DNA from: a virus
Lineage: Duplodnaviria; Heunggongvirae; Uroviricota; Caudoviricetes
Virus record (IMG/VR): IMGVR_UViG_2690316311_000019
DNA length: 64,000 nucleotides
Strand: one strand, 5' to 3'
Made by a program: the position numbers and the translations under genes. Below the pieces are notes generated by a model that made no database searches, was not told the origin of the DNA, and was given only the letters and a program-made list of their open reading frames with translations. Positions 1-64,000 of this stretch are shown here, one piece after another (within the stretch, counting starts at the first letter, position 1; each line of letters opens with the position of its first letter).

Positions 1-195
1 CCACGATGCCTCATCACTGTTGAAAACGGCCACGAAGCCAGCCGGAATATCTGGCGGGGCAATATCGGTACTGTTTGCAGGCAGACCTGTATGAGGTGGA
101 ATGTATGCATCACCTTCACCAATAAACTCATTGGTTCCAGCCAGTAGATTATAAATTTTTATGGTCCGTGATTGTTCACTCATTCTGAATGTCAT
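1..195 (-). CDS. U: Tail fibre assembly protein, N-terminal fragment; gene runs off the window start
   Basis: Reverse-strand ATG at 195..193 overlaps the tail fibre stop (TAATG); translation [51 protein letters not shown] matches the N-terminus of phage Tfa/U tail fibre assembly proteins. Confidence 0.65.
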
Positions 196-3044
196 TATGC
201 AAGCCTCACAATATAGTTAAATGCGATGTTTTTTACGGTGTTTTCTTCGTTACCCGTAGCGTTAACGGTGATGGTGTGTCCGTGGGGACCAATAATGACA
301 GAATGGGCATGAGCACCAATGCCGATAGTGTGGTTATGGGCACCGATATATACATTGTGAGCATGCCCGCCTGCGCTCGACGTGGTACCAGTACCTAACG
401 CAGCGTTAAAACCGGCTGATACACCATTCCCCGCGCCAGTGTGACCAACAGGTATATTGTGTGAATGATTTCCAGCGCTATTCGTAGTTTTTGTGCCGTA
501 ATCAAATGAACTGGTCGTTTTAGTACCGTAATCAAACGACGATGTGGTTTTCGTCCCCAAATCCGTACTGGATGCGCTGGCGCTGTGGGTGTGCGATTTA
601 ATGCCGTCCTGTTCCTGAGACAATACGGCACGACCACTGCCGGGCTTGCCCTTAATCGTCCAGCCACGCATATCAGGAATAACGCCTGACGGATAAGCCG
701 CTGCAAGTTTCGGGTATGCAGATTTGTCAAAAGTCTGCCCCTGCATCAGGGCATAACCAGACGGAACGGTATCTGATGGCCACGGGATTGGTGCGCCGAC
801 TGGGTAGCTTTCTGGTGGAAGATTTTTCGAGGTATAAACTTCTGCCCAGTCTTCCTCAAAACCATAACCGTCTCTTGAAGAACGGTAGAACAGACCACCA
901 TTTCTGTAATGCGCCTTCATCTGCAAGGTCGGGCAACTTCCGACTCCGGTATAGAAGTTAACCAGAATATAGCTGTCGGCAGAGCGAATGACATTGTAAG
1001 CGCCTGATTCGGCATTCCAGGGAACGCCCCCATCCGCATCGGCATACGTATCCGTTGCTCTTCTGGCAAAAGCAGCAACATGCGCAGCGGTTAAAGTGAT
1101 ATCAGTAGAACCATCAAACGAGACGCCATTGATAGTACATGCTGTCTGCAACTTGGTCGCTGTAGCCGCATTACCAGAGGTGTCCTGATCCCCTTTGGCA
1201 TTGACGCCGGGAATTGAATCTTTTGACGTATAGACCTGCGCCCATTCAGACCAGTTGGCAGAATCAGTATCACGCCGCGAACGGATATGTACGGGCGCAT
1301 GGTCACCGCTCGTGCCACTCCAGCCAATGAATAACTCACCTTCGCCAGCAGCGGTGGCACCTTTAAGGTGAAGCACATTGCCATAGGTGGAAGGGTAGCC
1401 ATTGTTGTATGCCTCATACAGCTGAATCCCGGATGTTCCCTGTGCATTCGCCTCTAGGGCCGTTACGCGACCGCGAGATACCAGAGTATTGATATTAATG
1501 TCAGCCGAACCATCGAATCTGACGCCATTAATGTTTATGGCTGTTTTTAATTTCGTCGCGGTGTCGGCGTTCCCTGTCAGCGCCCCGGTGATCCCACCGT
1601 TGAAAGTCTGGCGTGCACTCCATTTGTTAGCCGTGCTCAACAGGGGGATCTTTTCACCGCTTGTGCCAAGTTCTCTTAAATCAAGGTATTGGATAACAGC
1701 AAGGACGCTTGTTTTGGCCAGAATATCGCGACCGACTGACGTTAAGTCAGTCTGAGAAATAGTGTCTGTACCGGTAAAGTACGGCAATTTATTTGCGCCT
1801 GTAGCAAGACCAGCAAGCGCGGTTAAAGTTGCATCCAGAGGCTGTTTGCCTGCCAGCGCATTTGTCATTGTTGTCGCAAAGTTCGGGTCATTACCAAGTG
1901 CTGCGGCAAGCTCATTCAGGGTATCAAGAGCTTCTGGTGATGAACCAACCAATGCGGATATGGCAGCTCTTACATAAGCGGTCGTAGCAATCTGCGTGTT
2001 ATTCGTACCCTGTGCAGCGGTAGGCGCAGTAGGTATTCCCGTTAATGCAGGACTTGCTAAAGGAGCTTTAAGAGCCAGAGCATTGTTGATAGTTGTGCTG
2101 AAATTCGGGTCGTTATTGATCGCAGCAGCTATTTCTTTAAGCGTATCCAGTGTGCCAGGTGCACCGTTGATAAGTGCCGTTATAGCTGCCTTAACAAAGG
2201 CTGTATTTGCGATCTGCGTGCTATTTGTACCTTGCGCTGCCGTCGGCGCGGTTGGCGTTCCTGTCAGACTCGGGCTTTCTATTGGCGCTTTGGTATCAGC
2301 AAGATCTTTTACAGACTTAACGGCTTTAGGGGTAGCCGCCATTGTTTCGCTGTCGCTGTTAGTTTCGCTACTGAGCTGAACTAATCCCTTTTGCGTTGTG
2401 CTTGCATCCTGCGCCGTATACTTACTGTTCGCCAGATCGTAGGCTTTTTTAACTGCCAGCGAACTTGCAGCAACATCACTTCTGCTACTGGTTACAGAGT
2501 CTGAAATATCAATGCCGATCGTGCGGTTAATACGCTCGGATGTATCAATCATCTCCTGGGTAATGGCTGATACTCCAGCAGGGATATTCACCGTACAAAC
2601 AAGCAGCTCCCCATCTCCTAACTGATATGAATCGGTATAGGTTCTGGTAACAAATTCAGCCGCATGAATATGTGACGCGGTATTAACCTGATAGGTATCC
2701 TCTCCAAGGAGGTATCTTCCCTTCAGCACAATTGCATATTTCTTGCCTGCACTAAGTGCAAGAGGAATATCCGTACATTGCTGAATAGTTACCTGGTAGA
2801 ATTCACCAATATCCACCGACGCCGCGCCTGCGGTTTTATCTCCATCCACTGAGGTGATTAACAGGTTCATCCCACCGCCAGGCTTAGGTAAGAAACCGGC
2901 ATAAAATCCCGGGTCAACAATCCCCCTGAATTTTCGGTTTAGCGCGGCTGACAGATATGGTTCGTGGTATTGCACATCAGCAACCAGAGCCAACGACTCG
3001 GGTGATGGGTAAGTAACCGATGTAACAACTGTAACGTCATTCAT
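195..3044 (-). CDS. S: Tail fibre protein (P1 S-like) with constant N-terminal part and variable His-rich C-terminal tip
   Basis: 978-aa ORF; internal duplicated [13 protein letters not shown]...DPNF segments, C-terminal HxH boxes ([32 protein letters not shown]) typical of long tail fibre tips; likely start MNDVT at 3044 with AGGA RBS (ORF-track start 3131 probably an extension). Confidence 0.8.
487..576. repeat. Tandem 3 x 30-bp repeat inside the tail fibre tip coding region
   Basis: Three consecutive 30-bp units beginning gtttt..., encoding repeated [10 protein letters not shown] peptide units. Confidence 0.7.
1671..1696. other. Cin/Hin/Gin-family crossover site (cix-like) at the constant/variable junction of the tail fibre gene
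   Basis: TTCTCTTAAATCAAGGTATTGGATAA closely resembles hixL/gixL 26-bp sites; lies in frame within S, encoding [10 protein letters not shown]. Confidence 0.65.
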
Positions 3045-3055
3045 CAAGCATATCC

Positions 3056-3490
3056 TTATGCTGTAGTCGTGTTTATGGCCATAACTGCGGTATATGTTTT
3101 GCCCACATACAGCGAGTCTTCCTGGACACAAATAATGGCGATTGGCTTGTTCTCGTTATCCAGAACAACCAGAGTGTTGAATGGGTAGTTTTTCCCTTCC
3201 TGCAACTGGCTTTGATCAAGGTCCATTCGGACAGTAATTATCCCACCTGAGTAGGTTGGCACGAGGTTGATGGTACAAAATTGGCTGGTCAGTTCTGCCA
3301 GATCGAAAGCCTTTGGCAGTTCTCCAATCTCATAAGTGCCATCTCCTTTCTTAGTAACCAGAGAACTGGTACCGAAAACGGCCTTGCTGATTAAAAATCG
3401 AGAGCCTTTGTTAATGGACGATTCAGCGCGCCGCTGATAGTAATAGTCCAACAACTGACTCTTATAGAGGTTTGTTGAGACGTCAGACAT
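3056..3490 (-). CDS. R: Tail fibre accessory/structural protein (P1 R-like)
   Basis: 144-aa ORF immediately upstream of S on the same strand; assignment by position. Confidence 0.45.
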
Positions 3491-3568
3491 GATTTTCCCT
3501 AATCACTGTTGTGAAGCCTCATTGTAAGAGAAGTAACTTGTCACCCCGCCCTGCGGACGGGGTGATTG

Positions 3569-4408
3569 TCAGGCGTCGCTATCCAGCAACAAATCATCTG
3601 CGCGGGTGCGATCAAACGTAGGTGTCGCTTTCACAATAGTGCCACCAGGCGTTGCGGTGATCGGGGCGCTAATCGACGTAACTCCAGTAAGCGAAGTTGT
3701 ATCCGAAGTTTCAAACCAGCAGAATGCTTTTTCGGTATCAGAAATCTCGTTCAAAGTGATCATGTCGGCCTGTTCATTTACAACAACCGACAAATAGAGC
3801 GTAAGCCCATCAAACACTATATGCAGTGGCAGTAGAGGCTTTACGAACTGATTAAACTTTCTGAGAATTTCTTCTGTAATTGCGGACTGATCTATCGTGC
3901 CAGTAATACCCATTGTCCGGGCCAGGTCGTTTATGGGAATACTGATCATCCCTCTGGAAGTCAGAAACATCTCGCCGAATGTGCCGCCGGTAGTCTCCAA
4001 TGTGCTTTCTGGTATTAGAACTGTGCCATAGGGATGACGCTCAAGGTCCACCGGTGCATATATCGGATCCCATAAAACAGAAATACCGTTAAATTCGCGG
4101 TAAATTGTCTGGTTTATAGGACGTTCAGTTCCCTTAAAGTGGATCTCATCAAGCCGCTGTTGTAACAACATCGGAACGGAAGATGAGTCCGAGGTTCTGA
4201 TAGTAAAGAACTGGCCAAGTTCATTTGTCCTGGTCTCCAGATCCTCCTTGCTCATGGAGAAAATAGACTTCCGGTTGGTAATTCGCTCCAACCATGGGTC
4301 AACAAAGGTGTCCATCATTGACTGAACCAAATCAGCCAATGATTTATAGAGCAATGACTTTTGCTTAGCTGATGTAAGCCGGTTATTAAACCAGGAACGC
4401 TGCATCAC
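3569..4408 (-). CDS. Baseplate/tail protein (hypothetical)
   Basis: 279-aa ORF in tail operon, translationally coupled to upstream gene. Confidence 0.4.
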   Translation of the reverse strand: MMQRSWFNNRLTSAKQKSLLYKSLADLVQSMMDTFVDPWLERITNRKSIFSMSKEDLETRTNELGQFFTIRTSDSSSVPMLLQQRLDEIHFKGTERPINQTIYREFNGISVLWDPIYAPVDLERHPYGTVLIPESTLETTGGTFGEMFLTSRGMISIPINDLARTMGITGTIDQSAITEEILRKFNQFVKPLLPLHIVFDGLTLYLSVVVNEQADMITLNEISDTEKAFCWFETSDTTSLTGVTSISAPITATPGGTIVKATPTFDRTRADDLLLDSDA

Positions 4409-5838
4409 TCCTCCTCATACGAAATATTAAAGGTGGAGTTTTCTGTATCCAGATAAACGAAATCGTAAAAGCCGTTGGACTCATTCCACTCGACAAATTC
4501 CAGATAAAAGTCGCGGAAATAACCCAGCGTTTCGATAAACGCCCAAACGTCTTTTTTCTTAATCAGGATGTACTTCCCGACGCGGTTCGGATCAAAGAAA
4601 GTTGAGTCGCGCCCAAATTTTGTTTCCAGTGCCGACTTCAGCTCATCGGTCACATTCTCAATGGTCAGGCTTGCCGATATCCGTCCGGTGATGGTTATCT
4701 TAAATGGTAGTTTTCTGACCTCTTTATACGAGAATTTCTTGTTCAACTCATTCGGCACCTTCTTAAAGGCAGCCAGGATCATTTCTTCAAGCTCTGACTG
4801 GCTTTTATTTGGATGCCACCCTGAAATAAATATCTTATTGATATTCCGAACATTATAAGCACCATCTAATTTCTCTTGCTGGCCTTCGCCCCATGCCTTT
4901 ACCCATGACAGTCCCGGGATGTTACGCACCAGAAAATACGTATAGTCCCCGCCCCATACGACCTGATCATCATAGGCAAGGTAATATTGTGCACGATTAC
5001 GTGTGATCTCCGTTGTTTCGGCATCGGTACCTGCGGTTATGGGTGTCGTTGTCTTAACTGAAATCAAATTAGCTAAATTAGCCGCAGAATCGACAGGCGT
5101 CAGATTTTGGCCAGCAACCAAGGTTATATCTCCGTTGGTGCACCATACCTTAAGTGTAATGGTCGAGCCTTCTGGCGGTATTTGCCCAATTAGCCCATCA
5201 CCGAATCGAACCCCCAACTGCTCGGATGGTTTATAAAACTCAACGTAGACTTGGCTTTTACTACCGGCTAACCGGAACATAGTGCTGGAAGACCACTGCG
5301 TGGTCTTACCATCGGTCGTCACGAATACTTCCAGCTTATAGCAGACAGCAGTGAGAGCCTTTGATAACACGACTTCCAGAAATTCTTTGGCTGCCGTAAC
5401 GGTATATGTCACCTCCTGGATTTCCAACTGTGCCACTTCTACCGTACCGGTGCCGTCAACCAACCTGCATACATCCATAGTCATGTAAGGGTACTGGTCG
5501 TCAGATATTAAAGGCATGTTTTTGGGGATTACCGCTGGGGCATCTTCACTTGTGGCGGTGATCTCAATCATCCCCGATGACGGTGTTGGCTTGGTACCAA
5601 CGTAACTATTCGTTTCTGCCGCTGCCAGGATAGAGGAACGCCGCGTCGCGGTCGATATAAAGCCTTCAGCCAGCGCCGCATCGGCATACTGAAAGCACCT
5701 GTAGACAATCTGGGTAATAAACAATGTCAGCATCGAGACAAATTGAGAGCCGACAAACTTCGACCAGAATGAATCTTTCTCGACAAGCTCTTCAAACTCT
5801 GCACGAATACTGTCTTTAGTCGGTGTTGTTTTACTCAT
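4405..5838 (-). CDS. Baseplate protein (hypothetical, BplA-like by position)
   Basis: 477-aa ORF, overlapping start/stop with neighbours in tail operon. Confidence 0.4.
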   Translation of the reverse strand: MSKTTPTKDSIRAEFEELVEKDSFWSKFVGSQFVSMLTLFITQIVYRCFQYADAALAEGFISTATRRSSILAAAETNSYVGTKPTPSSGMIEITATSEDAPAVIPKNMPLISDDQYPYMTMDVCRLVDGTGTVEVAQLEIQEVTYTVTAAKEFLEVVLSKALTAVCYKLEVFVTTDGKTTQWSSSTMFRLAGSKSQVYVEFYKPSEQLGVRFGDGLIGQIPPEGSTITLKVWCTNGDITLVAGQNLTPVDSAANLANLISVKTTTPITAGTDAETTEITRNRAQYYLAYDDQVVWGGDYTYFLVRNIPGLSWVKAWGEGQQEKLDGAYNVRNINKIFISGWHPNKSQSELEEMILAAFKKVPNELNKKFSYKEVRKLPFKITITGRISASLTIENVTDELKSALETKFGRDSTFFDPNRVGKYILIKKKDVWAFIETLGYFRDFYLEFVEWNESNGFYDFVYLDTENSTFNISYEEE

Positions 5839-6194
5839 AGCACCACGTCCTGTGTGATAGTTATATCCCTGATACGAATGGATATTTTCAACTTATCAAA
5901 AGCATCTCCCTCGGCTACTGACAAGCCAGAAATCGGTATGTCAGGTAAATCTACCGTCAGTTTTTGCAACAGCATTGCCTCAACCGCAATTTGAACATGC
6001 GACAAGTTGGTCGGTTCGTGTTTAAACTGCGGTAAAACATTGCCCCATGACGGATCTCCGTATACCTCACCCTGATAAGTGTTTAGCCACTCATATAAAC
6101 GAGCGCCCCAGGCCTCCTCCTGGGACTCATACGTTTTTACGCCGGATAACTCCAGCGTCAGCAAAGGATCAATTTCGTTATTGTTGGCCATCAA
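5835..6194 (-). CDS. Hypothetical tail-associated protein
   Basis: 119-aa ORF coupled between baseplate gene and sit. Confidence 0.4.
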   Translation of the reverse strand: MMANNNEIDPLLTLELSGVKTYESQEEAWGARLYEWLNTYQGEVYGDPSWGNVLPQFKHEPTNLSHVQIAVEAMLLQKLTVDLPDIPISGLSVAEGDAFDKLKISIRIRDITITQDVVL

Positions 6195-9100
6195 TCAACT
6201 CTCGCGTAGTCATTCATCAACGGATCATCAATTGACAGTGGTACCGAGCGCATAACGCCCGGCTGAGGCGTGCTGACCTTTACGACAGTTCCCTGGCCTT
6301 TCGCCGAGTCTTTAGTGTGCTCTTCAATCCTGGCAAGCAATGAGGTCATCTGCGCAAACAGCCGCTTCGTTTCACCATCAAGTGAAACGGTATTATCAGC
6401 CAACTGCATTGTCGGCTTGGCACCGGAACCGCCAAGGTCACTAATAACCTGCCCGTCTATCTGCATACGACCGGTTGGTTGCTGCAAATCGTTGGCGGCA
6501 GTCGTCACCTGGGACGTGGAGGCTGGTTCAGGCGCATTATTTTTCCGCATCCCCGGCGAGTTGCGGAGTTTATCGAATAGTCCATCAATCCCCATTTGTG
6601 CGCCGAGATGGTCAAAGTAACTTGAGTTGTTGGCCACCGGACGCGCCTCTTCAACTGGCATCGGAGTATCAACATACACATTGCCAGCTGCTGTTGCGGT
6701 CCCCTTCCCTCGTGCACGTTCTTCTAGCGTTCCCTGAACGACTTCCCGACGCATCCCCCGGCCATTCATGAATTTGTTGACCAGATCGTTAACGCCAACA
6801 GCATTGCCGATTTTGTCGACCAGACCGCCTTTCTCAAACGGGCTATCACCAGGGGTAAACGCCAGGCCAGTAGACTGATCGATAACGGCGTTATCAGGTA
6901 TCTTTTCGTAAATTGCTGGTGCGCTATGATCTACCTTAGAGCCATAAACGGCACCATTATTGAGCATCTGCTGATACCCTCTGACACGAGTAACATATTC
7001 GCCGGTACCTGCGACTACTCTCCCCTTATCAACATGCCCCATACCAGCATGATAGGCAGCTATTGCACGACCCTGGTCACCGTTATAACGGTTCATCAGC
7101 ATACTTAGGTATCTGGCGGCACCATCAGCTGCTTTTCGTGTATCCATGGCATCAGCATCGCTGAGTCCAAGATCCTCCCTTGTACCTTTAGTGATCTGAA
7201 AAGCCCCAAGGGCAGATGAAAGTTTGTTCCCGTTTTTGTCTACTGGATTTCCAGTTCTCTGGCCTGCACTAGACTCTGCGGATGCAACTGCTGACAGAAT
7301 CCCTTTTTCAAGCCCATACTTACGTTCAAGCTCATCAAAATAATCGGCATTGTCAGAAATCCATTGGTATCCGGCAGCATTTAATTTTGGCAAAGAAACA
7401 TCCTTGCCATTGTTAAATCGACGTTTATCTATCTCATATGCACTTAATGCTTCCTCCTTACCTGTAGCAGACTGGCCCAAGGCAGCATCAATTGTTTGTG
7501 CTGCTTTATTTCCTGTTTCTACGGCATTTGCATTGATAATCTGATTAGCAGTTTCTTTAACTGTTTTATTGCTATCTTTCGCCATATCCAGGGCCGCATA
7601 TATCACGCGGGCAGCAATATTAGTCTGTTTGGCATCGGATTCAGTTTTAGAATCAGATGTCCCCTGGTGGCTATTAACCGGAACTTTTGACTCTGGAGTG
7701 ATTTCTTTCGCATTAGCCTCGCCGATCGGATTGGGTATTTTTGATACAATCATTGCCGCAGGGGTATTTTTAACGGCATCAACCGCTGCATCTAATGCTT
7801 TACCTGGTAAATTTTTAACCCCATCCCAAATATTACCAGCCGCCTCTTTAATGTGTTTCCCTGGGTTCTTAATGAAATCAATTGCACTATCAATTGCATC
7901 ACTGAAAACCTGTTTCAGGTTATCGACAGTAAAGAAGTCTTTGATGGCATCCAGCTTTTCAAGCAGCTTATTAGATGTATCGCTAAACCATGCTGAAACA
8001 GCATCACCAATCTTTGCTGTGTAATCATCGAACTTGGTAGAAATGGTGTCGCCAAGGTTAGAAATATATGTTTCTAAGTTGGTAATCCCACTATCAATGG
8101 CCAGGGCAATACTTTCCGTCGAAAATGATTGCAACATATTGCCGATATCCTCAAATCCAAGTGATTTGAGAACCTCACCAATGGCGCTGCTAATACCAGA
8201 TACCAGTCCCCCCATATCAAGAACATTAGCTAACGTATAAGCGGCTTTTTGCTGGAATGATGGATCTTGTCCTGATTTAAGCCCAAACGCTCGACGTTGC
8301 GCTTCTGTATCATTCCAACCGGTTACCGCACCATAAATACCTCCAGCCACTGTGCCGACTAGGGGAATTGCGCGTAACGCCCCTTTACCAACTGCCTTTA
8401 ATCCAAGTTTACCTGCTGCCCGGGCAGCCAAATCTCCGCCTTCATGAGCGAGAGTCTTCTTGCCACCACCGCGTAGCATTCCTACAAGTTTCTTTGCCCC
8501 CAGAGCGCCAAAAGCGAGTGCTCCAGCTTTTTTCAGCATGCCACGCCCCATTAACAACGACGCGACGCCACCGGCCCCCTTCCCTAACAGGCTAAATAGT
8601 TTGGACAGCAAGCCGCCCTTCTTTTTACCGGTGTTTTTGGCTATCTGATCAAGGGCACGGAGAATCTTGTCATTGCCCTCTTTAATTTCGCTGGTCTGCT
8701 CCTGAAGTTCCTGAACCGTCCGTTTTTGGGTGTTAACCTGAACGACATCGGCACTATTTTGCGATTTACGCCTAAAAAAACCTTTTCTACGGCTGTTATC
8801 GTCATTGCCACGAATCACATCGGCAATAGACTTTCTGGCACCATTAAGCGATCCACCAACTTCTTTTGATATCCCGCCAAGCTCCTTCCCTGCTGCCCAC
8901 AATGGACCAGCAACGGCATAACCTAACGCATCGACGGCACGAGTCTCTGAAGGGTTACCTATGCCTTCAGCTACTTTTGACAGTTTTTTTAATAAACCTG
9001 ATTCAGCATTTAGACGCTCATCATCCTCTTTGCGCCTGGCCTTTTCAGCACGTTCAGCACGGGCATCTTCCGCTGCGGCCTTACTCCCTGACTTTCCAAT

Positions 9101-9565
9101 AAAACGACCACGCGCATCGCGTTGGTTTTGGCTTTTTTGCGCACCGCCTTTTTGACCGAACATTTCGCGAGCGTGTTCGGCTGCTTCGGTCCGTTGCGCC
9201 TTTACATCTTCTGTTATAGCCTTCTTGCGTCGTTTTTTACCCTTTCGCGTAGTTGATTTGGCCTGCGGTTCCTGTAGAGCAACATCCTCCTGAACTACAC
9301 GAGAAACGTCCCCTAAATTAAGCCGTTTCATTGCGTCAACAATAGGGTCTACTGATGGCGCATTGGCCACAAAGTCTGGCCGGGAATTTTCGATTGTGCG
9401 ATTTAATGCCGACACACTGCGAGAGACAGGATCAACAGTTGCAACTCGTTCCCCTTTCAAATCTTCAACAGCTTCCCGAATACCTGCAAGCTCTTCCAGC
9501 TCTTTCGCGCTGGCGGTTTCAACTGTCCTTATAACATCGTCAATATTGGCGTTTTTTCTTTCCAT
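6191..9565 (-). CDS. sit: Structural injection transglycosylase / tape-measure-like protein with soluble lytic transglycosylase domain
   Basis: 1124-aa ORF; SLT motif region ...AVASAESSAGQRTGNPVDKNGNKLSSALGAFQITKGT...AAYHAGMGHV; Gly/Lys/Ala-rich coiled central part. Confidence 0.8.
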   Translation of the reverse strand: MERKNANIDDVIRTVETASAKELEELAGIREAVEDLKGERVATVDPVSRSVSALNRTIENSRPDFVANAPSVDPIVDAMKRLNLGDVSRVVQEDVALQEPQAKSTTRKGKKRRKKAITEDVKAQRTEAAEHAREMFGQKGGAQKSQNQRDARGRFIGKSGSKAAAEDARAERAEKARRKEDDERLNAESGLLKKLSKVAEGIGNPSETRAVDALGYAVAGPLWAAGKELGGISKEVGGSLNGARKSIADVIRGNDDNSRRKGFFRRKSQNSADVVQVNTQKRTVQELQEQTSEIKEGNDKILRALDQIAKNTGKKKGGLLSKLFSLLGKGAGGVASLLMGRGMLKKAGALAFGALGAKKLVGMLRGGGKKTLAHEGGDLAARAAGKLGLKAVGKGALRAIPLVGTVAGGIYGAVTGWNDTEAQRRAFGLKSGQDPSFQQKAAYTLANVLDMGGLVSGISSAIGEVLKSLGFEDIGNMLQSFSTESIALAIDSGITNLETYISNLGDTISTKFDDYTAKIGDAVSAWFSDTSNKLLEKLDAIKDFFTVDNLKQVFSDAIDSAIDFIKNPGKHIKEAAGNIWDGVKNLPGKALDAAVDAVKNTPAAMIVSKIPNPIGEANAKEITPESKVPVNSHQGTSDSKTESDAKQTNIAARVIYAALDMAKDSNKTVKETANQIINANAVETGNKAAQTIDAALGQSATGKEEALSAYEIDKRRFNNGKDVSLPKLNAAGYQWISDNADYFDELERKYGLEKGILSAVASAESSAGQRTGNPVDKNGNKLSSALGAFQITKGTREDLGLSDADAMDTRKAADGAARYLSMLMNRYNGDQGRAIAAYHAGMGHVDKGRVVAGTGEYVTRVRGYQQMLNNGAVYGSKVDHSAPAIYEKIPDNAVIDQSTGLAFTPGDSPFEKGGLVDKIGNAVGVNDLVNKFMNGRGMRREVVQGTLEERARGKGTATAAGNVYVDTPMPVEEARPVANNSSYFDHLGAQMGIDGLFDKLRNSPGMRKNNAPEPASTSQVTTAANDLQQPTGRMQIDGQVISDLGGSGAKPTMQLADNTVSLDGETKRLFAQMTSLLARIEEHTKDSAKGQGTVVKVSTPQPGVMRSVPLSIDDPLMNDYARVD

Positions 9566-9646
9566 GATCTTATCGCCTACCGTTTCGGTTTAAGTTTTTC
9601 TTCCAGTTTCTCCAACAGGAAAAACGCATAGGATTCAGTAAGCCTT

Positions 9647-10528
9647 TCAGCGTCCTGAATCGGTATACCCCCATACAAAACCAGGTTGGACACTAAGGTC
9701 TGATAGCTTTTCAATCCCCACCTGTGGAATGAAGTCGGTAGCCCGAAAGGGCACCCACAGACGGGTGTACGCACCCTCTGTGGACTCCTTTGTATCCTGG
9801 TTTGGGCATTTGTGCGGCGGGAGACGAAGACGCATTTCGCCTTTATCGATGTAGCACGGTAAACCATGTTCGAGCTTTTCATGAGCCAGCCGGATGTGTG
9901 CCGCCAGCTTCATAAATTCAGTATCAATGGCCATCCGTTTGATCGTTTCATAACGACGCTCAGCCTGATCTTCACGAGTACCACTAACATCGTTATAAAG
10001 CTCACACTGATAAGCGAATTCCCAAAAACGCAAATCAACGATCGCTTCTTTGAATTCCGCGTCGTCTTCAGGTGGCAATGCTGCACGGCGCATCTCCAGC
10101 ATTTCCATTGCCCAACCATCAAGCGGCACGATACGCCATTGATAAGGTACTCCCTCTACAGACACCTCAATATCGTCAATGAAAGGTTCCACTTCCAGGA
10201 CCTGGATATCTTCAGCCAGAGCATTCATATCACAATCGTAATAATGCTCTTTACCGCAATGTTTACAGGTGTAGGTGAATGTCTCGACCGGTGTTTCACG
10301 GGAGCCAGTAAATATCCACCATAACGCGGTAATCCGGTCCTGCGCCGTCCATGTCAGGGGATCATATTTCGCGGGTTCAGCCAGCAAGGCTTTTAAATAC
10401 GCCGTTGTCTGTTGTTCTTGTTCCTCCGGTGTTATCGAGTTGAAACGCATCGCATCAGCAATATTTGGCTGACGGAACTGGATCAATTCAGTTGGCCGCG
10501 ATGGTAGCGGGAAAAGAGGTAAAAGCAT
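9647..10528 (-). CDS. Hypothetical tail-associated protein
   Basis: 293-aa ORF downstream of sit. Confidence 0.4.
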   Translation of the reverse strand: MLLPLFPLPSRPTELIQFRQPNIADAMRFNSITPEEQEQQTTAYLKALLAEPAKYDPLTWTAQDRITALWWIFTGSRETPVETFTYTCKHCGKEHYYDCDMNALAEDIQVLEVEPFIDDIEVSVEGVPYQWRIVPLDGWAMEMLEMRRAALPPEDDAEFKEAIVDLRFWEFAYQCELYNDVSGTREDQAERRYETIKRMAIDTEFMKLAAHIRLAHEKLEHGLPCYIDKGEMRLRLPPHKCPNQDTKESTEGAYTRLWVPFRATDFIPQVGIEKLSDLSVQPGFVWGYTDSGR

Positions 10529-10542
10529 CCTTGCTCCTTAAT

Positions 10543-11154
10543 TCAAAGAGAAAAGCTAAAGCCCAGAAGGGAAGCCAAAGAACTTGAGGATTGGTTAAAC
10601 GTGCTGTGCAATGCGAAGGTCATTGGGAATGACTTAAATTCCGTAACCTGATCCCGCGCATAGGTGACATCGCCGGTAGTAACCGGGAATACCGTCATCT
10701 CATTTTCCAGTTTGGTTAAACCGGAAGACAGCAACCGATAAATACGCACATTGAGCAAATATTTAGACGGTATGTTCACGGTGCCGTCAGGATTGATCAC
10801 CCGACTTTTTGCCGTCTTAAACCAGTCCAAAACGAGGCCATCACCGGTATCCCTGACCATCATTGTTATCTGCCCAGGCGAACGCTCCGTTGGCTGAAGG
10901 ATATTCCCTCCGCCGATTTTAATCGTTTCATATTCGATGCTGTAATCGTGGTAGGTAATGTCTTTGGCAAAGAAGTCTGCCCCCTCCAGCCCATCAACTT
11001 CGACAGAGAACTGCCATCCTTGCGCGAACAGCATTTTGTTCATGATGATTGACGTCAGCTTACCAACTTCCCGCTCACCAACGCCGGAGCCAAATAATGT
11101 CGTCGTTAATGCCGAAGATATATAAGACTTTACTGATGCAACATTAAGTCCCAT
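10543..11154 (-). CDS. Putative tail tube protein
   Basis: 203-aa ORF in tail operon; size and position only. Confidence 0.35.
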   Translation of the reverse strand: MGLNVASVKSYISSALTTTLFGSGVGEREVGKLTSIIMNKMLFAQGWQFSVEVDGLEGADFFAKDITYHDYSIEYETIKIGGGNILQPTERSPGQITMMVRDTGDGLVLDWFKTAKSRVINPDGTVNIPSKYLLNVRIYRLLSSGLTKLENEMTVFPVTTGDVTYARDQVTEFKSFPMTFALHSTFNQSSSSLASLLGFSFSL

Positions 11155-11164
11155 ATCAACGACC

Positions 11165-11755
<591 letters not shown>

Positions 11756-11885
11756 TTAACCGATTCTACGAGTTGTCATTTGTTACCGGTCAGTCTACAC
11801 ATTTCAGATACTACGTTAAAACAACTCAAGTGCTTCAAGTAGCACATCGTCATCAACACCCAATCCGAAGATGCGGAGATAAAAT

Positions 11886-13070
11886 TCAAGCCTTAAGAGG
11901 CTTTGTGTATGTTCGTGTAATCCAACCAGTAATAAACTCATCCCCTGATTTAACCTGCACGTAAAGCCATTGACGATCTTTCTTATCTAAAATAGCAACA
12001 ATTGTGTTTTTGCCAATGCATTCAATCACTTCACTATTTAAAGAAGGACTGACATGTAATCTTACGTTATCACCAGTTATAAACCTAAAACCATTGAGAT
12101 CTTCCCACTTAATTTCTGTGTTTTCTTTAATTAATTTTTGTTTTGATATTGGTGCATCCTCATATAGGGATACAGAATATGATTCTGTCTTGTGTATTTG
12201 CGATAAGATTTGTTCTTTTGCATAATCAGCAATAGCGCCAAGCACCACTTCTGTTAAAAGCCACATAATAATAAACTGAAGCGGGTGAGGGAGCGACTTA
12301 AATGAATCAATGAACGTCGGACTGGATTTATTTAATCCTTTGTCTTGAACATCACTTTCGTTGTGAGATGTTTCAATAGCACCTTCGACATAAGCCTGTG
12401 CAATTGATGAAAGACTTTGCTCCATTATTTGATGTAATGAAGCCTTTTGCGCTAGGGTATATTGTTTTAATGATTCTTTTATTTCATTGTTTAAATCTAT
12501 CTTATGACTTACATTTTGTCGCAATTCATTAAGTATTGCTTGCATGTTATTTAAACCAGCTTGCTTATTAAGCATCTCGAACTGGTTTCGTAACGGCATA
12601 GCAATTTCTGCCTGCTTCCTTAGCATTTGAATGTATTTATTTGCATCATGCGGGGGATAAACCTTGGCCTGTTTCTGTAGAATTTCAAGAAATTCACGAT
12701 GCTTGCTATTTATTCTTCTCAAGCTCGTCATGTTCGCAAGCTGTTTTTTAACAGAATCACTAAGTAACGATTGCAAATTCAATCTTGCTATTTGTTCTTG
12801 AGCTAGCCGCCCTATTCTTAACTGTTCTTGCAAGTTTGCCATATGTTCTCTATACGATGGAATGATTGCGTTTTTTTGCAGTTCTGCCAACTGTCTAACC
12901 AAATTATTAGAAGCATATTCTGATTTTAATAAATCACTTGCCGATGTATATCCTGGCATTTTGATTTTACTTAAATTATCACGCCAGGTAATATTTGAAT
13001 CTCTATTATAGAGATCGCTTACTGAGCCAAGTGCAAGTTTTTTAATATCCTTCACTTTATTCACCGTCAT
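11886..13070 (-). CDS. Membrane-anchored coiled-coil protein with C-terminal SH3b-like domain (AT-rich cassette gene 2)
   Basis: 394-aa ORF; Q/L-rich heptad N-terminal region, one TM segment (LQFIIMWLLTEVVLGAIADY), C-terminal SH3-like stretch GDNVRLHVSPSLNSEVIECIGKNTIVAILDKKDRQWLYVQVK; markedly AT-rich codon usage. Confidence 0.55.
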   Translation of the reverse strand: MTVNKVKDIKKLALGSVSDLYNRDSNITWRDNLSKIKMPGYTSASDLLKSEYASNNLVRQLAELQKNAIIPSYREHMANLQEQLRIGRLAQEQIARLNLQSLLSDSVKKQLANMTSLRRINSKHREFLEILQKQAKVYPPHDANKYIQMLRKQAEIAMPLRNQFEMLNKQAGLNNMQAILNELRQNVSHKIDLNNEIKESLKQYTLAQKASLHQIMEQSLSSIAQAYVEGAIETSHNESDVQDKGLNKSSPTFIDSFKSLPHPLQFIIMWLLTEVVLGAIADYAKEQILSQIHKTESYSVSLYEDAPISKQKLIKENTEIKWEDLNGFRFITGDNVRLHVSPSLNSEVIECIGKNTIVAILDKKDRQWLYVQVKSGDEFITGWITRTYTKPLKA

Positions 13071-13563
13071 CTTGTTTTAAACACCCGTCATTTTTAGCTT
13101 CTGTATAAATACTGGAAATACCATCCAGAGTGAATGATGTGATTCGACTCGAACCGATATATACATCTATTTTTTTTTCATTTGTAGATGACACTGCCTT
13201 CCAAAATGAATACCATCCCCTACGATTAGGAGCAGTGTTTTGCGTGCCAATATTAAAACTATCCGGGCCAACAATTAAAGTAATTACATCTGCTTTACGT
13301 GATATTGTGTCGCGTGTAGAAAAATCGGCATTCTCTTTTCCTCCGCTTACATACAAATTTCTTCCAGCGATATGATCTTCTGAACCTTCCCTTGCTCCAG
13401 CATCACAGGAAAAGTTAATTGTGTAACCATCGTCATTGGTTGCAGAGATTTCTCTCCACCCTTGCTCACCTCCTACCGTCCAAACGGTAGAACCTGCCAT
13501 TGCTGATAATGGCAGAAAAGAGAACATTAATAAAAAGCTATACAATGACTTATACAATTTCAT
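13057..13563 (-). CDS. Secreted protein with signal peptide (AT-rich cassette gene 1)
   Basis: 168-aa ORF, N-terminal MKLYKSLYSFLLMFSFLPLSAMA signal peptide, overlaps downstream gene by 14 nt; AT-rich. Confidence 0.55.
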   Translation of the reverse strand: MKLYKSLYSFLLMFSFLPLSAMAGSTVWTVGGEQGWREISATNDDGYTINFSCDAGAREGSEDHIAGRNLYVSGGKENADFSTRDTISRKADVITLIVGPDSFNIGTQNTAPNRRGWYSFWKAVSSTNEKKIDVYIGSSRITSFTLDGISSIYTEAKNDGCLKQDDGE

Positions 13564-13651
13564 ATTTTTATCCTTTTGTTTTTAGATATTATAGGCATAG
13601 TCCATATTGTTAGATCCACTATGCCCAGAGAATTTAATATTATTTATTAAA

Positions 13652-14143
13652 TTATGGGGCTACACCCGGCCCCCTGGCTCGTTCTTCAAGCGTACCCTGT
13701 ACGTTTTGATGGCGCATTCCTGGGGCATTTCTTATTGAGTCAATGCCATTTCTTCCAACATCTTCTTTATTAACGGCATTGCTCGCCACCAGCACACCCC
13801 AGCTAGGGATAGCAAAATCAGGAGCGGTTTCGCATGCCTTTACCATATAATCGAAAGTGCTTCGATTGATCTCGTTTGCGTCGGGATTTAATAGGCGAGA
13901 ATATTGATATTTAGCATTTTCGTTGGTTGCGACTTTATATAGTTCTTGCTGCACCATCGCTTCAGAAAGTTTAAGACGTTTCATATCTGACAGTAACTTC
14001 TTGCGCATGGATTCGTCTTGACTGACAGCAAAGCCGTAAACGTGCCCAAGGTATTTCGTATAATCGGTACAAATCTCCTTCACGCTTGATGCTGCATTAA
14101 CAGTCCCAGCCATAAATAATAACGGTAGTAATAGTTTTCTCAT
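13652..14143 (-). CDS. Secreted protein carrying a Sit-like C-terminal motif (possible superimmunity-type protein)
   Basis: Signal peptide MRKLLLPLLFMAGTVNA; C-terminus GMRHQNVQGTLEERARG matches Sit segment GMRREVVQGTLEERARG; start at 14143 preferred (GGTGAGG RBS). Confidence 0.5.
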   Translation of the reverse strand: MRKLLLPLLFMAGTVNAASSVKEICTDYTKYLGHVYGFAVSQDESMRKKLLSDMKRLKLSEAMVQQELYKVATNENAKYQYSRLLNPDANEINRSTFDYMVKACETAPDFAIPSWGVLVASNAVNKEDVGRNGIDSIRNAPGMRHQNVQGTLEERARGPGVAP

Positions 14144-14239
14144 TATAACCTCACCTGCCTTATAACTCATTTAGGGTACATATTTTCGCCTTTAAAAAAA
14201 AGAGGTTATTAGATCCAATTGTGCATTTATTAAACAAGC

Positions 14240-14256
14240 AATGCTCTAATAAATTT
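14240..14256 (+). promoter_or_regulatory. C1-type operator-like site upstream of the immI-like operon
   Basis: AATGCTCTAATAAATTT, one mismatch to recurrent ATTGCTCTAATAAATTT motif, followed by TTTTTAAG -10-like element. Confidence 0.55.
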
Positions 14257-14439
14257 GTATTTTTAAGTCGCGAATGCTATCTTTTCGCATCATATTGACC
14301 TTTTAATCGTTCAGGCTTATAGTTCCGCCGTCGTAGCAAATTCTGCGACCAGGTTTGACAGCCTGAATGATTGTGCGGACAACCGCAGATTTCCGATATT
14401 GCGGTATTTTTGTGTCCGTTAAACCGCGTTACGCCCAAA

Positions 14440-14520
14440 TTATGGTGGGGCGTGATGGGGAGGCTTCGGCCTGCTGGTTTCACAATCGCCAGTCTGTCAA
14501 CCCTGTCACGTCCTGCCACC
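14440..14520 (+). ncRNA. Candidate c4-like antisense regulatory RNA
   Basis: Hairpin-rich non-coding stretch (GGAGGC-TTCG-GCCTG stem with UUCG loop) containing CTGTCAA at 14494-14500, complementary to TTGACAG copies at 14355-14361 and 14524-14530 that flank it; boundaries approximate. Confidence 0.3.
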
Positions 14521-14570
14521 TGTTTGACAGCGGGTAGCAGGTTGTTAAACCTGATTGTGAGGCCGTAACT

Positions 14571-14792
14571 ATGGTTAATGCCAATCCTTGCGCACGCCAA
14601 GAATTCATCTGGCGTTTCTATTCCTGTAAAAAACACCACTATCACTTCGTTATCGCAGCAACAGAAGACGAAGCACGCTCTCAATTGCCTGATGGCCCCT
14701 GCATTTTCACTGCCCGTTTTTCAACTAACTCGCGCAATTCACTTAGTTACTGGAACCTCCCCTTCTCTGCCGACGTTCAGGGGGTTTTATGA
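14571..14792 (+). CDS. icd: Small protein overlapping ant start (Icd-like by position and size)
   Basis: 73-aa ORF ending in ATGA overlap with the ant start. Confidence 0.45.
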   Translation: MVNANPCARQEFIWRFYSCKKHHYHFVIAATEDEARSQLPDGPCIFTARFSTNSRNSLSYWNLPFSADVQGVL

Positions 14793-15832
14793 AAAAACCT
14801 CTCGTCACCCGTAATGAAATAGCCGAAGCGATCGCTTTGCATACAACCTGTATGCCGACACGGGAGATCCCCGGCGCAATTGCCAACTATTTCATGATAA
14901 CCAGACGTTTTTATACCCGAACAGATAAGGCTGTGATCAACAGGCTACTGATAGCCGAGATCAGGGATTATTTGATTGAACAAGGACGTCTACGTTACGC
15001 AACAGTGGCAGCAGAAATGAGAAAGGAGGCGCGCAGAATGACCGGTAATAATTTGAATGTTGAAAAAACAGCACCTGTTGCTTCAGCTACGCCATCACCA
15101 GCTGTGAATGTTATCTCCAACACTGGAGACACAATCGACAGCCAGACACTGTTAAAGATGGTCAATGAAGCGCGTAAGTTATGTGGGGAACCAGAGGTTC
15201 GGAACAACAAATTCATCGAAAAAATACTCGACGAATTAGAAGGTGAGGACGGTTACACAAAAAGTGCAACCGTGCCGCCAGGTGGCGGTACGCCTATGGT
15301 TGTCATAACCATGACCTACAAACAAGCCCTGCGAGTCGCCGCACGCGAATCAAAAGCCGTCCGCCGTTCGCTGATCGACAAACTGGAAGAATTGCAGCAG
15401 GCAAACTCCCCTACCCCATCGATCCCCCAAACATTACCAGAAGCTCTACGCCTGGCTGCCGAGTTGGCAGAACAGAAAATGCAGTTGGAACAACAGCTGG
15501 TGGCCGCAGCCCCTAAAGTCGATTTTGCCGACCGGGTATCAGCGGCTAATGGAATCCTGATCGGGAACTTTGCAAAGGTCGTTGGACTTAAGCAAAACGC
15601 CCTTTTCTCATGGTTGCGCCAGAACGGCATTCTCATGGCTTTTGGTGCGCGCAAAAACGTACCGCGCCAACAGTACATCAACGCCGGATATTTCACGGTG
15701 AAAGAAGTGGTGCTGGATGATGAAGATGGCTACCAGATACGGCTGACGCCCCAATTAACGGGTAAAGGCCAGCAGTGGTTAACTCGCAAGCTACTTGATG
15801 CTGGTTTGTTAAAACCAGTAGCAATAGGTTAA
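14789..15832 (+). CDS. ant1: Antirepressor with C-terminal KilA-C/Ant domain
   Basis: 347-aa ORF; C-terminal LPEALRLAAELAEQK...GKGQQWLTRKLLDAGLL shared with the kilA paralog. Confidence 0.7.
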   Translation: MKKPLVTRNEIAEAIALHTTCMPTREIPGAIANYFMITRRFYTRTDKAVINRLLIAEIRDYLIEQGRLRYATVAAEMRKEARRMTGNNLNVEKTAPVASATPSPAVNVISNTGDTIDSQTLLKMVNEARKLCGEPEVRNNKFIEKILDELEGEDGYTKSATVPPGGGTPMVVITMTYKQALRVAARESKAVRRSLIDKLEELQQANSPTPSIPQTLPEALRLAAELAEQKMQLEQQLVAAAPKVDFADRVSAANGILIGNFAKVVGLKQNALFSWLRQNGILMAFGARKNVPRQQYINAGYFTVKEVVLDDEDGYQIRLTPQLTGKGQQWLTRKLLDAGLLKPVAIG

Positions 15833-15910
15833 CAAAAGAAAAAAACCTGCCAGCAAACTGGCAGGTTTCTGAGCAGATCGACCAACCCGATCTGGATCGA
15901 GTCAGAAAAA

Positions 15911-15927
15911 TTTGCTCTAATAAATTT
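15911..15927 (+). promoter_or_regulatory. C1-type operator-like site upstream of kilA
   Basis: TTTGCTCTAATAAATTT followed by TTTCTAAG. Confidence 0.55.
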
Positions 15928-15996
15928 CGTTTTCTAAGTGCAAAGAATCACCATTTCGAGCTGGTGATTGAAGGTTGATGCAAATTTGGAGAAAAA

Positions 15997-16797
15997 ATGC
16001 AACAAACATTCAATGCGGATATGAATATATCAAACCTTCATCAAAATGTCGATCCTTCAACCACTCTGCCCGTTATTTGTGGTGTTGAAATTACGACCGA
16101 CCGCGCTGGCCGTTACAACCTTAATGCTCTACACAGAGCGAGCGGACTCGGTGCCCATAAAGCGCCAGCTCAATGGCTAAGAACGCTGTCAGCTAAACAG
16201 CTCATCGAAGAGCTTGAAAAAGAAACTATGCAGAATTGCATAGTTTCGTTCGAAGGCCGTGGCGGCGGCACTTTTGCCCATGAATTGCTCGCAGTGGAGT
16301 ACGCTGGTTGGATTTCTCCCGCGTTTCGGCTGAAGGTAAACCAGACATTTATCGACTATCGAGCTGGAAGATTACAACCTGCTATTCCGAAGAGCCTCCC
16401 AGAAGCTCTCCGTTTGGCTGCCGACCTGGCAGAGCAAAAGCAACGGCTGGAGCAAAAAATGCTGATGGATGCACCTAAAGTCGAATTCGCCGAACGCGTT
16501 GCTACCGCCAGCGGGGTTCTAATCGGCAACTATGCCAAAGTGCTCGGCCTGGGCCAAAACTATCTCTTCACCTGGTTGCGTGATAACGGAATTCTGATCG
16601 CAACCGGTGAACGCAGGAACGTCCCCAAACAAGAATACATATCCCGTGGGTATTTCACCCTTAAAGAAACCGTGATCGATACAAGCAATGGAAGCAGGAT
16701 TTCTTTCACGACTCGTATAACCGGCAAAGGTCAGCAGTGGCTGATGAAGCGATTGCTTGATGCTGGTGTGCTGGTACCTGTCGCGGCAGCGCGCTAA
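15997..16797 (+). CDS. kilA: KilA-N plus KilA-C domain protein
   Basis: 266-aa ORF; KilA-N-like N-terminal region (GRYNLNALHRASG...FEGRGGGTFAHELLAVEYAGWISPAF) and Ant-like C-terminus paralogous to 14789..15832. Confidence 0.7.
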   Translation: MQQTFNADMNISNLHQNVDPSTTLPVICGVEITTDRAGRYNLNALHRASGLGAHKAPAQWLRTLSAKQLIEELEKETMQNCIVSFEGRGGGTFAHELLAVEYAGWISPAFRLKVNQTFIDYRAGRLQPAIPKSLPEALRLAADLAEQKQRLEQKMLMDAPKVEFAERVATASGVLIGNYAKVLGLGQNYLFTWLRDNGILIATGERRNVPKQEYISRGYFTLKETVIDTSNGSRISFTTRITGKGQQWLMKRLLDAGVLVPVAAAR

Positions 16798-16826
16798 CAG
16801 ACGTAGTAAGAACCACCAGCATTGTA

Positions 16827-17672
16827 ATGCTGGCTAAAGTCACTTTCCTGAGCTGTATAACGATGAGCGATTTTACTTTTTCTGGCTATGAATTGGCCTG
16901 CTTTGTAACACACTCCGGTCTATCCCGTAGCGCCGGGCATATCCTGTCGCAATGTGCAAATCTCGCGGCAACAACCAGTGAATACTTCATTCACAAGCCT
17001 CACCGCCTGATCGCGGCAGAAACTGGTTATAGCCAATCAACCGTCGTTCGTGCATTCCGTGAAGCTGTAAACAAAGGAATCCTGTCAGTAGAGATTGTTA
17101 TCGGCGATCACCGTGAACGTCGCGCTAACCTGTACCGGTTTACACCATCCTTTTTGGCCTTCGCACAACAAGCAAAAAATGCGCTGATTGAAAGCAAATT
17201 AAAGATCTCTTCAGCGGCAACCAAGGTTAAAGCTGTTCTCGCTAAGACATTGGCTTTATTTAATTTTTTATCCACACCCCCATGTCAAAATGATACCCCC
17301 TCCCCCTGTCAGGATGACGTGGCAATAAAGAATAAGAAGTCACAATTTAAAAAAACAAAAAGATCAGTTTCCGGCGCTGCCGGAACGACCAAACTCAAAA
17401 AATTGACTTCATGGATCGCTGAGGCAAAAGCAAAGGCTGACAATCTGCGGTTATCCAAAAAACGCGCTCAAAAACATGAGTTCAAGCAGAAAGTAGAGGC
17501 GGCAGCGCGGAAATATGCTTACCTGAAGAACAAGCGTTCTCCTGATATTGGCGGGGTATCAAACTTCGATAATCTGCCGCATTGCATGACGGTAAACGAA
17601 GCTCTTAATGCGGTTTTAGCCAAAAATAAAGATAACGAACAATGGGGTATACCGGCAGGATTCAGAGGGTGA
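16827..17672 (+). CDS. repL: Putative lytic replication protein (RepL-like by position)
   Basis: 281-aa ORF following kilA; HTH-like segment ETGYSQSTVVRAFREAVNKGIL. Confidence 0.45.
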   Translation: MLAKVTFLSCITMSDFTFSGYELACFVTHSGLSRSAGHILSQCANLAATTSEYFIHKPHRLIAAETGYSQSTVVRAFREAVNKGILSVEIVIGDHRERRANLYRFTPSFLAFAQQAKNALIESKLKISSAATKVKAVLAKTLALFNFLSTPPCQNDTPSPCQDDVAIKNKKSQFKKTKRSVSGAAGTTKLKKLTSWIAEAKAKADNLRLSKKRAQKHEFKQKVEAAARKYAYLKNKRSPDIGGVSNFDNLPHCMTVNEALNAVLAKNKDNEQWGIPAGFRG

Positions 17673-17722
17673 TAGATTGCTCTAATCTGGAGTCACCTGG
17701 CGTTTTCAGTTTGAGGTCGGAG

Positions 17723-17968
17723 ATGCAATCTGATTTTTTACAGTTAGCGATCGCTTTTGCAGGATATGTTTGTATTGGCTTCTGTGTATACATGATCAGC
17801 CGAAAAATGCTTGTCGATATCGACCGCAAAGAACAAGCAGAGGAGATCTTAGTATGGATTTTCTTTGGCGCGGTCTGGCCATTAGGGATCATGTTTGCTG
17901 CAACATTTCTTCTGATGTGGATATTCACCCTTCCAGGTGATTTCTATAGAAAAAAAGCCAGACATTGA
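17723..17968 (+). CDS. Small membrane protein
   Basis: About 81 aa with two hydrophobic segments; GAGG RBS before ATG at 17723. Confidence 0.4.
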   Translation: MQSDFLQLAIAFAGYVCIGFCVYMISRKMLVDIDRKEQAEEILVWIFFGAVWPLGIMFAATFLLMWIFTLPGDFYRKKARH

Positions 17969-18091
17969 TACAATCGTTGCGGGTGCTTGAGGCTATCTGC
18001 TTCAGGCATTACCCGAAAAGCAGATAGAAGAAAGCCCCAGATAACATTACGCGTCCTGCAAGACGCTTAACATTAATCTGAGGCCACATCT

Positions 18092-18298
18092 ATGCTTAGC
18101 ATACGTAGATTAGCCTCTTACCGACCAAAAGGTCAAGGAGAAGCAGGCTATGAAGCAGCAAAAAGCGATGTTAATCGCTCTGATCGTCATCTGTTTAACC
18201 GTCATTGTGACGGCACTGGTAACGAGGAAAGACCTCTGCGAGGTACGAATCCGAACCGGCCAGACGGAGGTCACTGTCTTCACAGCCTACGAATCTGA
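18092..18298 (+). CDS. mok-like overlapping reading frame of the hok-type locus
   Basis: 68-aa ORF in a different frame overlapping almost the whole hok-like gene, as in hok/mok loci. Confidence 0.35.
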   Translation: MLSIRRLASYRPKGQGEAGYEAAKSDVNRSDRHLFNRHCDGTGNEERPLRGTNPNRPDGGHCLHSLRI

Positions 18299-18305
18299 AA
18301 GGTAA
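18150..18305 (+). CDS. hok: Hok/Gef-family type I toxin
   Basis: 51-aa MKQQKAMLIALIVICLTVIVTALVTRKDLCEVRIRTGQTEVTVFTAYESER matches Hok signature (TRKSLCEIRYRDG..EVAAFMAYES); GGAG RBS. Confidence 0.8.
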   Translation: MKQQKAMLIALIVICLTVIVTALVTRKDLCEVRIRTGQTEVTVFTAYESER

Positions 18306-18312
18306 GAGACCT

Positions 18313-18332
18313 GGCGGGGAGAGATCCCCGCC
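18313..18332 (+). other. Stem-loop at the 3' end of the hok-like mRNA
   Basis: GGCGGGG-AGAGAT-CCCCGCC hairpin directly after the hok stop. Confidence 0.35.
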
Positions 18333-18378
18333 ACTCTTCGTGTGTCAGGTATCCTCAATGCACCCTTTCCTCTCCAAA

Positions 18379-18400
18379 TAAAAAAGCTCCCGAAGGAGCT
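18379..18400 (-). terminator. Rho-independent terminator after the leftward virion operon
   Basis: AGCTCC-CGAA-GGAGCT hairpin followed by a T-run on the minus strand, just downstream of the gene ending at 18422. Confidence 0.5.
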
Positions 18401-18421
18401 TTAAAATACAAGGGATTACTA

Positions 18422-18931
18422 TTAATCCCACTCAATCCAGTTGTAGACGATACGAAGTGACGGGCGCACAGCGGCAGTCACATCTTCGGTACTAAAGTCG
18501 ATTGCATCACTGTAGATTTTGCAGTCCAACATTTCAATTGTTGTAGCAGCTTTTGTCACAGCGTTAACCCCGGAAGATTTGGATTCAGGGGTAGCAGCCA
18601 TCGTGATATCAACATAGTCCTTCGCCGCAATGCGATCCTTGATGAACTGAAGAATATCGCCTTCGATAGTCTCCACGCACTGGACCTGGATTTCCCCAGA
18701 GTTTCGAATTGGTCCGTGCTGGTTGAACTTCACACCATTCGGACCATAGTCCTCCACATCCTCGCGGGTCATTTCAGGAATTTGCGACGTGCGAACCAGT
18801 ACGCTGATATCTTCATGGCCTGCAACAGTGAGCTGGAATTCAGAAGATACCAGTCGTTCGCCTTTGGCCGCGTTGGCAGTATAGCGGCCCTTAATAAATT
18901 TACGGTTTCCCTTAGTGTTATTGTGCCCCAT
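18422..18931 (-). CDS. Virion structural protein (hypothetical)
   Basis: 169-aa ORF, last gene of the leftward structural operon. Confidence 0.4.
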   Translation of the reverse strand: MGHNNTKGNRKFIKGRYTANAAKGERLVSSEFQLTVAGHEDISVLVRTSQIPEMTREDVEDYGPNGVKFNQHGPIRNSGEIQVQCVETIEGDILQFIKDRIAAKDYVDITMAATPESKSSGVNAVTKAATTIEMLDCKIYSDAIDFSTEDVTAAVRPSLRIVYNWIEWD

Positions 18932-18942
18932 ATAAAATCCTT

Positions 18943-19524
18943 TTACTGGAACGCCCGAACAATATCGGAGCTGTTATATATCGAAGAACCGGTCAACTGG
19001 AGGTTGACGGTGTTTTTCAGGAAATGCCCATTGCTGTCCCTGGGCGCATCGAGATCGAAACTTATGTCCTGGATAGCGACATCAATGATGTTGATCTGGC
19101 GACCAATGTTTAGCGTCACACGCTCCGGGATTCGACCACCAATACTGGCATCTTTAAGTTCCGGGCTAATCATCGCTGACAATGCGGCGATAGCTCCTGA
19201 AACCTCCGTGAATGGATCAAACAAAGCGATGAAAGTTACTGGCAGCGTGAAAGTTGGCGGTGTTCCCCCCTCCCAAACCATTAAGCTGTTCCAACGGGCC
19301 ACCGACGTTGTTTCAGTACCAACCTGCGCAAAACCACTGAAGGCACCAGCAACAGACCCCATGGACATACCGGTAAACGGCGCTTCCCAATTCTGGGCCA
19401 TGTTCATTGCTGCCCCCTGGCTGATATATCCGGTAACCTGGTACTGAGAGTTCGTTAAAGTAACTTTCAGAAATGGCGATACACCGTCAGCCTGGCTGTA
19501 AACCCCATAAGGTATAGGTGCCAT
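18943..19524 (-). CDS. Virion structural protein (hypothetical)
   Basis: 193-aa ORF. Confidence 0.4.
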   Translation of the reverse strand: MAPIPYGVYSQADGVSPFLKVTLTNSQYQVTGYISQGAAMNMAQNWEAPFTGMSMGSVAGAFSGFAQVGTETTSVARWNSLMVWEGGTPPTFTLPVTFIALFDPFTEVSGAIAALSAMISPELKDASIGGRIPERVTLNIGRQINIIDVAIQDISFDLDAPRDSNGHFLKNTVNLQLTGSSIYNSSDIVRAFQ

Positions 19525-19559
19525 TCAAGTTAAAGGCCGGAGTTCTCCGGCCTCCTCCT

Positions 19560-20375
19560 TTAGCCAAGGCGCTTACGGCGCAGTTTCATTGACTTTTTGC
19601 GGGCAAGTTTTGCCGCACCCGTCTGGGCTTTTCGACGCGCTTTTTTCAGCGCCGATTTTTGAGCCGCAGTCAGACGTTTTTTACGCAGGCGTTTACGGAT
19701 GAGTTTGATCTCACCGTTACGAACAACCTTCTTAAATGCTTCAGTCAGCATTTCATCAGAAGTGCCAGCAACAACAAACGCCGCTTCCAGTTCGTCACGG
19801 TCGTCGCTATCTAAACCAGCGATAGAGGCACCAACATCAGCAGCTGCGTCGTCGTCTTCATCGTCAGCCAGTGCTTCGATCAGGTCATCATCTACACCGC
19901 ATGCTGCGAGGAAGTCAGCAACATTTGCCCATGCTTCGTTATAGGCATCGTCCTGTTCTTCTGTAACTTCGGAGTCGTCGTCATCAGAGATACCAGCGAT
20001 AGCCTGAACGAAACCATCAAGGGAGTCGAAAGTCAGATCACCGCTATCAGCCCAGGCGAAAACGGCGTCGGCCGCATCACTCAACGCATTCTGCATAGCA
20101 CTTCTATTTGCAGCTTCCAGAATCATCTGGTGCGCCTGTTCGACGGTCCATTCTTTACCGTCTTTCCCTTCCAGGATTTGCTCAGGAGCCGGGGCAGATG
20201 GAACGTTATCGTTAGTCTGTGCCGCCGGTTCCGGATTATTATTAATAACCGGATCTGTTGGCTGTTCGGCGCTTGCTCGGGCAGACTCCATCAGCTGCAC
20301 AGGATCAGAGTTCAAAGCGAAACGAGACAGTCCATTCCCCAAAAATGCCCCGGATTGAAAAAAGTTTTTGCTCAT
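19560..20375 (-). CDS. Acidic protein with highly basic C-terminal tail (scaffold or internal protein candidate)
   Basis: 271-aa ORF; D/E-rich centre, C-terminal KRLRKKRLTAAQKSALKKARRKAQ. Confidence 0.4.
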   Translation of the reverse strand: MSKNFFQSGAFLGNGLSRFALNSDPVQLMESARASAEQPTDPVINNNPEPAAQTNDNVPSAPAPEQILEGKDGKEWTVEQAHQMILEAANRSAMQNALSDAADAVFAWADSGDLTFDSLDGFVQAIAGISDDDDSEVTEEQDDAYNEAWANVADFLAACGVDDDLIEALADDEDDDAAADVGASIAGLDSDDRDELEAAFVVAGTSDEMLTEAFKKVVRNGEIKLIRKRLRKKRLTAAQKSALKKARRKAQTGAAKLARKKSMKLRRKRLG

Positions 20376-20384
20376 TGTATTCCC

Positions 20385-21974
20385 TTACTTAATAAGCAGC
20401 GGTACGCCCTGGATACGACGGGCTACGCCAGTCGGGCAGCAGGCCCAGACTACTTCCCATTTATCGAATTCCGCCTGCGTAACTTTCAGCACATACGGTT
20501 CTGTACCGTCAGCATCAGGATCACGAGGAGCCACCAGAGCGCCGGAGGCGACAAAGCGATCTAAAAGTTTGGTCATCCCTTTAGTCAGGCCAGCCGCAGT
20601 AATACCGTCCGGGCTATGCTTCATCTGTCGGGCTAACTGGACAAAGAAACGGCTGATTGCATTCATCAGGGATGGGACGTGCTGGAAGTGCAGATAGTTA
20701 TCCTGCGTGCAGCAAGTTAAAGCATCGTCGATGATCATCTGGCCAGAGGTGCCAACAGATACTTTATTGAGACGGCCCTTGACCATTGCTTCTTCGTCCG
20801 GGGTATCTTCCGGATACAGCGGTTGAATTGACGCACGAGCAATGACGGCACGTTCTTCACCAGCCGGTGAGTAATGCCAACCGCCGACATCAGAGTTTTT
20901 CTTGACGCCACGAGCTTTCGCCGCATACGCCACGCCAGACAGACCAAAGACCACACGGGATTGGGTCCATTTGTCTTTGCAGGAGAACGGGTAGTGATAG
21001 ACAGCACAGCTTACATAATCGGTACCAAGTAAACCGGTATCTTCAACAGCAGAGAGCGCTTCCGTATACGTCAATGTCGGTTTGACATCAAAGAAGCCAT
21101 CAATCAGGCGATCAGAACAGATATTACCTAACGCGGTGATCGCCGCATTGTCATAGCAACCCAGGCCGAGAACAGCGGTGTACATGTACGGCGCATTGTT
21201 CAGCACCTTAACCGCACGCAGGTACGCAGCGGTTGAGATTTTCGACTGATCACCGTTGGTACCACCAGTGAACGCCAGCGATTTTTTATTTGTTACTTTC
21301 GCCGTCGAAATCAGCTCTTCATTAACAACCGCGCGCAGATATTTAGAACGGGCTTCCAGAGCCGTAGGCAGATAACACAAGCGGCCCATGTCATCTTTCG
21401 CTTCTTCCGCCAAAGACACAGTGTGTGTCTCCAGGGTCGTTACCACGCCGAGCGAAGTCGTCTGGGTCAGTTTTAAGAGGAAGCGTTCATTACCCGCGCT
21501 GTCCGCTGTTGCCGTTTCGATGGTTAACTCACGGGTAGGTGAAATACACGGATCACCATCATCAACGTAGATAGCAAAGGCTTCGCCACTATCAAGTTCA
21601 ATTTCAGAACCGTATGGCAACGCACTGTAAGCCGGTTCGCCTGATTCATCGAACATAATAATCGGGAACTTCGCATCATCCGGAACAGCACGAACAACAT
21701 AACCTGACGTTTGCTGAATAGCTTCGTATACATGGCGAATTGGTTCGAACTGTGAGCCGGAAGACGGCTTCAGCGGTTCGCCGAGAACATCTTTGTAATT
21801 GGACTCAGTAACCGCAAGAACAGTAAACGGCTTGCCACGCGCAAATACGCCAATACCAGCCCACAAGCTGCTATTTAATGCAACACCGGTAGATAACGTC
21901 GCATCGGCATTGATCGGGCTAACCGCGACGCCGGATGCATTACCTAATGACTGTTGAATTGAATATTGAGACAT
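20385..21974 (-). CDS. Large virion protein, candidate tail sheath
   Basis: 529-aa ORF with AGGGAA RBS; assignment from size and position next to the putative head gene. Confidence 0.4.
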   Translation of the reverse strand: MSQYSIQQSLGNASGVAVSPINADATLSTGVALNSSLWAGIGVFARGKPFTVLAVTESNYKDVLGEPLKPSSGSQFEPIRHVYEAIQQTSGYVVRAVPDDAKFPIIMFDESGEPAYSALPYGSEIELDSGEAFAIYVDDGDPCISPTRELTIETATADSAGNERFLLKLTQTTSLGVVTTLETHTVSLAEEAKDDMGRLCYLPTALEARSKYLRAVVNEELISTAKVTNKKSLAFTGGTNGDQSKISTAAYLRAVKVLNNAPYMYTAVLGLGCYDNAAITALGNICSDRLIDGFFDVKPTLTYTEALSAVEDTGLLGTDYVSCAVYHYPFSCKDKWTQSRVVFGLSGVAYAAKARGVKKNSDVGGWHYSPAGEERAVIARASIQPLYPEDTPDEEAMVKGRLNKVSVGTSGQMIIDDALTCCTQDNYLHFQHVPSLMNAISRFFVQLARQMKHSPDGITAAGLTKGMTKLLDRFVASGALVAPRDPDADGTEPYVLKVTQAEFDKWEVVWACCPTGVARRIQGVPLLIK

Positions 21975-22034
21975 AACTTTCCCTGTTATGCGCCCCGCAC
22001 GGGGGCGCTATGTTAAACGGAGAACTTCCCCTGA

Positions 22035-23741
22035 TTACTCAGAGTCACCGGCATCAATCGTGTCGCCGCTTATGAAGTTAAGCCCGCCTTTTTTGGCCAT
22101 TGTCAGCGTTACACGAGTGAAGTAATCAGCGCCGTTGCGTGGGTGCATATCGTTGATAGCCGAACCCCACAGTGTGGTACGGTTGACCAGCGCCGGAGTG
22201 GTCGGATGCTGGAACGGGATAGCCGGGACAGCATCACCAGTCACGAAGCCTGCTTTACCCGGATTTTCATCACGGACGTAGCACAGCACATCCATCGAGC
22301 TGAACTGAATGTTCTCTGTCGTTAAGTTCTTACAAATACCAGCAGGTACTTCGTACACTTTCACGTTACCGAACAGGGTACCGATGTAGTGAACATACGG
22401 AGTCTGGATATAGTCTTCGGCTGGCTGGAAGAAATCCTTCGGCAACTGTTTGAAGAAAGATGCTGCATCAGCACCAGCAAACATCCCCATCGCACCAGAA
22501 GATTTAACGCGCTCAATAATGTCGCGATATACAGTCTGGAATTTGCCACGAATGATGGTTGCCCATACATTAAAGGACTGGTTAACCGGCAGAGCGATGT
22601 CAAAGGTGTCGGTCGCAAGAGTACGCCAGATCATGATGCGAAGACGCAGCATATCCTGTTCATGAGACAGGTATTCCTTCAGGGTGCGGAACTGTAGGGA
22701 ACCCAGGTCCAGACCAAATTCACGCTGTGCTTCATACGCCGCCTGTACCGTGTGCTCAGCCGCGATAACGAACTGACTTGGGAACAGGGTGTATTTCTTC
22801 ATTTCGTGGTTGATCAGCGGGATCAGCTCAGGTGCGGCTTCAATATTGATTTCCGTCTCAATTGCGATCTCAGTGCCTTTATCCGGCGCTTTGGAGAACG
22901 ACAGGGCAATCTGACCAATGTTGTAGTTCAGAGAGCAGGTAACAGTGATTTGCTCACCAGCAGCATTAGTAAACGAGTGAAGTAGGCTGCCGGAACCGTT
23001 ATCAACAACAGACTTAATACGGTTAACGTAGATGTTAGTGCGACCTTTTCGGATTGGTACATTCTGGCCTTCGAAGTCTTCCATCTTGAAGGTTGCGGTT
23101 TTGCTGGTGCCATCGGAGCTTGCCACCAGCACATAGCGGCGACGTAACTGGCTGTACACACCAACGGATTGCATGTCCAGAACATCACCAGCAGCATAAG
23201 AACCAAAAGAGGAACCTGCCACGTTAAAGACTTCATAGATGTCGGACTGGTCACGCGTAACCGGAATGAAGGTACACGCATCAGCGGTAGCTGCCCCCAA
23301 CTGAACAGGCAGGATCATCGCGAGGAATAAAGGCAGACGCATAACACCGTCAGAAACGCTCATCATCTCTGCTGCGACGGATTCCAGCATCGCTTTATTA
23401 GTGGCATCCATGCTATTGCGGGTGGACTCAATCAGGCAGTTTTCCAGCGTCTGGTGGCAGGAGGCCAGAATTTCCGGACGCGGCATAGATTTATGTGCTG
23501 CGGCGTAGTCAGCCAGTGCACTTGCCCACGCTGTAGCGATTTGAGCGGTGGCATTATCAGAGATACCCGCAAAAACCGGGTCTTTACGTGCAGCTTCAAG
23601 GATAGATGCGGCACGCGCGGCATCATCTTTAATGAATTGGTTATCAGTACCGAACTGCGCAGTGCTTGCCCAGCCAAGCACAGCTTTAGAGCGTTTTGCG
23701 ATATCTGCAATACGATTCTGGTATTCGCGTAAGTTACTCAA
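22035..23741 (-). CDS. Large virion protein, candidate major head protein
   Basis: ORF 22035..23762; probable TTG start at 23741 after AGGAAG RBS; assignment by size and position adjacent to par. Confidence 0.4.
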   Translation of the reverse strand: MSNLREYQNRIADIAKRSKAVLGWASTAQFGTDNQFIKDDAARAASILEAARKDPVFAGISDNATAQIATAWASALADYAAAHKSMPRPEILASCHQTLENCLIESTRNSMDATNKAMLESVAAEMMSVSDGVMRLPLFLAMILPVQLGAATADACTFIPVTRDQSDIYEVFNVAGSSFGSYAAGDVLDMQSVGVYSQLRRRYVLVASSDGTSKTATFKMEDFEGQNVPIRKGRTNIYVNRIKSVVDNGSGSLLHSFTNAAGEQITVTCSLNYNIGQIALSFSKAPDKGTEIAIETEINIEAAPELIPLINHEMKKYTLFPSQFVIAAEHTVQAAYEAQREFGLDLGSLQFRTLKEYLSHEQDMLRLRIMIWRTLATDTFDIALPVNQSFNVWATIIRGKFQTVYRDIIERVKSSGAMGMFAGADAASFFKQLPKDFFQPAEDYIQTPYVHYIGTLFGNVKVYEVPAGICKNLTTENIQFSSMDVLCYVRDENPGKAGFVTGDAVPAIPFQHPTTPALVNRTTLWGSAINDMHPRNGADYFTRVTLTMAKKGGLNFISGDTIDAGDSE

Positions 23742-23874
23742 TTTACTCTTCCTTAAACACAAGGCACTTGTGTGAATCCCTTTTCGGAAGAGATTTTATT
23801 GAAAGTCACTTGTTGACTTTCTCGTGACAAGCAATTTTTTTATTTTTTCGGGAGTAGGGGAGGAAGGTAAAATC

Positions 23875-23968
23875 CAAGGTGAAATCGTGGCGATTTCACC
23901 TTGAAATTTTAGATGGATTTACTTTAAAAACAGTAGGTTAATAGTGAAATTTGAATGGCGAAAGTTTA
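23875..23968. other. parS: P1-type parS centromere
   Basis: Immediately downstream of parB: heptamer ATTTCAC/GTGAAAT boxes and hexamer TCGCCA/TGGCGA boxes (palindrome GGTGAAATCGTGGCGATTTCACC at 23878-23900; second box pair at 23945-23961) separated by an AT-rich putative IHF site. Confidence 0.6.
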
Positions 23969-24967
23969 AGGCTTCGGCTTTTTATCGAGGCTCTTTCTAA
24001 GGATATGCCCAATCATCCTGTCGAGTTCTTCCTGTAGCTCTTTTGAAAGTCGATTAAACTCATAAGAAAATGCACGGCCTTTCACGCGCTTCCTTGCAAA
24101 GCGATCCTTGTCCTCAAATTTCCATAATTCAGTAACTACGGACTTATCTTTAGAACCTTTATCCGTGAGTAGTGAGGCTTCCTTTGTTATCAAGCGCAGG
24201 ATTTTATTTTTAACTTCATCTTCGGCCATTTCTTCAATGGATAAGATGTCGTTTATTTCCGGGGATATGTTTTGAATAAGCTGATCAAACTCTAAATTCT
24301 TGTTCCCCATTTCGTCGCCAACAGCACAAAGCGTTTTGTAGTCCGAAAAGGTTAATTCCGACTGCACAGGGAAAAGGGCGACTAATTCTTCCGGAGCACT
24401 CGCTGCCTGGAGAGCACGCGTGACCTTAGCCTGAGACAGCCCTTCTTTGGCTGCAATATCCTTCTGACTCATCCCATCATTTTTCATTCGCATCAAACGC
24501 AGACCTATTTCTCGAATGCTGTGCTGCAATGCTGTCTGAACGTCTTTCGCTAAATTTTGCGCTTCCTGAACGCTGATCTCCTGGTCCGTGACTAAAACCC
24601 GCAACCCTACGTTCTCTAAGATGGCAGAAGCTCGACGCCGGGAACCATCCAAAATTTCAATTTTCCCTGTACCCCGTCTAACACCTATTGCAGGGTAAAA
24701 TTGCTGATGCTTAATAGTGCTTCGGATACTTTTTAATGATTTTGGCGTAAGAGATGCCTGGTCACGCCCGTTGTTATGCTGATCAACAAAGGTATCGCTT
24801 TCTACCTGGTTCGGAGGTATTACCTCTTCAATAAATGTGGCCTGGCGACCAGTTGATAACTTGAATACCTGCTCGACTCGATCGCCAGAGGCTGAAGAAC
24901 TATCAAATCCGCTTAATATTGAAGGATTAAGGGTTCGCCCAATTGTTGGTCTGTTTTTCTTTGACAT
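23966..24967 (-). CDS. parB: Partition protein ParB
   Basis: 333-aa ORF directly downstream of parA; ParB-like HTH region; P1 ParB-like length. Confidence 0.85.
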   Translation of the reverse strand: MSKKNRPTIGRTLNPSILSGFDSSSASGDRVEQVFKLSTGRQATFIEEVIPPNQVESDTFVDQHNNGRDQASLTPKSLKSIRSTIKHQQFYPAIGVRRGTGKIEILDGSRRRASAILENVGLRVLVTDQEISVQEAQNLAKDVQTALQHSIREIGLRLMRMKNDGMSQKDIAAKEGLSQAKVTRALQAASAPEELVALFPVQSELTFSDYKTLCAVGDEMGNKNLEFDQLIQNISPEINDILSIEEMAEDEVKNKILRLITKEASLLTDKGSKDKSVVTELWKFEDKDRFARKRVKGRAFSYEFNRLSKELQEELDRMIGHILRKSLDKKPKP

Positions 24968-24983
24968 GGGGGTTTCTTACTCC

Positions 24984-26180
24984 TCAGTTAGATCTGATAA
25001 ATTCAATACGGTCAAAAACTGCTTTAGCAAAATCTTCCGCGGCAATTCGCGCGTTCTTCAATGCATCAGCACTACCAACATACGTTGCCGGGTTAGCTGA
25101 AATAACAGTGTCAAAAGACTCGCCGCAACGTTCAAAACCGTCAAGGCGAGGGAGGACGACATCGAGCATATCCCCACCGAACACTTCTTTAGCCAGGCTA
25201 TGGCAATACTTATGATCTGCCTTGTTACTCAACTTGGACATAAAACCAATGTTAGTCGCAAGCTGGCACTCGCAGCCTTCATCCGAAATGAGTTTCACCA
25301 ACTCAGGAAGGCGGGCAACGTATTTAAGCGATGAGTGGAAATCGACAGTTGCTGGCGGCAGAGGTGTAAACAGTATATTGGCCGAGGCCAAAGCATTTTT
25401 CAGGAAGGCGTCAAGGTGAGGACCACTATCAACGAGGATAAAGTCATAATCGCTCTTCAGCTTATCAATCACATTTTCTTTCAGGACAGCATGGATGTTC
25501 TGACCCGGTAGATGCTCATTGCACAGCTCTCTCCAATCGGATGCAATAAAGGCATCGTCAATCGACGCAGGCATAACGTCAACCCCAGGTACAACAGAAG
25601 GAACAATAAACTCCTCTAACAGCTCTTCACGGCTTACATTCTGCAACATAGCCTGTGCAGATGTTGCGTTTACGATACCAATAGAGTGTTTATGGCTTAA
25701 AAACATCGTTGCTGAAGATTGCGGATCAAGGTCAATAACCAGAATCCTTAAATCTTCCATCAGAAGATGAGGGTGAGCACGCATTGCATGCGCCAGAGAA
25801 ACCGTCGATACAGTTTTTGACACACCGCCTTTAAGATTGGAGATGAAAATCACATACGCTTCGCTGTAGCGATCCCGGTATTTTGGCACTCCGCGATGTT
25901 CATATATGTCAATGATGTTCTGAATTGACATCGCATATTTCATTGAAGAGCCAGCAGGGCGTTTATCGAAAACATAACCCTTTTCTTCCATTTCACTTAC
26001 GGCATAGTCAACGTTCGCTCGAGTCAGTAGAGGCAATTTTGCCAGTGCCGCTTTCGCATAGACCTGGTAAAACTCGTTCGCGTGTAGCTCATCCTTTTGC
26101 AACTGTACTTGTTCAGTCAGAACATTGAGCATTCTGTTTGCTCTTTGAGCAACCTTGTGAAGCTGGCTGGAATCACTCAT
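24984..26180 (-). CDS. parA: Partition ATPase ParA (type Ia, with N-terminal regulatory domain)
   Basis: 398-aa ORF; deviant Walker A NLKGGVSKT, long N-terminal extension. Confidence 0.9.
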   Translation of the reverse strand: MSDSSQLHKVAQRANRMLNVLTEQVQLQKDELHANEFYQVYAKAALAKLPLLTRANVDYAVSEMEEKGYVFDKRPAGSSMKYAMSIQNIIDIYEHRGVPKYRDRYSEAYVIFISNLKGGVSKTVSTVSLAHAMRAHPHLLMEDLRILVIDLDPQSSATMFLSHKHSIGIVNATSAQAMLQNVSREELLEEFIVPSVVPGVDVMPASIDDAFIASDWRELCNEHLPGQNIHAVLKENVIDKLKSDYDFILVDSGPHLDAFLKNALASANILFTPLPPATVDFHSSLKYVARLPELVKLISDEGCECQLATNIGFMSKLSNKADHKYCHSLAKEVFGGDMLDVVLPRLDGFERCGESFDTVISANPATYVGSADALKNARIAAEDFAKAVFDRIEFIRSN

Positions 26181-26320
26181 CGAAAGTCATCCTTTATGCT
26201 GTATTTTTGAATTTAATTAAAAATGCTGCATAAAATAATAATGTATGCGTAGATGCTTGTACATGGCATTCTCTGCATGTTTTGTTCATTTTGCACGATT
26301 GAGAGTTACAAGAAAGGCAC

Positions 26321-26341
26321 AAAAAAGCCCCGTTCAGGGGC
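26321..26341 (-). terminator. Rho-independent terminator between upstream insert and the par promoter region
   Basis: GCCCC-TGAAC-GGGGC hairpin followed by TTTTTT on the minus strand, just after the stop of ORF 26349..26753. Confidence 0.5.
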
Positions 26342-26348
26342 ATCAGTG

Positions 26349-26753
26349 TTATTTGCTAAGAGCAGCGAATAATCGTTCGAAATCGATAGTATCTATAGCA
26401 CGCGTAAGCGCCGGAAGTTCAGCCTCAAAGTACCCGTGTCGATCGTAAAAGAAGGGACCGAAGAGCGAGGCATGTTGGATTCTACTTCGCCCCAGCCCGG
26501 ACACACAGTTAAGCCCATTACCGGCTAAAAGGCTAAAAAACTTCTCTGGATTATCGTGGTAAAGCTGAGAATCAATGGTGGCGGTTAACTCTTCCATAGG
26601 GAAGCACACCCGCCCTGTCTCCCAGGGATATTTAGTCCGAAGCATAAACATTGCTTTCAGCAATTCACATTGAGCGCGGATCGCGTCCGGTTCATAGCCA
26701 GATATGGAGACATAAGCCACGTCCCTCATTCCTGCGTCATCTTTGAAAGTCAC
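26349..26753 (-). CDS. Hypothetical protein (gene 2 of the incA-par insert)
   Basis: 134-aa ORF, no recognised domain. Confidence 0.45.
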   Translation of the reverse strand: MTFKDDAGMRDVAYVSISGYEPDAIRAQCELLKAMFMLRTKYPWETGRVCFPMEELTATIDSQLYHDNPEKFFSLLAGNGLNCVSGLGRSRIQHASLFGPFFYDRHGYFEAELPALTRAIDTIDFERLFAALSK

Positions 26754-26822
26754 GATAGAAGTAACATCCAGTTCTTTTTCGAAAGAGCGAGCAGCATCTA
26801 CTGGACGCTGAAGTAAATCATT

Positions 26823-27158
26823 CTACTTAATGCGCTCGAGAATCCCTCCCCACATATCATTTAGATATTCGATATGAGCCAAAACCTTATCAAGACACTC
26901 TCGTGTAAACCATTCAGTATGCCCGCCACCGGCGCTTTTCTCCCACGGCGCATTCCAGGGGAAAAAGGTTGCGTGTAAAGCCCGCTCAAGATTAACCATT
27001 GCCAAACGCGTACCACGATAGACCCGTGAAAGCGCAAAATCGGGACTCACTTGTAGCCCTTTAAACCGTGCCAATGGACCACATGAAATGCCGATTTTAA
27101 AAGTATCTCCGTTCTCCGGCACCAGAACGTAGAGGTAGTGTTGTTTCTCTTCTTGCAT
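26823..27158 (-). CDS. T5orf172/GIY-YIG-like domain protein (gene 1 of the incA-par insert)
   Basis: 111-aa ORF; YLYVLV...KIGIS...R...LERALHATF...TEWF resembles the T5orf172 (GIY-YIG-like) motif pattern. Confidence 0.5.
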   Translation of the reverse strand: MQEEKQHYLYVLVPENGDTFKIGISCGPLARFKGLQVSPDFALSRVYRGTRLAMVNLERALHATFFPWNAPWEKSAGGGHTEWFTRECLDKVLAHIEYLNDMWGGILERIK

Positions 27159-27184
27159 ATCAATACCACTGCTTGATGAGAACC

Positions 27185-27445
27185 GCGCAAATGTTGACTA
27201 TGCGCGAAAGTTAATGTGAATAGTTGACTATGCGCGATGTGACTACAGTCAAAAGTTGACTGTAGTCGATTTAACTCCACCAAAGATCGACTATGTAAGA
27301 TATTGTCGGGAGAAACGTTGACTATACGCGATGAAATGACCCTAAAAGCCATCTCAATAGCGACTTGCAGAATATTGACGCCAGCAAAAATCCACCAGCG
27401 TCAACGAATGTCGCCTATAGTCAACTTCTCGCTATCGCATATAGT
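27185..27445. repeat. incA-like iteron array downstream of repA
   Basis: About nine copies of GTTGACTATRCGCGA-type iterons in both orientations. Confidence 0.7.
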
Positions 27446-27450
27446 CAATA

Positions 27451-28335
27451 TTATGGATTGCGCTTATGGATCTGAAAGCCGATTTTCCTGCCGTTTTTTA
27501 TCTCTGAAAATTTAAGATATTCAATAGCTTCCAAATCTTTCATGGCTTTTCTGATAACGCTATTTTGCACGCTAACGGATGATTTGAGATTAAGCCTTGC
27601 TCTAAGGCGCTCAATGCTGACAGGTGCCGGGTTGGCGGGTAGAGCCTCAAAGAATGTATACAGTACCTTGGCCGTCTCTTTGCGCCCGAGCTTATCCAGC
27701 ATCTTCAGCTTCAGGATTCGCTTATAGTCAACATAGTAAAGTTCAGATAGCTGTTTCTGCGGCTGGATCTCGATAACATCAAGCTCGGTATTCAGGCTGC
27801 TATATGCCAACAAGTTGACGTTAATGTTATTGAGATGACCTTTTGCCGCCGGGAAGCGGAATTTGACAACTGTCTGCTGAATGCGTGTCAGAGAGTCATC
27901 AATACTTTTACGGAACGCCTTTGAAAGGCGCTTACGTGGATAGCCGCATCGATCGGCAAACTCGGAGAATGGCAGGGTGATTATGCCGTCATCATCAGGT
28001 GCGTAGTCAAACAACGCGGAGGTTATGCCCACCCACACCTTAAAATCAGTATCCATATCCAGGCGTGGACCATGAATTTCAATTCCCTCATAGCCTTCCT
28101 GCTCAACAATTTTGAGGCTTGATAGTTCTTCGGTTGCGTTCGTTGTGTTTGTAGTAACTGACGATCCGCGACGTAGTGCCACATTGGTAGATTTTAAGGT
28201 TGGCACAAACACACCTAAGCGCAACAAAGCAATGGGTTGTATAGTGCTATTGTTATTGGGTTTCAGGCTGTGGATTTCTCCTGTATTTCCTGCAACTTCT
28301 TCAACGCTAAGGAAGCCTTTATTTTCTTCCAGCAT
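27451..28335 (-). CDS. repA: Iteron-binding replication initiator RepA (P1 RepA-like, divergent)
   Basis: RepA-like motifs (QPIALLRLGVFVP, GPRLDMDTDFKVWVGI); flanked by iterons on both sides; start MLEENKG at 28335 preferred because the upstream extension overlaps the iterons. Confidence 0.8.
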   Translation of the reverse strand: MLEENKGFLSVEEVAGNTGEIHSLKPNNNSTIQPIALLRLGVFVPTLKSTNVALRRGSSVTTNTTNATEELSSLKIVEQEGYEGIEIHGPRLDMDTDFKVWVGITSALFDYAPDDDGIITLPFSEFADRCGYPRKRLSKAFRKSIDDSLTRIQQTVVKFRFPAAKGHLNNINVNLLAYSSLNTELDVIEIQPQKQLSELYYVDYKRILKLKMLDKLGRKETAKVLYTFFEALPANPAPVSIERLRARLNLKSSVSVQNSVIRKAMKDLEAIEYLKFSEIKNGRKIGFQIHKRNP

Positions 28336-28393
28336 CGTGGTTTCTCCATATGTGGCGCGGCCTGGCGTCATCTGGATTGCAGTTATCAACAAC

Positions 28394-28515
28394 TGTGAAT
28401 AGTCAGGCTCTAAAATCGCGTACAGTCAATGTTTCTGTCGCATATAGTCAACAATAAATCGCGTGCAGTCAACAATAAATCGTGCACAGTCAACATAAAA
28501 TCGCGTATAGTCAAT
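28394..28515. repeat. incC-like iteron array in the replication origin
   Basis: Five to six direct repeats of AATCGCGTRCAGTCAAC upstream of repA. Confidence 0.7.
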
Positions 28516-28517
28516 GT

Positions 28518-28626
28518 TGATCCCATTTCAGGCCAGAAATGGCGCGGCTTACAGCGATCCGGGATCTTCTTTGGATCTTCCTGGGTTCTCTTTAGGATCT
28601 GTTTATTGGATCTATGCTGTGGATAA
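28518..28626. other. oriR-like origin elements: GATC cluster and DnaA box
   Basis: GATC sites at 28518, 28555, 28563, 28574, 28596 and 28609; perfect DnaA box TTATCCACA (reverse) at 28618-28626. Confidence 0.65.
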
Positions 28627-28668
28627 GTTGAATAAACCGGCCAACATAGCCGGTTGGAAGGAAGGGTA

Positions 28669-29061
28669 TTATTCTACGCTTTCGATAAGAAGACCATGTT
28701 CATAACATTTAAGCTCATCGCCTTCGTACAGGAATTGGTATCCAATACCACCATTTTCATGGACATTAGGGAATAACTCATAACTCACTGAAGAGCAAAT
28801 CACACCAATGCAGCGATCAACGCCTTCTCGTTCTTCAGTGCTGAAAAAATCCTCTTCGGTAAGAACATGAGTACATTGCTCATCAGCATAGGTCGGAAAT
28901 ACATGCTCGATGCAATCCGGGTGTTTTAAACCAAGCTGATCGGCAAGCTCGAAAGCATGACGGTATTGTTCAGATCCTGGCTTGCCAACAGTGATGTGCT
29001 CAATTTTGTAGATTGAAGTCGCTTTGTTGATAGTTTGCTTTACTGTTACTTTATCAGACAT
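28669..29061 (-). CDS. Hypothetical protein
   Basis: 130-aa ORF. Confidence 0.45.
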   Translation of the reverse strand: MSDKVTVKQTINKATSIYKIEHITVGKPGSEQYRHAFELADQLGLKHPDCIEHVFPTYADEQCTHVLTEEDFFSTEEREGVDRCIGVICSSVSYELFPNVHENGGIGYQFLYEGDELKCYEHGLLIESVE

Positions 29062-29072
29062 AAAAATCCCTT

Positions 29073-29324
29073 TTAGTTACCGCTGATAGCGCGGTTGTAA
29101 TCATTAACGTTGCGATTCTTCCTGTTAATCCCCATCAGCATCGTTTCTGTATCGAGGATATACGCTGGCAGATCATCAAAATATTCACTGCTAAACTCTG
29201 GCATCCTGCACATAAACGCACTTTTGGGGGCAGGGTGGTTAACCTTTGTCGGCGTCGGCGTTAAATTCGCTGATCGACTCCCGGAGCAACCGCTGAGTGT
29301 CAGCAGGAATGCGCTGGCGAACAT
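29073..29324 (-). CDS. Small lipoprotein
   Basis: Lipobox LTLSGC; start uncertain (ORF extends to 29405). Confidence 0.45.
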   Translation of the reverse strand: MFASAFLLTLSGCSGSRSANLTPTPTKVNHPAPKSAFMCRMPEFSSEYFDDLPAYILDTETMLMGINRKNRNVNDYNRAISGN

Positions 29325-29688
29325 TACCCGCCGCAACCAGTTGTTTCTGAACTTCAGCTTTTCGTTCCATTTGCCTGTCAGCATATTTGGCTTGTTCTGA
29401 TTCATTTTTCACTTCCTGGCTGTGAAAATGTTGCTCTGCTTTGTTCATCGTCTCAATGGTCTGGTTAAGATCCATTATTGACTTATCACGTTCCTTAACA
29501 GCCTGATCAAGACTGCCAATTTTCTCCATGGCTTGCTTTAGCTGATGACGTTCCCATGCAAACCCAGCACCAACAAGTGCGCAAATCAGAACAAGAACAC
29601 CAGTAGCAGCAAGTTTCTCCTTCAAAGACAAAGCTGTTTTTAACGTAGAAAAGAATGACATGTCTTCCTCCTGAAGAAAAATTATCAA
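29239..29688 (-). CDS. Membrane-anchored coiled-coil protein
   Basis: 149-aa ORF with N-terminal TM segment; overlaps the lipoprotein ORF in another frame. Confidence 0.4.
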   Translation of the reverse strand: MIIFLQEEDMSFFSTLKTALSLKEKLAATGVLVLICALVGAGFAWERHQLKQAMEKIGSLDQAVKERDKSIMDLNQTIETMNKAEQHFHSQEVKNESEQAKYADRQMERKAEVQKQLVAAGNVRQRIPADTQRLLRESISEFNADADKG

Positions 29689-29700
29689 TGAAGTCCTTTG

Positions 29701-30489
29701 TTACCGTGCCGCTTTGTTTAATTCATCAAGAACAGAATCAGGAACCAAAGCGGCGACTGCGCTGGCTGTGCTGGCCTTATTTGCTGATGCTTCCGCAAGC
29801 GCGGTACCGATAGCATGGTTATAAGCAGTTATGGCTACGTTGGCGCTTTCATTCGCTCGTTCATACTGCTGTTGTAACGCAGTTGTGGGTGCTGTTGTCT
29901 GGTTGAAAACAACCCCAAACTGTTCAGTTGCTACTTTCAGAGATTCAATTTGCTCTTCTGTTAGTGCTGGTGGGGGAGTGGCAGTGCCGCCGCCTGAACC
30001 AGAGCCTGACGAGCTTTCTGAGCCAGTGTTAAGGGCCTGGTTAATCTCCCCCATTGCAGCGACTAAACTTGATGTATTAAGCGCGTTAACAGCGTCCTCA
30101 AGCGATTTAGTAATATTCACATCACCAATGGCAATAGAGATCGGCAGTTCTGAAACTTCTCGCTCATTAGCACGGCAGTAAACATCCCAACCAATATCGA
30201 GTTGAAGCAGCATTGACAGATCTGCATAACCAGCCAACAGGTCCGCGTGCTTAGTTGCCAGTTCTCCAATGTTCGTTAAGCCGGTTGTGGTTGTTCTGAT
30301 CGTTGAAACATAGCTGGTAATAGTGTCGGGATAGACAATTGTATCCAGAATTAATCCGGTCAATTCTTCTGCAAGCAGTTTTGCTGTGTTAGCACTGTTT
30401 CGTGCCGATGTTATGGCACCAGGTGTTTTCATCCCACCGGCGGCGGCCAATTTTTTATATGCGGATAACTGGTAGTCTTTTTCCAGCAT
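29701..30489 (-). CDS. Hypothetical protein
   Basis: ATG at 30489 with GGAGA RBS; Ser/Gly-rich linker. Confidence 0.45.
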   Translation of the reverse strand: MLEKDYQLSAYKKLAAAGGMKTPGAITSARNSANTAKLLAEELTGLILDTIVYPDTITSYVSTIRTTTTGLTNIGELATKHADLLAGYADLSMLLQLDIGWDVYCRANEREVSELPISIAIGDVNITKSLEDAVNALNTSSLVAAMGEINQALNTGSESSSGSGSGGGTATPPPALTEEQIESLKVATEQFGVVFNQTTAPTTALQQQYERANESANVAITAYNHAIGTALAEASANKASTASAVAALVPDSVLDELNKAAR

Positions 30490-30497
30490 GATATCTC

Positions 30498-30782
30498 CTA
30501 ACTTACCTGAACCAGGCCGTCTCCGGACGCTACGGTAGATCCGCATGAAACAGGGTCACCAACGCATACGATCCCTTTACCATTGACGGTAAACCATGCC
30601 CTGGTTGATATAGCTTGCCCACCGTGCGTACTGTTTCCATCGGTATGCTGTGCATATTGCTTACCATCAACTAACACTTCGACTCCGTTGACTTTAAGTA
30701 GTGGTTCACTCTCTACAGGAGGCCTGGATGGGAATCCTCCGTGCCCCGAACAAATGCTGTCTTTTGTTGCAATGCTTGCCAC
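30498..30782 (-). CDS. PAAR-like domain protein
   Basis: 94-aa ORF with GHGG, HGG and VNGKGIVCVGDPVSCG motifs resembling PAAR spike-tip proteins; GTG start. Confidence 0.45.
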   Translation of the reverse strand: MASIATKDSICSGHGGFPSRPPVESEPLLKVNGVEVLVDGKQYAQHTDGNSTHGGQAISTRAWFTVNGKGIVCVGDPVSCGSTVASGDGLVQVS

Positions 30783-30863
30783 GCCATCACCAATTATTTG
30801 CTCTGATTTTCGTTATTTTAACTTAGGTTATTTGTGGTCTGTATGGCGTTTACTTATCGCAAA

Positions 30864-30880
30864 ATTGCTCTAATAAATAT
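30864..30880 (+). promoter_or_regulatory. C1-type operator-like site upstream of the rdgC-dmt operon
   Basis: ATTGCTCTAATAAATAT. Confidence 0.55.
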
Positions 30881-30951
30881 TGTTTTTTATGTCGTATTTT
30901 CGGTACCATTCAGCCATCGCCCTTCAATGGGCATTTGTTTGGAGTCGTCAG

Positions 30952-31236
30952 ATGCAGATGGAGCTAATAAGCCGCAAAGAGTTCGATAGCCGTGTAACCA
31001 GCGGTGAACTCGACAACTTGCAGGCTATCAAGGTGAAAGAAGGCTTTTGCCTCATTGGGAATCAGAGCGGAATAAATCGCGTTTTTATGCTTCGCCGTAC
31101 GGATTTGAAGCCATTTGTCTGGAAGAACGAAATTGGTCCCAGCTCATACGCTCAAACGAGGGGGTGCCACAACCTGGCCTTTTTCTACAAAGACGAGCTT
31201 TCTGTGGTTGATATTCAAGGGTTACAACATGTTTAA
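30952..31236 (+). CDS. Hypothetical protein
   Basis: ATG at 30952 after GGAG; ORF-track TTG start at 30880 lies inside the operator. Confidence 0.45.
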
Positions 31237-32134
31237 GCACTGGAAAAACATTACTATTTATAAACTTTCTCGTGAGGCGGATCTGACCGACTTAGAAGAT
31301 AAAAAGAAAATGATCCTTTTCACGCCATGCGGTAGTCAGGATATGGCCAAGTTCGGTTTTGTATCGCCATTTGGTGATAATTCTGAAGTTATCGCTATGC
31401 ATGGAAATGGTTTTATCCTTGTTGAAGCAAAGCGCGAAACAAAAATTCTTCCCCCGCCGGTTATCCAGCGAGCTATTCAAGAAAAAATTGAAAAACTTGA
31501 GCAAGAACAAGCGCGTAAACTGAAGAAAACAGAGAAGGACTCCCTGAAAGACGAAGTTCTGCATTCTCTTCTGCCACGGGCTTTTTCAAAGTTTTCTGTT
31601 ATCCAGGCGATCTACGACGGTTCAACTAAACGTATCTATATCAATGCCAGCGCGCGGCAGGCAGAGGATATGCTCGCGCTTATGCGTAAGTCTCTGGGTT
31701 CTCTTCCTGCTGTTCCCCTGAGTGTTGAAAATCCCATTGAATTAACGCTGACCGACTGGGTACGTGATGGTAGTGCTCCACAGGGATTTCAAATGGGGGA
31801 TGCGGCAGAACTTAAGGCAGTGCTTGAGGATGGCGGTATTGCCCGAGTGAAAAAGCAGGATTTGGGAAGCGATGAAATTTCCACACACCTGGAAGCTGGC
31901 AAGCTCGTCACTAAGTTGGCACTCGACTGGCAGAACCGCATTAAATTTACACTGGACCATAACTTCAGCCTTACCAGCGTCAAATTTGCGGATGAATTGC
32001 TTGAGCAGAACTCTGATATTGATAGTGAAGATGTTGCGCAGCGACTGGACGCAGATTTCTTCCTGTTGACCAGTGAAATTTCGTGCCTGGTTGATGCTCT
32101 GGTAAATGCCCTTGGCGGAGAGGCTAAGCAGTGA
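31229..32134 (+). CDS. rdgC: Recombination-associated protein RdgC homolog
   Basis: Strong similarity to E. coli RdgC along the length ([45 protein letters not shown]); start MFKHW at 31229. Confidence 0.85.
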
Positions 32135-35100
32135 AAGAGCTGTGCTATGGATCTGTTTGCAGTGGAATTGAAGCCGCGAGTATTGCCTGGGAACCGTTGG
32201 GTATGCGTCCGGCGTGGTTTGCTGAAATCGAGCCTTTTCCATCGGCCGTTCTTGCGCTCCGCTGGCCCCATGTTGCCAACCTTGGCGACATGAAAAAACT
32301 TGCCAAAAAAGTCTTGGCTGGGGAAATCGAATCCCCTGACGTGCTCGTCGGGGGAACACCATGTTTTACCGCGGGGCATATGGTTCTTTGTAAAAATGGC
32401 TATAAACCAATAGAAAATGTTTGCCCTGGTGATTACGTAGTCAGTCATCTCGGGCGGTTACAACAAGTAAAAAGAGTTGGTTCAAAAATAGCTAATACGG
32501 GGTTACTTAATGCCGTTGGGCAGCCTTTAGGTATAAGAACAACCAATGACCATCCCTTCCTGGCTGTTCGGTGGAAAGCCCAAAACACCCGGAAAAATGG
32601 CACATATTTTAAGAGAGAGTTGTTGTCTGAACCGGAATGGCGAGCAGCATGTGATATGCCGGGATATCAATGGTGCGCTCTAACTAATTTCAATATTGCA
32701 TTTCCAGATATTTGTTCTCGGTTCTTGTCTGAAGAACAGGCTATGTATCTTGCGGGCGCTTATGTTGGCGATGGATATATTAGGAGATGGAGAGGTAAAT
32801 CTAAGAAGGCGGTTGTTTTTGGCATAAATTGCCAGAAATTGAGAAAGTTTCATTGCCGCATACCAGAAAACATATTTTCCGTGGCAAGCGAAATCCGAGG
32901 GAGCATCAAAGTAACCTTGAATGATACGTGTTATGCCAATTGGCTTAATGAACATTTTGGCGAGTTAAGCCATGCTAAGCGTATCCCTGCATGGGTGATG
33001 TCGCATCCATTGCGTCATGTGTTTTTACAAGGCTATCTTGATACTGATGGGACACCAAGTGGTAAAGCGGGATTTAGAATTAATAGTGTTAGTTCTGCGC
33101 TTGCTTGGGGCGTTGCGGGGTTGTCACAGACTTGTGGTTATGTTTCTTCGGTCAGCTTTATTGAAGTTGAGCCCAAAAAAGTGATCGAGGATCGCGTGGT
33201 AAATCAACGGAATTATTATCAGGTAACAATCTGCCCGCAGAAATTGTCACGTAAATCAAGATTGGCTCATGGAATGCTTTTACGAACAGTCAAAGAGTTT
33301 AAATCGGTAGGCCTAGATACTGTATACAACATAGAAGTCGAAGGTGATCATTCCTATATCCTCAATGGTGCGGTGGTCCATAACTGTCAGGCATTCAGTA
33401 TCGCGGGATTACGTGGTGGGCTTGATGATGAGCGTGGCGCGCTAACTTTAAAGTATGTGGAGTTTGCAAATGCAATTGACGACAAACGGGCTGAGTCATT
33501 TCTCAAACCAGCCGTTATCGTCTGGGAAAATGTCCCAGGAGTCTTGTCATCGGCAGATAACGCCTTCGGATGTTTCCTTGCCGGATTGGCTGGAGAAGAT
33601 GTGCCATTTGAACCAGGTGATCGACCTGAATCAGGAAAAAGCAACGCGTTCTGGCGGTGGGATGGCAAAACCGGTTGCCATGTTCCAAAGTGGCCGCAGT
33701 GTGGTTGTATTTATGGACCGCAGCGAAAAGTGGCCTGGAGAATCCTTGATGCCCAATACTTCGGAGTGGCACAACGACGCCGACGCGTGTTTGTTGTCGC
33801 AAGTGCTCGAACAGATCTCGATCCCGCAACGGTACTTTTTGAGTTCGAAGGCGTGCGCCGGAATATTGCGCCGAGCAGAGGCGAGGGGAAGGAAACTACC
33901 AGATATACTTCAAACATCGCTATCAGAACTTGCGATGATACAAACATAATTGCCATGGCACATGGGCAAGGAGGGGCTGAGATAAAAACCGATAATTCGG
34001 CACCAACTTTGACATGTAACCATGAAGCACCAATTGTATTGCTCGGCGACGGTAGAATGCGCCGTCTTACCCCTGTCGAATGTGAAAGGCTGCAAGGTTT
34101 TCCTGATTGGCATACGTTGATCCCTACGGAAAAGCGTAAAAAAGTTAATTCAGATGAACTGGCATATCTGCACAATCACTATCCAGATTTAAGCGAAGAA
34201 GAGGCCGCAATGCTTGCAGCTGACGGACCGCGTTACAAAGCGATCGGCAATAGTATGGCAATACCAGTAATGCGCTGGATTGGCGATCGGATTACTAAGG
34301 CCGTATGTCGGCAGAAAGAAGGAAGTGAAACAAAAGAGCGAAAAGTTAAACCAGCGGCAGAATTCGAACGGTCCATATTCAAATGGGCTGGTGGAAAATT
34401 TGGTGTTCTGGAACAAATCTTTCGCTATTTGCCAGAAGGGAAGCGCCTGATTGAACCTTTCGTTGGTGGCGGAGCTGTCTTCATGAATGCCGGATACCAG
34501 GAAAATCTGCTAAATGATGTGAATGCTGACCTGATTAACTTTTACAAGACTCTGCAACGCGAGGCGCATTCACTTATCACTCTGGCACATCGTTTCTTCC
34601 AGGACTACAACACACAGGAAGGATACCTGGCAGTACGGAATGCGTTTAACAAACAAGTCTATGATGATTTACATCGCGCAGCGGCGTTTTTGTTCCTGAA
34701 CCGACATTGTTTTAACGGATTGACGCGTTACAACCAGGCCGGTGAGTTCAATGTCGGTTATGGGAAGTATAAAACTCCGTATTTCCCATTACAGGAGATG
34801 GAAGCCTTCCTCGGTGCGGAAGGGCGGTCTGAGTTTGTATGCGGTGATTTTGCAGCGGTGATTGAAGCTGCCGGAGAAGGAGATGTCATCTTTTGCGATC
34901 CGCCGTATGAACCGCTTCCAAATACAGAGGGATTCACGAACTATTCCGGTCATGACTTTAAGTTTGAAGAGCAAAAACGCCTGGTGTCTCTGTTGACGGA
35001 TGCTCATCGTCGAGGTGCAAAGGTTCTCATTACTAACAGTGGCGCGCCAAACATCAGAGAGCTTTATCATGACAGTGGCTTCAGAGTGGAACCTCTTTTT

Positions 35101-35172
35101 GCCAGACGTTCTGTGTCTTGTAAGGGGGACACTCGAGGTGTAGCTCATGACGTTTTGGGTATATTGCTCTAA
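32131..35172 (+). CDS. dmt: Bifunctional DNA methyltransferase (C5-cytosine domain interrupted by an intein, then Dam-like N6-adenine domain)
   Basis: GTG start coupled to the rdgC stop; C5-MTase motifs (GGTP / CQAFS split by insert, [26 protein letters not shown]) then Dam motifs (KWAGGK, DPPY). Confidence 0.85.
32362..33384 (+). other. Intein with LAGLIDADG homing endonuclease domain inserted in C5-MTase motif IV
   Basis: 341-aa insert: starts CFTAGHMV, block B TTNDHPFL, two LAGLIDADG-like motifs ([19 protein letters not shown]), terminal [21 protein letters not shown] followed by +1 Cys; removal restores GGTPCQAFS. Confidence 0.85.
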
Positions 35173-35189
35173 TAAATTTATTAGTGTAA
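35163..35189 (+). promoter_or_regulatory. Overlapping pair of C1-type operator-like sites ahead of the tRNA/helicase operon
   Basis: Perfect ATTGCTCTAATAAATTT at 35163-35179 overlapping an inverted AAATTTATTAGTGTAAT; overlaps the dmt stop codon. Confidence 0.6.
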
Positions 35190-35353
35190 TATCACCTCAA
35201 TGAATCGTGATTTATAGAGCGATTTAGCTGTTAGCCGCGACAGGCGCGGCGGTAAGCATGGCTGGGCCTAGTCCTCCCAGACAAACCACCGAGTTGCCAG
35301 GTTGACCATGCGCCTAAGTGGCAACGCCGAAGTGCGTTACGAGCGTCCAGTTT

Positions 35354-35380
35354 GCCCATCTTCGGGTGGGCGTTTTTTTC
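35354..35380 (+). terminator. Rho-independent terminator/attenuator in the leader
   Basis: GCCCATC-TTCG-GGTGGGC hairpin followed by GTTTTTTTC. Confidence 0.5.
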
Positions 35381-35844
35381 AGGGTTTTCGTCATGGTTAG
35401 CGACTTTGCGGCGGTTTAGAAACTGACCATTAAAGTAAATGCAAACGATGATCTGATGATGGTAGCGGCCTAAGAAGCCAGATGCCATGGGGTATGAGTC
35501 GTCCCCCGTCAAAAAATCGACCGCAGAGTGTCCCCGTCTGTGTATTAGGGAACGGGGAGGCACAACAGGTAAGGGCGCTGGTGTGATTAACCAGATGAAC
35601 GAGAAGGGGCCATCTGTTGGTCAGCGTCCTTTCCTGTTGCGTTTTCTTTTCAGCGTAACAGCGGTGCTTAACAGCACTTTGGGTACAGTTCCACGAATTT
35701 ACGGGTATATCCCGTCATGCTGAAGGCGCTAATCACGCTGGAAGCCAGGGTTATGCATCCCCTGTTACCGAATTGCAGCCAGGGCGCGGTGCGCCGAAAA
35801 GCATACGGAGGTGGAAGCCCTCGCCGGAGACGTACCCGGCAAGT

Positions 35845-35919
35845 GATGGTGTAGCTCAGCGGTAGAGCAGTTGGCTGTTAACCAACTGGTCGGTAGTTCG
35901 AATCCACCCACCATCGCCA
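35845..35919 (+). tRNA. tRNA-Asn (GTT)
   Basis: Acceptor GATGGTG/CACCATC, D-arm GCTC/GAGC, anticodon loop CTGTTAA, T-loop TTCGAAT, encoded CCA. Confidence 0.8.
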
Positions 35920-35924
35920 CTTTA

Positions 35925-36011
35925 GGGGAGTTAGTCCGTAGGGGTAGCGGGGTAGACTGTAAATCTACTGTCATTGCGACTCGGGTGGTTCGACTCCATC
36001 ACTCCCCACCA
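35925..36011 (+). tRNA. tRNA-like element with Tyr (GTA) anticodon loop and long variable arm; non-canonical D-arm region
   Basis: Acceptor GGGGAGT/ACTCCCC, anticodon arm GTAGA-CTGTAAA-TCTAC, T-arm GGTGG-TTCGACT-CCATC, CCA; four nt instead of two between acceptor and D-stem. Confidence 0.35.
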
Positions 36012-36015
36012 CATT

Positions 36016-36091
36016 GCCGATTTAGCTCAGTTGGTAGAGCAGTCGCTTTGTAAGCGAATGGTCAGCGGTTCGATCCCGTTAATCGGCACCA
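36016..36091 (+). tRNA. tRNA-Thr (TGT)
   Basis: Acceptor GCCGATT/AATCGGC, D-arm GCTC/GAGC, anticodon loop TTTGTAA, T-loop TTCGATC, CCA. Confidence 0.8.
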
Positions 36092-36096
36092 ACATA

Positions 36097-36170
36097 ACAG
36101 GTAAGAGCATTCTCCCTTATGGGGCCTGGCTTAAATGCATCGAGTGCTCTTACCGTTGTGATGAAGTGCA
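36097..36170 (+). repeat. Structured repeat element A (long hairpin plus conserved 3' tail)
   Basis: GGTAAGAGCA...TGCTCTTACC stem followed by GTTGTGATGAAGTGC. Confidence 0.5.
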
Positions 36171-36460
36171 GATCTTAGAAGCAACCAGAAGATAAGCATC
36201 TGGCTTCACAACATAAACCGCAGGAACGACCAATAAACGGTAGTCCGTATGGAGAACACCCCGTTGAGGAAGAGGCCTGGCCGGAACCGTAACCGGCGAC
36301 TGGTAATGTGTGTAAATGGAGCGAAATATGTGGGCGTTTAACGGGATACGGGTTGTAACAGCGATTATTAACGGCGAACTTAAGTATTCACGTTTCGAGA
36401 CAAATGAACGTGATGGGAAATGTATTGGTGTGCGGTTAGTAAGAGAATACGCATAACAAC

Positions 36461-36563
36461 TACAACGTTGAGAACACTGGCGTAACGGGGTCATATCCCA
36501 ATCTACGAATAAATGTTGCGTTGCCGCGTGACAACCAGTGTTCTCAACATTGTGGTGAATGCA
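36461..36563 (+). repeat. Structured repeat element B
   Basis: 14-bp stem GTTGAGAACACTGG/CCAGTGTTCTCAAC enclosing inner hairpin CGTA-ACGGGGTCATATCCCAATC-TACG, followed by ATTGTGGTGAATGC. Confidence 0.5.
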
Positions 36564-36737
36564 CAGGCTGATGTGCCGCAACTACAGTAGTGCGCGCTTT
36601 GCGGGGCTTGCTACAACCCTGTGTCGGAGTTCAGCACCGACCATCACAGTTTGATTCTCTGGCATGAGCATAACGCTGAAATAAGTCCAGTCTGGTGCGG
36701 TCTGATCACCCGCCGTTAGCTCCACGAAACGGAGCAC

Positions 36738-36825
36738 GTAACAGGTAAGAGCATTCTCCTGTAACGGGTTCATATCCCAATCTACAGGTCCACCAAGAAT
36801 GCTCTTTCCGTTGCGGTGAATGCGG
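36738..36825 (+). repeat. Structured repeat element C
   Basis: Outer stem GGTAAGAGCATTCT/AGAATGCTCTTTCC (as element A), inner hairpin CCTGTA-ACGGGTTCATATCCCAATC-TACAGG (as element B), followed by GTTGCGGTGAATGC. Confidence 0.5.
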
Positions 36826-36964
36826 CTAAGCGCACGCGGGGAAATGGTTATATCTGTCCATTATTTCTCCTTGTTTCCACGTCCACGGTGGATAACCAGC
36901 CAAAGGACACCGGGAGGAACCCGGCACCGCAGCTTTTTTATTCGTTAAATAATGGAGTGAGAGG

Positions 36965-37201
36965 ATGCAGAACAATCCGAACAAATGTCGAACGCTATGG
37001 GTGCGGTTATATATTTATGCCGTCCTCTGTTTGATTGTGTCACTGGTTCTGTATGTTTGGCTTTTGCCAAATATGATCTCATCTAACAGCACAATACTTG
37101 TATTGTTGGGAGTCCTTCTCGCGCTCATTTACCCGGCTTTCGCAGTAGTCTTTTTTCGTGAAAAAACCAGGAAATTAATTAATGAAAAAAACGTTGATTA
37201 G
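36965..37201 (+). CDS. Small two-TM membrane protein upstream of the SPFH gene
   Basis: 78-aa hydrophobic ORF overlapping the start of the SPFH lipoprotein gene. Confidence 0.45.
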   Translation: MQNNPNKCRTLWVRLYIYAVLCLIVSLVLYVWLLPNMISSNSTILVLLGVLLALIYPAFAVVFFREKTRKLINEKNVD

Positions 37202-38009
37202 TGCAGCGATTATTTTGGGTTCTTTATGTCTGACCGGATGCGATCGGGTAGAGCCAGGTAACGTAGGGATCAAAGTAAATAAGCTGGGGGATGATAAAGG
37301 TATCGGTGAAGTAGTTGGCGTTGGTCGCTACTGGACAGGCTTGAATACTGAAGTTTATATCTTCCCGACCTTTAAGCAAATGAAGACATACGATGAGCCG
37401 TTCAGCTTCCAGATGAGCGACGGAACAACCATTGGTTACCACATCGGCGTAGCCTACAAGGTTGATCCAGCAAAAGTCACAACGGTATTTCAGACCTATC
37501 GCAAAGGTGTAGATGATATTACTGATACCGATCTACGCCAGAAGGTTGCAGATGCTCTGAACCGATTAGCCAGCAAAATGACCACCGACAAATTTATCGA
37601 CGGTGGCAAATCTGAATTGCTTGATGCAGCCCTTAAAGACATTCAGGAAGAAATGACGCCAATCGGCATTCAGGTGATGAGCCTCTCTTATGTAGGTAAG
37701 CCAGAATACCCGCCAACAGTTATTGACAGTATTAACGCCAAAGTCACGGCAAACCAAAAAACCCTGCAACGCGAGCAAGAGGTCAAACAACGTGAAGCAG
37801 AGGCCAACATGCTGCGCGCGGAAGCTGCCGGACAGGCTGATGCTATTCGCACAAAAGCCCAGGCCGAAGCTGATGCCATTCGTTTACGTGGTGAAGCTCT
37901 GCGCCAGAACCCCGGTGTTATGGACTTGGAAGCGATCAACAAATGGAACGGTACATTACCGCAGTATATGACCAGTAATACCGCTGTTCCGTTTGTTCCG
38001 GTGAAATAA
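37182..38009 (+). CDS. SPFH/band-7 (HflC/stomatin-like) lipoprotein
   Basis: Lipobox LCLTGC at the N-terminus; SPFH-like core and Ala/Glu/Gln-rich coiled-coil C-terminus. Confidence 0.7.
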   Translation: MKKTLISAAIILGSLCLTGCDRVEPGNVGIKVNKLGDDKGIGEVVGVGRYWTGLNTEVYIFPTFKQMKTYDEPFSFQMSDGTTIGYHIGVAYKVDPAKVTTVFQTYRKGVDDITDTDLRQKVADALNRLASKMTTDKFIDGGKSELLDAALKDIQEEMTPIGIQVMSLSYVGKPEYPPTVIDSINAKVTANQKTLQREQEVKQREAEANMLRAEAAGQADAIRTKAQAEADAIRLRGEALRQNPGVMDLEAINKWNGTLPQYMTSNTAVPFVPVK

Positions 38010-38036
38010 AAGCGTAAGCAAAATTGGCAGTAATCC

Positions 38037-38112
38037 GGCCCTTTAGCTCAGTGGTTAGAGCTGGCGACTCATAATCGCACGGTCACCGGTTCAAGTCCGG
38101 TAGGGGCCACCA
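38037..38112 (+). tRNA. tRNA with CAT anticodon, most similar to the lysidine-type tRNA-Ile2 (ileX-like)
   Basis: Resembles the remembered E. coli ileX sequence (GGCCC..TTAGCTCAGTGGTTAGAGC..GGCGACTCATAATCGC...GGTTCAAGTCC...GGGGCCACCA); acceptor GGCCCTT/AGGGGCC. Confidence 0.75.
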
Positions 38113-38392
38113 TATTTGGTTGTAACACGGCGTCTGGCACATGCGTCGTTAGCGGTCTGGTGACGTTAAAGGGGTAACCTTTCCCCTAGCTCAGGCAACA
38201 AACCAGGTAGCCGGAATGTGCAAGCCCCGTTCATAGCGTCGGACTGCGGATTCACCATCCTGGCGATTCGGTGTGACAACCGGGAAGAGTCCGGCGCATT
38301 AATCCTGATTTTCTGGTGATGACTCATATCGTTAGGAGTGATTTGAGTATGCCGATTATATCTGACATTCAGCACGCCTGGGTGGAGTGCTA

Positions 38393-39757
38393 ATGTCTGC
38401 ATCCCCTCTTGAATCCATGCCAAATTCCCTTAGTGCAGAACAAGCTGTACTTGGTGGCTTAATGCTTGATAACTGCCGCTGGGATGAAGTTGCAGATCGT
38501 ATAGTTGCTGATGATTTTTATACCAGTGCTCATCGTGAAATTTTCAGTGAGATGGAGAGGTTATTAAGTCATGGCAAACCGATTGATTTGATAACACTTG
38601 CTGAAGCACTTGAACAGAACGGTAAATTAGAACGCGCCGGTGGTTTTGCGTACCTTGCGGAGATGTCAAAGAACACGCCCAGCGCGGCAAATATTTGTGC
38701 TTATGCGGATATCGTTCGTGAACGCGCGGTTGTTCGTGAAATGATTTCCGTCGCAAATGAAATAGCTGAAGCTGGATATGCGCAGGATGGCAGGGGCAGC
38801 AATGAATTGCTGGATATGGCCGAGCGCCGCGTTTTTGAAATAGCTGAAAAACGACAAAAGAGCGGTAGTGGTCCAAAAGATATCGCCAGCATTCTCGATG
38901 CAACGGTATCTCGCATAGAAGAGTTGTTTCAGCGACCGCATGATGGTGTAACGGGGCTTGATACCGGATTTACCGATCTCAATAAGAAGACGGCAGGACT
39001 TCAGGCGTCCGATCTCATTATTGTCGCCGCCCGCCCATCGATGGGGAAGACTACGTTTGCGATGAATCTCGTCGAAAATGCCGCAGTCCGTAACGATAAG
39101 CCCGTATTGGTTTTTAGCCTTGAGATGCCGAGCCACCAACTGATGATGCGCTCACTGGCTTCTCTTGCACGCGTTGATCAGACTCGTATTCGAACAGGGC
39201 AACTTAACGACGAGGATTGGGCGCGGGTTTCTGGCGCAATGGGGATTCTGTTGGACAAGCAGAATATTTTTATTGATGACTCAAGCGCCCTGACACCTAC
39301 AGAGCTTCGTTCCCGCGCTCGTCGTGTTTATAAAGAAAATGGTGGTTTGAGCATGATTATGATCGACTACCTGCAACTTATGCGCGTCCCCGAGCTGCAA
39401 GATAACCGAACGCTGGAAATTGCCGAGATTTCTCGCTCACTGAAGGCTTTGGCGAAGGAATTACAAGTACCGGTGGTGGCATTGTCACAACTTAATCGAT
39501 CGCTTGAACAGCGTGCGGACAAACGACCGGTAAATTCAGATTTACGTGAATCAGGAGCAATTGAGCAGGACGCAGACCTGATCATGTTTCTGTATCGCGA
39601 CGAAGTTTATCACCCGGATAGCGAAATGAAGGGCATTGCCGAGGTAATTATCGGAAAGCAACGAAATGGCCCAATTGGCACGGTGAGATTGGCTTTTAAC
39701 GGCCAATACTCACGGTTTGATAACTATGCTGGTGCTGACTGGCAAGAGGATTATTAA
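38393..39757 (+). CDS. ban: Replicative DNA helicase, DnaB family
   Basis: DnaB-like N-terminus (AEQAVLGGLMLDN), Walker A ARPSMGKTTFAMNL, RecA-like helicase core; ATG at 38393 with GGAG RBS. Confidence 0.9.
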   Translation: MSASPLESMPNSLSAEQAVLGGLMLDNCRWDEVADRIVADDFYTSAHREIFSEMERLLSHGKPIDLITLAEALEQNGKLERAGGFAYLAEMSKNTPSAANICAYADIVRERAVVREMISVANEIAEAGYAQDGRGSNELLDMAERRVFEIAEKRQKSGSGPKDIASILDATVSRIEELFQRPHDGVTGLDTGFTDLNKKTAGLQASDLIIVAARPSMGKTTFAMNLVENAAVRNDKPVLVFSLEMPSHQLMMRSLASLARVDQTRIRTGQLNDEDWARVSGAMGILLDKQNIFIDDSSALTPTELRSRARRVYKENGGLSMIMIDYLQLMRVPELQDNRTLEIAEISRSLKALAKELQVPVVALSQLNRSLEQRADKRPVNSDLRESGAIEQDADLIMFLYRDEVYHPDSEMKGIAEVIIGKQRNGPIGTVRLAFNGQYSRFDNYAGADWQEDY

Positions 39758-52825: not shown

Positions 52826-53523
52826 GCGAAATTAATTACCGGGCACTGCGTGAGATAGCAAAACAGGCAACACAGGGCGAATGGGTCGCATTTATTTCGC
52901 CGGGTACTGGTACGTATGCGGTGCACACGCCCGGTGATGAACGATGTGAAGACGTTATCAAATGGACCGGCTTTGATGGACAGAAAAATGCAGAGAACAA
53001 CGCTCGTCATGTTGCCGCGTTCAACCCAAAGGTTGCACTGGAGCTGCTTGGTGAAATTAAGTGCTTGGAGGACACAAATATTGATGCCACGTGCCGAATT
53101 TCAGAGCTTGAGACTAATCTCGCGGCGCTGGTGGCAGAGAACGCCGGGCTGAAACACGCAATGGCCGTAACTCTTGAGCATGTGTCGGTCACGGATGCAG
53201 GGCAGGCTGGTGTTGCTGCAATGATTATCAACGATGCCCTACACCACAGCGAAACTCCAGCTACCGATGCTTTTCTGGCTGAAATTCGTGCGGAAGCACG
53301 CAACGAGGGGATTAACTATACCGCCAGCCGTCTTGCTGCTGCGTTCAATCACGGATTTATCAATAAGTCTTTGCGTGAAGTTTTCGACGTTACACGCATG
53401 ATTTTGTCAGCGAAAGAAGAGTTGGCTAATGAACCGTACCCGATTGATGGCCTGTCTGGTGAATATGCGGAGAAATCCCTTGAAGAATGGGCGGAACAGA
53501 TTAGCAAAGGAGGCAACCAGTGA
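52822..53523 (+). CDS. Ead/Ea22-like hypothetical protein (paralog 1)
   Basis: GTG start in GTGA overlap; N-terminus SEINYRALREIAKQATQG paralogous to 54002..54772. Confidence 0.5.
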   Translation: MSEINYRALREIAKQATQGEWVAFISPGTGTYAVHTPGDERCEDVIKWTGFDGQKNAENNARHVAAFNPKVALELLGEIKCLEDTNIDATCRISELETNLAALVAENAGLKHAMAVTLEHVSVTDAGQAGVAAMIINDALHHSETPATDAFLAEIRAEARNEGINYTASRLAAAFNHGFINKSLREVFDVTRMILSAKEELANEPYPIDGLSGEYAEKSLEEWAEQISKGGNQ

Positions 53524-54005
53524 CTTTACATGCAGCAATCCTCGACATGTGCTGTGGCAGTCGCATGTTCTGGTTCGATAAGAAGGACGACCGGGCGATA
53601 TTTAGCGATATCAGAAAGGAAGAGCACACATTGTGTGATGGACGACGGCTGATAATTAGCCCTGACCTGATAGCAGATTTTCGTGCATTACCATTTGCAG
53701 ACGCATCGTTTCCGATTGTTGTATTCGACCCTCCGCATCTTGAGCGTGTTGGTGATAACGCCTGGATGGGAAAGAAATATGGACGGCTGAATAAAGATAC
53801 CTGGCGTGATGATTTGCGGCAGGGATTTAAAGAAGCCTTTCGTGTGTTGTGGCCATACGGCGTTCTGATTTTTAAATGGAATGAAACGCAAATACCTGTT
53901 CGCCAAATATTGGCACTGACCGACAGAAAGCCTGTTATCGGTCAACGAACAGGAAAGGGTGACAAGACCCACTGGATTATTTTTATGAAGGAGGGCAACC
54001 AGTGA
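53520..54005 (+). CDS. Small SAM-dependent methyltransferase-like protein (possible DNA N6-adenine/N4-cytosine MTase)
   Basis: Motif I-like ILDMCCGS and motif IV-like VVFDPPH in a 161-aa protein; GTG start after AAGGAGG. Confidence 0.5.
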   Translation: MTLHAAILDMCCGSRMFWFDKKDDRAIFSDIRKEEHTLCDGRRLIISPDLIADFRALPFADASFPIVVFDPPHLERVGDNAWMGKKYGRLNKDTWRDDLRQGFKEAFRVLWPYGVLIFKWNETQIPVRQILALTDRKPVIGQRTGKGDKTHWIIFMKEGNQ

Positions 54006-54772
54006 GCGAGATTGACTATCAGGCGCTGCGTGAAGCAGCAGAGAAAGCAACTAAAGGATGCTACATCGTAGGGCATACATCGGGCAATCAGCATGAGAAT
54101 ATAACAGGAGTTTTTGTTTGTCAAAAATGGAAAGGAGAACCCGGTGGCGTAATTGCAGAATGTCATGTTAACTGCCTGGTTGAAACAGATGCTCAGGCTT
54201 ACGCAAACGCTGAATTTATTGCTGCCTTTAATCCAAATGTTGCGCTGGTGCTTCTGGATGAACGGGAAAGAAACCAGCAATACATCAAACGCCGCGACCA
54301 GGAGAACGAGGAGATTGCGCTTACGGTTGGGAAGCTGCGTGTTGAGCTTGAAGCAGCAGAGAACAACCTTATTGATAGTGAATGCCATGTTGCTGAACTG
54401 GAAGAAGCTCTACGCGATAAGCAGGCGTTACTTGAAGCCTCAGAAAAGCGCAACGCAAAATTACAAAGCGAGAATGCATACATCCGCAACCGGTACAAAG
54501 AACTGGACCTATTAATCGGGAAAAACATTCTGGTCATGCAGGCTGCCATTATCGAATGGCAGGCAACTGGCGACGCTAAGAGCGGACTAGCATGGATTTA
54601 TAACACACTGTTTGGCCCTGGCGAATTACCGGACGAATCTGAGAAAGATGCTCAGGCCTACTTTAATCGCAAATATGCACCGATTGACGAAAAGCTTATG
54701 GCGCTTCACAAGTGGTTTTGGGAACAAAGTGAAGCCGAGCGCGCCGCTGGCATTCGCATCAAAGGAGAGTGA
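54002..54772 (+). CDS. Ead/Ea22-like hypothetical protein (paralog 2) with coiled-coil
   Basis: N-terminus SEIDYQALREAAEKATKG; GTG start in GTGA overlap. Confidence 0.5.
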   Translation: MSEIDYQALREAAEKATKGCYIVGHTSGNQHENITGVFVCQKWKGEPGGVIAECHVNCLVETDAQAYANAEFIAAFNPNVALVLLDERERNQQYIKRRDQENEEIALTVGKLRVELEAAENNLIDSECHVAELEEALRDKQALLEASEKRNAKLQSENAYIRNRYKELDLLIGKNILVMQAAIIEWQATGDAKSGLAWIYNTLFGPGELPDESEKDAQAYFNRKYAPIDEKLMALHKWFWEQSEAERAAGIRIKGE

Positions 54773-54773
54773 G

Positions 54774-55289
54774 ATGGCGTTAACACACCGAGAACTCTGT
54801 CAGATTGCGTACAAGTTCCTTAAGCGCAACGGGTTCAAGGTTTGCTTTCATGACCGCTTTATAGCTGTAACCAGTACCGGAGAACAGCCAGATGCTATGG
54901 GATTCAGAAATTCAGCATCATGCCTGATAGAGGCGAAGTGTTCTCGTGCTGACTTGTTGGCAGATAAAAAAAAGCGTTTCCGTAAAAATCCGTCTCTTGG
55001 AATGGGCGACTGGCGATTCTTTATTAGTGAGCCGGGAATTATTTCAATTGAGGATTTACCACCTGGCTGGGGATTACTTCACGTTGTTAACGGAAGAGTA
55101 CGGAAAGTACATGGGTGGCCCAAGGGTAATTGCTGTTGGGGTAACCCTGAAGATAAACCTTTTATTGGGAATAAGCAGGTTGAATGCGATTACATGTTAT
55201 CTGCATTAAGGCGCATGGAGTTGAGAGGGCACCTTAATGAAATATATGACGGTGTAATTGTTAATAAGAAAGAAGGAAACGCGGCATGA
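54774..55289 (+). CDS. PD-(D/E)XK nuclease-like protein
   Basis: GEQPDAMGF ... LIEAKCS (D...ExK) pattern; ATG at 54774 after AAAGGAG. Confidence 0.45.
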   Translation: MALTHRELCQIAYKFLKRNGFKVCFHDRFIAVTSTGEQPDAMGFRNSASCLIEAKCSRADLLADKKKRFRKNPSLGMGDWRFFISEPGIISIEDLPPGWGLLHVVNGRVRKVHGWPKGNCCWGNPEDKPFIGNKQVECDYMLSALRRMELRGHLNEIYDGVIVNKKEGNAA

Positions 55290-56143
55290 TCACTATTACC
55301 AAAGAGCGACTGCTGACAATCAAGCAGTGGCGCGAAACATACGGACCTGATAGCAACGTTGTACTGCCAGCAGAAGAAGCGGAAGAACTGGCGCGTATCG
55401 TGCTGGCATCGCTGGAAGCAGAGCCTGTTCTGTATCAGTCCTGCACTCGCCCCACCTGGAATAGCGGTGTTCCGTGGACGGAATGGAAAGAACGTAGTCG
55501 TGAGTGCTACGAAGACGATTTGCGTTTTACAGACACGCCTGACCATGCCGGTTGGATATACAAATGTCGAAAACTATATACCACTCCGCCAGCGCCGATA
55601 GCGTTAGAGGCCATTGAAAACGCAATTGAATACATTCGTAGTATCGCTTTTCACATCGATGAAGACGATTACCACGGCAAACATATTGCGTATTTCATGC
55701 GACAAGCATTGGCCTGGCTGGAAGGGCATTCATGCAGCGACGACAGACTGGGTAAAGCCGACAATCAGCCAGCATCTGGCAACCAGGCTGCCGAATCCAA
55801 TCGCGGTAATGAGTGGACCGGCAATCCTGATATTGATAACGCCATCATCATGCTCGACCGCATAGATACGCTGGAAAATTGCGATGATGACCGTATTGAG
55901 GCTGTTAAGGCTGTTTTGCGTAGACTGGCAGGCAACTCTCCGGTAACTCCGGATGGTTGGATAAGCTGTAGTGAGCGAATGCCACCTCAAGATGATTGGA
56001 TTTTAATTTATTCAAAGCACGGCGAGTATATGGCAGGACAGGTACAAGGGGAATACGTGGAGTTGAGCGACGGCACTTTATCGTGGTTAGGGAACGCCTT
56101 GTTCTGGATGCCGCTACCAGAACCGCCGCAGGAGGCGAAATGA
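55286..56143 (+). CDS. Hypothetical protein with DUF551-like C-terminus
   Basis: C-terminal WISCSERMPPQDDWILIYSKHGEYMAG...LFWMPLPEPP. Confidence 0.45.
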   Translation: MITITKERLLTIKQWRETYGPDSNVVLPAEEAEELARIVLASLEAEPVLYQSCTRPTWNSGVPWTEWKERSRECYEDDLRFTDTPDHAGWIYKCRKLYTTPPAPIALEAIENAIEYIRSIAFHIDEDDYHGKHIAYFMRQALAWLEGHSCSDDRLGKADNQPASGNQAAESNRGNEWTGNPDIDNAIIMLDRIDTLENCDDDRIEAVKAVLRRLAGNSPVTPDGWISCSERMPPQDDWILIYSKHGEYMAGQVQGEYVELSDGTLSWLGNALFWMPLPEPPQEAK

Positions 56144-56400
56144 TGGATGTAAAAGAGAAGGTTTTGCAGGTGATGCGTTCCCGGGCTGCCCTGCAAGATA
56201 AAGCTCTCGGCGGGGAATATCCATTCAGGATGGCAACCTGGAATCTGCGGTTGGCAATGGAGAAGGAATTTCCTGATGAAGAATGGCGTTCGGCAGATTT
56301 GCGCAAAATTCTTATGGAGCTGGCTAAAGACGGAACAGTATCCAAAGATACCCATGCCAGCCGGATTGGTCAGGCGGTATGGAGACTGGAGGTGAGGTAA
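56140..56400 (+). CDS. Hypothetical small protein
   Basis: About 86 aa, coupled start. Confidence 0.35.
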   Translation: MMDVKEKVLQVMRSRAALQDKALGGEYPFRMATWNLRLAMEKEFPDEEWRSADLRKILMELAKDGTVSKDTHASRIGQAVWRLEVR

Positions 56401-56681
56401 TGGCTAACCTGCAACTTGCCGTTAAAGGTGAATACTTCGATGCCATGATTCGCGGGGAGAAAACGGAAGAGTATCGCCTGTGTAATGACTACTGGAATAA
56501 GCGCCTCGTTAACTGTAAGTATGACCGCCTGATTATCACAAAGGGATATCCGAAGCGCGAAGACTTCAGTCGCAGAATTGACGTCCCGTATAACGGATAT
56601 GAAATAAAAACAATCACACATCCACACTTCGGTGATAAACCGGTAAAGGTGTTCGCGATAAAAGTGAAGATTAATAGCTAA
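56400..56681 (+). CDS. ASCH domain protein
   Basis: IRGEKTEEYR matches the ASCH GxKxxExR motif. Confidence 0.5.
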   Translation: MANLQLAVKGEYFDAMIRGEKTEEYRLCNDYWNKRLVNCKYDRLIITKGYPKREDFSRRIDVPYNGYEIKTITHPHFGDKPVKVFAIKVKINS

Positions 56682-56704
56682 ATTTCAATTAACACGGAGT
56701 AATT

Positions 56705-56998
56705 ATGTGGCGCGGTAATAATCATGGCGGAAGTCAGATGATACTTACCGAATATACGTTCGACCACAAAACCAATAAATCACGTTCAGTATATTTGCTT
56801 CGGCACAATAGCCGCGTAAGAAATACCGTTCTGGAGCAAAATCTGACCGTTGAAATGGATAATTTGGGAAACTTCAAGCCAACAATATCGCTTGATGATT
56901 TTCCGTGTGGTTTAAGCGAAAGAGAAGCAATGCTGAAATTAGCAGAATGGCTACAAAGATTAAGCATTGCTATTGAAGATAACTGGCCTGAACCTTAA
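56705..56998 (+). CDS. Hypothetical protein
   Basis: 97-aa ORF. Confidence 0.35.
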   Translation: MWRGNNHGGSQMILTEYTFDHKTNKSRSVYLLRHNSRVRNTVLEQNLTVEMDNLGNFKPTISLDDFPCGLSEREAMLKLAEWLQRLSIAIEDNWPEP

Positions 56999-57004
56999 AT
57001 TAAT

Positions 57005-57379
57005 ATGATGACACTAAAACATTTTCTTGACCGCCCATTATGGGCGGCAGCCGCAGGCTATGACTTTAATTATATGGATTGCATGTCTTATACTGCCAAT
57101 GCATACGACCATTCGTTCAGCCTGCTGTTTAATTCTTTAAGAATATTGCCGGAAACAGAAGTTGGAGAGCTTCATTTATGGATATTGGGCTTTATCGCGG
57201 CTGGAGTTGGTATTGCCGTATGGCCTTTTATTTTCTGGCTGGTGGCTGTTGTAGTGTGGTTTAAGTGCAAGACGTACCGGAAAAAGTATTTCTTAGGTGA
57301 TGGAATGACTGATATTGCCAAAATGAACATTGAAAAATGGACTAAGGAATGTGAAAAGAAATGGCGCAAAAAGAAATGA
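57005..57379 (+). CDS. Hypothetical membrane protein
   Basis: 124-aa ORF with hydrophobic segment. Confidence 0.35.
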   Translation: MMTLKHFLDRPLWAAAAGYDFNYMDCMSYTANAYDHSFSLLFNSLRILPETEVGELHLWILGFIAAGVGIAVWPFIFWLVAVVVWFKCKTYRKKYFLGDGMTDIAKMNIEKWTKECEKKWRKKK

Positions 57380-58050
57380 CTACTCTAACGACAGCATACT
57401 TACAGCAATTGGTATTTTTTGCAGGCGAGGCTACTTGTCATCCTGACGCAAACTATTTATTGGAATTTGAGAGGTTAGCGTCACCCGGTATCGTTCTGGA
57501 ACTGGCCCAACAGGTGCTGGCCTTGAGACAAAAAGAGCAACATGAAAGTAATACGTGTAGATTGAATTTTGAGCAGTGGCTGGAACAGCAACGCGGAAAA
57601 ATCGATGTGGACTGTGGTTGTGTGTCCACTGAAACATTCATGCACTGGCTGCGGGTAGCTTACGAGGCTGGCAACTATCCGGATATTCCGGATATTCCGG
57701 ATAGTTCGGTGCCAGCGCCAGGAAAGGGCGTCACAGGTGAACGTATCCGCATTAAGCCGCATGTTTATCGCGAACTGGTTAACCGTCTCCACGATACAGC
57801 GATCAAGTGTGCAGGCACCCAGCAATTACGAGAAAGAATTAGCCGTGTTTTGGGCGACGTTATTACGCCAGACCATCATAAACAAGCCGAGAAAAGTGAC
57901 CTGGAAAGGTGTCACCTTGAGGCGGCATTAAACATTAAGCCGGGGCATACGCTTGGCATTATCGATGCTCTGTTGGTTCATAAGATGGCCAGGGCTTTAT
58001 TGCCGCTGGTGGCTGAAAAGCATGAGGCGGACCATGCCAACGAAAGCTGA
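57361..58050 (+). CDS. Hypothetical protein
   Basis: 229-aa ORF. Confidence 0.4.
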   Translation: MAQKEMTTLTTAYLQQLVFFAGEATCHPDANYLLEFERLASPGIVLELAQQVLALRQKEQHESNTCRLNFEQWLEQQRGKIDVDCGCVSTETFMHWLRVAYEAGNYPDIPDIPDSSVPAPGKGVTGERIRIKPHVYRELVNRLHDTAIKCAGTQQLRERISRVLGDVITPDHHKQAEKSDLERCHLEAALNIKPGHTLGIIDALLVHKMARALLPLVAEKHEADHANES

Positions 58051-58318
58051 GTTACAGGCGCGCATAGATATTCTTGAAAAAGAGAATGCGAGTCTAAAAG
58101 GAATGCTGGCGCGGGCGGAAAGGGAATTATCAGGCAAATTATTGCCAGAAGAGCTGCCACCAGCAGATATACCTGATCGAGTGTCCTGGTGGATGAAGTA
58201 TTTCCGTGCACCGTGGGAGGCGTTTTGGTGCTACGACCATCGCAGATGGTGTGATGAGCTTGATAGCAGTTTCCCCTATTTTGCGGAAGGGAACTCTTGC
58301 CCTGAATGTAGGAGTTAA
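58034..58318 (+). CDS. Hypothetical protein with C-terminal Cys motif (paralog 1)
   Basis: C-terminus PWEAFWCYDHRRWCDELDSSFPYFAEGNSCPEC; start MPTKAEL at 58034. Confidence 0.45.
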   Translation: MPTKAELQARIDILEKENASLKGMLARAERELSGKLLPEELPPADIPDRVSWWMKYFRAPWEAFWCYDHRRWCDELDSSFPYFAEGNSCPECRS

Positions 58319-58623
58319 TGATGACCGGAGAGCTTTATTTTAAAATGGCACGGGAGCGGCGTGTGCATCTGGATCGGATATTTCATCTCCAGAAGAGAGT
58401 AGAAGAACTGGAACGTCGTCTGAACTGTTATCCTGTTGATATGGTGTCTGCAATACCGCCGATTCCAATAGAAATGCAGATCCGCCTATGGATGGAAGAA
58501 TATGGAATGCCGTGGGAGATATTTTTCTGCTTCGACCATAAACAGTGGGTAGATGAGCTGGATAATAGTTTCCCATATTTCACAGAGAACACATGCCCAG
58601 TATGCAGGAAGAACGGAATATGA
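58318..58623 (+). CDS. Hypothetical protein with C-terminal Cys motif (paralog 2)
   Basis: C-terminus PWEIFFCFDHKQWVDELDNSFPYFTENTCPVC, tandem paralog of the previous gene. Confidence 0.45.
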   Translation: MMTGELYFKMARERRVHLDRIFHLQKRVEELERRLNCYPVDMVSAIPPIPIEMQIRLWMEEYGMPWEIFFCFDHKQWVDELDNSFPYFTENTCPVCRKNGI

Positions 58624-59144
58624 CAAAATTTGGAAAGCTGGAAGCTCATTTGCTAACTCGTAACTACCGCCATGATATACACCCATATAGACAGTGGATC
58701 GATGAAAGTGAAGGAGTAGTTACATTCCCTCTATACAGGTTTGATGGGATGTTGGCTGGGTATCAGACATATAGACCAGGTGCTCCTAAGCAGCATAGCA
58801 ATCCGAAGATGGCCCGGTATTTCACGCGATCACATGGCAGACAGTTACTTTGGGGAACCTATCTTCCTTTAAAAGATGGCCCAATATGGATAACTGAGTC
58901 TATTTTTAAGAGCGCAGCTGTACACAACGCGGGCGGCAATTCGTGGGCGCTGTTAGGTTCGACTTTCTCCGCAGGATTACGCCGTCAACTTGCGATGCTG
59001 CCGTATGACTTTCGTGTAATAGGTGACAATGATGCGGCTGGTGAATTACTTGTGAAGTCTTTCGGAAAAGGTTTTGTGGCCCCGGATCTTGACGAGCTAC
59101 AACCACATGAAGTGTCTCATTTGATTTTTAGCCATAGCCAATAA
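58593..59144 (+). CDS. Hypothetical protein, possible Toprim-like fold
   Basis: GDNDAAG motif; weak. Confidence 0.3.
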   Translation: MPSMQEERNMTKFGKLEAHLLTRNYRHDIHPYRQWIDESEGVVTFPLYRFDGMLAGYQTYRPGAPKQHSNPKMARYFTRSHGRQLLWGTYLPLKDGPIWITESIFKSAAVHNAGGNSWALLGSTFSAGLRRQLAMLPYDFRVIGDNDAAGELLVKSFGKGFVAPDLDELQPHEVSHLIFSHSQ

Positions 59145-59204
59145 GCATCTCTCCCCTTTGAGGCCACAATTAGTGGCCTTAAACAATGTGTTTTCTACCT
59201 CGAT

Positions 59205-59420
59205 TTAGCCTCTATTATCGTTTTGCATTTCTCTAATCCGGTTCAGAACTACTTCATGCTGGGCTTGGATAGCGGCTTTTTCGTTTTCAAGTCGGGCAAT
59301 AGACATCTCTAATTCTTTGCTGTACCAGGCGAGTTGGGCCAGGTTCATCCGGTTGTGGTCGAGAGTTGGAGACACTTCGACGCGATCCCTTTCTTCCTGC
59401 TTTAATGAGAAGAGATTCAT
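59205..59420 (-). CDS. Hypothetical small coiled-coil protein
   Basis: 71-aa ORF. Confidence 0.35.
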   Translation of the reverse strand: MNLFSLKQEERDRVEVSPTLDHNRMNLAQLAWYSKELEMSIARLENEKAAIQAQHEVVLNRIREMQNDNRG

Positions 59421-59450
59421 CTCATCCCTTGAGGAAAATTCAGCAACAAT

Positions 59451-59786
59451 TTATTGTTGATGATCCGGTCGCTGCGGCATCCTCGCCAGTATAAATGGCG
59501 GTTCTTTTGAAAACATGAATGTCGGTTCAGACCGTGTTTTTACCCAGCTTGCCTGCTGTCTTTCGGCAAGTTCACAGGCTTCATCATAGTTATTTGCCAA
59601 ACCAAGCACGGATGGACGGTCCCACGCGCCACCATTCAGACAATAAACAACAATTTTCCCGTCATGTTCTGTAACCCCATAGGGATGGTCCCACCAGGCG
59701 TCCAGCTGAGCTTTAGAGCGTCTCTCGTTAGGAGTGCAGTCAAAATTTTTGGGCAATACAGGATCGAGAGGAATGCGATTAGGCAT
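59451..59786 (-). CDS. Hypothetical protein
   Basis: 111-aa ORF. Confidence 0.35.
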   Translation of the reverse strand: MPNRIPLDPVLPKNFDCTPNERRSKAQLDAWWDHPYGVTEHDGKIVVYCLNGGAWDRPSVLGLANNYDEACELAERQQASWVKTRSEPTFMFSKEPPFILARMPQRPDHQQ

Positions 59787-59922
59787 AGCTAATTCCTTAT
59801 TAACTGATTGGCAATGAGGTTACGCTGATCCGTTGGTGATGAATAGTAGCAAAGCGCACAAAATCATCTGCGGTGGTTGATGTACATAACGCGTTTGCAC
59901 CAAAGGTGTCTCTTTAATGTAT

Positions 59923-59942
59923 ACTGTATAAATGAACAGTAT
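59923..59942. promoter_or_regulatory. LexA (SOS) box upstream of the umuD-like gene
   Basis: TACTGTATAAATGAACAGTA fits CTGT-N8-ACAG consensus, about 20 bp upstream of the start codon. Confidence 0.7.
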
Positions 59943-59960
59943 TATTGAGGTGAAAACGCT

Positions 59961-60350
59961 ATGGGCTTCCCTTCTCCTGCGGCGGATTATGTTGAAAGCA
60001 GAATTTCTCTTGATCAGCAACTAATCAGGCATCCATCAGCGACCTACTTCATGCGGGCGGCAGACAGCCATCACCGTGAGGGAATATTGCAGGGTGCTTT
60101 GCTGGTGGTTGATTCCTCGCTTACTCCGGTTGATGGTTCGCTGCTTGTCTGCGCTATGGAGGGTGAATATCGCATAAAGAGATACCGAAAGTATCCGCGC
60201 CAGCACCTGGAGGATTTAAGCACCGGGAAGAAAGAGGCGTTACCAGTAGATGACGATGGTTACACGGGTAGTAATGCTGTTTTTGGTGTGATCACTCATG
60301 TCATCAATGATGCCCGATGTGGGGAGTTTGATGATTGTCCGATCATTTAA
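59961..60350 (+). CDS. humD: UmuD-like protein (S24 peptidase-fold homolog)
   Basis: Near-collinear similarity to UmuD (CGFPSPAADYVE.RI.L.Q.LI.HPSATYF, FGVI.HV). Confidence 0.8.
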   Translation: MGFPSPAADYVESRISLDQQLIRHPSATYFMRAADSHHREGILQGALLVVDSSLTPVDGSLLVCAMEGEYRIKRYRKYPRQHLEDLSTGKKEALPVDDDGYTGSNAVFGVITHVINDARCGEFDDCPII

Positions 60351-60422
60351 GCTGCAAAGTGCTGGTGCTTTATGCCTGTGAAGTTTATAATTGTGTACAC
60401 ATAACGAGTACACGAGGTGTTT

Positions 60423-60644
60423 ATGCAATCCATTAACTTCCGTACCGCGCGTGGCAACCTTTCTGAAGTGCTTAACAATGTTGAAGCCGGGGAAGAGGTT
60501 GAAATCACCCGCAGAGGCCGTGAGCCAGCAGTAATTGTCAGCAAGGCTACTTTCGAAGCCTACAAAAAAGCGGCGCTGGATGCTGAATTTGCATCCCTGT
60601 TTGACACCCTGGACTCCACCAACAAGGAACTGGTTAACCGATAA
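60423..60644 (+). CDS. phd: Phd antitoxin (Phd/YefM family)
   Basis: 73-aa [39 protein letters not shown]; palindrome GTGTACAC in the promoter region; coupled to doc. Confidence 0.85.
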
Positions 60645-61024
60645 TGAGGCATATATCACCGGAAGAACTTATTGCGCTTCATGATGCGAATATAAGCCGC
60701 TACGGCGGCCTGCCGGGAATGTCAGATCCGGGTAGGGCAGAGGCCATTATCGGGAGAGTTCAGGCCAGAGTTGCCTACGAAGAGATCACCGACCTTTTCG
60801 AAGTCTCCGCCACCTACCTGGTGGCTACGGCGAGAGGGCATATATTCAATGATGCCAATAAGCGTACCGCGCTAAACAGTGCGCTGTTATTTCTACGCCG
60901 TAACGGGGTGCAGGTATTTGATTCACCTGAACTGGCAGACCTTACCGTAGGGGCTGCGACTGGCGAGATATCTGTATCTTCTGTCGCCGCCACGTTACGT
61001 AGATTGTATGGTTCTGCGGAGTAG
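60644..61024 (+). CDS. doc: Doc toxin (Fic-fold kinase)
   Basis: 126-aa ORF with the Doc/Fic motif [12 protein letters not shown]. Confidence 0.9.
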
Positions 61025-61028
61025 ATTA

Positions 61029-61208
61029 ATGGCACGCAAATACAACAAATTGTCCCGTGAAGCGTTAAAGATGCTTCTTGATGGCGTGAGTCGCCGCGAG
61101 GTAAAGCAATACCTGGTTGGTAAGCAAATTAGAGCCAGGACTGCTATTGCTGTGTTATGCCGTCAGGAAATGGTTGTGCTTAAACAGAGAATGCCGGGCA
61201 GCAGATAA
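61029..61208 (+). CDS. Hypothetical small protein
   Basis: About 59 aa starting MARKYNKL after GGAG RBS. Confidence 0.35.
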   Translation: MARKYNKLSREALKMLLDGVSRREVKQYLVGKQIRARTAIAVLCRQEMVVLKQRMPGSR

Positions 61209-61235
61209 AGCCCAATCAGTGATGAAAGGTGTGAT

Positions 61236-62279
61236 GTGAAAGCCGTAATTACTCCCTTTGTACAAAAAGAGCTTGGCGTCGCCACATTCAAAGTGGATCA
61301 GGAAGTCAGAAAGCTGGTGGAGGCTGGCCGTAAATTTATTATGGAGCCGGTGCCGCGTGAGTTAATCGAGCACATGGACGACGGCCTCGTTGTTTCCGAG
61401 CAAACTATGGCAACAAATGAGGCGTTGCAGCCGTTTTTTAACAGCGATGAACTGTTTCGCCGTATTGGTGGAATTGACGCGCTGGTGGCGTGGTTGCGCA
61501 GGAAAGAGGGGCAATGCCAGGCCGCAGATCGTAGCTGGTGTGACAACCATATTGTCCACGCAGAACGAGACAATAGCGCGGTGTTGTTGTGCTGGCATCA
61601 CGATAACCATTACCGGATGCGTGGTTTTAATGAGCTGAAAGAAACGCTGCATAATAATCGCGTTAACTGGATACTGGATGTCGCCCGTCAGGAAATGGGG
61701 CTTTCAGATGGCCATGATTTAAGTATTCAGGAACTGTGCTGGTGGGCTTTCATGCGCAACATGATGCACCTGATGCCGGAAGAAGTTTGCCGCATATCAA
61801 TAAATAAGATGAAGGCTGCTCCGCAGGATAGCGGACCTTTGAAAGAGGCGGATATTCGCCCGTACGACGATCGTGCTACAGCATATGTTCAGATGATGGA
61901 AGAACGCGCCGCGCCGATGCGTGCAAAAGTATGCCCTGTGGATGTTGACTCCGACCCTGGCATGGCGCATTTCAAAATACCAAAACTGCAATCGCTAAAA
62001 TTACCCGAGTACATGGACTTTGTTGCTTCCCGTCCGTGCTGTGGATGTGGAGCTGCGGGAGCTGGCGCTCGCATTACGCCTTATATCGTTCGTCATAGTC
62101 GATTATGCGCGCATGACATTTACGCAATTCCTCTGTGCCAGTCATGCCAGCGTGATATTGAGCGTGACCGCGATAATTGGGAGAAGACGCACGGCAGGCT
62201 GGCGATGCATCAACGATTGTTCTTTGATTACGCGCTTGGAGTCGGCGCTATCACAAGTCACTCGTCGAGCGTTAGATAA
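61236..62279 (+). CDS. Hypothetical protein with Cys-rich C-terminus
   Basis: 347-aa ORF, GTG start. Confidence 0.4.
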
Positions 62280-62280
62280 A

Positions 62281-62297
62281 ATTGCTCTAATGTATTG
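62281..62297 (+). promoter_or_regulatory. C1-type operator-like site
   Basis: ATTGCTCTAATGTATTG. Confidence 0.45.
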
Positions 62298-62367
62298 CTA
62301 TTTCTTTAATCGAGGGTATTATATTCCACGTTGATTAGTTGACATGGGCTAATCAGTAGGTGACAGG

Positions 62368-62820
62368 ATGTTACTTAACTGGCAGGGACGCCACTTCATG
62401 GAAATAAATCACTCACGAATAACATCGTACGAGATTGCGGATTACATGATCCGCACTAAATCTCTTCTATCAGCGAAAGAACTCGCAGCAATTCTTGAAA
62501 AGGAATACCCGCATCTGGATGTCGATAAGCGCGATGTTTATCTGCGCTTAAAGGCTATCGCTGTGTCTAAGTATTCGTCTGTTTTGATTGATGACAGTAC
62601 ACGCCCACGTAGATTTCAGATCCACTCTCTGAATCCTGAATTCTTTCGCCGTAGCCGCGCTCCGCGCCGGTTTGATGAAAAACTCCAGAACGAACTCTAT
62701 ATGACGCAGGACGAAAAGGAACGCCGGGAGCACCAGCCTTGGGTAATGGCGCGTCAACTTTTCAATAAGGTGGCCCGTCAGCACCGTCATTACGGTAATG
62801 CCACATCCGCACGTATCTGA
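62368..62820 (+). CDS. lpa: Putative late gene regulator (Lpa-like by position)
   Basis: 150-aa ORF between doc and pacA, preceded by an operator-like site. Confidence 0.4.
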   Translation: MLLNWQGRHFMEINHSRITSYEIADYMIRTKSLLSAKELAAILEKEYPHLDVDKRDVYLRLKAIAVSKYSSVLIDDSTRPRRFQIHSLNPEFFRRSRAPRRFDEKLQNELYMTQDEKERREHQPWVMARQLFNKVARQHRHYGNATSARI

Positions 62821-62905
62821 TTGATTGCTTGCCCGTTCCGGGCCTTTTGACATGTGACTTTCGTTACCCTCGCGTCAAAAAGAGTTTTTACGAAAGGAAG
62901 CATAA

Positions 62906-64000
62906 GTGACCTGGGACGATCACAAGAAGAATTTTGCTCGCCTGGCGCGAGATGGTGGTTACACCATCGCACAGTATGCCGCCGAGTTTAATCTTAACCC
63001 TAATACTGCACGTCGTTATCTCCGTGCCTTCAAAGAAGACACCAGGACAGCGGACAGCCGCAAGCCAAATAAGCCAGTCAGGAAGCCACTAAAAAGCATG
63101 ATCATTGATCACTCTAATGATCAACATGCAGGTAATCACATTGCGGCTGAAATAGCGGAAAAACAAAGGGTTAATGCCGTTGTCAGTGCCGCAGTCGAGA
63201 ATGCGAAGCGCCAAAATAAGCGCATAAATGATCGTTCTGATGATCATGACGTGATCACCCGCGCCCACCGGACCTTACGTGATCGCCTGGAACGCGACAC
63301 CCTGGATGATGATGGTGAACGCTTTGAATTCGAAGCTGGCGATTACCTGATAGATAACGTTGAAGCGCGGAAGGCCGCGCGCGCTATGTTGCGTCGGTCC
63401 GGGGCCGATGTTCTGGAAACCACTCTTCTGGAAAAGTCTCTTTCTCATCTCCTTATGCTGGAGAACGCCAGGGATACGTGTATTCGTCTGGTGCAGGAAA
63501 TGCGCGATCAGCAAAAAGACGATGATGAAGGGACTCCGCCTGAATATCGTATCGCGAGCATGCTAAACAGCTGTTCCGCGCAGATAAGCAGCCTGATCAA
63601 CACCATTTACAGCATCCGGAATAACTATCGAAAAGAAAGCCGGGAGGCGGAAAAGCACGCTTTATCTATGGGGCAAGCTGGCATTGTTAAGCTGGCATAC
63701 GAACGAAAGCGTGAAAATAACTGGTCAGTGCTGGAAGCAGCTGAATTCATCGAGGCGCATGGCGGGAAAGTGCCGCCCCTGATGCTGGAGCAAATCAAAG
63801 CCGATCTGCGTGCTCCTAAGACCAATACCGATGATGAGGAAAGGCAAACAGCCGTCGGTGGCCCTTCTCTTGAAGATCTGGACAAAGTTGCGCGAGAACG
63901 GGCCGCCAACCGCCGCGCGGATGCCGCATTGTGGATTGAGCAGCGTAGGGAAGAAATCGCCGATATCGTTGATACAGGCGGTTATGGAGATGTTGATACT
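62906..64000 (+). CDS. pacA: Terminase small/pac-recognition subunit PacA-like, 3'-partial (runs off window end)
   Basis: Open frame from GTG 62906 (AAGGAAG RBS) to the window end without stop; contains the pac repeat cluster. Confidence 0.6.
63099..63257. other. pac packaging site (TGATCA/TGATCG hexamer clusters)
   Basis: Four hexamer copies at 63099-63125 and three at 63229-63257, each containing a GATC, inside pacA. Confidence 0.7.

What the first reader, a model, noticed from the sequence alone, without database searches (positions are those of the whole stretch)
35564..36830. Family of repeated hairpin elements in the non-coding leader around the tRNA genes
Between the operator at 35163 and the first downstream ORF at 36965 there are about 1.5 kb without convincing ORFs. 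Three elements (36097-36170, 36461-36563, 36738-36825) each have a long outer stem and a conserved 3' tail GTTG(Y)G(R)TGAA(K)TGC. Elements B and C share an inner hairpin ACGGG(G/T)TCATATCCCAATC closed by stems that differ by a compensatory change (CGTA/TACG versus CCTGTA/TACAGG), which suggests a conserved RNA structure. Elements A and C share the outer stem GGTAAGAGCATTCT. Related motif copies lie upstream (AACAGGTAAGGGC at 35564, ACGGGTATATCCCGT at 35701). This looks like a small structured-RNA or processing-site family in the tRNA/helicase operon leader that I cannot assign to a known class.
Basis: seen in the sequence. Interest (0 to 1): 0.65.

Follow-up and report, generated by a model that had tools for sequence, protein, structure and literature searches.

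The report
Modular structured RNAs in phage leader
The repeated hairpins around the tRNA genes of this P1-like phage are real copies of a widespread, largely undescribed family of structured non-coding RNA modules found in the untranslated leaders of temperate-phage operons, and two of them carry a hairpin that copies the anticodon arm of the initiator tRNA.

Summary
The window is a P1-like phage, and the region is the untranslated leader of the C1-repressed ban (helicase) operon.

It holds four co-oriented modules: E0 35558-35658, A 36090-36216, B 36459-36654 and C 36734-36937. Each has three parts:
- a CAYAAC 5' flank;
- a 12-17 bp stem I;
- GUUGYGRUG, the 5' strand of a second domain (stem II) closed by CNYCRCAAC.

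The same modules occur in more than 200 prophage and phage loci of Enterobacterales, in pL leaders, late leaders and tRNA operons. Compensatory changes support them: 11 of 12 stem I pairs, 95.9% of cells paired against 36-51% in slid controls, and G.U far more frequent than A.C, which points to + strand RNA.

The P1 ORFs plp and upl that overlie them are not conserved.

Stem II of C is a sub-threshold match to the Rfam sRNA STnc100. The short stem II type is the N-leader hairpin of P22-like phages, positionally equivalent to the lambda N-leader hairpin.

The inner hairpin of B and C belongs to a widespread motif, GGG-NUCAUNN-CCC. Its commonest form equals 14 nt of the E. coli initiator tRNA anticodon arm.

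Function is not established. My best guess (about 0.45) is that they are processed, stable small RNAs. The rivals are put/nut-like elongation control and attenuation.

The parts
35558..35658 (+). Module E0. It has the 5' flank GGCACAAC and a 16-bp stem I (35567-35582 / 35620-35635). The tail GUUGCG pairs with the flank and is followed by UUUUCUUUUC, so the whole looks like an intrinsic terminator. There is no stem II.
   Evidence: D5; MFE -44.8, z -4.5; R1, 12.4 bits. Also present in P1 and P7.
35845..36091 (+). tRNA-Asn, tRNA-Tyr and tRNA-Thr. Module A begins directly after the 3' end of tRNA-Thr.
36090..36216 (+). Module A. Flank CAUAAC; stem I 36100-36113 / 36141-36154. Stem II is 36155-36212, the short three-way-junction type: GUUGUGAUG-AAGUGCAG ... 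CAACCAGAAGAUAAGC ... CUUCACAAC.
   Evidence: R1, 89 bits, E 9e-17. The same module is found in Sasha, MK54 and IMG/VR loci.
36215..36297 (+). Conserved non-coding spacer, also present in the pL leader of Citrobacter phage phiNP.
   Evidence: (H69, 89% identity).
36298..36458 (+). 161-nt insertion relative to P1, carrying a 42-aa ORF (36328-36456). It is not part of the RNA modules, but it breaks the frame of the P1 'plp' ORF.
   Evidence: phrog_8025.
36459..36654 (+). Module B. The basal helix is 36459-36480 / 36535-36556. The inner hairpin resembling an initiator-tRNA anticodon arm is 36481-36507 (GGG-GUCAUAU-CCC). Stem II runs from 36549-36557 (AUUGUGGUG) to 36642-36650 (CAUCACAGU).
   Evidence: (I1, D1).
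36661..36743 (+). Conserved spacer with the hairpin GCUCCACGAAACGGAGC, just 5' of module C. It is shared with the late-operon leader of Klebsiella phages.
   Evidence: (H58-H67). A 1-nt indel relative to the Klebsiella copy breaks the 'upl' frame.
36734..36937 (+). Module C. Flank CGUAAC; stem I 36744-36757 / 36796-36809. The inner hairpin resembling an initiator-tRNA anticodon arm is 36758-36788 (GGG-UUCAUAU-CCC). Stem II is 36810-36933 (GUUGCGGUG ... CACCGCAGC) and resembles STnc100. It is followed by UUUUUUAUU.
   Evidence: STnc100, 38 bits against a gathering score of 47, E 1e-6; R1, 33.7 bits.
35287..35380 (+). Context only: the DicF-like region of the same leader, with an intrinsic terminator at 35350-35380.
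   Evidence: (P1 annotation).
36150..36773 (-). Minus-strand ORFs equivalent to the P1 annotations plp and upl. I judge them spurious.

Best explanation
**What it is (confidence about 0.9).** The window holds four tandem, co-oriented copies of a modular, non-coding RNA element. They are transcribed on the + strand as part of the roughly 3.2-kb leader of the C1-controlled ban operon.

Each module has these parts:
- a basal helix of about 20-22 bp, made of the CAYAAC flank, stem I and the GUUGYG tail;
- a variable apical domain on that helix. In B and C this is a hairpin that copies the initiator-tRNA anticodon arm, with three G:C pairs and the loop N-U-CAU-N-N;
- in A, B and C, a second domain (stem II) closed by GUUGYGRUG/CNYCRCAAC. 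Stem II encloses either a conserved small three-way junction (A) or larger inserts (B, and C which is STnc100-like).

The modules are cassettes that temperate phages of Enterobacterales exchange among pL leaders, late-operon leaders and phage tRNA operons.

**How it most likely works (confidence about 0.45, inferred).** The modules are processing cassettes. The long basal helices are of RNase III substrate length. Together with the abutting tRNAs, which are cut by RNase P and by 3' trimming, they define cleavage points. Those cuts would separate the tRNAs from the rest of the leader and release the module domains as discrete, stable, highly structured small RNAs. That is the form in which the only studied relatives, STnc100 and PasD, accumulate.

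The released RNAs would then act through their conserved unpaired nucleotides. These are GAAUKGC and AAGAUAAGC in stem II and the CAU 'anticodon' loop in B and C. They would bind a host component. For the anticodon-arm mimic, the candidates are the 30S P site with IF3, MetRS, or an anticodon-arm nuclease.

**Shown:** the sequence family, its structure, the strand, the genomic contexts and the non-coding status.

**Inferred:** the cleavage, the stability of the products and the binding partner.
For: **Family and structure**
- Motif scans and a covariance model recover the module in more than 200 loci.
- Covariation supports stem I, helix P2a and the stem II closing helix.
- The flank-tail pairing is 96% paired. 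It covaries in the prophage 'type-2' modules, AAAACAG/CUGUUUU against CAACAC/GUGUUG.
- G.U pairs number 51 against 8 A.C pairs, which places the function on the + strand.

**Not protein-coding:**

**Processing and small-RNA reading**
- The Rfam STnc100 model (positions 1-206) aligns in phiES15 from the 3' arm of stem I, through stem II, to the terminator. The annotated sRNA therefore begins inside the basal helix.
- STnc100 copies are expressed, poorly ribosome-covered and verified by Northern blot in EHEC (PMC5331693). STnc100 and PasD are described as prophage sRNAs of common origin (bioRxiv 10.64898/2026.05.13.724894).
- 23 of 102 unique modules have a tRNA within 400 nt, always on the same strand and often only 3-9 nt away.
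- Klebsiella phage MK54 has an autonomous unit of promoter-like site, leader, module and two tRNAs, placed antisense to the tail genes.
- The short stem II is the hairpin directly upstream of N-like genes in P22-like phages. It has the same flanks as the lambda N-leader hairpin. From my own knowledge, that lambda hairpin is an RNase III site.
- An HK022-type putL lies 1.5 kb upstream of a module in the same operon in L038. The module is therefore not simply the antiterminator there.

**Anticodon-arm mimic**
- The commonest form, CGGGCUCAUAACCC, is identical to E. coli metZ over 14 nt.
- UCAU is invariant in 22 of 22 instances that were not selected through the motif.
- The flanking helix covaries.
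Against: - No RNA ends, cleavage sites or RNA abundances are available for P1. Processing is inferred from helix length, from context and from relatives.
- RNase III needs no conserved sequence. Yet the stem I core AAGAGCA/UGCUCUU, the junction CC|GUUGUGGUGAAU and the stem II loops are all conserved, so something more specific must recognise them.
- In lysogens Pban is repressed. P1 module RNAs would therefore appear only after induction, unlike the STnc100 copies of EHEC lysogens.
- A 13-nt deletion removes the anticodon-like hairpin of module C in the closest relative, Ro157c2YLVW. That hairpin is therefore dispensable, at least there.
- In the window copies the loops are GUCAUAU and UUCAUAU, matching the tRNA arm at 12 of 14 positions rather than 14 of 14.
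- Most prophage modules are followed by an intrinsic terminator and sit where nutL or putL would be. That fits an elongation-control role at least as well.
- Many of the loci are closely related to one another, so the counts are not independent events.
Confidence: 0.45

Rival explanations
1. The modules are cis-acting controllers of transcript elongation that work without an N protein, as functional analogues of HK022 put, of nut, or of the rrn boxA-boxC leader. The nascent two-domain RNA would modify, or stay bound to, the transcribing RNA polymerase. That would let it pass the intrinsic and Rho-dependent terminators of a long untranslated leader.
For: - In lambdoid prophages the module lies downstream of the CI repressor gene, co-oriented with it, at the very start of the early-left operon (RdgC, ExoX, DUF2303). 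This is where nutL or putL sits.
- An intrinsic terminator follows within 150 nt in 26 of 47 unique modules, against 22 of 243 control stretches. Most of the modules scored as lacking one have terminators with large loops.
- The two classes are complementary. Phages with an N gene have boxA-boxB, then the short stem II, then N: 22 of 24 have a Shine-Dalgarno plus ATG right after. Modules with stem I have no N: 2 of 60.
- The 3' arm of stem I reads UGCUCUUAC in A (lambda nutR boxA is GCUCUUAC) and UGCUCUUUC in C (rrn boxA is UGCUCUUU).
- That arm is followed at once by a GU-rich 5' strand of a long-range helix, which resembles boxC and the leader-trailer helix (PMC10250234).
- The P1 leader itself contains terminators, at 35350-35380 and at E0.
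- No sigma-70-like promoter is found between Pban and ban.
Against: - There is no sequence or model similarity to HK022 putL or putR.
- The boxA consensus GYTCTTTAANA is matched at only 7-8 of 11 positions. The motif lies inside a stable helix, and it is replaced in B, L054 and phiES15.
- No second copy is found in the pR operons of the same loci.
- In L038 a genuine putL lies upstream of a module in the same operon.
- Modules also occur just upstream of tRNAs with no terminator in between.
- No N-like partner is known in P1.
Confidence: 0.25
2. The modules are conditional terminators or attenuators. The 5' flank (CAYAAC), the tail (GUUGYG) and the downstream closing strand (CRCAAC) form two mutually exclusive helices. 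The choice between the extended stem I and stem II would set pausing or termination and so dose the tRNAs and ban.
For: - The three mutually complementary segments are conserved. MFE folds switch between the two pairings from one copy to another.
- Where the tail changes, both partners change with it. In C the tail is GUUGCG, the flank is CGUAAC and the closing strand is CACCGCA. In P7 the tail of C' is AUUGCGGUG and the closing strand is CACCGCAAU.
- E0 and the prophage type-2 modules are long hairpins followed by U-rich tracts, which is terminator architecture.
- In this window stem II of C is followed by UUUUUUAUU.
Against: - A and B have no U tract after either helix.
- The U run after C is absent in P1.
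- The simple terminator scan finds none of the modules.
- The model does not explain the conserved interior of stem II or the anticodon-like hairpin.
Confidence: 0.12
3. The region is protein-coding on the minus strand (Plp and Upl, as annotated in P1), and the apparent hairpins are incidental.
For: - P1 annotates plp and upl here.
- The window has open minus-strand frames of 143 aa and 63 aa.
- The Upl-like ORF matches two PHROG families.
Against: - The 161-nt insertion, which is not a multiple of 3, gives the window ORF a different C-terminal half from P1 Plp.
- P1 plp overlaps trnT by 30 nt on the opposite strand.
- The Plp-like ORF has no PHROG match.
- A 13-nt deletion removes the upl start codon in Ro157c2YLVW.
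- A 1-nt indel breaks the frame in the Klebsiella phage homologue.
- P7 and RefSeq (PGAP) leave the region unannotated.
- Substitutions are compensatory in + strand helices, with a G.U bias.
- CRISPRi knock-down of plp and upl gives no phenotype (PMC10695390), which is uninformative either way.
- The PHROG matches merely reflect propagated annotation of nearly identical P1-like genomes.
Confidence: 0.03
4. The elements act at the DNA level, as recombination hot spots that mark mosaic boundaries, as single-strand hairpins for replication or priming, or as a MITE-like mobile repeat.
For: - Stem I and stem II cassettes are swapped independently among P1, P7, D6 and the window.
- Pieces of 50-100 nt are shared at 82-92% identity with otherwise unrelated phages.
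- The operon encodes a DnaB-like helicase.
Against: - G.U pairs outnumber A.C pairs 51 to 8 in the helices, so pairing is selected on one strand as RNA.
- Orientation always follows the local transcription unit and the neighbouring tRNAs: 23 of 23 are on the same strand.
- No terminal repeats or target duplications were seen.
- Relatives accumulate as RNAs (PMC5331693).
Confidence: 0.05

Closest known systems
STnc100 (Rfam RF02076) and PasD prophage small RNAs
   Same: - Stem II of module C has the same outer helix (UGCGGUG...CACCGCA), the GAAU that follows it, the CACCGGGAGGNACCCGG hairpin and a U-rich 3' end.
- The Rfam match is E 1e-6.
- The P7 and phiES15 copies score 43 and 40.6 bits.
- STnc100 is likewise found in untranslated stretches of prophage operons.
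   Different: - All copies here score below the gathering threshold of 47 bits.
- The Rfam model starts inside the 3' arm of stem I. It therefore lacks the flank, stem I and the apical hairpin.
- Modules A and B share only the closing helix and GAAUKGC with STnc100.
- The function of STnc100 is itself unknown (PMC12370729).
Lambda N-leader hairpin (boxC / RNase III site) and nutL region
   Same: - The short stem II lies directly upstream of N-like genes in P22-like phages.
- Its flanks are the same as in lambda, GCUUUGG-[GU-rich strand]...[CA-rich strand]-ACCAAAG, then a Shine-Dalgarno sequence and ATG.
- boxA and boxB lie just upstream in those phages.
   Different: - The interior of the lambda hairpin is unrelated.
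- In P1 and in the class-1 prophage modules there is no N gene and no boxB. Stem I stands where boxA and boxB would be.
- RNase III cleavage of the lambda hairpin is from my own knowledge and was not tested here.
HK022 put RNA (putL, putR)
   Same: - Both are two adjacent stem-loops.
- Both are transcribed near the start of the early operon of lambdoid phages that lack N.
- Both lie upstream of terminators and have a conserved junction between the two stems (PMC9378689).
   Different: - There is no detectable sequence or covariance-model similarity.
- The modules are two to three times longer, with variable inserts.
- Only one location per prophage was found.
- A module coexists with a true putL in L038.
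rrn operon leader (boxB-boxA-boxC and the leader-trailer helix)
   Same: - The order of features matches: a hairpin, then a UGCUCUU(U) motif, then a GU-rich 5' strand of a long-range helix that encloses a structured RNA.
- The transcript is untranslated and contains tRNAs (PMC10250234).
   Different: - The boxA-like motif is base-paired and matches the consensus at only 7-8 of 11 positions.
- The spacing to the GU-rich strand is 0-2 nt, not 18-19 nt.
- The enclosed RNA is 40-110 nt.
Initiator tRNA (tRNA-fMet) anticodon stem-loop, and mRNA operators that mimic tRNA arms (for example the thrS operator)
   Same: - The inner hairpin has three consecutive G:C pairs closing a 7-nt loop with U33 and CAU.
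- The commonest family member is identical to E. coli metZ over CGGGCUCAUAACCC.
   Different: - It is only the arm, not a tRNA. Neither ARAGORN nor the Rfam tRNA model detects it.
- The next two stem pairs are replaced by an AC/AAUC internal loop and an unrelated covarying helix.
- The window copies differ at loop positions 32 and 38.
- No binding partner is known.
Small stable RNAs co-transcribed with phage tRNAs (T4 rnaC and rnaD; GOLLD and ROOL RNAs next to prophage tRNAs)
   Same: They are structured non-coding RNAs of unknown function that abut phage tRNA genes and are co-oriented with them. This comparison rests on my own knowledge.
   Different: There is no sequence or Rfam similarity. 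These modules are much smaller than GOLLD or ROOL.

Membership tests
Rfam STnc100 (RF02076) | Covariance-model score at or above the gathering threshold of 47 bits | tested here: not met
   Module C scores 38 bits over model positions 31-147. P7 C' scores 43 bits and phiES15 40.6 bits. A and B give no hit.
Rfam STnc100 (RF02076) | Outer helix NUGGUG...CACCAN closing a multi-hairpin domain, with GAAU after the 5' strand | tested here: met
   The alignment shows this for C. A and B have the same closing-helix and GAAU logic but different interiors.
Rfam STnc100 (RF02076) | Accumulates as a discrete Hfq-associated small RNA | not testable with these tools
   Known only for the relatives (PMC5331693; bioRxiv 10.64898/2026.05.13.724894).
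HK022 put antiterminator RNA | Sequence and structure similarity to putL or putR | tested here: not met
   blastn-short of the leader against the HK022 immunity region gives nothing. Model R1 has no hit in HK022. putL and putR queries hit only L038, at a site distinct from its module.
HK022 put antiterminator RNA | Two adjacent stem-loops just downstream of an early promoter, upstream of terminators, in a phage without N | tested here: inconclusive
   Met for the lambdoid prophage homologues. In P1 the modules lie 400-1750 nt downstream of Pban, and one terminator precedes them.
HK022 put antiterminator RNA | Read-through that depends on the beta' zinc-binding domain | not testable with these tools
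   Needs genetics or in vitro transcription.
nut site (boxA-boxB) / Nus-factor boxA | Single-stranded boxA matching GYTCTTTAANA (PMC5725501) | tested here: not met
   By hand comparison, A is GCTCTTACCGT (7 of 11) and C is GCTCTTTCCGT (8 of 11), and B is poorer. All are base-paired in stem I. None of 60 class-1 modules has an exact match.
nut site (boxA-boxB) / Nus-factor boxA | boxB hairpin and a cognate N protein | tested here: not met
   No boxB-like pentaloop hairpin and no N-like ORF follow the modules. boxA, boxB and N are present in the class-2 phages.
RNase III processing site | Roughly two helical turns (20 bp or more) of mostly uninterrupted double-stranded RNA | tested here: met
   Flank plus stem I is 20-22 bp in A, B, C and E0. 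It is 23-25 bp in the prophage type-2 modules.
RNase III processing site | Staggered cleavage that depends on rnc | not testable with these tools
   No RNA-end data exist for P1-like phages in the searchable literature.
Intrinsic terminator | GC-rich hairpin immediately followed by a U tract | tested here: inconclusive
   E0 (with the flank-tail extension) and stem II of C in this window fit by eye. The consensus scan, which allows loops up to 8 nt, reports none of them. A and B have no U tract.
tRNA or tRNA-like gene | Cloverleaf detected by ARAGORN or the Rfam tRNA model | tested here: not met
   Only the four genuine tRNAs are detected in the window. No module is called.
Mimic of the initiator tRNA anticodon arm | Three consecutive G:C pairs closing a 7-nt loop with U33 and anticodon CAU | tested here: met
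   B is GGG-GUCAUAU-CCC and C is GGG-UUCAUAU-CCC. The commonest family form is identical to metZ over 14 nt. UCAU is invariant in 22 of 22 unselected copies.
Protein-coding genes plp / upl (P1 annotation) | Reading frame and protein sequence conserved among relatives | tested here: not met
   Frame-shifting 161-nt insertion, 13-nt deletion and 1-nt indel. Not annotated in P7 or by PGAP. There was too little substitution among P1-likes for a codon-position test.

The most novel reading that the evidence does not exclude
The inner hairpin of modules B and C, and its more than 120 relatives in prophage early and late leaders, is a functional mimic of the initiator-tRNA anticodon arm. A few copies with perfect covarying flanking helices occur in Acidobacteria, Planctomycetes, Deltaproteobacteria and Saccharibacteria. 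Phages would deploy this mimic in one of two ways. It could be a decoy or inhibitor for defence nucleases that cut anticodon arms, such as the VapC-type toxins known to cleave tRNA-fMet or the OLD-type enzymes that remove anticodon arms. Alternatively it could engage the 30S P site with IF3, or MetRS. The surrounding two-domain module would be the delivery and processing scaffold. It may also double as an N-independent antitermination signal.
Probability: 0.2. Interest if true: 0.9.

Novelty: new variant of a known kind. Interest (0 to 1): 0.68.

Why it matters
- **Annotation of a model phage.** P1 is a textbook phage, yet about 0.8 kb of its genome is annotated as two hypothetical proteins (Plp and Upl). 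That stretch is better explained as conserved structured RNA.
- **A shared set of RNA parts.** The same modules recur in the untranslated leaders of the operons that lambdoid phages control by antitermination, and next to phage tRNA genes. They link the lambda N-leader hairpin, the orphan sRNA families STnc100 and PasD of pathogenic E. coli and Salmonella, and the P1 tRNA cluster into one exchangeable toolkit.
- **If they control elongation,** they would be a second, much more widespread class of protein-independent antiterminator RNAs after put.
- **If the anticodon-arm hairpin is a true mimic,** it would be a new kind of phage counter-measure, or translation hijack, aimed at the initiator tRNA. 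This bears on the current question of why phages carry tRNA genes.
- **Testability.** All of this can be tested directly with standard P1 genetics.

Tried and rejected
- **Rfam scans.** I scanned the leader, the modules and 19 related loci. Only tRNAs, a sub-threshold STnc100 match and spurious microRNA-hairpin hits came up.
- **Homology to HK022 put.** Rejected. blastn-short and model R1 find nothing. The one putL-like hit, in L038, is a separate element.
- **Membership in boxA.** Rejected as membership. I keep it only as a resemblance.
- **King et al. 2011 on put-like RNAs.** The paper could not be read because it is not held.
- **Codon-position or dN/dS test of plp and upl.** Attempted, but P1-like sequences differ at too few sites. 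The coding argument therefore rests on indels and annotation.
- **First strict terminator count.** It under-called terminators with large loops, so I redid it with looser rules. The sequences are related, so its P value is only indicative.
- **Experimental data in E. coli K-12.** None could be used. In E. coli the short-type module is almost confined to P1-like plasmids.
- **Literature searches.** Searches for P1 transcriptomics or for an initiator-tRNA arm mimic in prophages found nothing relevant.
- **The 15-mer tail motif as a probe.** Used alone it gave many chance hits in IMG/VR. The 17-base inner motif likewise gave many chance hits in the 596-Gb genome collection. Both sets had to be filtered by flanking helices.
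- **PHROG matches of the Upl-like ORF.** Discounted, because they reflect propagated annotation.
- **T-arm-like hairpins.** They occur in some stem I loops (P1 version of A: GGGTTCGAATCCC). I noted them but did not pursue them.

Full report
**Where we are.** The window is a P1-like phage. Over 35150-36970 it is 99.3% identical to Escherichia phage vB_EcoM-Ro157c2YLVW and about 95% identical to P1.

By homology with the P1 annotation, the finding lies in the leader of the C1-repressed ban operon. The order of features is:
- the operator/promoter Pban at about 35163-35192;
- a DicF-like region with an intrinsic terminator at 35350-35380;
- tRNA-Asn, tRNA-Tyr and tRNA-Thr at 35845-36091;
- the repeated elements;
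- two small membrane/lipoprotein genes;
- a CAU tRNA at 38037;
- ban at 38387.

No sigma-70-like promoter is found anywhere between 35100 and 38450, against 3.6 expected. The roughly 3.2 kb therefore look like one transcription unit, and its first 1.1-1.8 kb are untranslated.

Each is a module with three parts:
- a 5' flank CAYAAC(A);
- a stem I of 12-17 bp;
- a tail, GUUGYGRUG.

The tail is not a free 3' end. It is the 5' strand of a second domain, stem II. Stem II closes on CUUCACAAC (36204-36212) in A, on CAUCACAGU (36642-36650) in B and on CACCGCAGC (36925-36933) in C.

The tail is also complementary to the 5' flank. The flank, stem I and the tail can therefore form one basal helix of 20-22 bp. 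This pairing and the stem II closing helix exclude each other.

The 'related motif' at 35564 is a complete fourth module, E0 (35558-35658). Its tail is followed by UUUUCUUUUC, which gives terminator architecture.

The modules fold far better than shuffled sequence, with z from -3.7 to -5.2. They occur nowhere else in the 64 kb.

**The elements belong to a large family.** Pieces of 50-140 nt of this leader match unannotated intergenic DNA of unrelated temperate phages at 82-92% identity.

Reading those places showed whole modules. They include:
- Salmonella phage Sasha, between the head and tail genes;
- Klebsiella phage ST147-VIM1phi7.2, between a tRNA-Gly and the holin gene;
- Cronobacter phage phiES15, Shigella phage SfV and Citrobacter phage phiNP, between the repressor gene and the early-left genes;
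- Klebsiella phage MK54, in a promoter-leader-module-tRNA-tRNA unit that runs antisense to the tail genes.

Three motif scans of IMG/VR each reached the 120-locus limit. After chance hits were filtered out by their lack of a stem I, I built a covariance model, R1, from 35 collapsed modules. It scored 96 matches in 100 loci.

Genomes that carry the inner motif together with a proper flanking helix are mainly Enterobacterales. They include Escherichia, Citrobacter, Enterobacter, Kosakonia, Atlantibacter, Mixta, Yersinia, Raoultella and others.

**Structure is under selection, as RNA on the + strand.**
- On alignment A2, 95.9% of cells form standard pairs, against 36-51% when the 3' partners are slid by 1-3 columns.
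- 14 of 28 pairs show changes on both sides, and 0 of 500 shuffles reach any of the observed measures.
- Stem I has 11 of 12 pairs with double changes, for example GGUAAGAGCAUU/AGUGCUCUUACC, UGGAAGCGCACUCC/GGAGUGCGCUUCCA and GGGAGUUCCCCUC/UAGGGGAACUUCC.
- The small helix P2a inside stem II covaries at 2 of 3 pairs.
- A scan that did not fix the closing helix shows that helix covarying widely: GUUGUGGUG/CGCCACAAC, GGUGAUGUG/CGCAUCACC, GAUGCGAUG/CAUCGCAUC and GAUGGCGUG/CGCGCCAUC.
- G.U pairs outnumber A.C pairs 51 to 8, so the selected strand is the transcribed + strand.
- Among P1-like phages the modules behave as cassettes. P1, D6 and SJ46 carry a different stem I in module A, with two compensatory double substitutions and a swapped loop. 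P7 and D6 carry different stem II and stem I cassettes in B and C, and a tRNA-Ser(UGA) between them.

One caveat applies throughout. Many loci are close relatives, and my stem finder selects for pairing. The counts therefore overstate the number of independent events. The anchoring of both arms to conserved flanks and the slid controls argue that the signal is nevertheless real.

**The region is not protein-coding.** P1 annotates plp and upl on the minus strand across modules A to C. The evidence against them is as follows.
- The window has a 161-nt insertion inside 'plp', so the two versions share only their N-terminal part.
- P1 plp overlaps trnT by 30 nt.
- A 13-nt deletion in Ro157c2YLVW removes the upl start codon.
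- The Klebsiella phage homologue of the upl region has a 1-nt indel.
- P7 and the RefSeq annotation of hundreds of P1-like plasmids leave the region empty.
- The Plp-like ORF has no PHROG match. The Upl matches reflect propagated annotation.

**Relation to known elements.**

*STnc100.* Stem II of C matches Rfam STnc100 at 38 bits, below the threshold of 47 (E about 1e-6). In phiES15 the whole 206-position model aligns from the 3' arm of stem I to a terminator. The described sRNA therefore corresponds to the second half of a module.

STnc100 has 11 expressed copies in E. coli O157:H7 EDL933, one of them confirmed by Northern blot (PMC5331693). One copy sits 75 nt downstream of stx2 (PMC12370729). 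STnc100 is considered related to the Hfq-associated sRNA PasD (bioRxiv 10.64898/2026.05.13.724894). Its function is unknown.

*The N-leader hairpin.* The short stem II of module A is also found alone in P22-like phages. There it lies between a canonical nutL (boxA plus a P22- or lambda-type boxB) and the Shine-Dalgarno sequence of the N-like gene. In 22 of 24 cases a Shine-Dalgarno sequence and ATG follow. The epsilon34 gene is an N homologue (PMC2629481).

Its flanks, GCUUUGG...ACCAAAG, and its position equal those of the lambda N-leader hairpin, whose 5' strand is boxC. From my own knowledge, that lambda hairpin is an RNase III site.

Modules that have a stem I are almost never followed by an N-like gene: 2 of 60.

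*put.* HK022 put RNAs show no similarity. One prophage, L038, has a true putL 1.5 kb upstream of a module.

*boxA.* The 3' arm of stem I resembles boxA: UGCUCUUAC in A and UGCUCUUUC in C. However, it matches the consensus GYTCTTTAANA (PMC5725501) at only 7-8 of 11 positions, it is base-paired, and it is replaced in some members.

The order of features does parallel the rrn leader (PMC10250234). That order is a hairpin, then a boxA-like motif, then a GU-rich strand of a long-range helix.

In lambdoid prophages the typical leader has this order:
- pL;
- module 1 (stem I plus stem II);
- an intrinsic terminator;
- module 2, a 23-25-bp basal helix capped by this hairpin;
- the first gene, which may be RdgC, DUF2303, an HD phosphatase or phrog_204.

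In one Raoultella case the motif lies upstream of a holin gene.

The motif has the form [helix]-AC-GGG-NUCAUNN-CCC-AAUC-[helix], and the flanking helix covaries.

Its commonest form, CGGGCUCAUAACCC, is identical over 14 nt to the anticodon stem-loop of the E. coli initiator tRNA. It has three consecutive G:C pairs, U33 and the anticodon CAU. Those three G:C pairs are, from my own knowledge, the hallmark of initiator tRNAs (see also PMC2528185).

In loci that were not retrieved through this motif, the loop is N-UCAU-NN in 22 of 22 copies.

A few copies with perfect 7-14-bp flanking helices occur in Acidobacteria, Deltaproteobacteria, Planctomycetes and Saccharibacteria. That is more than the roughly 0.1 expected among the chance hits.

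No Rfam family matches it and no paper was found.

The window copies have the loops GUCAUAU and UUCAUAU. The hairpin of C is deleted in Ro157c2YLVW, so it is not indispensable.

**What it does.** Nothing here measures function. The constraints are these.
- The modules are + strand RNAs in untranslated stretches of long operons.
- Their basal helices are of RNase III length.
- 23 of 102 unique modules have a tRNA within 400 nt. The tRNA is always co-oriented, and in about two-thirds of them it is only 3-9 nt away.
- An intrinsic terminator usually follows the prophage copies: 26 of 47 against 22 of 243 controls.
- Their only studied relatives accumulate as discrete small RNAs.

I therefore favour, at about 0.45, the reading that they are processing cassettes. 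In this reading, cuts in the basal helix and at the tRNA borders separate the tRNAs. The same cuts release stable structured RNAs that act through their conserved loops.

The main rival, at about 0.25, is N-independent control of elongation in the manner of put, nut or the rrn leader. It is favoured by the nutL-like position, the downstream terminators and the complementary distribution with N. It is weakened by the co-occurrence with putL, by the paired boxA-like motif and by the absence of a copy in the pR operons.

A flank/tail/closing-strand switch acting as an attenuator stands at about 0.12. DNA-level roles (0.05) and coding (0.03) are minor.

The elements are members of a widespread family of modular phage leader RNAs. 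That family has been described only in fragments, as STnc100/PasD and as the N-leader hairpin. It includes a conserved look-alike of the initiator-tRNA anticodon arm.

I rate this as a new variant of a known kind (structured phage leader RNAs and small RNAs), with interest 0.68.

Noticed in passing
window 32131-35172 (+): The dmt methyltransferase gene is 1013 aa here against 754 aa in P1. It contains an intein-like insert (Pfam Hint_2 at aa 77-126 and LAGLIDADG_3 at aa 298-361). The insert sits in the C5-cytosine methylase domain at ...GGTP|C...VVHN|CQAFS, which is the catalytic PCQ motif.
   Followed up: partly
window 35925-36011 (+): An extra tRNA-Tyr(GUA) lies between tRNA-Asn and tRNA-Thr. 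P1, P7, D6 and SJ46 lack it. P7 and D6 instead have a tRNA-Ser(UGA) between modules B and C, which Rfam scores as tRNA-Sec-like at 46.6 bits.
   Followed up: partly
window 36298-36458 (+): A 161-nt insertion relative to P1 carries a 42-aa ORF (36328-36456, GGAG 7 nt upstream). The ORF matches phrog_8025, of unknown function.
   Followed up: partly
window 36900-36933: Two E. coli chromosomes have annotated CRISPR features that match this stretch at 97% over 34 nt. The stretch is the 3' part of the STnc100-like domain of module C. Host spacers therefore appear to target this non-coding element (H195 and H196).
   Followed up: no
window 35287-35380 (+): The leader starts with a DicF-like region that ends in a strong intrinsic terminator (35350-35380). 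Transcripts from Pban must read through it to reach the tRNAs and ban.
   Followed up: no
window 35395-35445 (+) and L224 1850-1900: The segment GCGACUUUGCGG..UUUAGAAACUGACCA..AAAGUAAAUGCAAACGA is shared with the leader of the tRNA operon of Klebsiella phage MK54, upstream of its module. It is another exchangeable leader piece.
   Followed up: no
window 35474-35485 and 36196-36207: A perfect 12-nt complementarity (GAAGCCAGAUGC / GCAUCUGGCUUC) links the region upstream of E0 with the 3' side of stem II of module A, 710 nt away. About 0.1 such pairs are expected by chance, so a long-range pairing is possible (I5).
   Followed up: no
window 35100-38450: No sigma-70-like promoter match occurs on either strand, against 3.6 +/- 1.5 expected from shuffles. 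Promoter-like sequences appear to be depleted across the whole ban leader.
   Followed up: no
window 36965-38009 (+): Where P1 has tciA, tciB and tciC, this phage has a 78-aa membrane protein (phrog_1130) and a 275-aa lipoprotein (phrog_200).
   Followed up: no
L352, L391, L438 (Saccharibacteria MAGs): The hairpin resembling the initiator-tRNA anticodon arm, with a perfect 7-bp flanking helix, lies in a structured leader that ends in a terminator-like hairpin. It sits just upstream of an aspartyl-tRNA synthetase gene. No Rfam family, T-box included, matches.
   Followed up: partly
L038 5079-5145 and 3466-3587 (both minus strand): This prophage has a 97%-identical copy of HK022 putL 1.5 kb upstream of a class-1 module plus terminator, in the same transcription direction.
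   Followed up: no
L001 3357-3445 (P1), also in D6 and SJ46: The P1 version of module A has in its stem I loop a perfect tRNA T-arm look-alike, GAGGGTTCGAATCCCTAC. Several prophage stem I loops (the L010 type) contain GGTTCGATTCC-like hairpins.
   Followed up: no

Follow-up and report, generated by a model that had tools for sequence, protein, structure and literature searches.

The tRNA genes of phages are usually interpreted in terms of codon compensation, which is the prevailing view of their role (PMC13096335). Two phage tRNA-Tyr have been studied in the context of anti-phage defence. The tRNA-Tyr of T6 was detected by northern blot and by tRNA-fragment sequencing, and its overexpression, or its amplification driven by SegB, allows T6 to escape Septu, a system that cuts both the host and the T6 tRNA-Tyr at C48, in the variable arm (PMC13096335). 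The same study describes the T6 molecule as relatively unstable and offers "decoy or supplement" as alternatives for its mode of action (PMC13096335). With the tRNA-Tyr of SP15 and T5, which has a very strong promoter, phages are rescued from retron-Eco7 PtuAB; the rescue is abolished by mutation of the anticodon or of a stem, and the host tRNA-Tyr also rescues when it is put under the phage promoter (PMC11555353). This last result indicates that dosage matters, and the loss of rescue upon a change of anticodon points to a need for decoding. The closest described locus is the tRNA cluster in the ban operon of P1 (trnA for Asn, trnT for Thr and trnI for Ile2), with a C1 operator and promoter upstream, and trnI and ban downstream. 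In P1, P7 and most of their relatives the Asn and Thr genes lie 2 nt apart, and there is no Tyr gene.

We analysed a stretch of 64,000 nucleotides of phage DNA, hereafter the window, which contains the same locus with the same upstream and downstream elements. There, unlike in P1, a tRNA-Tyr gene stands between tRNA-Asn and tRNA-Thr. The elements of the locus are the following.

35163..35190, no single strand: bivalent C1 repressor operator overlapping the ban promoter (-35 TTGCTC, -10 TAATAT), about 655 bp upstream of the tRNA cluster
35350..35379, + strand: terminator-like hairpin followed by a T run (consensus scan), at the position of the P1 "dicF-like region"
35845..35919, + strand: tRNA-Asn(GUU), first gene of the cassette (ARAGORN; Rfam 69.9 bits)
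35920..35924, + strand: spacer CTTTA, 5 nt, between Asn and Tyr (read from the sequence)
35925..36011, + strand: tRNA-Tyr(GUA), 87 nt, class II (ARAGORN, Rfam, fold, family alignment and existing annotation)
36012..36015, + strand: spacer CATT, 4 nt, between Tyr and Thr (read from the sequence)
36016..36091, + strand: tRNA-Thr(UGU), third gene of the cassette (ARAGORN; Rfam 67.8 bits)
38037..38112, + strand: CAU-anticodon tRNA downstream in the same transcription unit, identical to P1 trnI (tRNA-Ile2) and labelled "Met" in the phage record
38387..39757, + strand: ORF of a ban-type DnaB-like replicative helicase, the distal gene of the operon (ORF list)

The Tyr gene is called by ARAGORN as tRNA-Tyr(gta) exactly at 35925-36011 (+) and is one of four tRNAs that this program finds in the window, all on the + strand (Asn, Tyr, Thr and the CAU tRNA). 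An Infernal search of the whole window gives an RF00005 match at 35925-36008, with 41.9 bits (E = 1.7e-5) for a gathering score of 29 bits. The two tRNA finders thus agree at their default thresholds, and the extra tRNA with a Tyr anticodon that the first-pass annotation had proposed between tRNA-Asn and tRNA-Thr, with such a check in mind, lies precisely between the two ARAGORN genes. Over 601 bases around the site the window matches Escherichia phage vB_EcoM-Ro157c2YLVW (Punavirus, MH160767/NC_050153) at 100% identity, and the record of that phage (MH160767) annotates the same segment as tRNA-Tyr(gta). Identical and near-identical copies in RefSeq plasmids are also labelled tRNA-Tyr. The minimum-free-energy fold of the segment is a cloverleaf, whose stability is no better than chance relative to shuffled sequences (z = -0.67), so that the support for the gene rests on the covariance model and on comparative data. 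The first-pass annotation hesitated between three readings: a working type II tRNA-Tyr whose D region is unusual, a decaying pseudo-tRNA and a tRNA-like processing element. ARAGORN, Rfam, the RefSeq labels and the comparative data all favour the first of these, and judging from its sequence the segment 35925-36011 is very probably a functional accessory class II tRNA-Tyr(GUA) gene. Being a close relative of the T6 gene, and annotated in public records, it is an ordinary and already known gene rather than a new discovery.

The gene is composed of the following parts.

35925-35931, + strand: 5' strand of the acceptor stem
35932..35935, + strand: acceptor-to-D-stem connector UAGU, with the conserved U8 and A9 and two extra variable unpaired bases (Infernal, family comparison)
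35936..35950, + strand: D arm, with stem CCGU (35936-35939) / GCGG (35947-35950) and the 7-nt loop AGGGGUA (35940-35946)
35952-35956 / 35964-35968, + strand: anticodon stem
35959-35961, + strand: anticodon GTA
35969-35983, + strand: variable region
35984-36000, + strand: T arm
36001-36007, + strand: 3' strand of the acceptor stem
36008, + strand: discriminator A
36009-36011, + strand: encoded CCA

Outside the D region we found what the first-pass annotation had described. The acceptor stem, read from the sequence, has 7 bp (GGGGAGU/ACUCCCC), the anticodon arm is a perfect 5-bp stem GUAGA/UCUAC closing the loop CUGUAAA, the long variable region (15 nt) has its own 3-bp stem (GUC/GAC), and the T arm, GGUGG-UUCGACU-CCAUC, which had been called plausible, contains a single G.U pair. 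The discriminator is A and CCA is encoded. The stems, U33, the GUA anticodon, the T loop of UUCGA type, G18 and G19 and the long variable arm are all those of bacterial class II tRNA-Tyr (RF00005). The identity set of TyrRS consists of A73, G1-C72, G34, U35 and a long variable arm, and the Tyr sequence contains every one of these elements, as would a tRNA that the enzyme charges. In the family described below, the anticodon loop, A73, G1-C72 and CCA are strictly conserved, and the stem of the variable arm is paired in 92.9% of the cells of the alignment, with 3/3 of its pairs changed on both sides.

The D region departs from the canonical connector of two bases (positions 8 and 9), since here the connector has four. 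In the Infernal alignment the Tyr segment has 2 extra nt after position 9, and the minimum-free-energy fold and covariation agree with this placement. The four nucleotides that had been counted at first pass between acceptor and D stem are therefore confirmed, and they are conserved in the family. The D loop is canonical (A14, G18 and G19, A21), it has A at both ends, and one base (G) separates the D stem from the anticodon stem. We grouped tRNAs with this anatomy into a lineage found in T6, T5-like, rV5-like and Felix-O1-like phages; it is a grouping of the present analysis and not a named family. It is defined by U8 and A9 followed by 2-3 unpaired bases, a 4-bp D stem of the form N-N-G-U / G-C-N-N, a D loop of 7-8 nt starting and ending in A, and one base before the anticodon stem. 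The Tyr gene of the window has all of these features, and matching anatomies are found in T6 (UA-UC-CCGU...GCGG), Tequatrovirus JB75, the rV5-like LL12, the T5-like IrisVonRoten and the Felix-O1-like heid. An IMG/VR scan anchored on the anticodon and T loops only returned 86 distinct Tyr tRNAs, 18 of which have the extended-connector motif, and further members came from scans with one D-stem pair left free. The lineage amounts to 48 + 31 = 79 distinct metagenomic sequences, plus the named phages.

When 48 sequences are aligned on the structure with a 4-nt connector, 98.3% of stem cells are paired and 19 of the 24 pairs have changed on both sides. Pairing in the D stem reaches 100% in this register, as compared with 34% in the 2-nt register, and none of the 48 sequences shows a D-stem mismatch, without any filter on D-stem pairing. 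Its second pair is C-G in 20 sequences, G-C in 17, U-A in 9 and A-U in 2. Its first pair, in the 31 further sequences, is A-U, G-C, G.U or U.G, always with 4/4 pairs formed. Scans for variants at the third and fourth pairs gave only matches that lack a tRNA-Tyr context; hence, the G-C at the third pair and the U.G at the fourth appear invariant. The U and A of the connector are also invariant across the 48 + 31 sequences, whereas the next two bases vary (GU, UC, UU, UA, GA, AC, AU and AA were seen) and have no obvious partner by inspection. Every copy forms the whole D stem, with covariation at the first two pairs. The D arm, described as weak at first pass, is therefore not weak but displaced: it has a 4-bp stem, CCGU/GCGG, and a canonical 7-nt loop. 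Two alternative drawings were rejected. The one made by ARAGORN, with a 2-nt connector and only the pairs G10-C and U11-G, corresponds to the poorly paired register, in which the bases vary freely across the family. A D stem of 5 bp, joining the fourth base of the connector with the base before the anticodon stem, would give a U-G pair in the window and fails, on inspection of the 48-sequence alignment, in JB75, T6 and the other clades.

The extended-connector motif, searched with a narrow pattern, occurs in only 38 of 185,579 bacterial species genomes (one genome per species). Most of these matches belong to tRNA arrays of phage-like type, with a few solitary chromosomal genes besides (e.g. 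in Tahibacter and Blautia). Its rarity in these genomes and its association with phage-like arrays make the lineage look phage-borne. We considered a cellular origin and rejected it, as this pattern gave no sign, in the 185,579 species genomes, of the motif being the normal tRNA-Tyr of any lineage. A rough survey of connectors in 1,326 phage tRNAs, made noisy by the start offsets of ARAGORN, found that 86% are best fitted by 2 nt, and that about half of the apparent 4-nt cases are Tyr, which must be taken as an indication only. A rough survey also gave the canonical 2-nt connector as the best fit for only 36 of 83 phage Tyr tRNAs. Other phage tRNA-Tyr lineages in IMG/VR have odd D arms of their own (e.g. 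those labelled L043 and L037 in our set), including one with two clear pairs (GGAA...CCCC), and another phage tRNA-Tyr of 93 nt has a 5-bp D stem (GAUGC/GCAUC). A homologue in Enterococcus phage A155 (L129, ~301-385) has the same connector and D stem, but its D loop (AAGUAGUA) is without the GG doublet; its T loop is UGCGACU, it has no encoded CCA and it is missed by ARAGORN. Degeneration, or adaptation to a Gram-positive host, may account for these features.

The extended connector lowers the scores that the Rfam covariance model gives to the lineage. The host tyrU scores 53.4 bits, the window gene 41.9, JB75 30.2 and a T5-type copy 29.4, and the T6 tRNA-Tyr falls below the Rfam threshold, i.e. 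the model penalises a lineage that includes an experimentally validated tRNA. A limited full-text search of the literature retrieved no description of an extended connector with a displaced, covarying D stem. This suggests that the conserved connector is a modest curiosity, possibly undescribed, and a search of such limited extent is no proof of novelty. Be that as it may, a conserved connector of 4-5 bases with a covarying D stem makes a neat exception, provided by nature, to the standard cloverleaf. One might speculate that the two extra bases (three in the T5 type) and the displaced D helix form a phage-specific architecture of class II tRNA-Tyr, selectively kept across phages of Proteobacteria, Bacteroidota and Firmicutes, that would alter the way nucleases or quality control view the tRNA core while preserving charging by TyrRS. 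The connector would then be a structural signature of immune evasion and not a neutral quirk. We regard this idea as doubtful. The T6 copy is still cleaved by Septu, and the connector thus gives no protection against that nuclease.

One must also ask if the gene is a decaying pseudo-tRNA, as had been envisaged at first pass, or a hitch-hiking remnant of a recombined cassette that is out of translational use. Its non-canonical connector, an Rfam score 11.5 bits under that of the host tyrU (41.9 vs 53.4), its absence from most P1-like plasmids and the existence in IMG/VR of two near-copies with single stem mismatches (L073 and L102) could be taken in this sense. Yet, the same "defect" is kept in T-even, T5-like, rV5-like and Felix-O1-like phages and in the 79 distinct sequences, compensatory changes are found in every stem, D stem included, and homologues of like anatomy are expressed and active. 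The window gene is identical to the T6 tRNA-Tyr at 78 of 87 positions. Of the nine differences, five affect stems (four the anticodon stem and one the T stem) and leave the pairing intact; the other four concern unpaired positions, namely two bases of the connector, one of the D loop and position 26. The differences from JB75 and LL12 keep pairing as well. P1-like plasmids with different flanking tRNAs (Arg(UCU)-Tyr-Thr vs Asn-Tyr-Thr, and different Thr alleles) also have 100% identical Tyr sequences, and the canonical loop residues and CCA of the gene are all intact. Hence, we found neither the disrupted stems, nor the lost invariant residues, nor the drift between copies that characterise pseudogenes. 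Given the substitutions that preserve pairing, in a family with 98.3% of stem cells paired, the identical copies and the RefSeq labels, we consider a decaying pseudogene excluded, and the wider reading as a remnant deserves hardly any credence. The mismatches of the two near-copies are an A3.C in the acceptor stem (L073) and a G.A in the anticodon stem (L102); these single-base variants may be sequencing errors or rare decayed copies.

How might the gene be expressed? At 35163-35179 (+) the C1 operator sequence ATTGCTCTAATAAATTT is matched perfectly, and at 35174-35190 (-) a second, inverted operator departs from it by 2 mismatches. Identity to P1 is 98.4% over 35001-35919, and the corresponding P1 sites are annotated Obanab and P1ban/P2ban and control the unit that contains trnA, trnT, trnI and ban. 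The distal helicase ORF is labelled primase/helicase in MH160767, ban in P1 and dnaB in pO111_2. This C1-controlled promoter, ~655 bp upstream, is the only one found for the tRNA cluster, and the hairpin at 35350-35379 lies between the two. It counts against simple transcription from the promoter to the tRNAs, and a strong terminator-like element in this position makes one wonder how transcription reaches the tRNAs. The spacers between the tRNA genes resemble those of homologous cassettes in N4-like and T-even phages, which are similarly short and A/T-rich.

The surroundings of the gene call for a few additional observations. The window carries other hallmarks of P1, namely the antisense RNA C4, accompanied by its targets a1/b1, and the antitoxin RNA sok (14317-14523 and 17981-18155, both above Rfam thresholds), and ten C1-operator matches. 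A match to the sRNA family STnc100 at 36812-36931 is sub-threshold (38 bits vs a gathering score of 47). The tRNA-Asn of the window has an A.C mismatch in the T stem (GGUAG/CCACC), shared by all the plasmids that are 100% identical to the window, where sister copies in another P1-like plasmid and in phage-plasmids of ~110 kb have GGUGG/CCACC; the gene still scores 69.9 bits.

Putting these elements together, we propose that tRNA-Asn, tRNA-Tyr and tRNA-Thr would be co-transcribed from the C1-repressed ban promoter upon induction or infection, as suggested by their position and by the annotation of P1. The precursor, with its short spacers, would be processed by RNase P and 3' trimming as tRNAs generally are, the CCA being pre-encoded. 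The host TyrRS would charge the tRNA-Tyr, which would read UAU and UAC. By analogy with T6 and T5/SP15, the benefit would be an extra supply of tRNA-Tyr in lytic growth, above all under depletion by PtuAB (Septu, retron-Eco7). We think it likely that this account holds as a whole, i.e. that the locus encodes a functional extended-connector tRNA-Tyr operating through these steps. That relief from depletion is the main selective benefit of the gene is a more delicate point, for which analogy with the studied relatives suggests about an even chance. The window gene has both the isoacceptor identity (GUA) and the cleavage-site sequence of the validated member, its variable arm being that of T6. 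As this arm is the cleavable one, any protection would operate through dosage or as a decoy, and not through resistance.

Codon compensation being the prevailing view (PMC13096335), one may propose instead that the gene encodes a working tRNA-Tyr whose sole role is translational supply for late proteins, with no link to defence. The neighbouring phage tRNAs fit this proposal, as codons ACA (15.9 per 1000), AUA (11.4) and those for Asn (46.2) are raised in the 45 long ORFs of the window. The Tyr codons of the same ORFs stand at 29.8 per 1000, against about 28 per 1000 in E. coli. In contrast to ACA, AUA and the codons for Asn, they are thus essentially at the host level, which argues against simple codon matching and leaves the codon-usage explanation unsupported for this gene. 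Besides, a single GUA tRNA decodes both Tyr codons, hence there is no rare-codon gap to fill. Furthermore, the only phenotypes shown experimentally in the family are anti-defence ones (PMC13096335, PMC11555353). A purely translational role seems to us rather unlikely, if somewhat less so than the immune-evasion interpretation of the connector.

A different possibility is that the RNA is shaped as a tRNA and has a non-translational job, either as a mark for the processing of the ban transcript or as an uncharged decoy for nucleases. The polycistronic array with spacers of 4-5 nt is compatible with the former. The latter echoes the "decoy or supplement" alternatives of the T6 study, where the tRNA-Tyr is cut by Septu at the same site of a variable arm (PMC13096335) to which that of the window is identical. 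Yet, changing the anticodon of the SP15/T5 homologue abolished rescue (PMC11555353), and a mere processing signal has no need for a strictly conserved anticodon loop, A73, G1-C72 and CCA. Nothing in our results specifically favours the tRNA-like processing element of the first-pass annotation, and we hold non-translational roles in general to be quite improbable. If, as we favour, the gene provides a functional tRNA-Tyr that counteracts depletion, P1-like phage-plasmids, common residents of both pathogenic and commensal E. coli, would be tied to the arms race around tRNA-Tyr that involves Septu and the PtuAB of retron-Eco7. One would then expect P1-like variants that bear the cassette to plate better where the host has such defences.

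The cassette has a mosaic history. Relative to P1, the region from ~35845 to 36458 is a replacement block in which the Asn gene is diverged, the Tyr gene inserted, and the Thr gene and its flank 82% identical; it ends with an insertion of 161 nt, at 36298-36458, just downstream of tRNA-Thr. We found the Tyr gene in 269 of 5,426 complete E. coli genomes, always on plasmids, the identity being at least 99% in 80 records and 95-99% in 192. The P1-type upstream leader is present in 475-562 genomes, and from the counts of gene and leader about 1 in 6 P1-like E. coli plasmids carries the Tyr gene. The picture is similar in PLSDB. As some five sixths of these plasmids lack it, the gene is dispensable. 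A full-text search returned nothing relevant, either on tRNA-Tyr in P1-like elements or under the name of phage vB_EcoM-Ro157c2YLVW.

The same Asn-Tyr-Thr order and spacers are found in E. coli phage-plasmids of ~110 kb (e.g. p20170902CC-1 and "phage CMS-2020a"), in which the Tyr gene is 1-3 bases away from that of the window and the Asn gene nearly identical. Unlike the window, these elements have a different replicon backbone, DNA ligase and glutaredoxin (GrxA) genes as neighbours, and an extra tRNA-Ser(UGA). The homology between P1-like elements and this family (NZ_AP025215.1, CMS-2020a) is limited to the tRNA block, which suggests an exchange of cassettes between families of phage-plasmids, and the Asn-Tyr-Thr block may accordingly be seen as a mobile cassette common to two such families. 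N4-like phages have Asn-Ser-Thr in the same arrangement. In the P1-like plasmids CP125036 and NZ_CP027309 (L131 and L132, 746-822) a tRNA-Arg(UCU) replaces the tRNA-Asn; the two genes are identical in the acceptor stem, T arm and 3' end, and differ only in the D loop and anticodon arm. At the level of sequence this resembles an anticodon-arm swap (tRNA remoulding) within the cassette, so that the mobile Asn-Tyr-Thr block stands beside cases of swapping. The extra 87-nt tRNA-Ser(UGA) lies downstream of Thr in P7 (L130, 1246-1332), where it is unannotated, in some P1-like plasmids (L131, L132) and in the ~110-kb phage-plasmids (L134; L320, 4032-4118), and is absent from the window; ARAGORN draws it with an acceptor-to-D connector of 1 nt.

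Among the characterised tRNAs, that of T6 (MH550421, 66473-66559, adjoining segB) is closely related to the gene of the window. It has the same length of 87 nt, the UA+NN connector, the CCGU/GCGG D stem with a 7-nt D loop, and an identical variable arm (UGUCAUUGCGACUCG) and T loop. It differs in its setting, a lytic T-even tRNA array, and in its amplification through the SegB endonuclease. The tRNA-Tyr of T5/SP15 type, here represented by Epseptimavirus saus176N (L319, 388-478), resembles that of the window in its extended connector, in a D stem of 4 bp that ends in G-C and U.G, in the CUGUAAA loop and the T loop UUCGACU, and in A73 with CCA. Its connector is of 5 nt (UAGUA), its D stem is UCGU/GCGA, with U-A as first pair, and its variable arm is longer and different from that of the window, and reportedly resists cleavage (PMC13096335). 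The variable arm of saus176N is an exact match to the 26-nt northern probe used for the SP15 tRNA-Tyr (PMC11555353). The tRNA-Tyr of E. coli (tyrU, tyrT, tyrV) is also of class II, with an anticodon loop identical to that of the window, G1-C72 and A73, and with a variable arm that starts with GUCA, the PtuAB cut site, as does that of the window. It departs from the latter by its 2-nt connector, by a D stem CCC/GGG in which the fourth pair is G.A, and by a loop of 9 nt. Yet, the distance from position 8 to position 26 is 20 nt both in tyrU and in the window, where the D helix is moved two bases toward the 3' side and its loop is two bases shorter.
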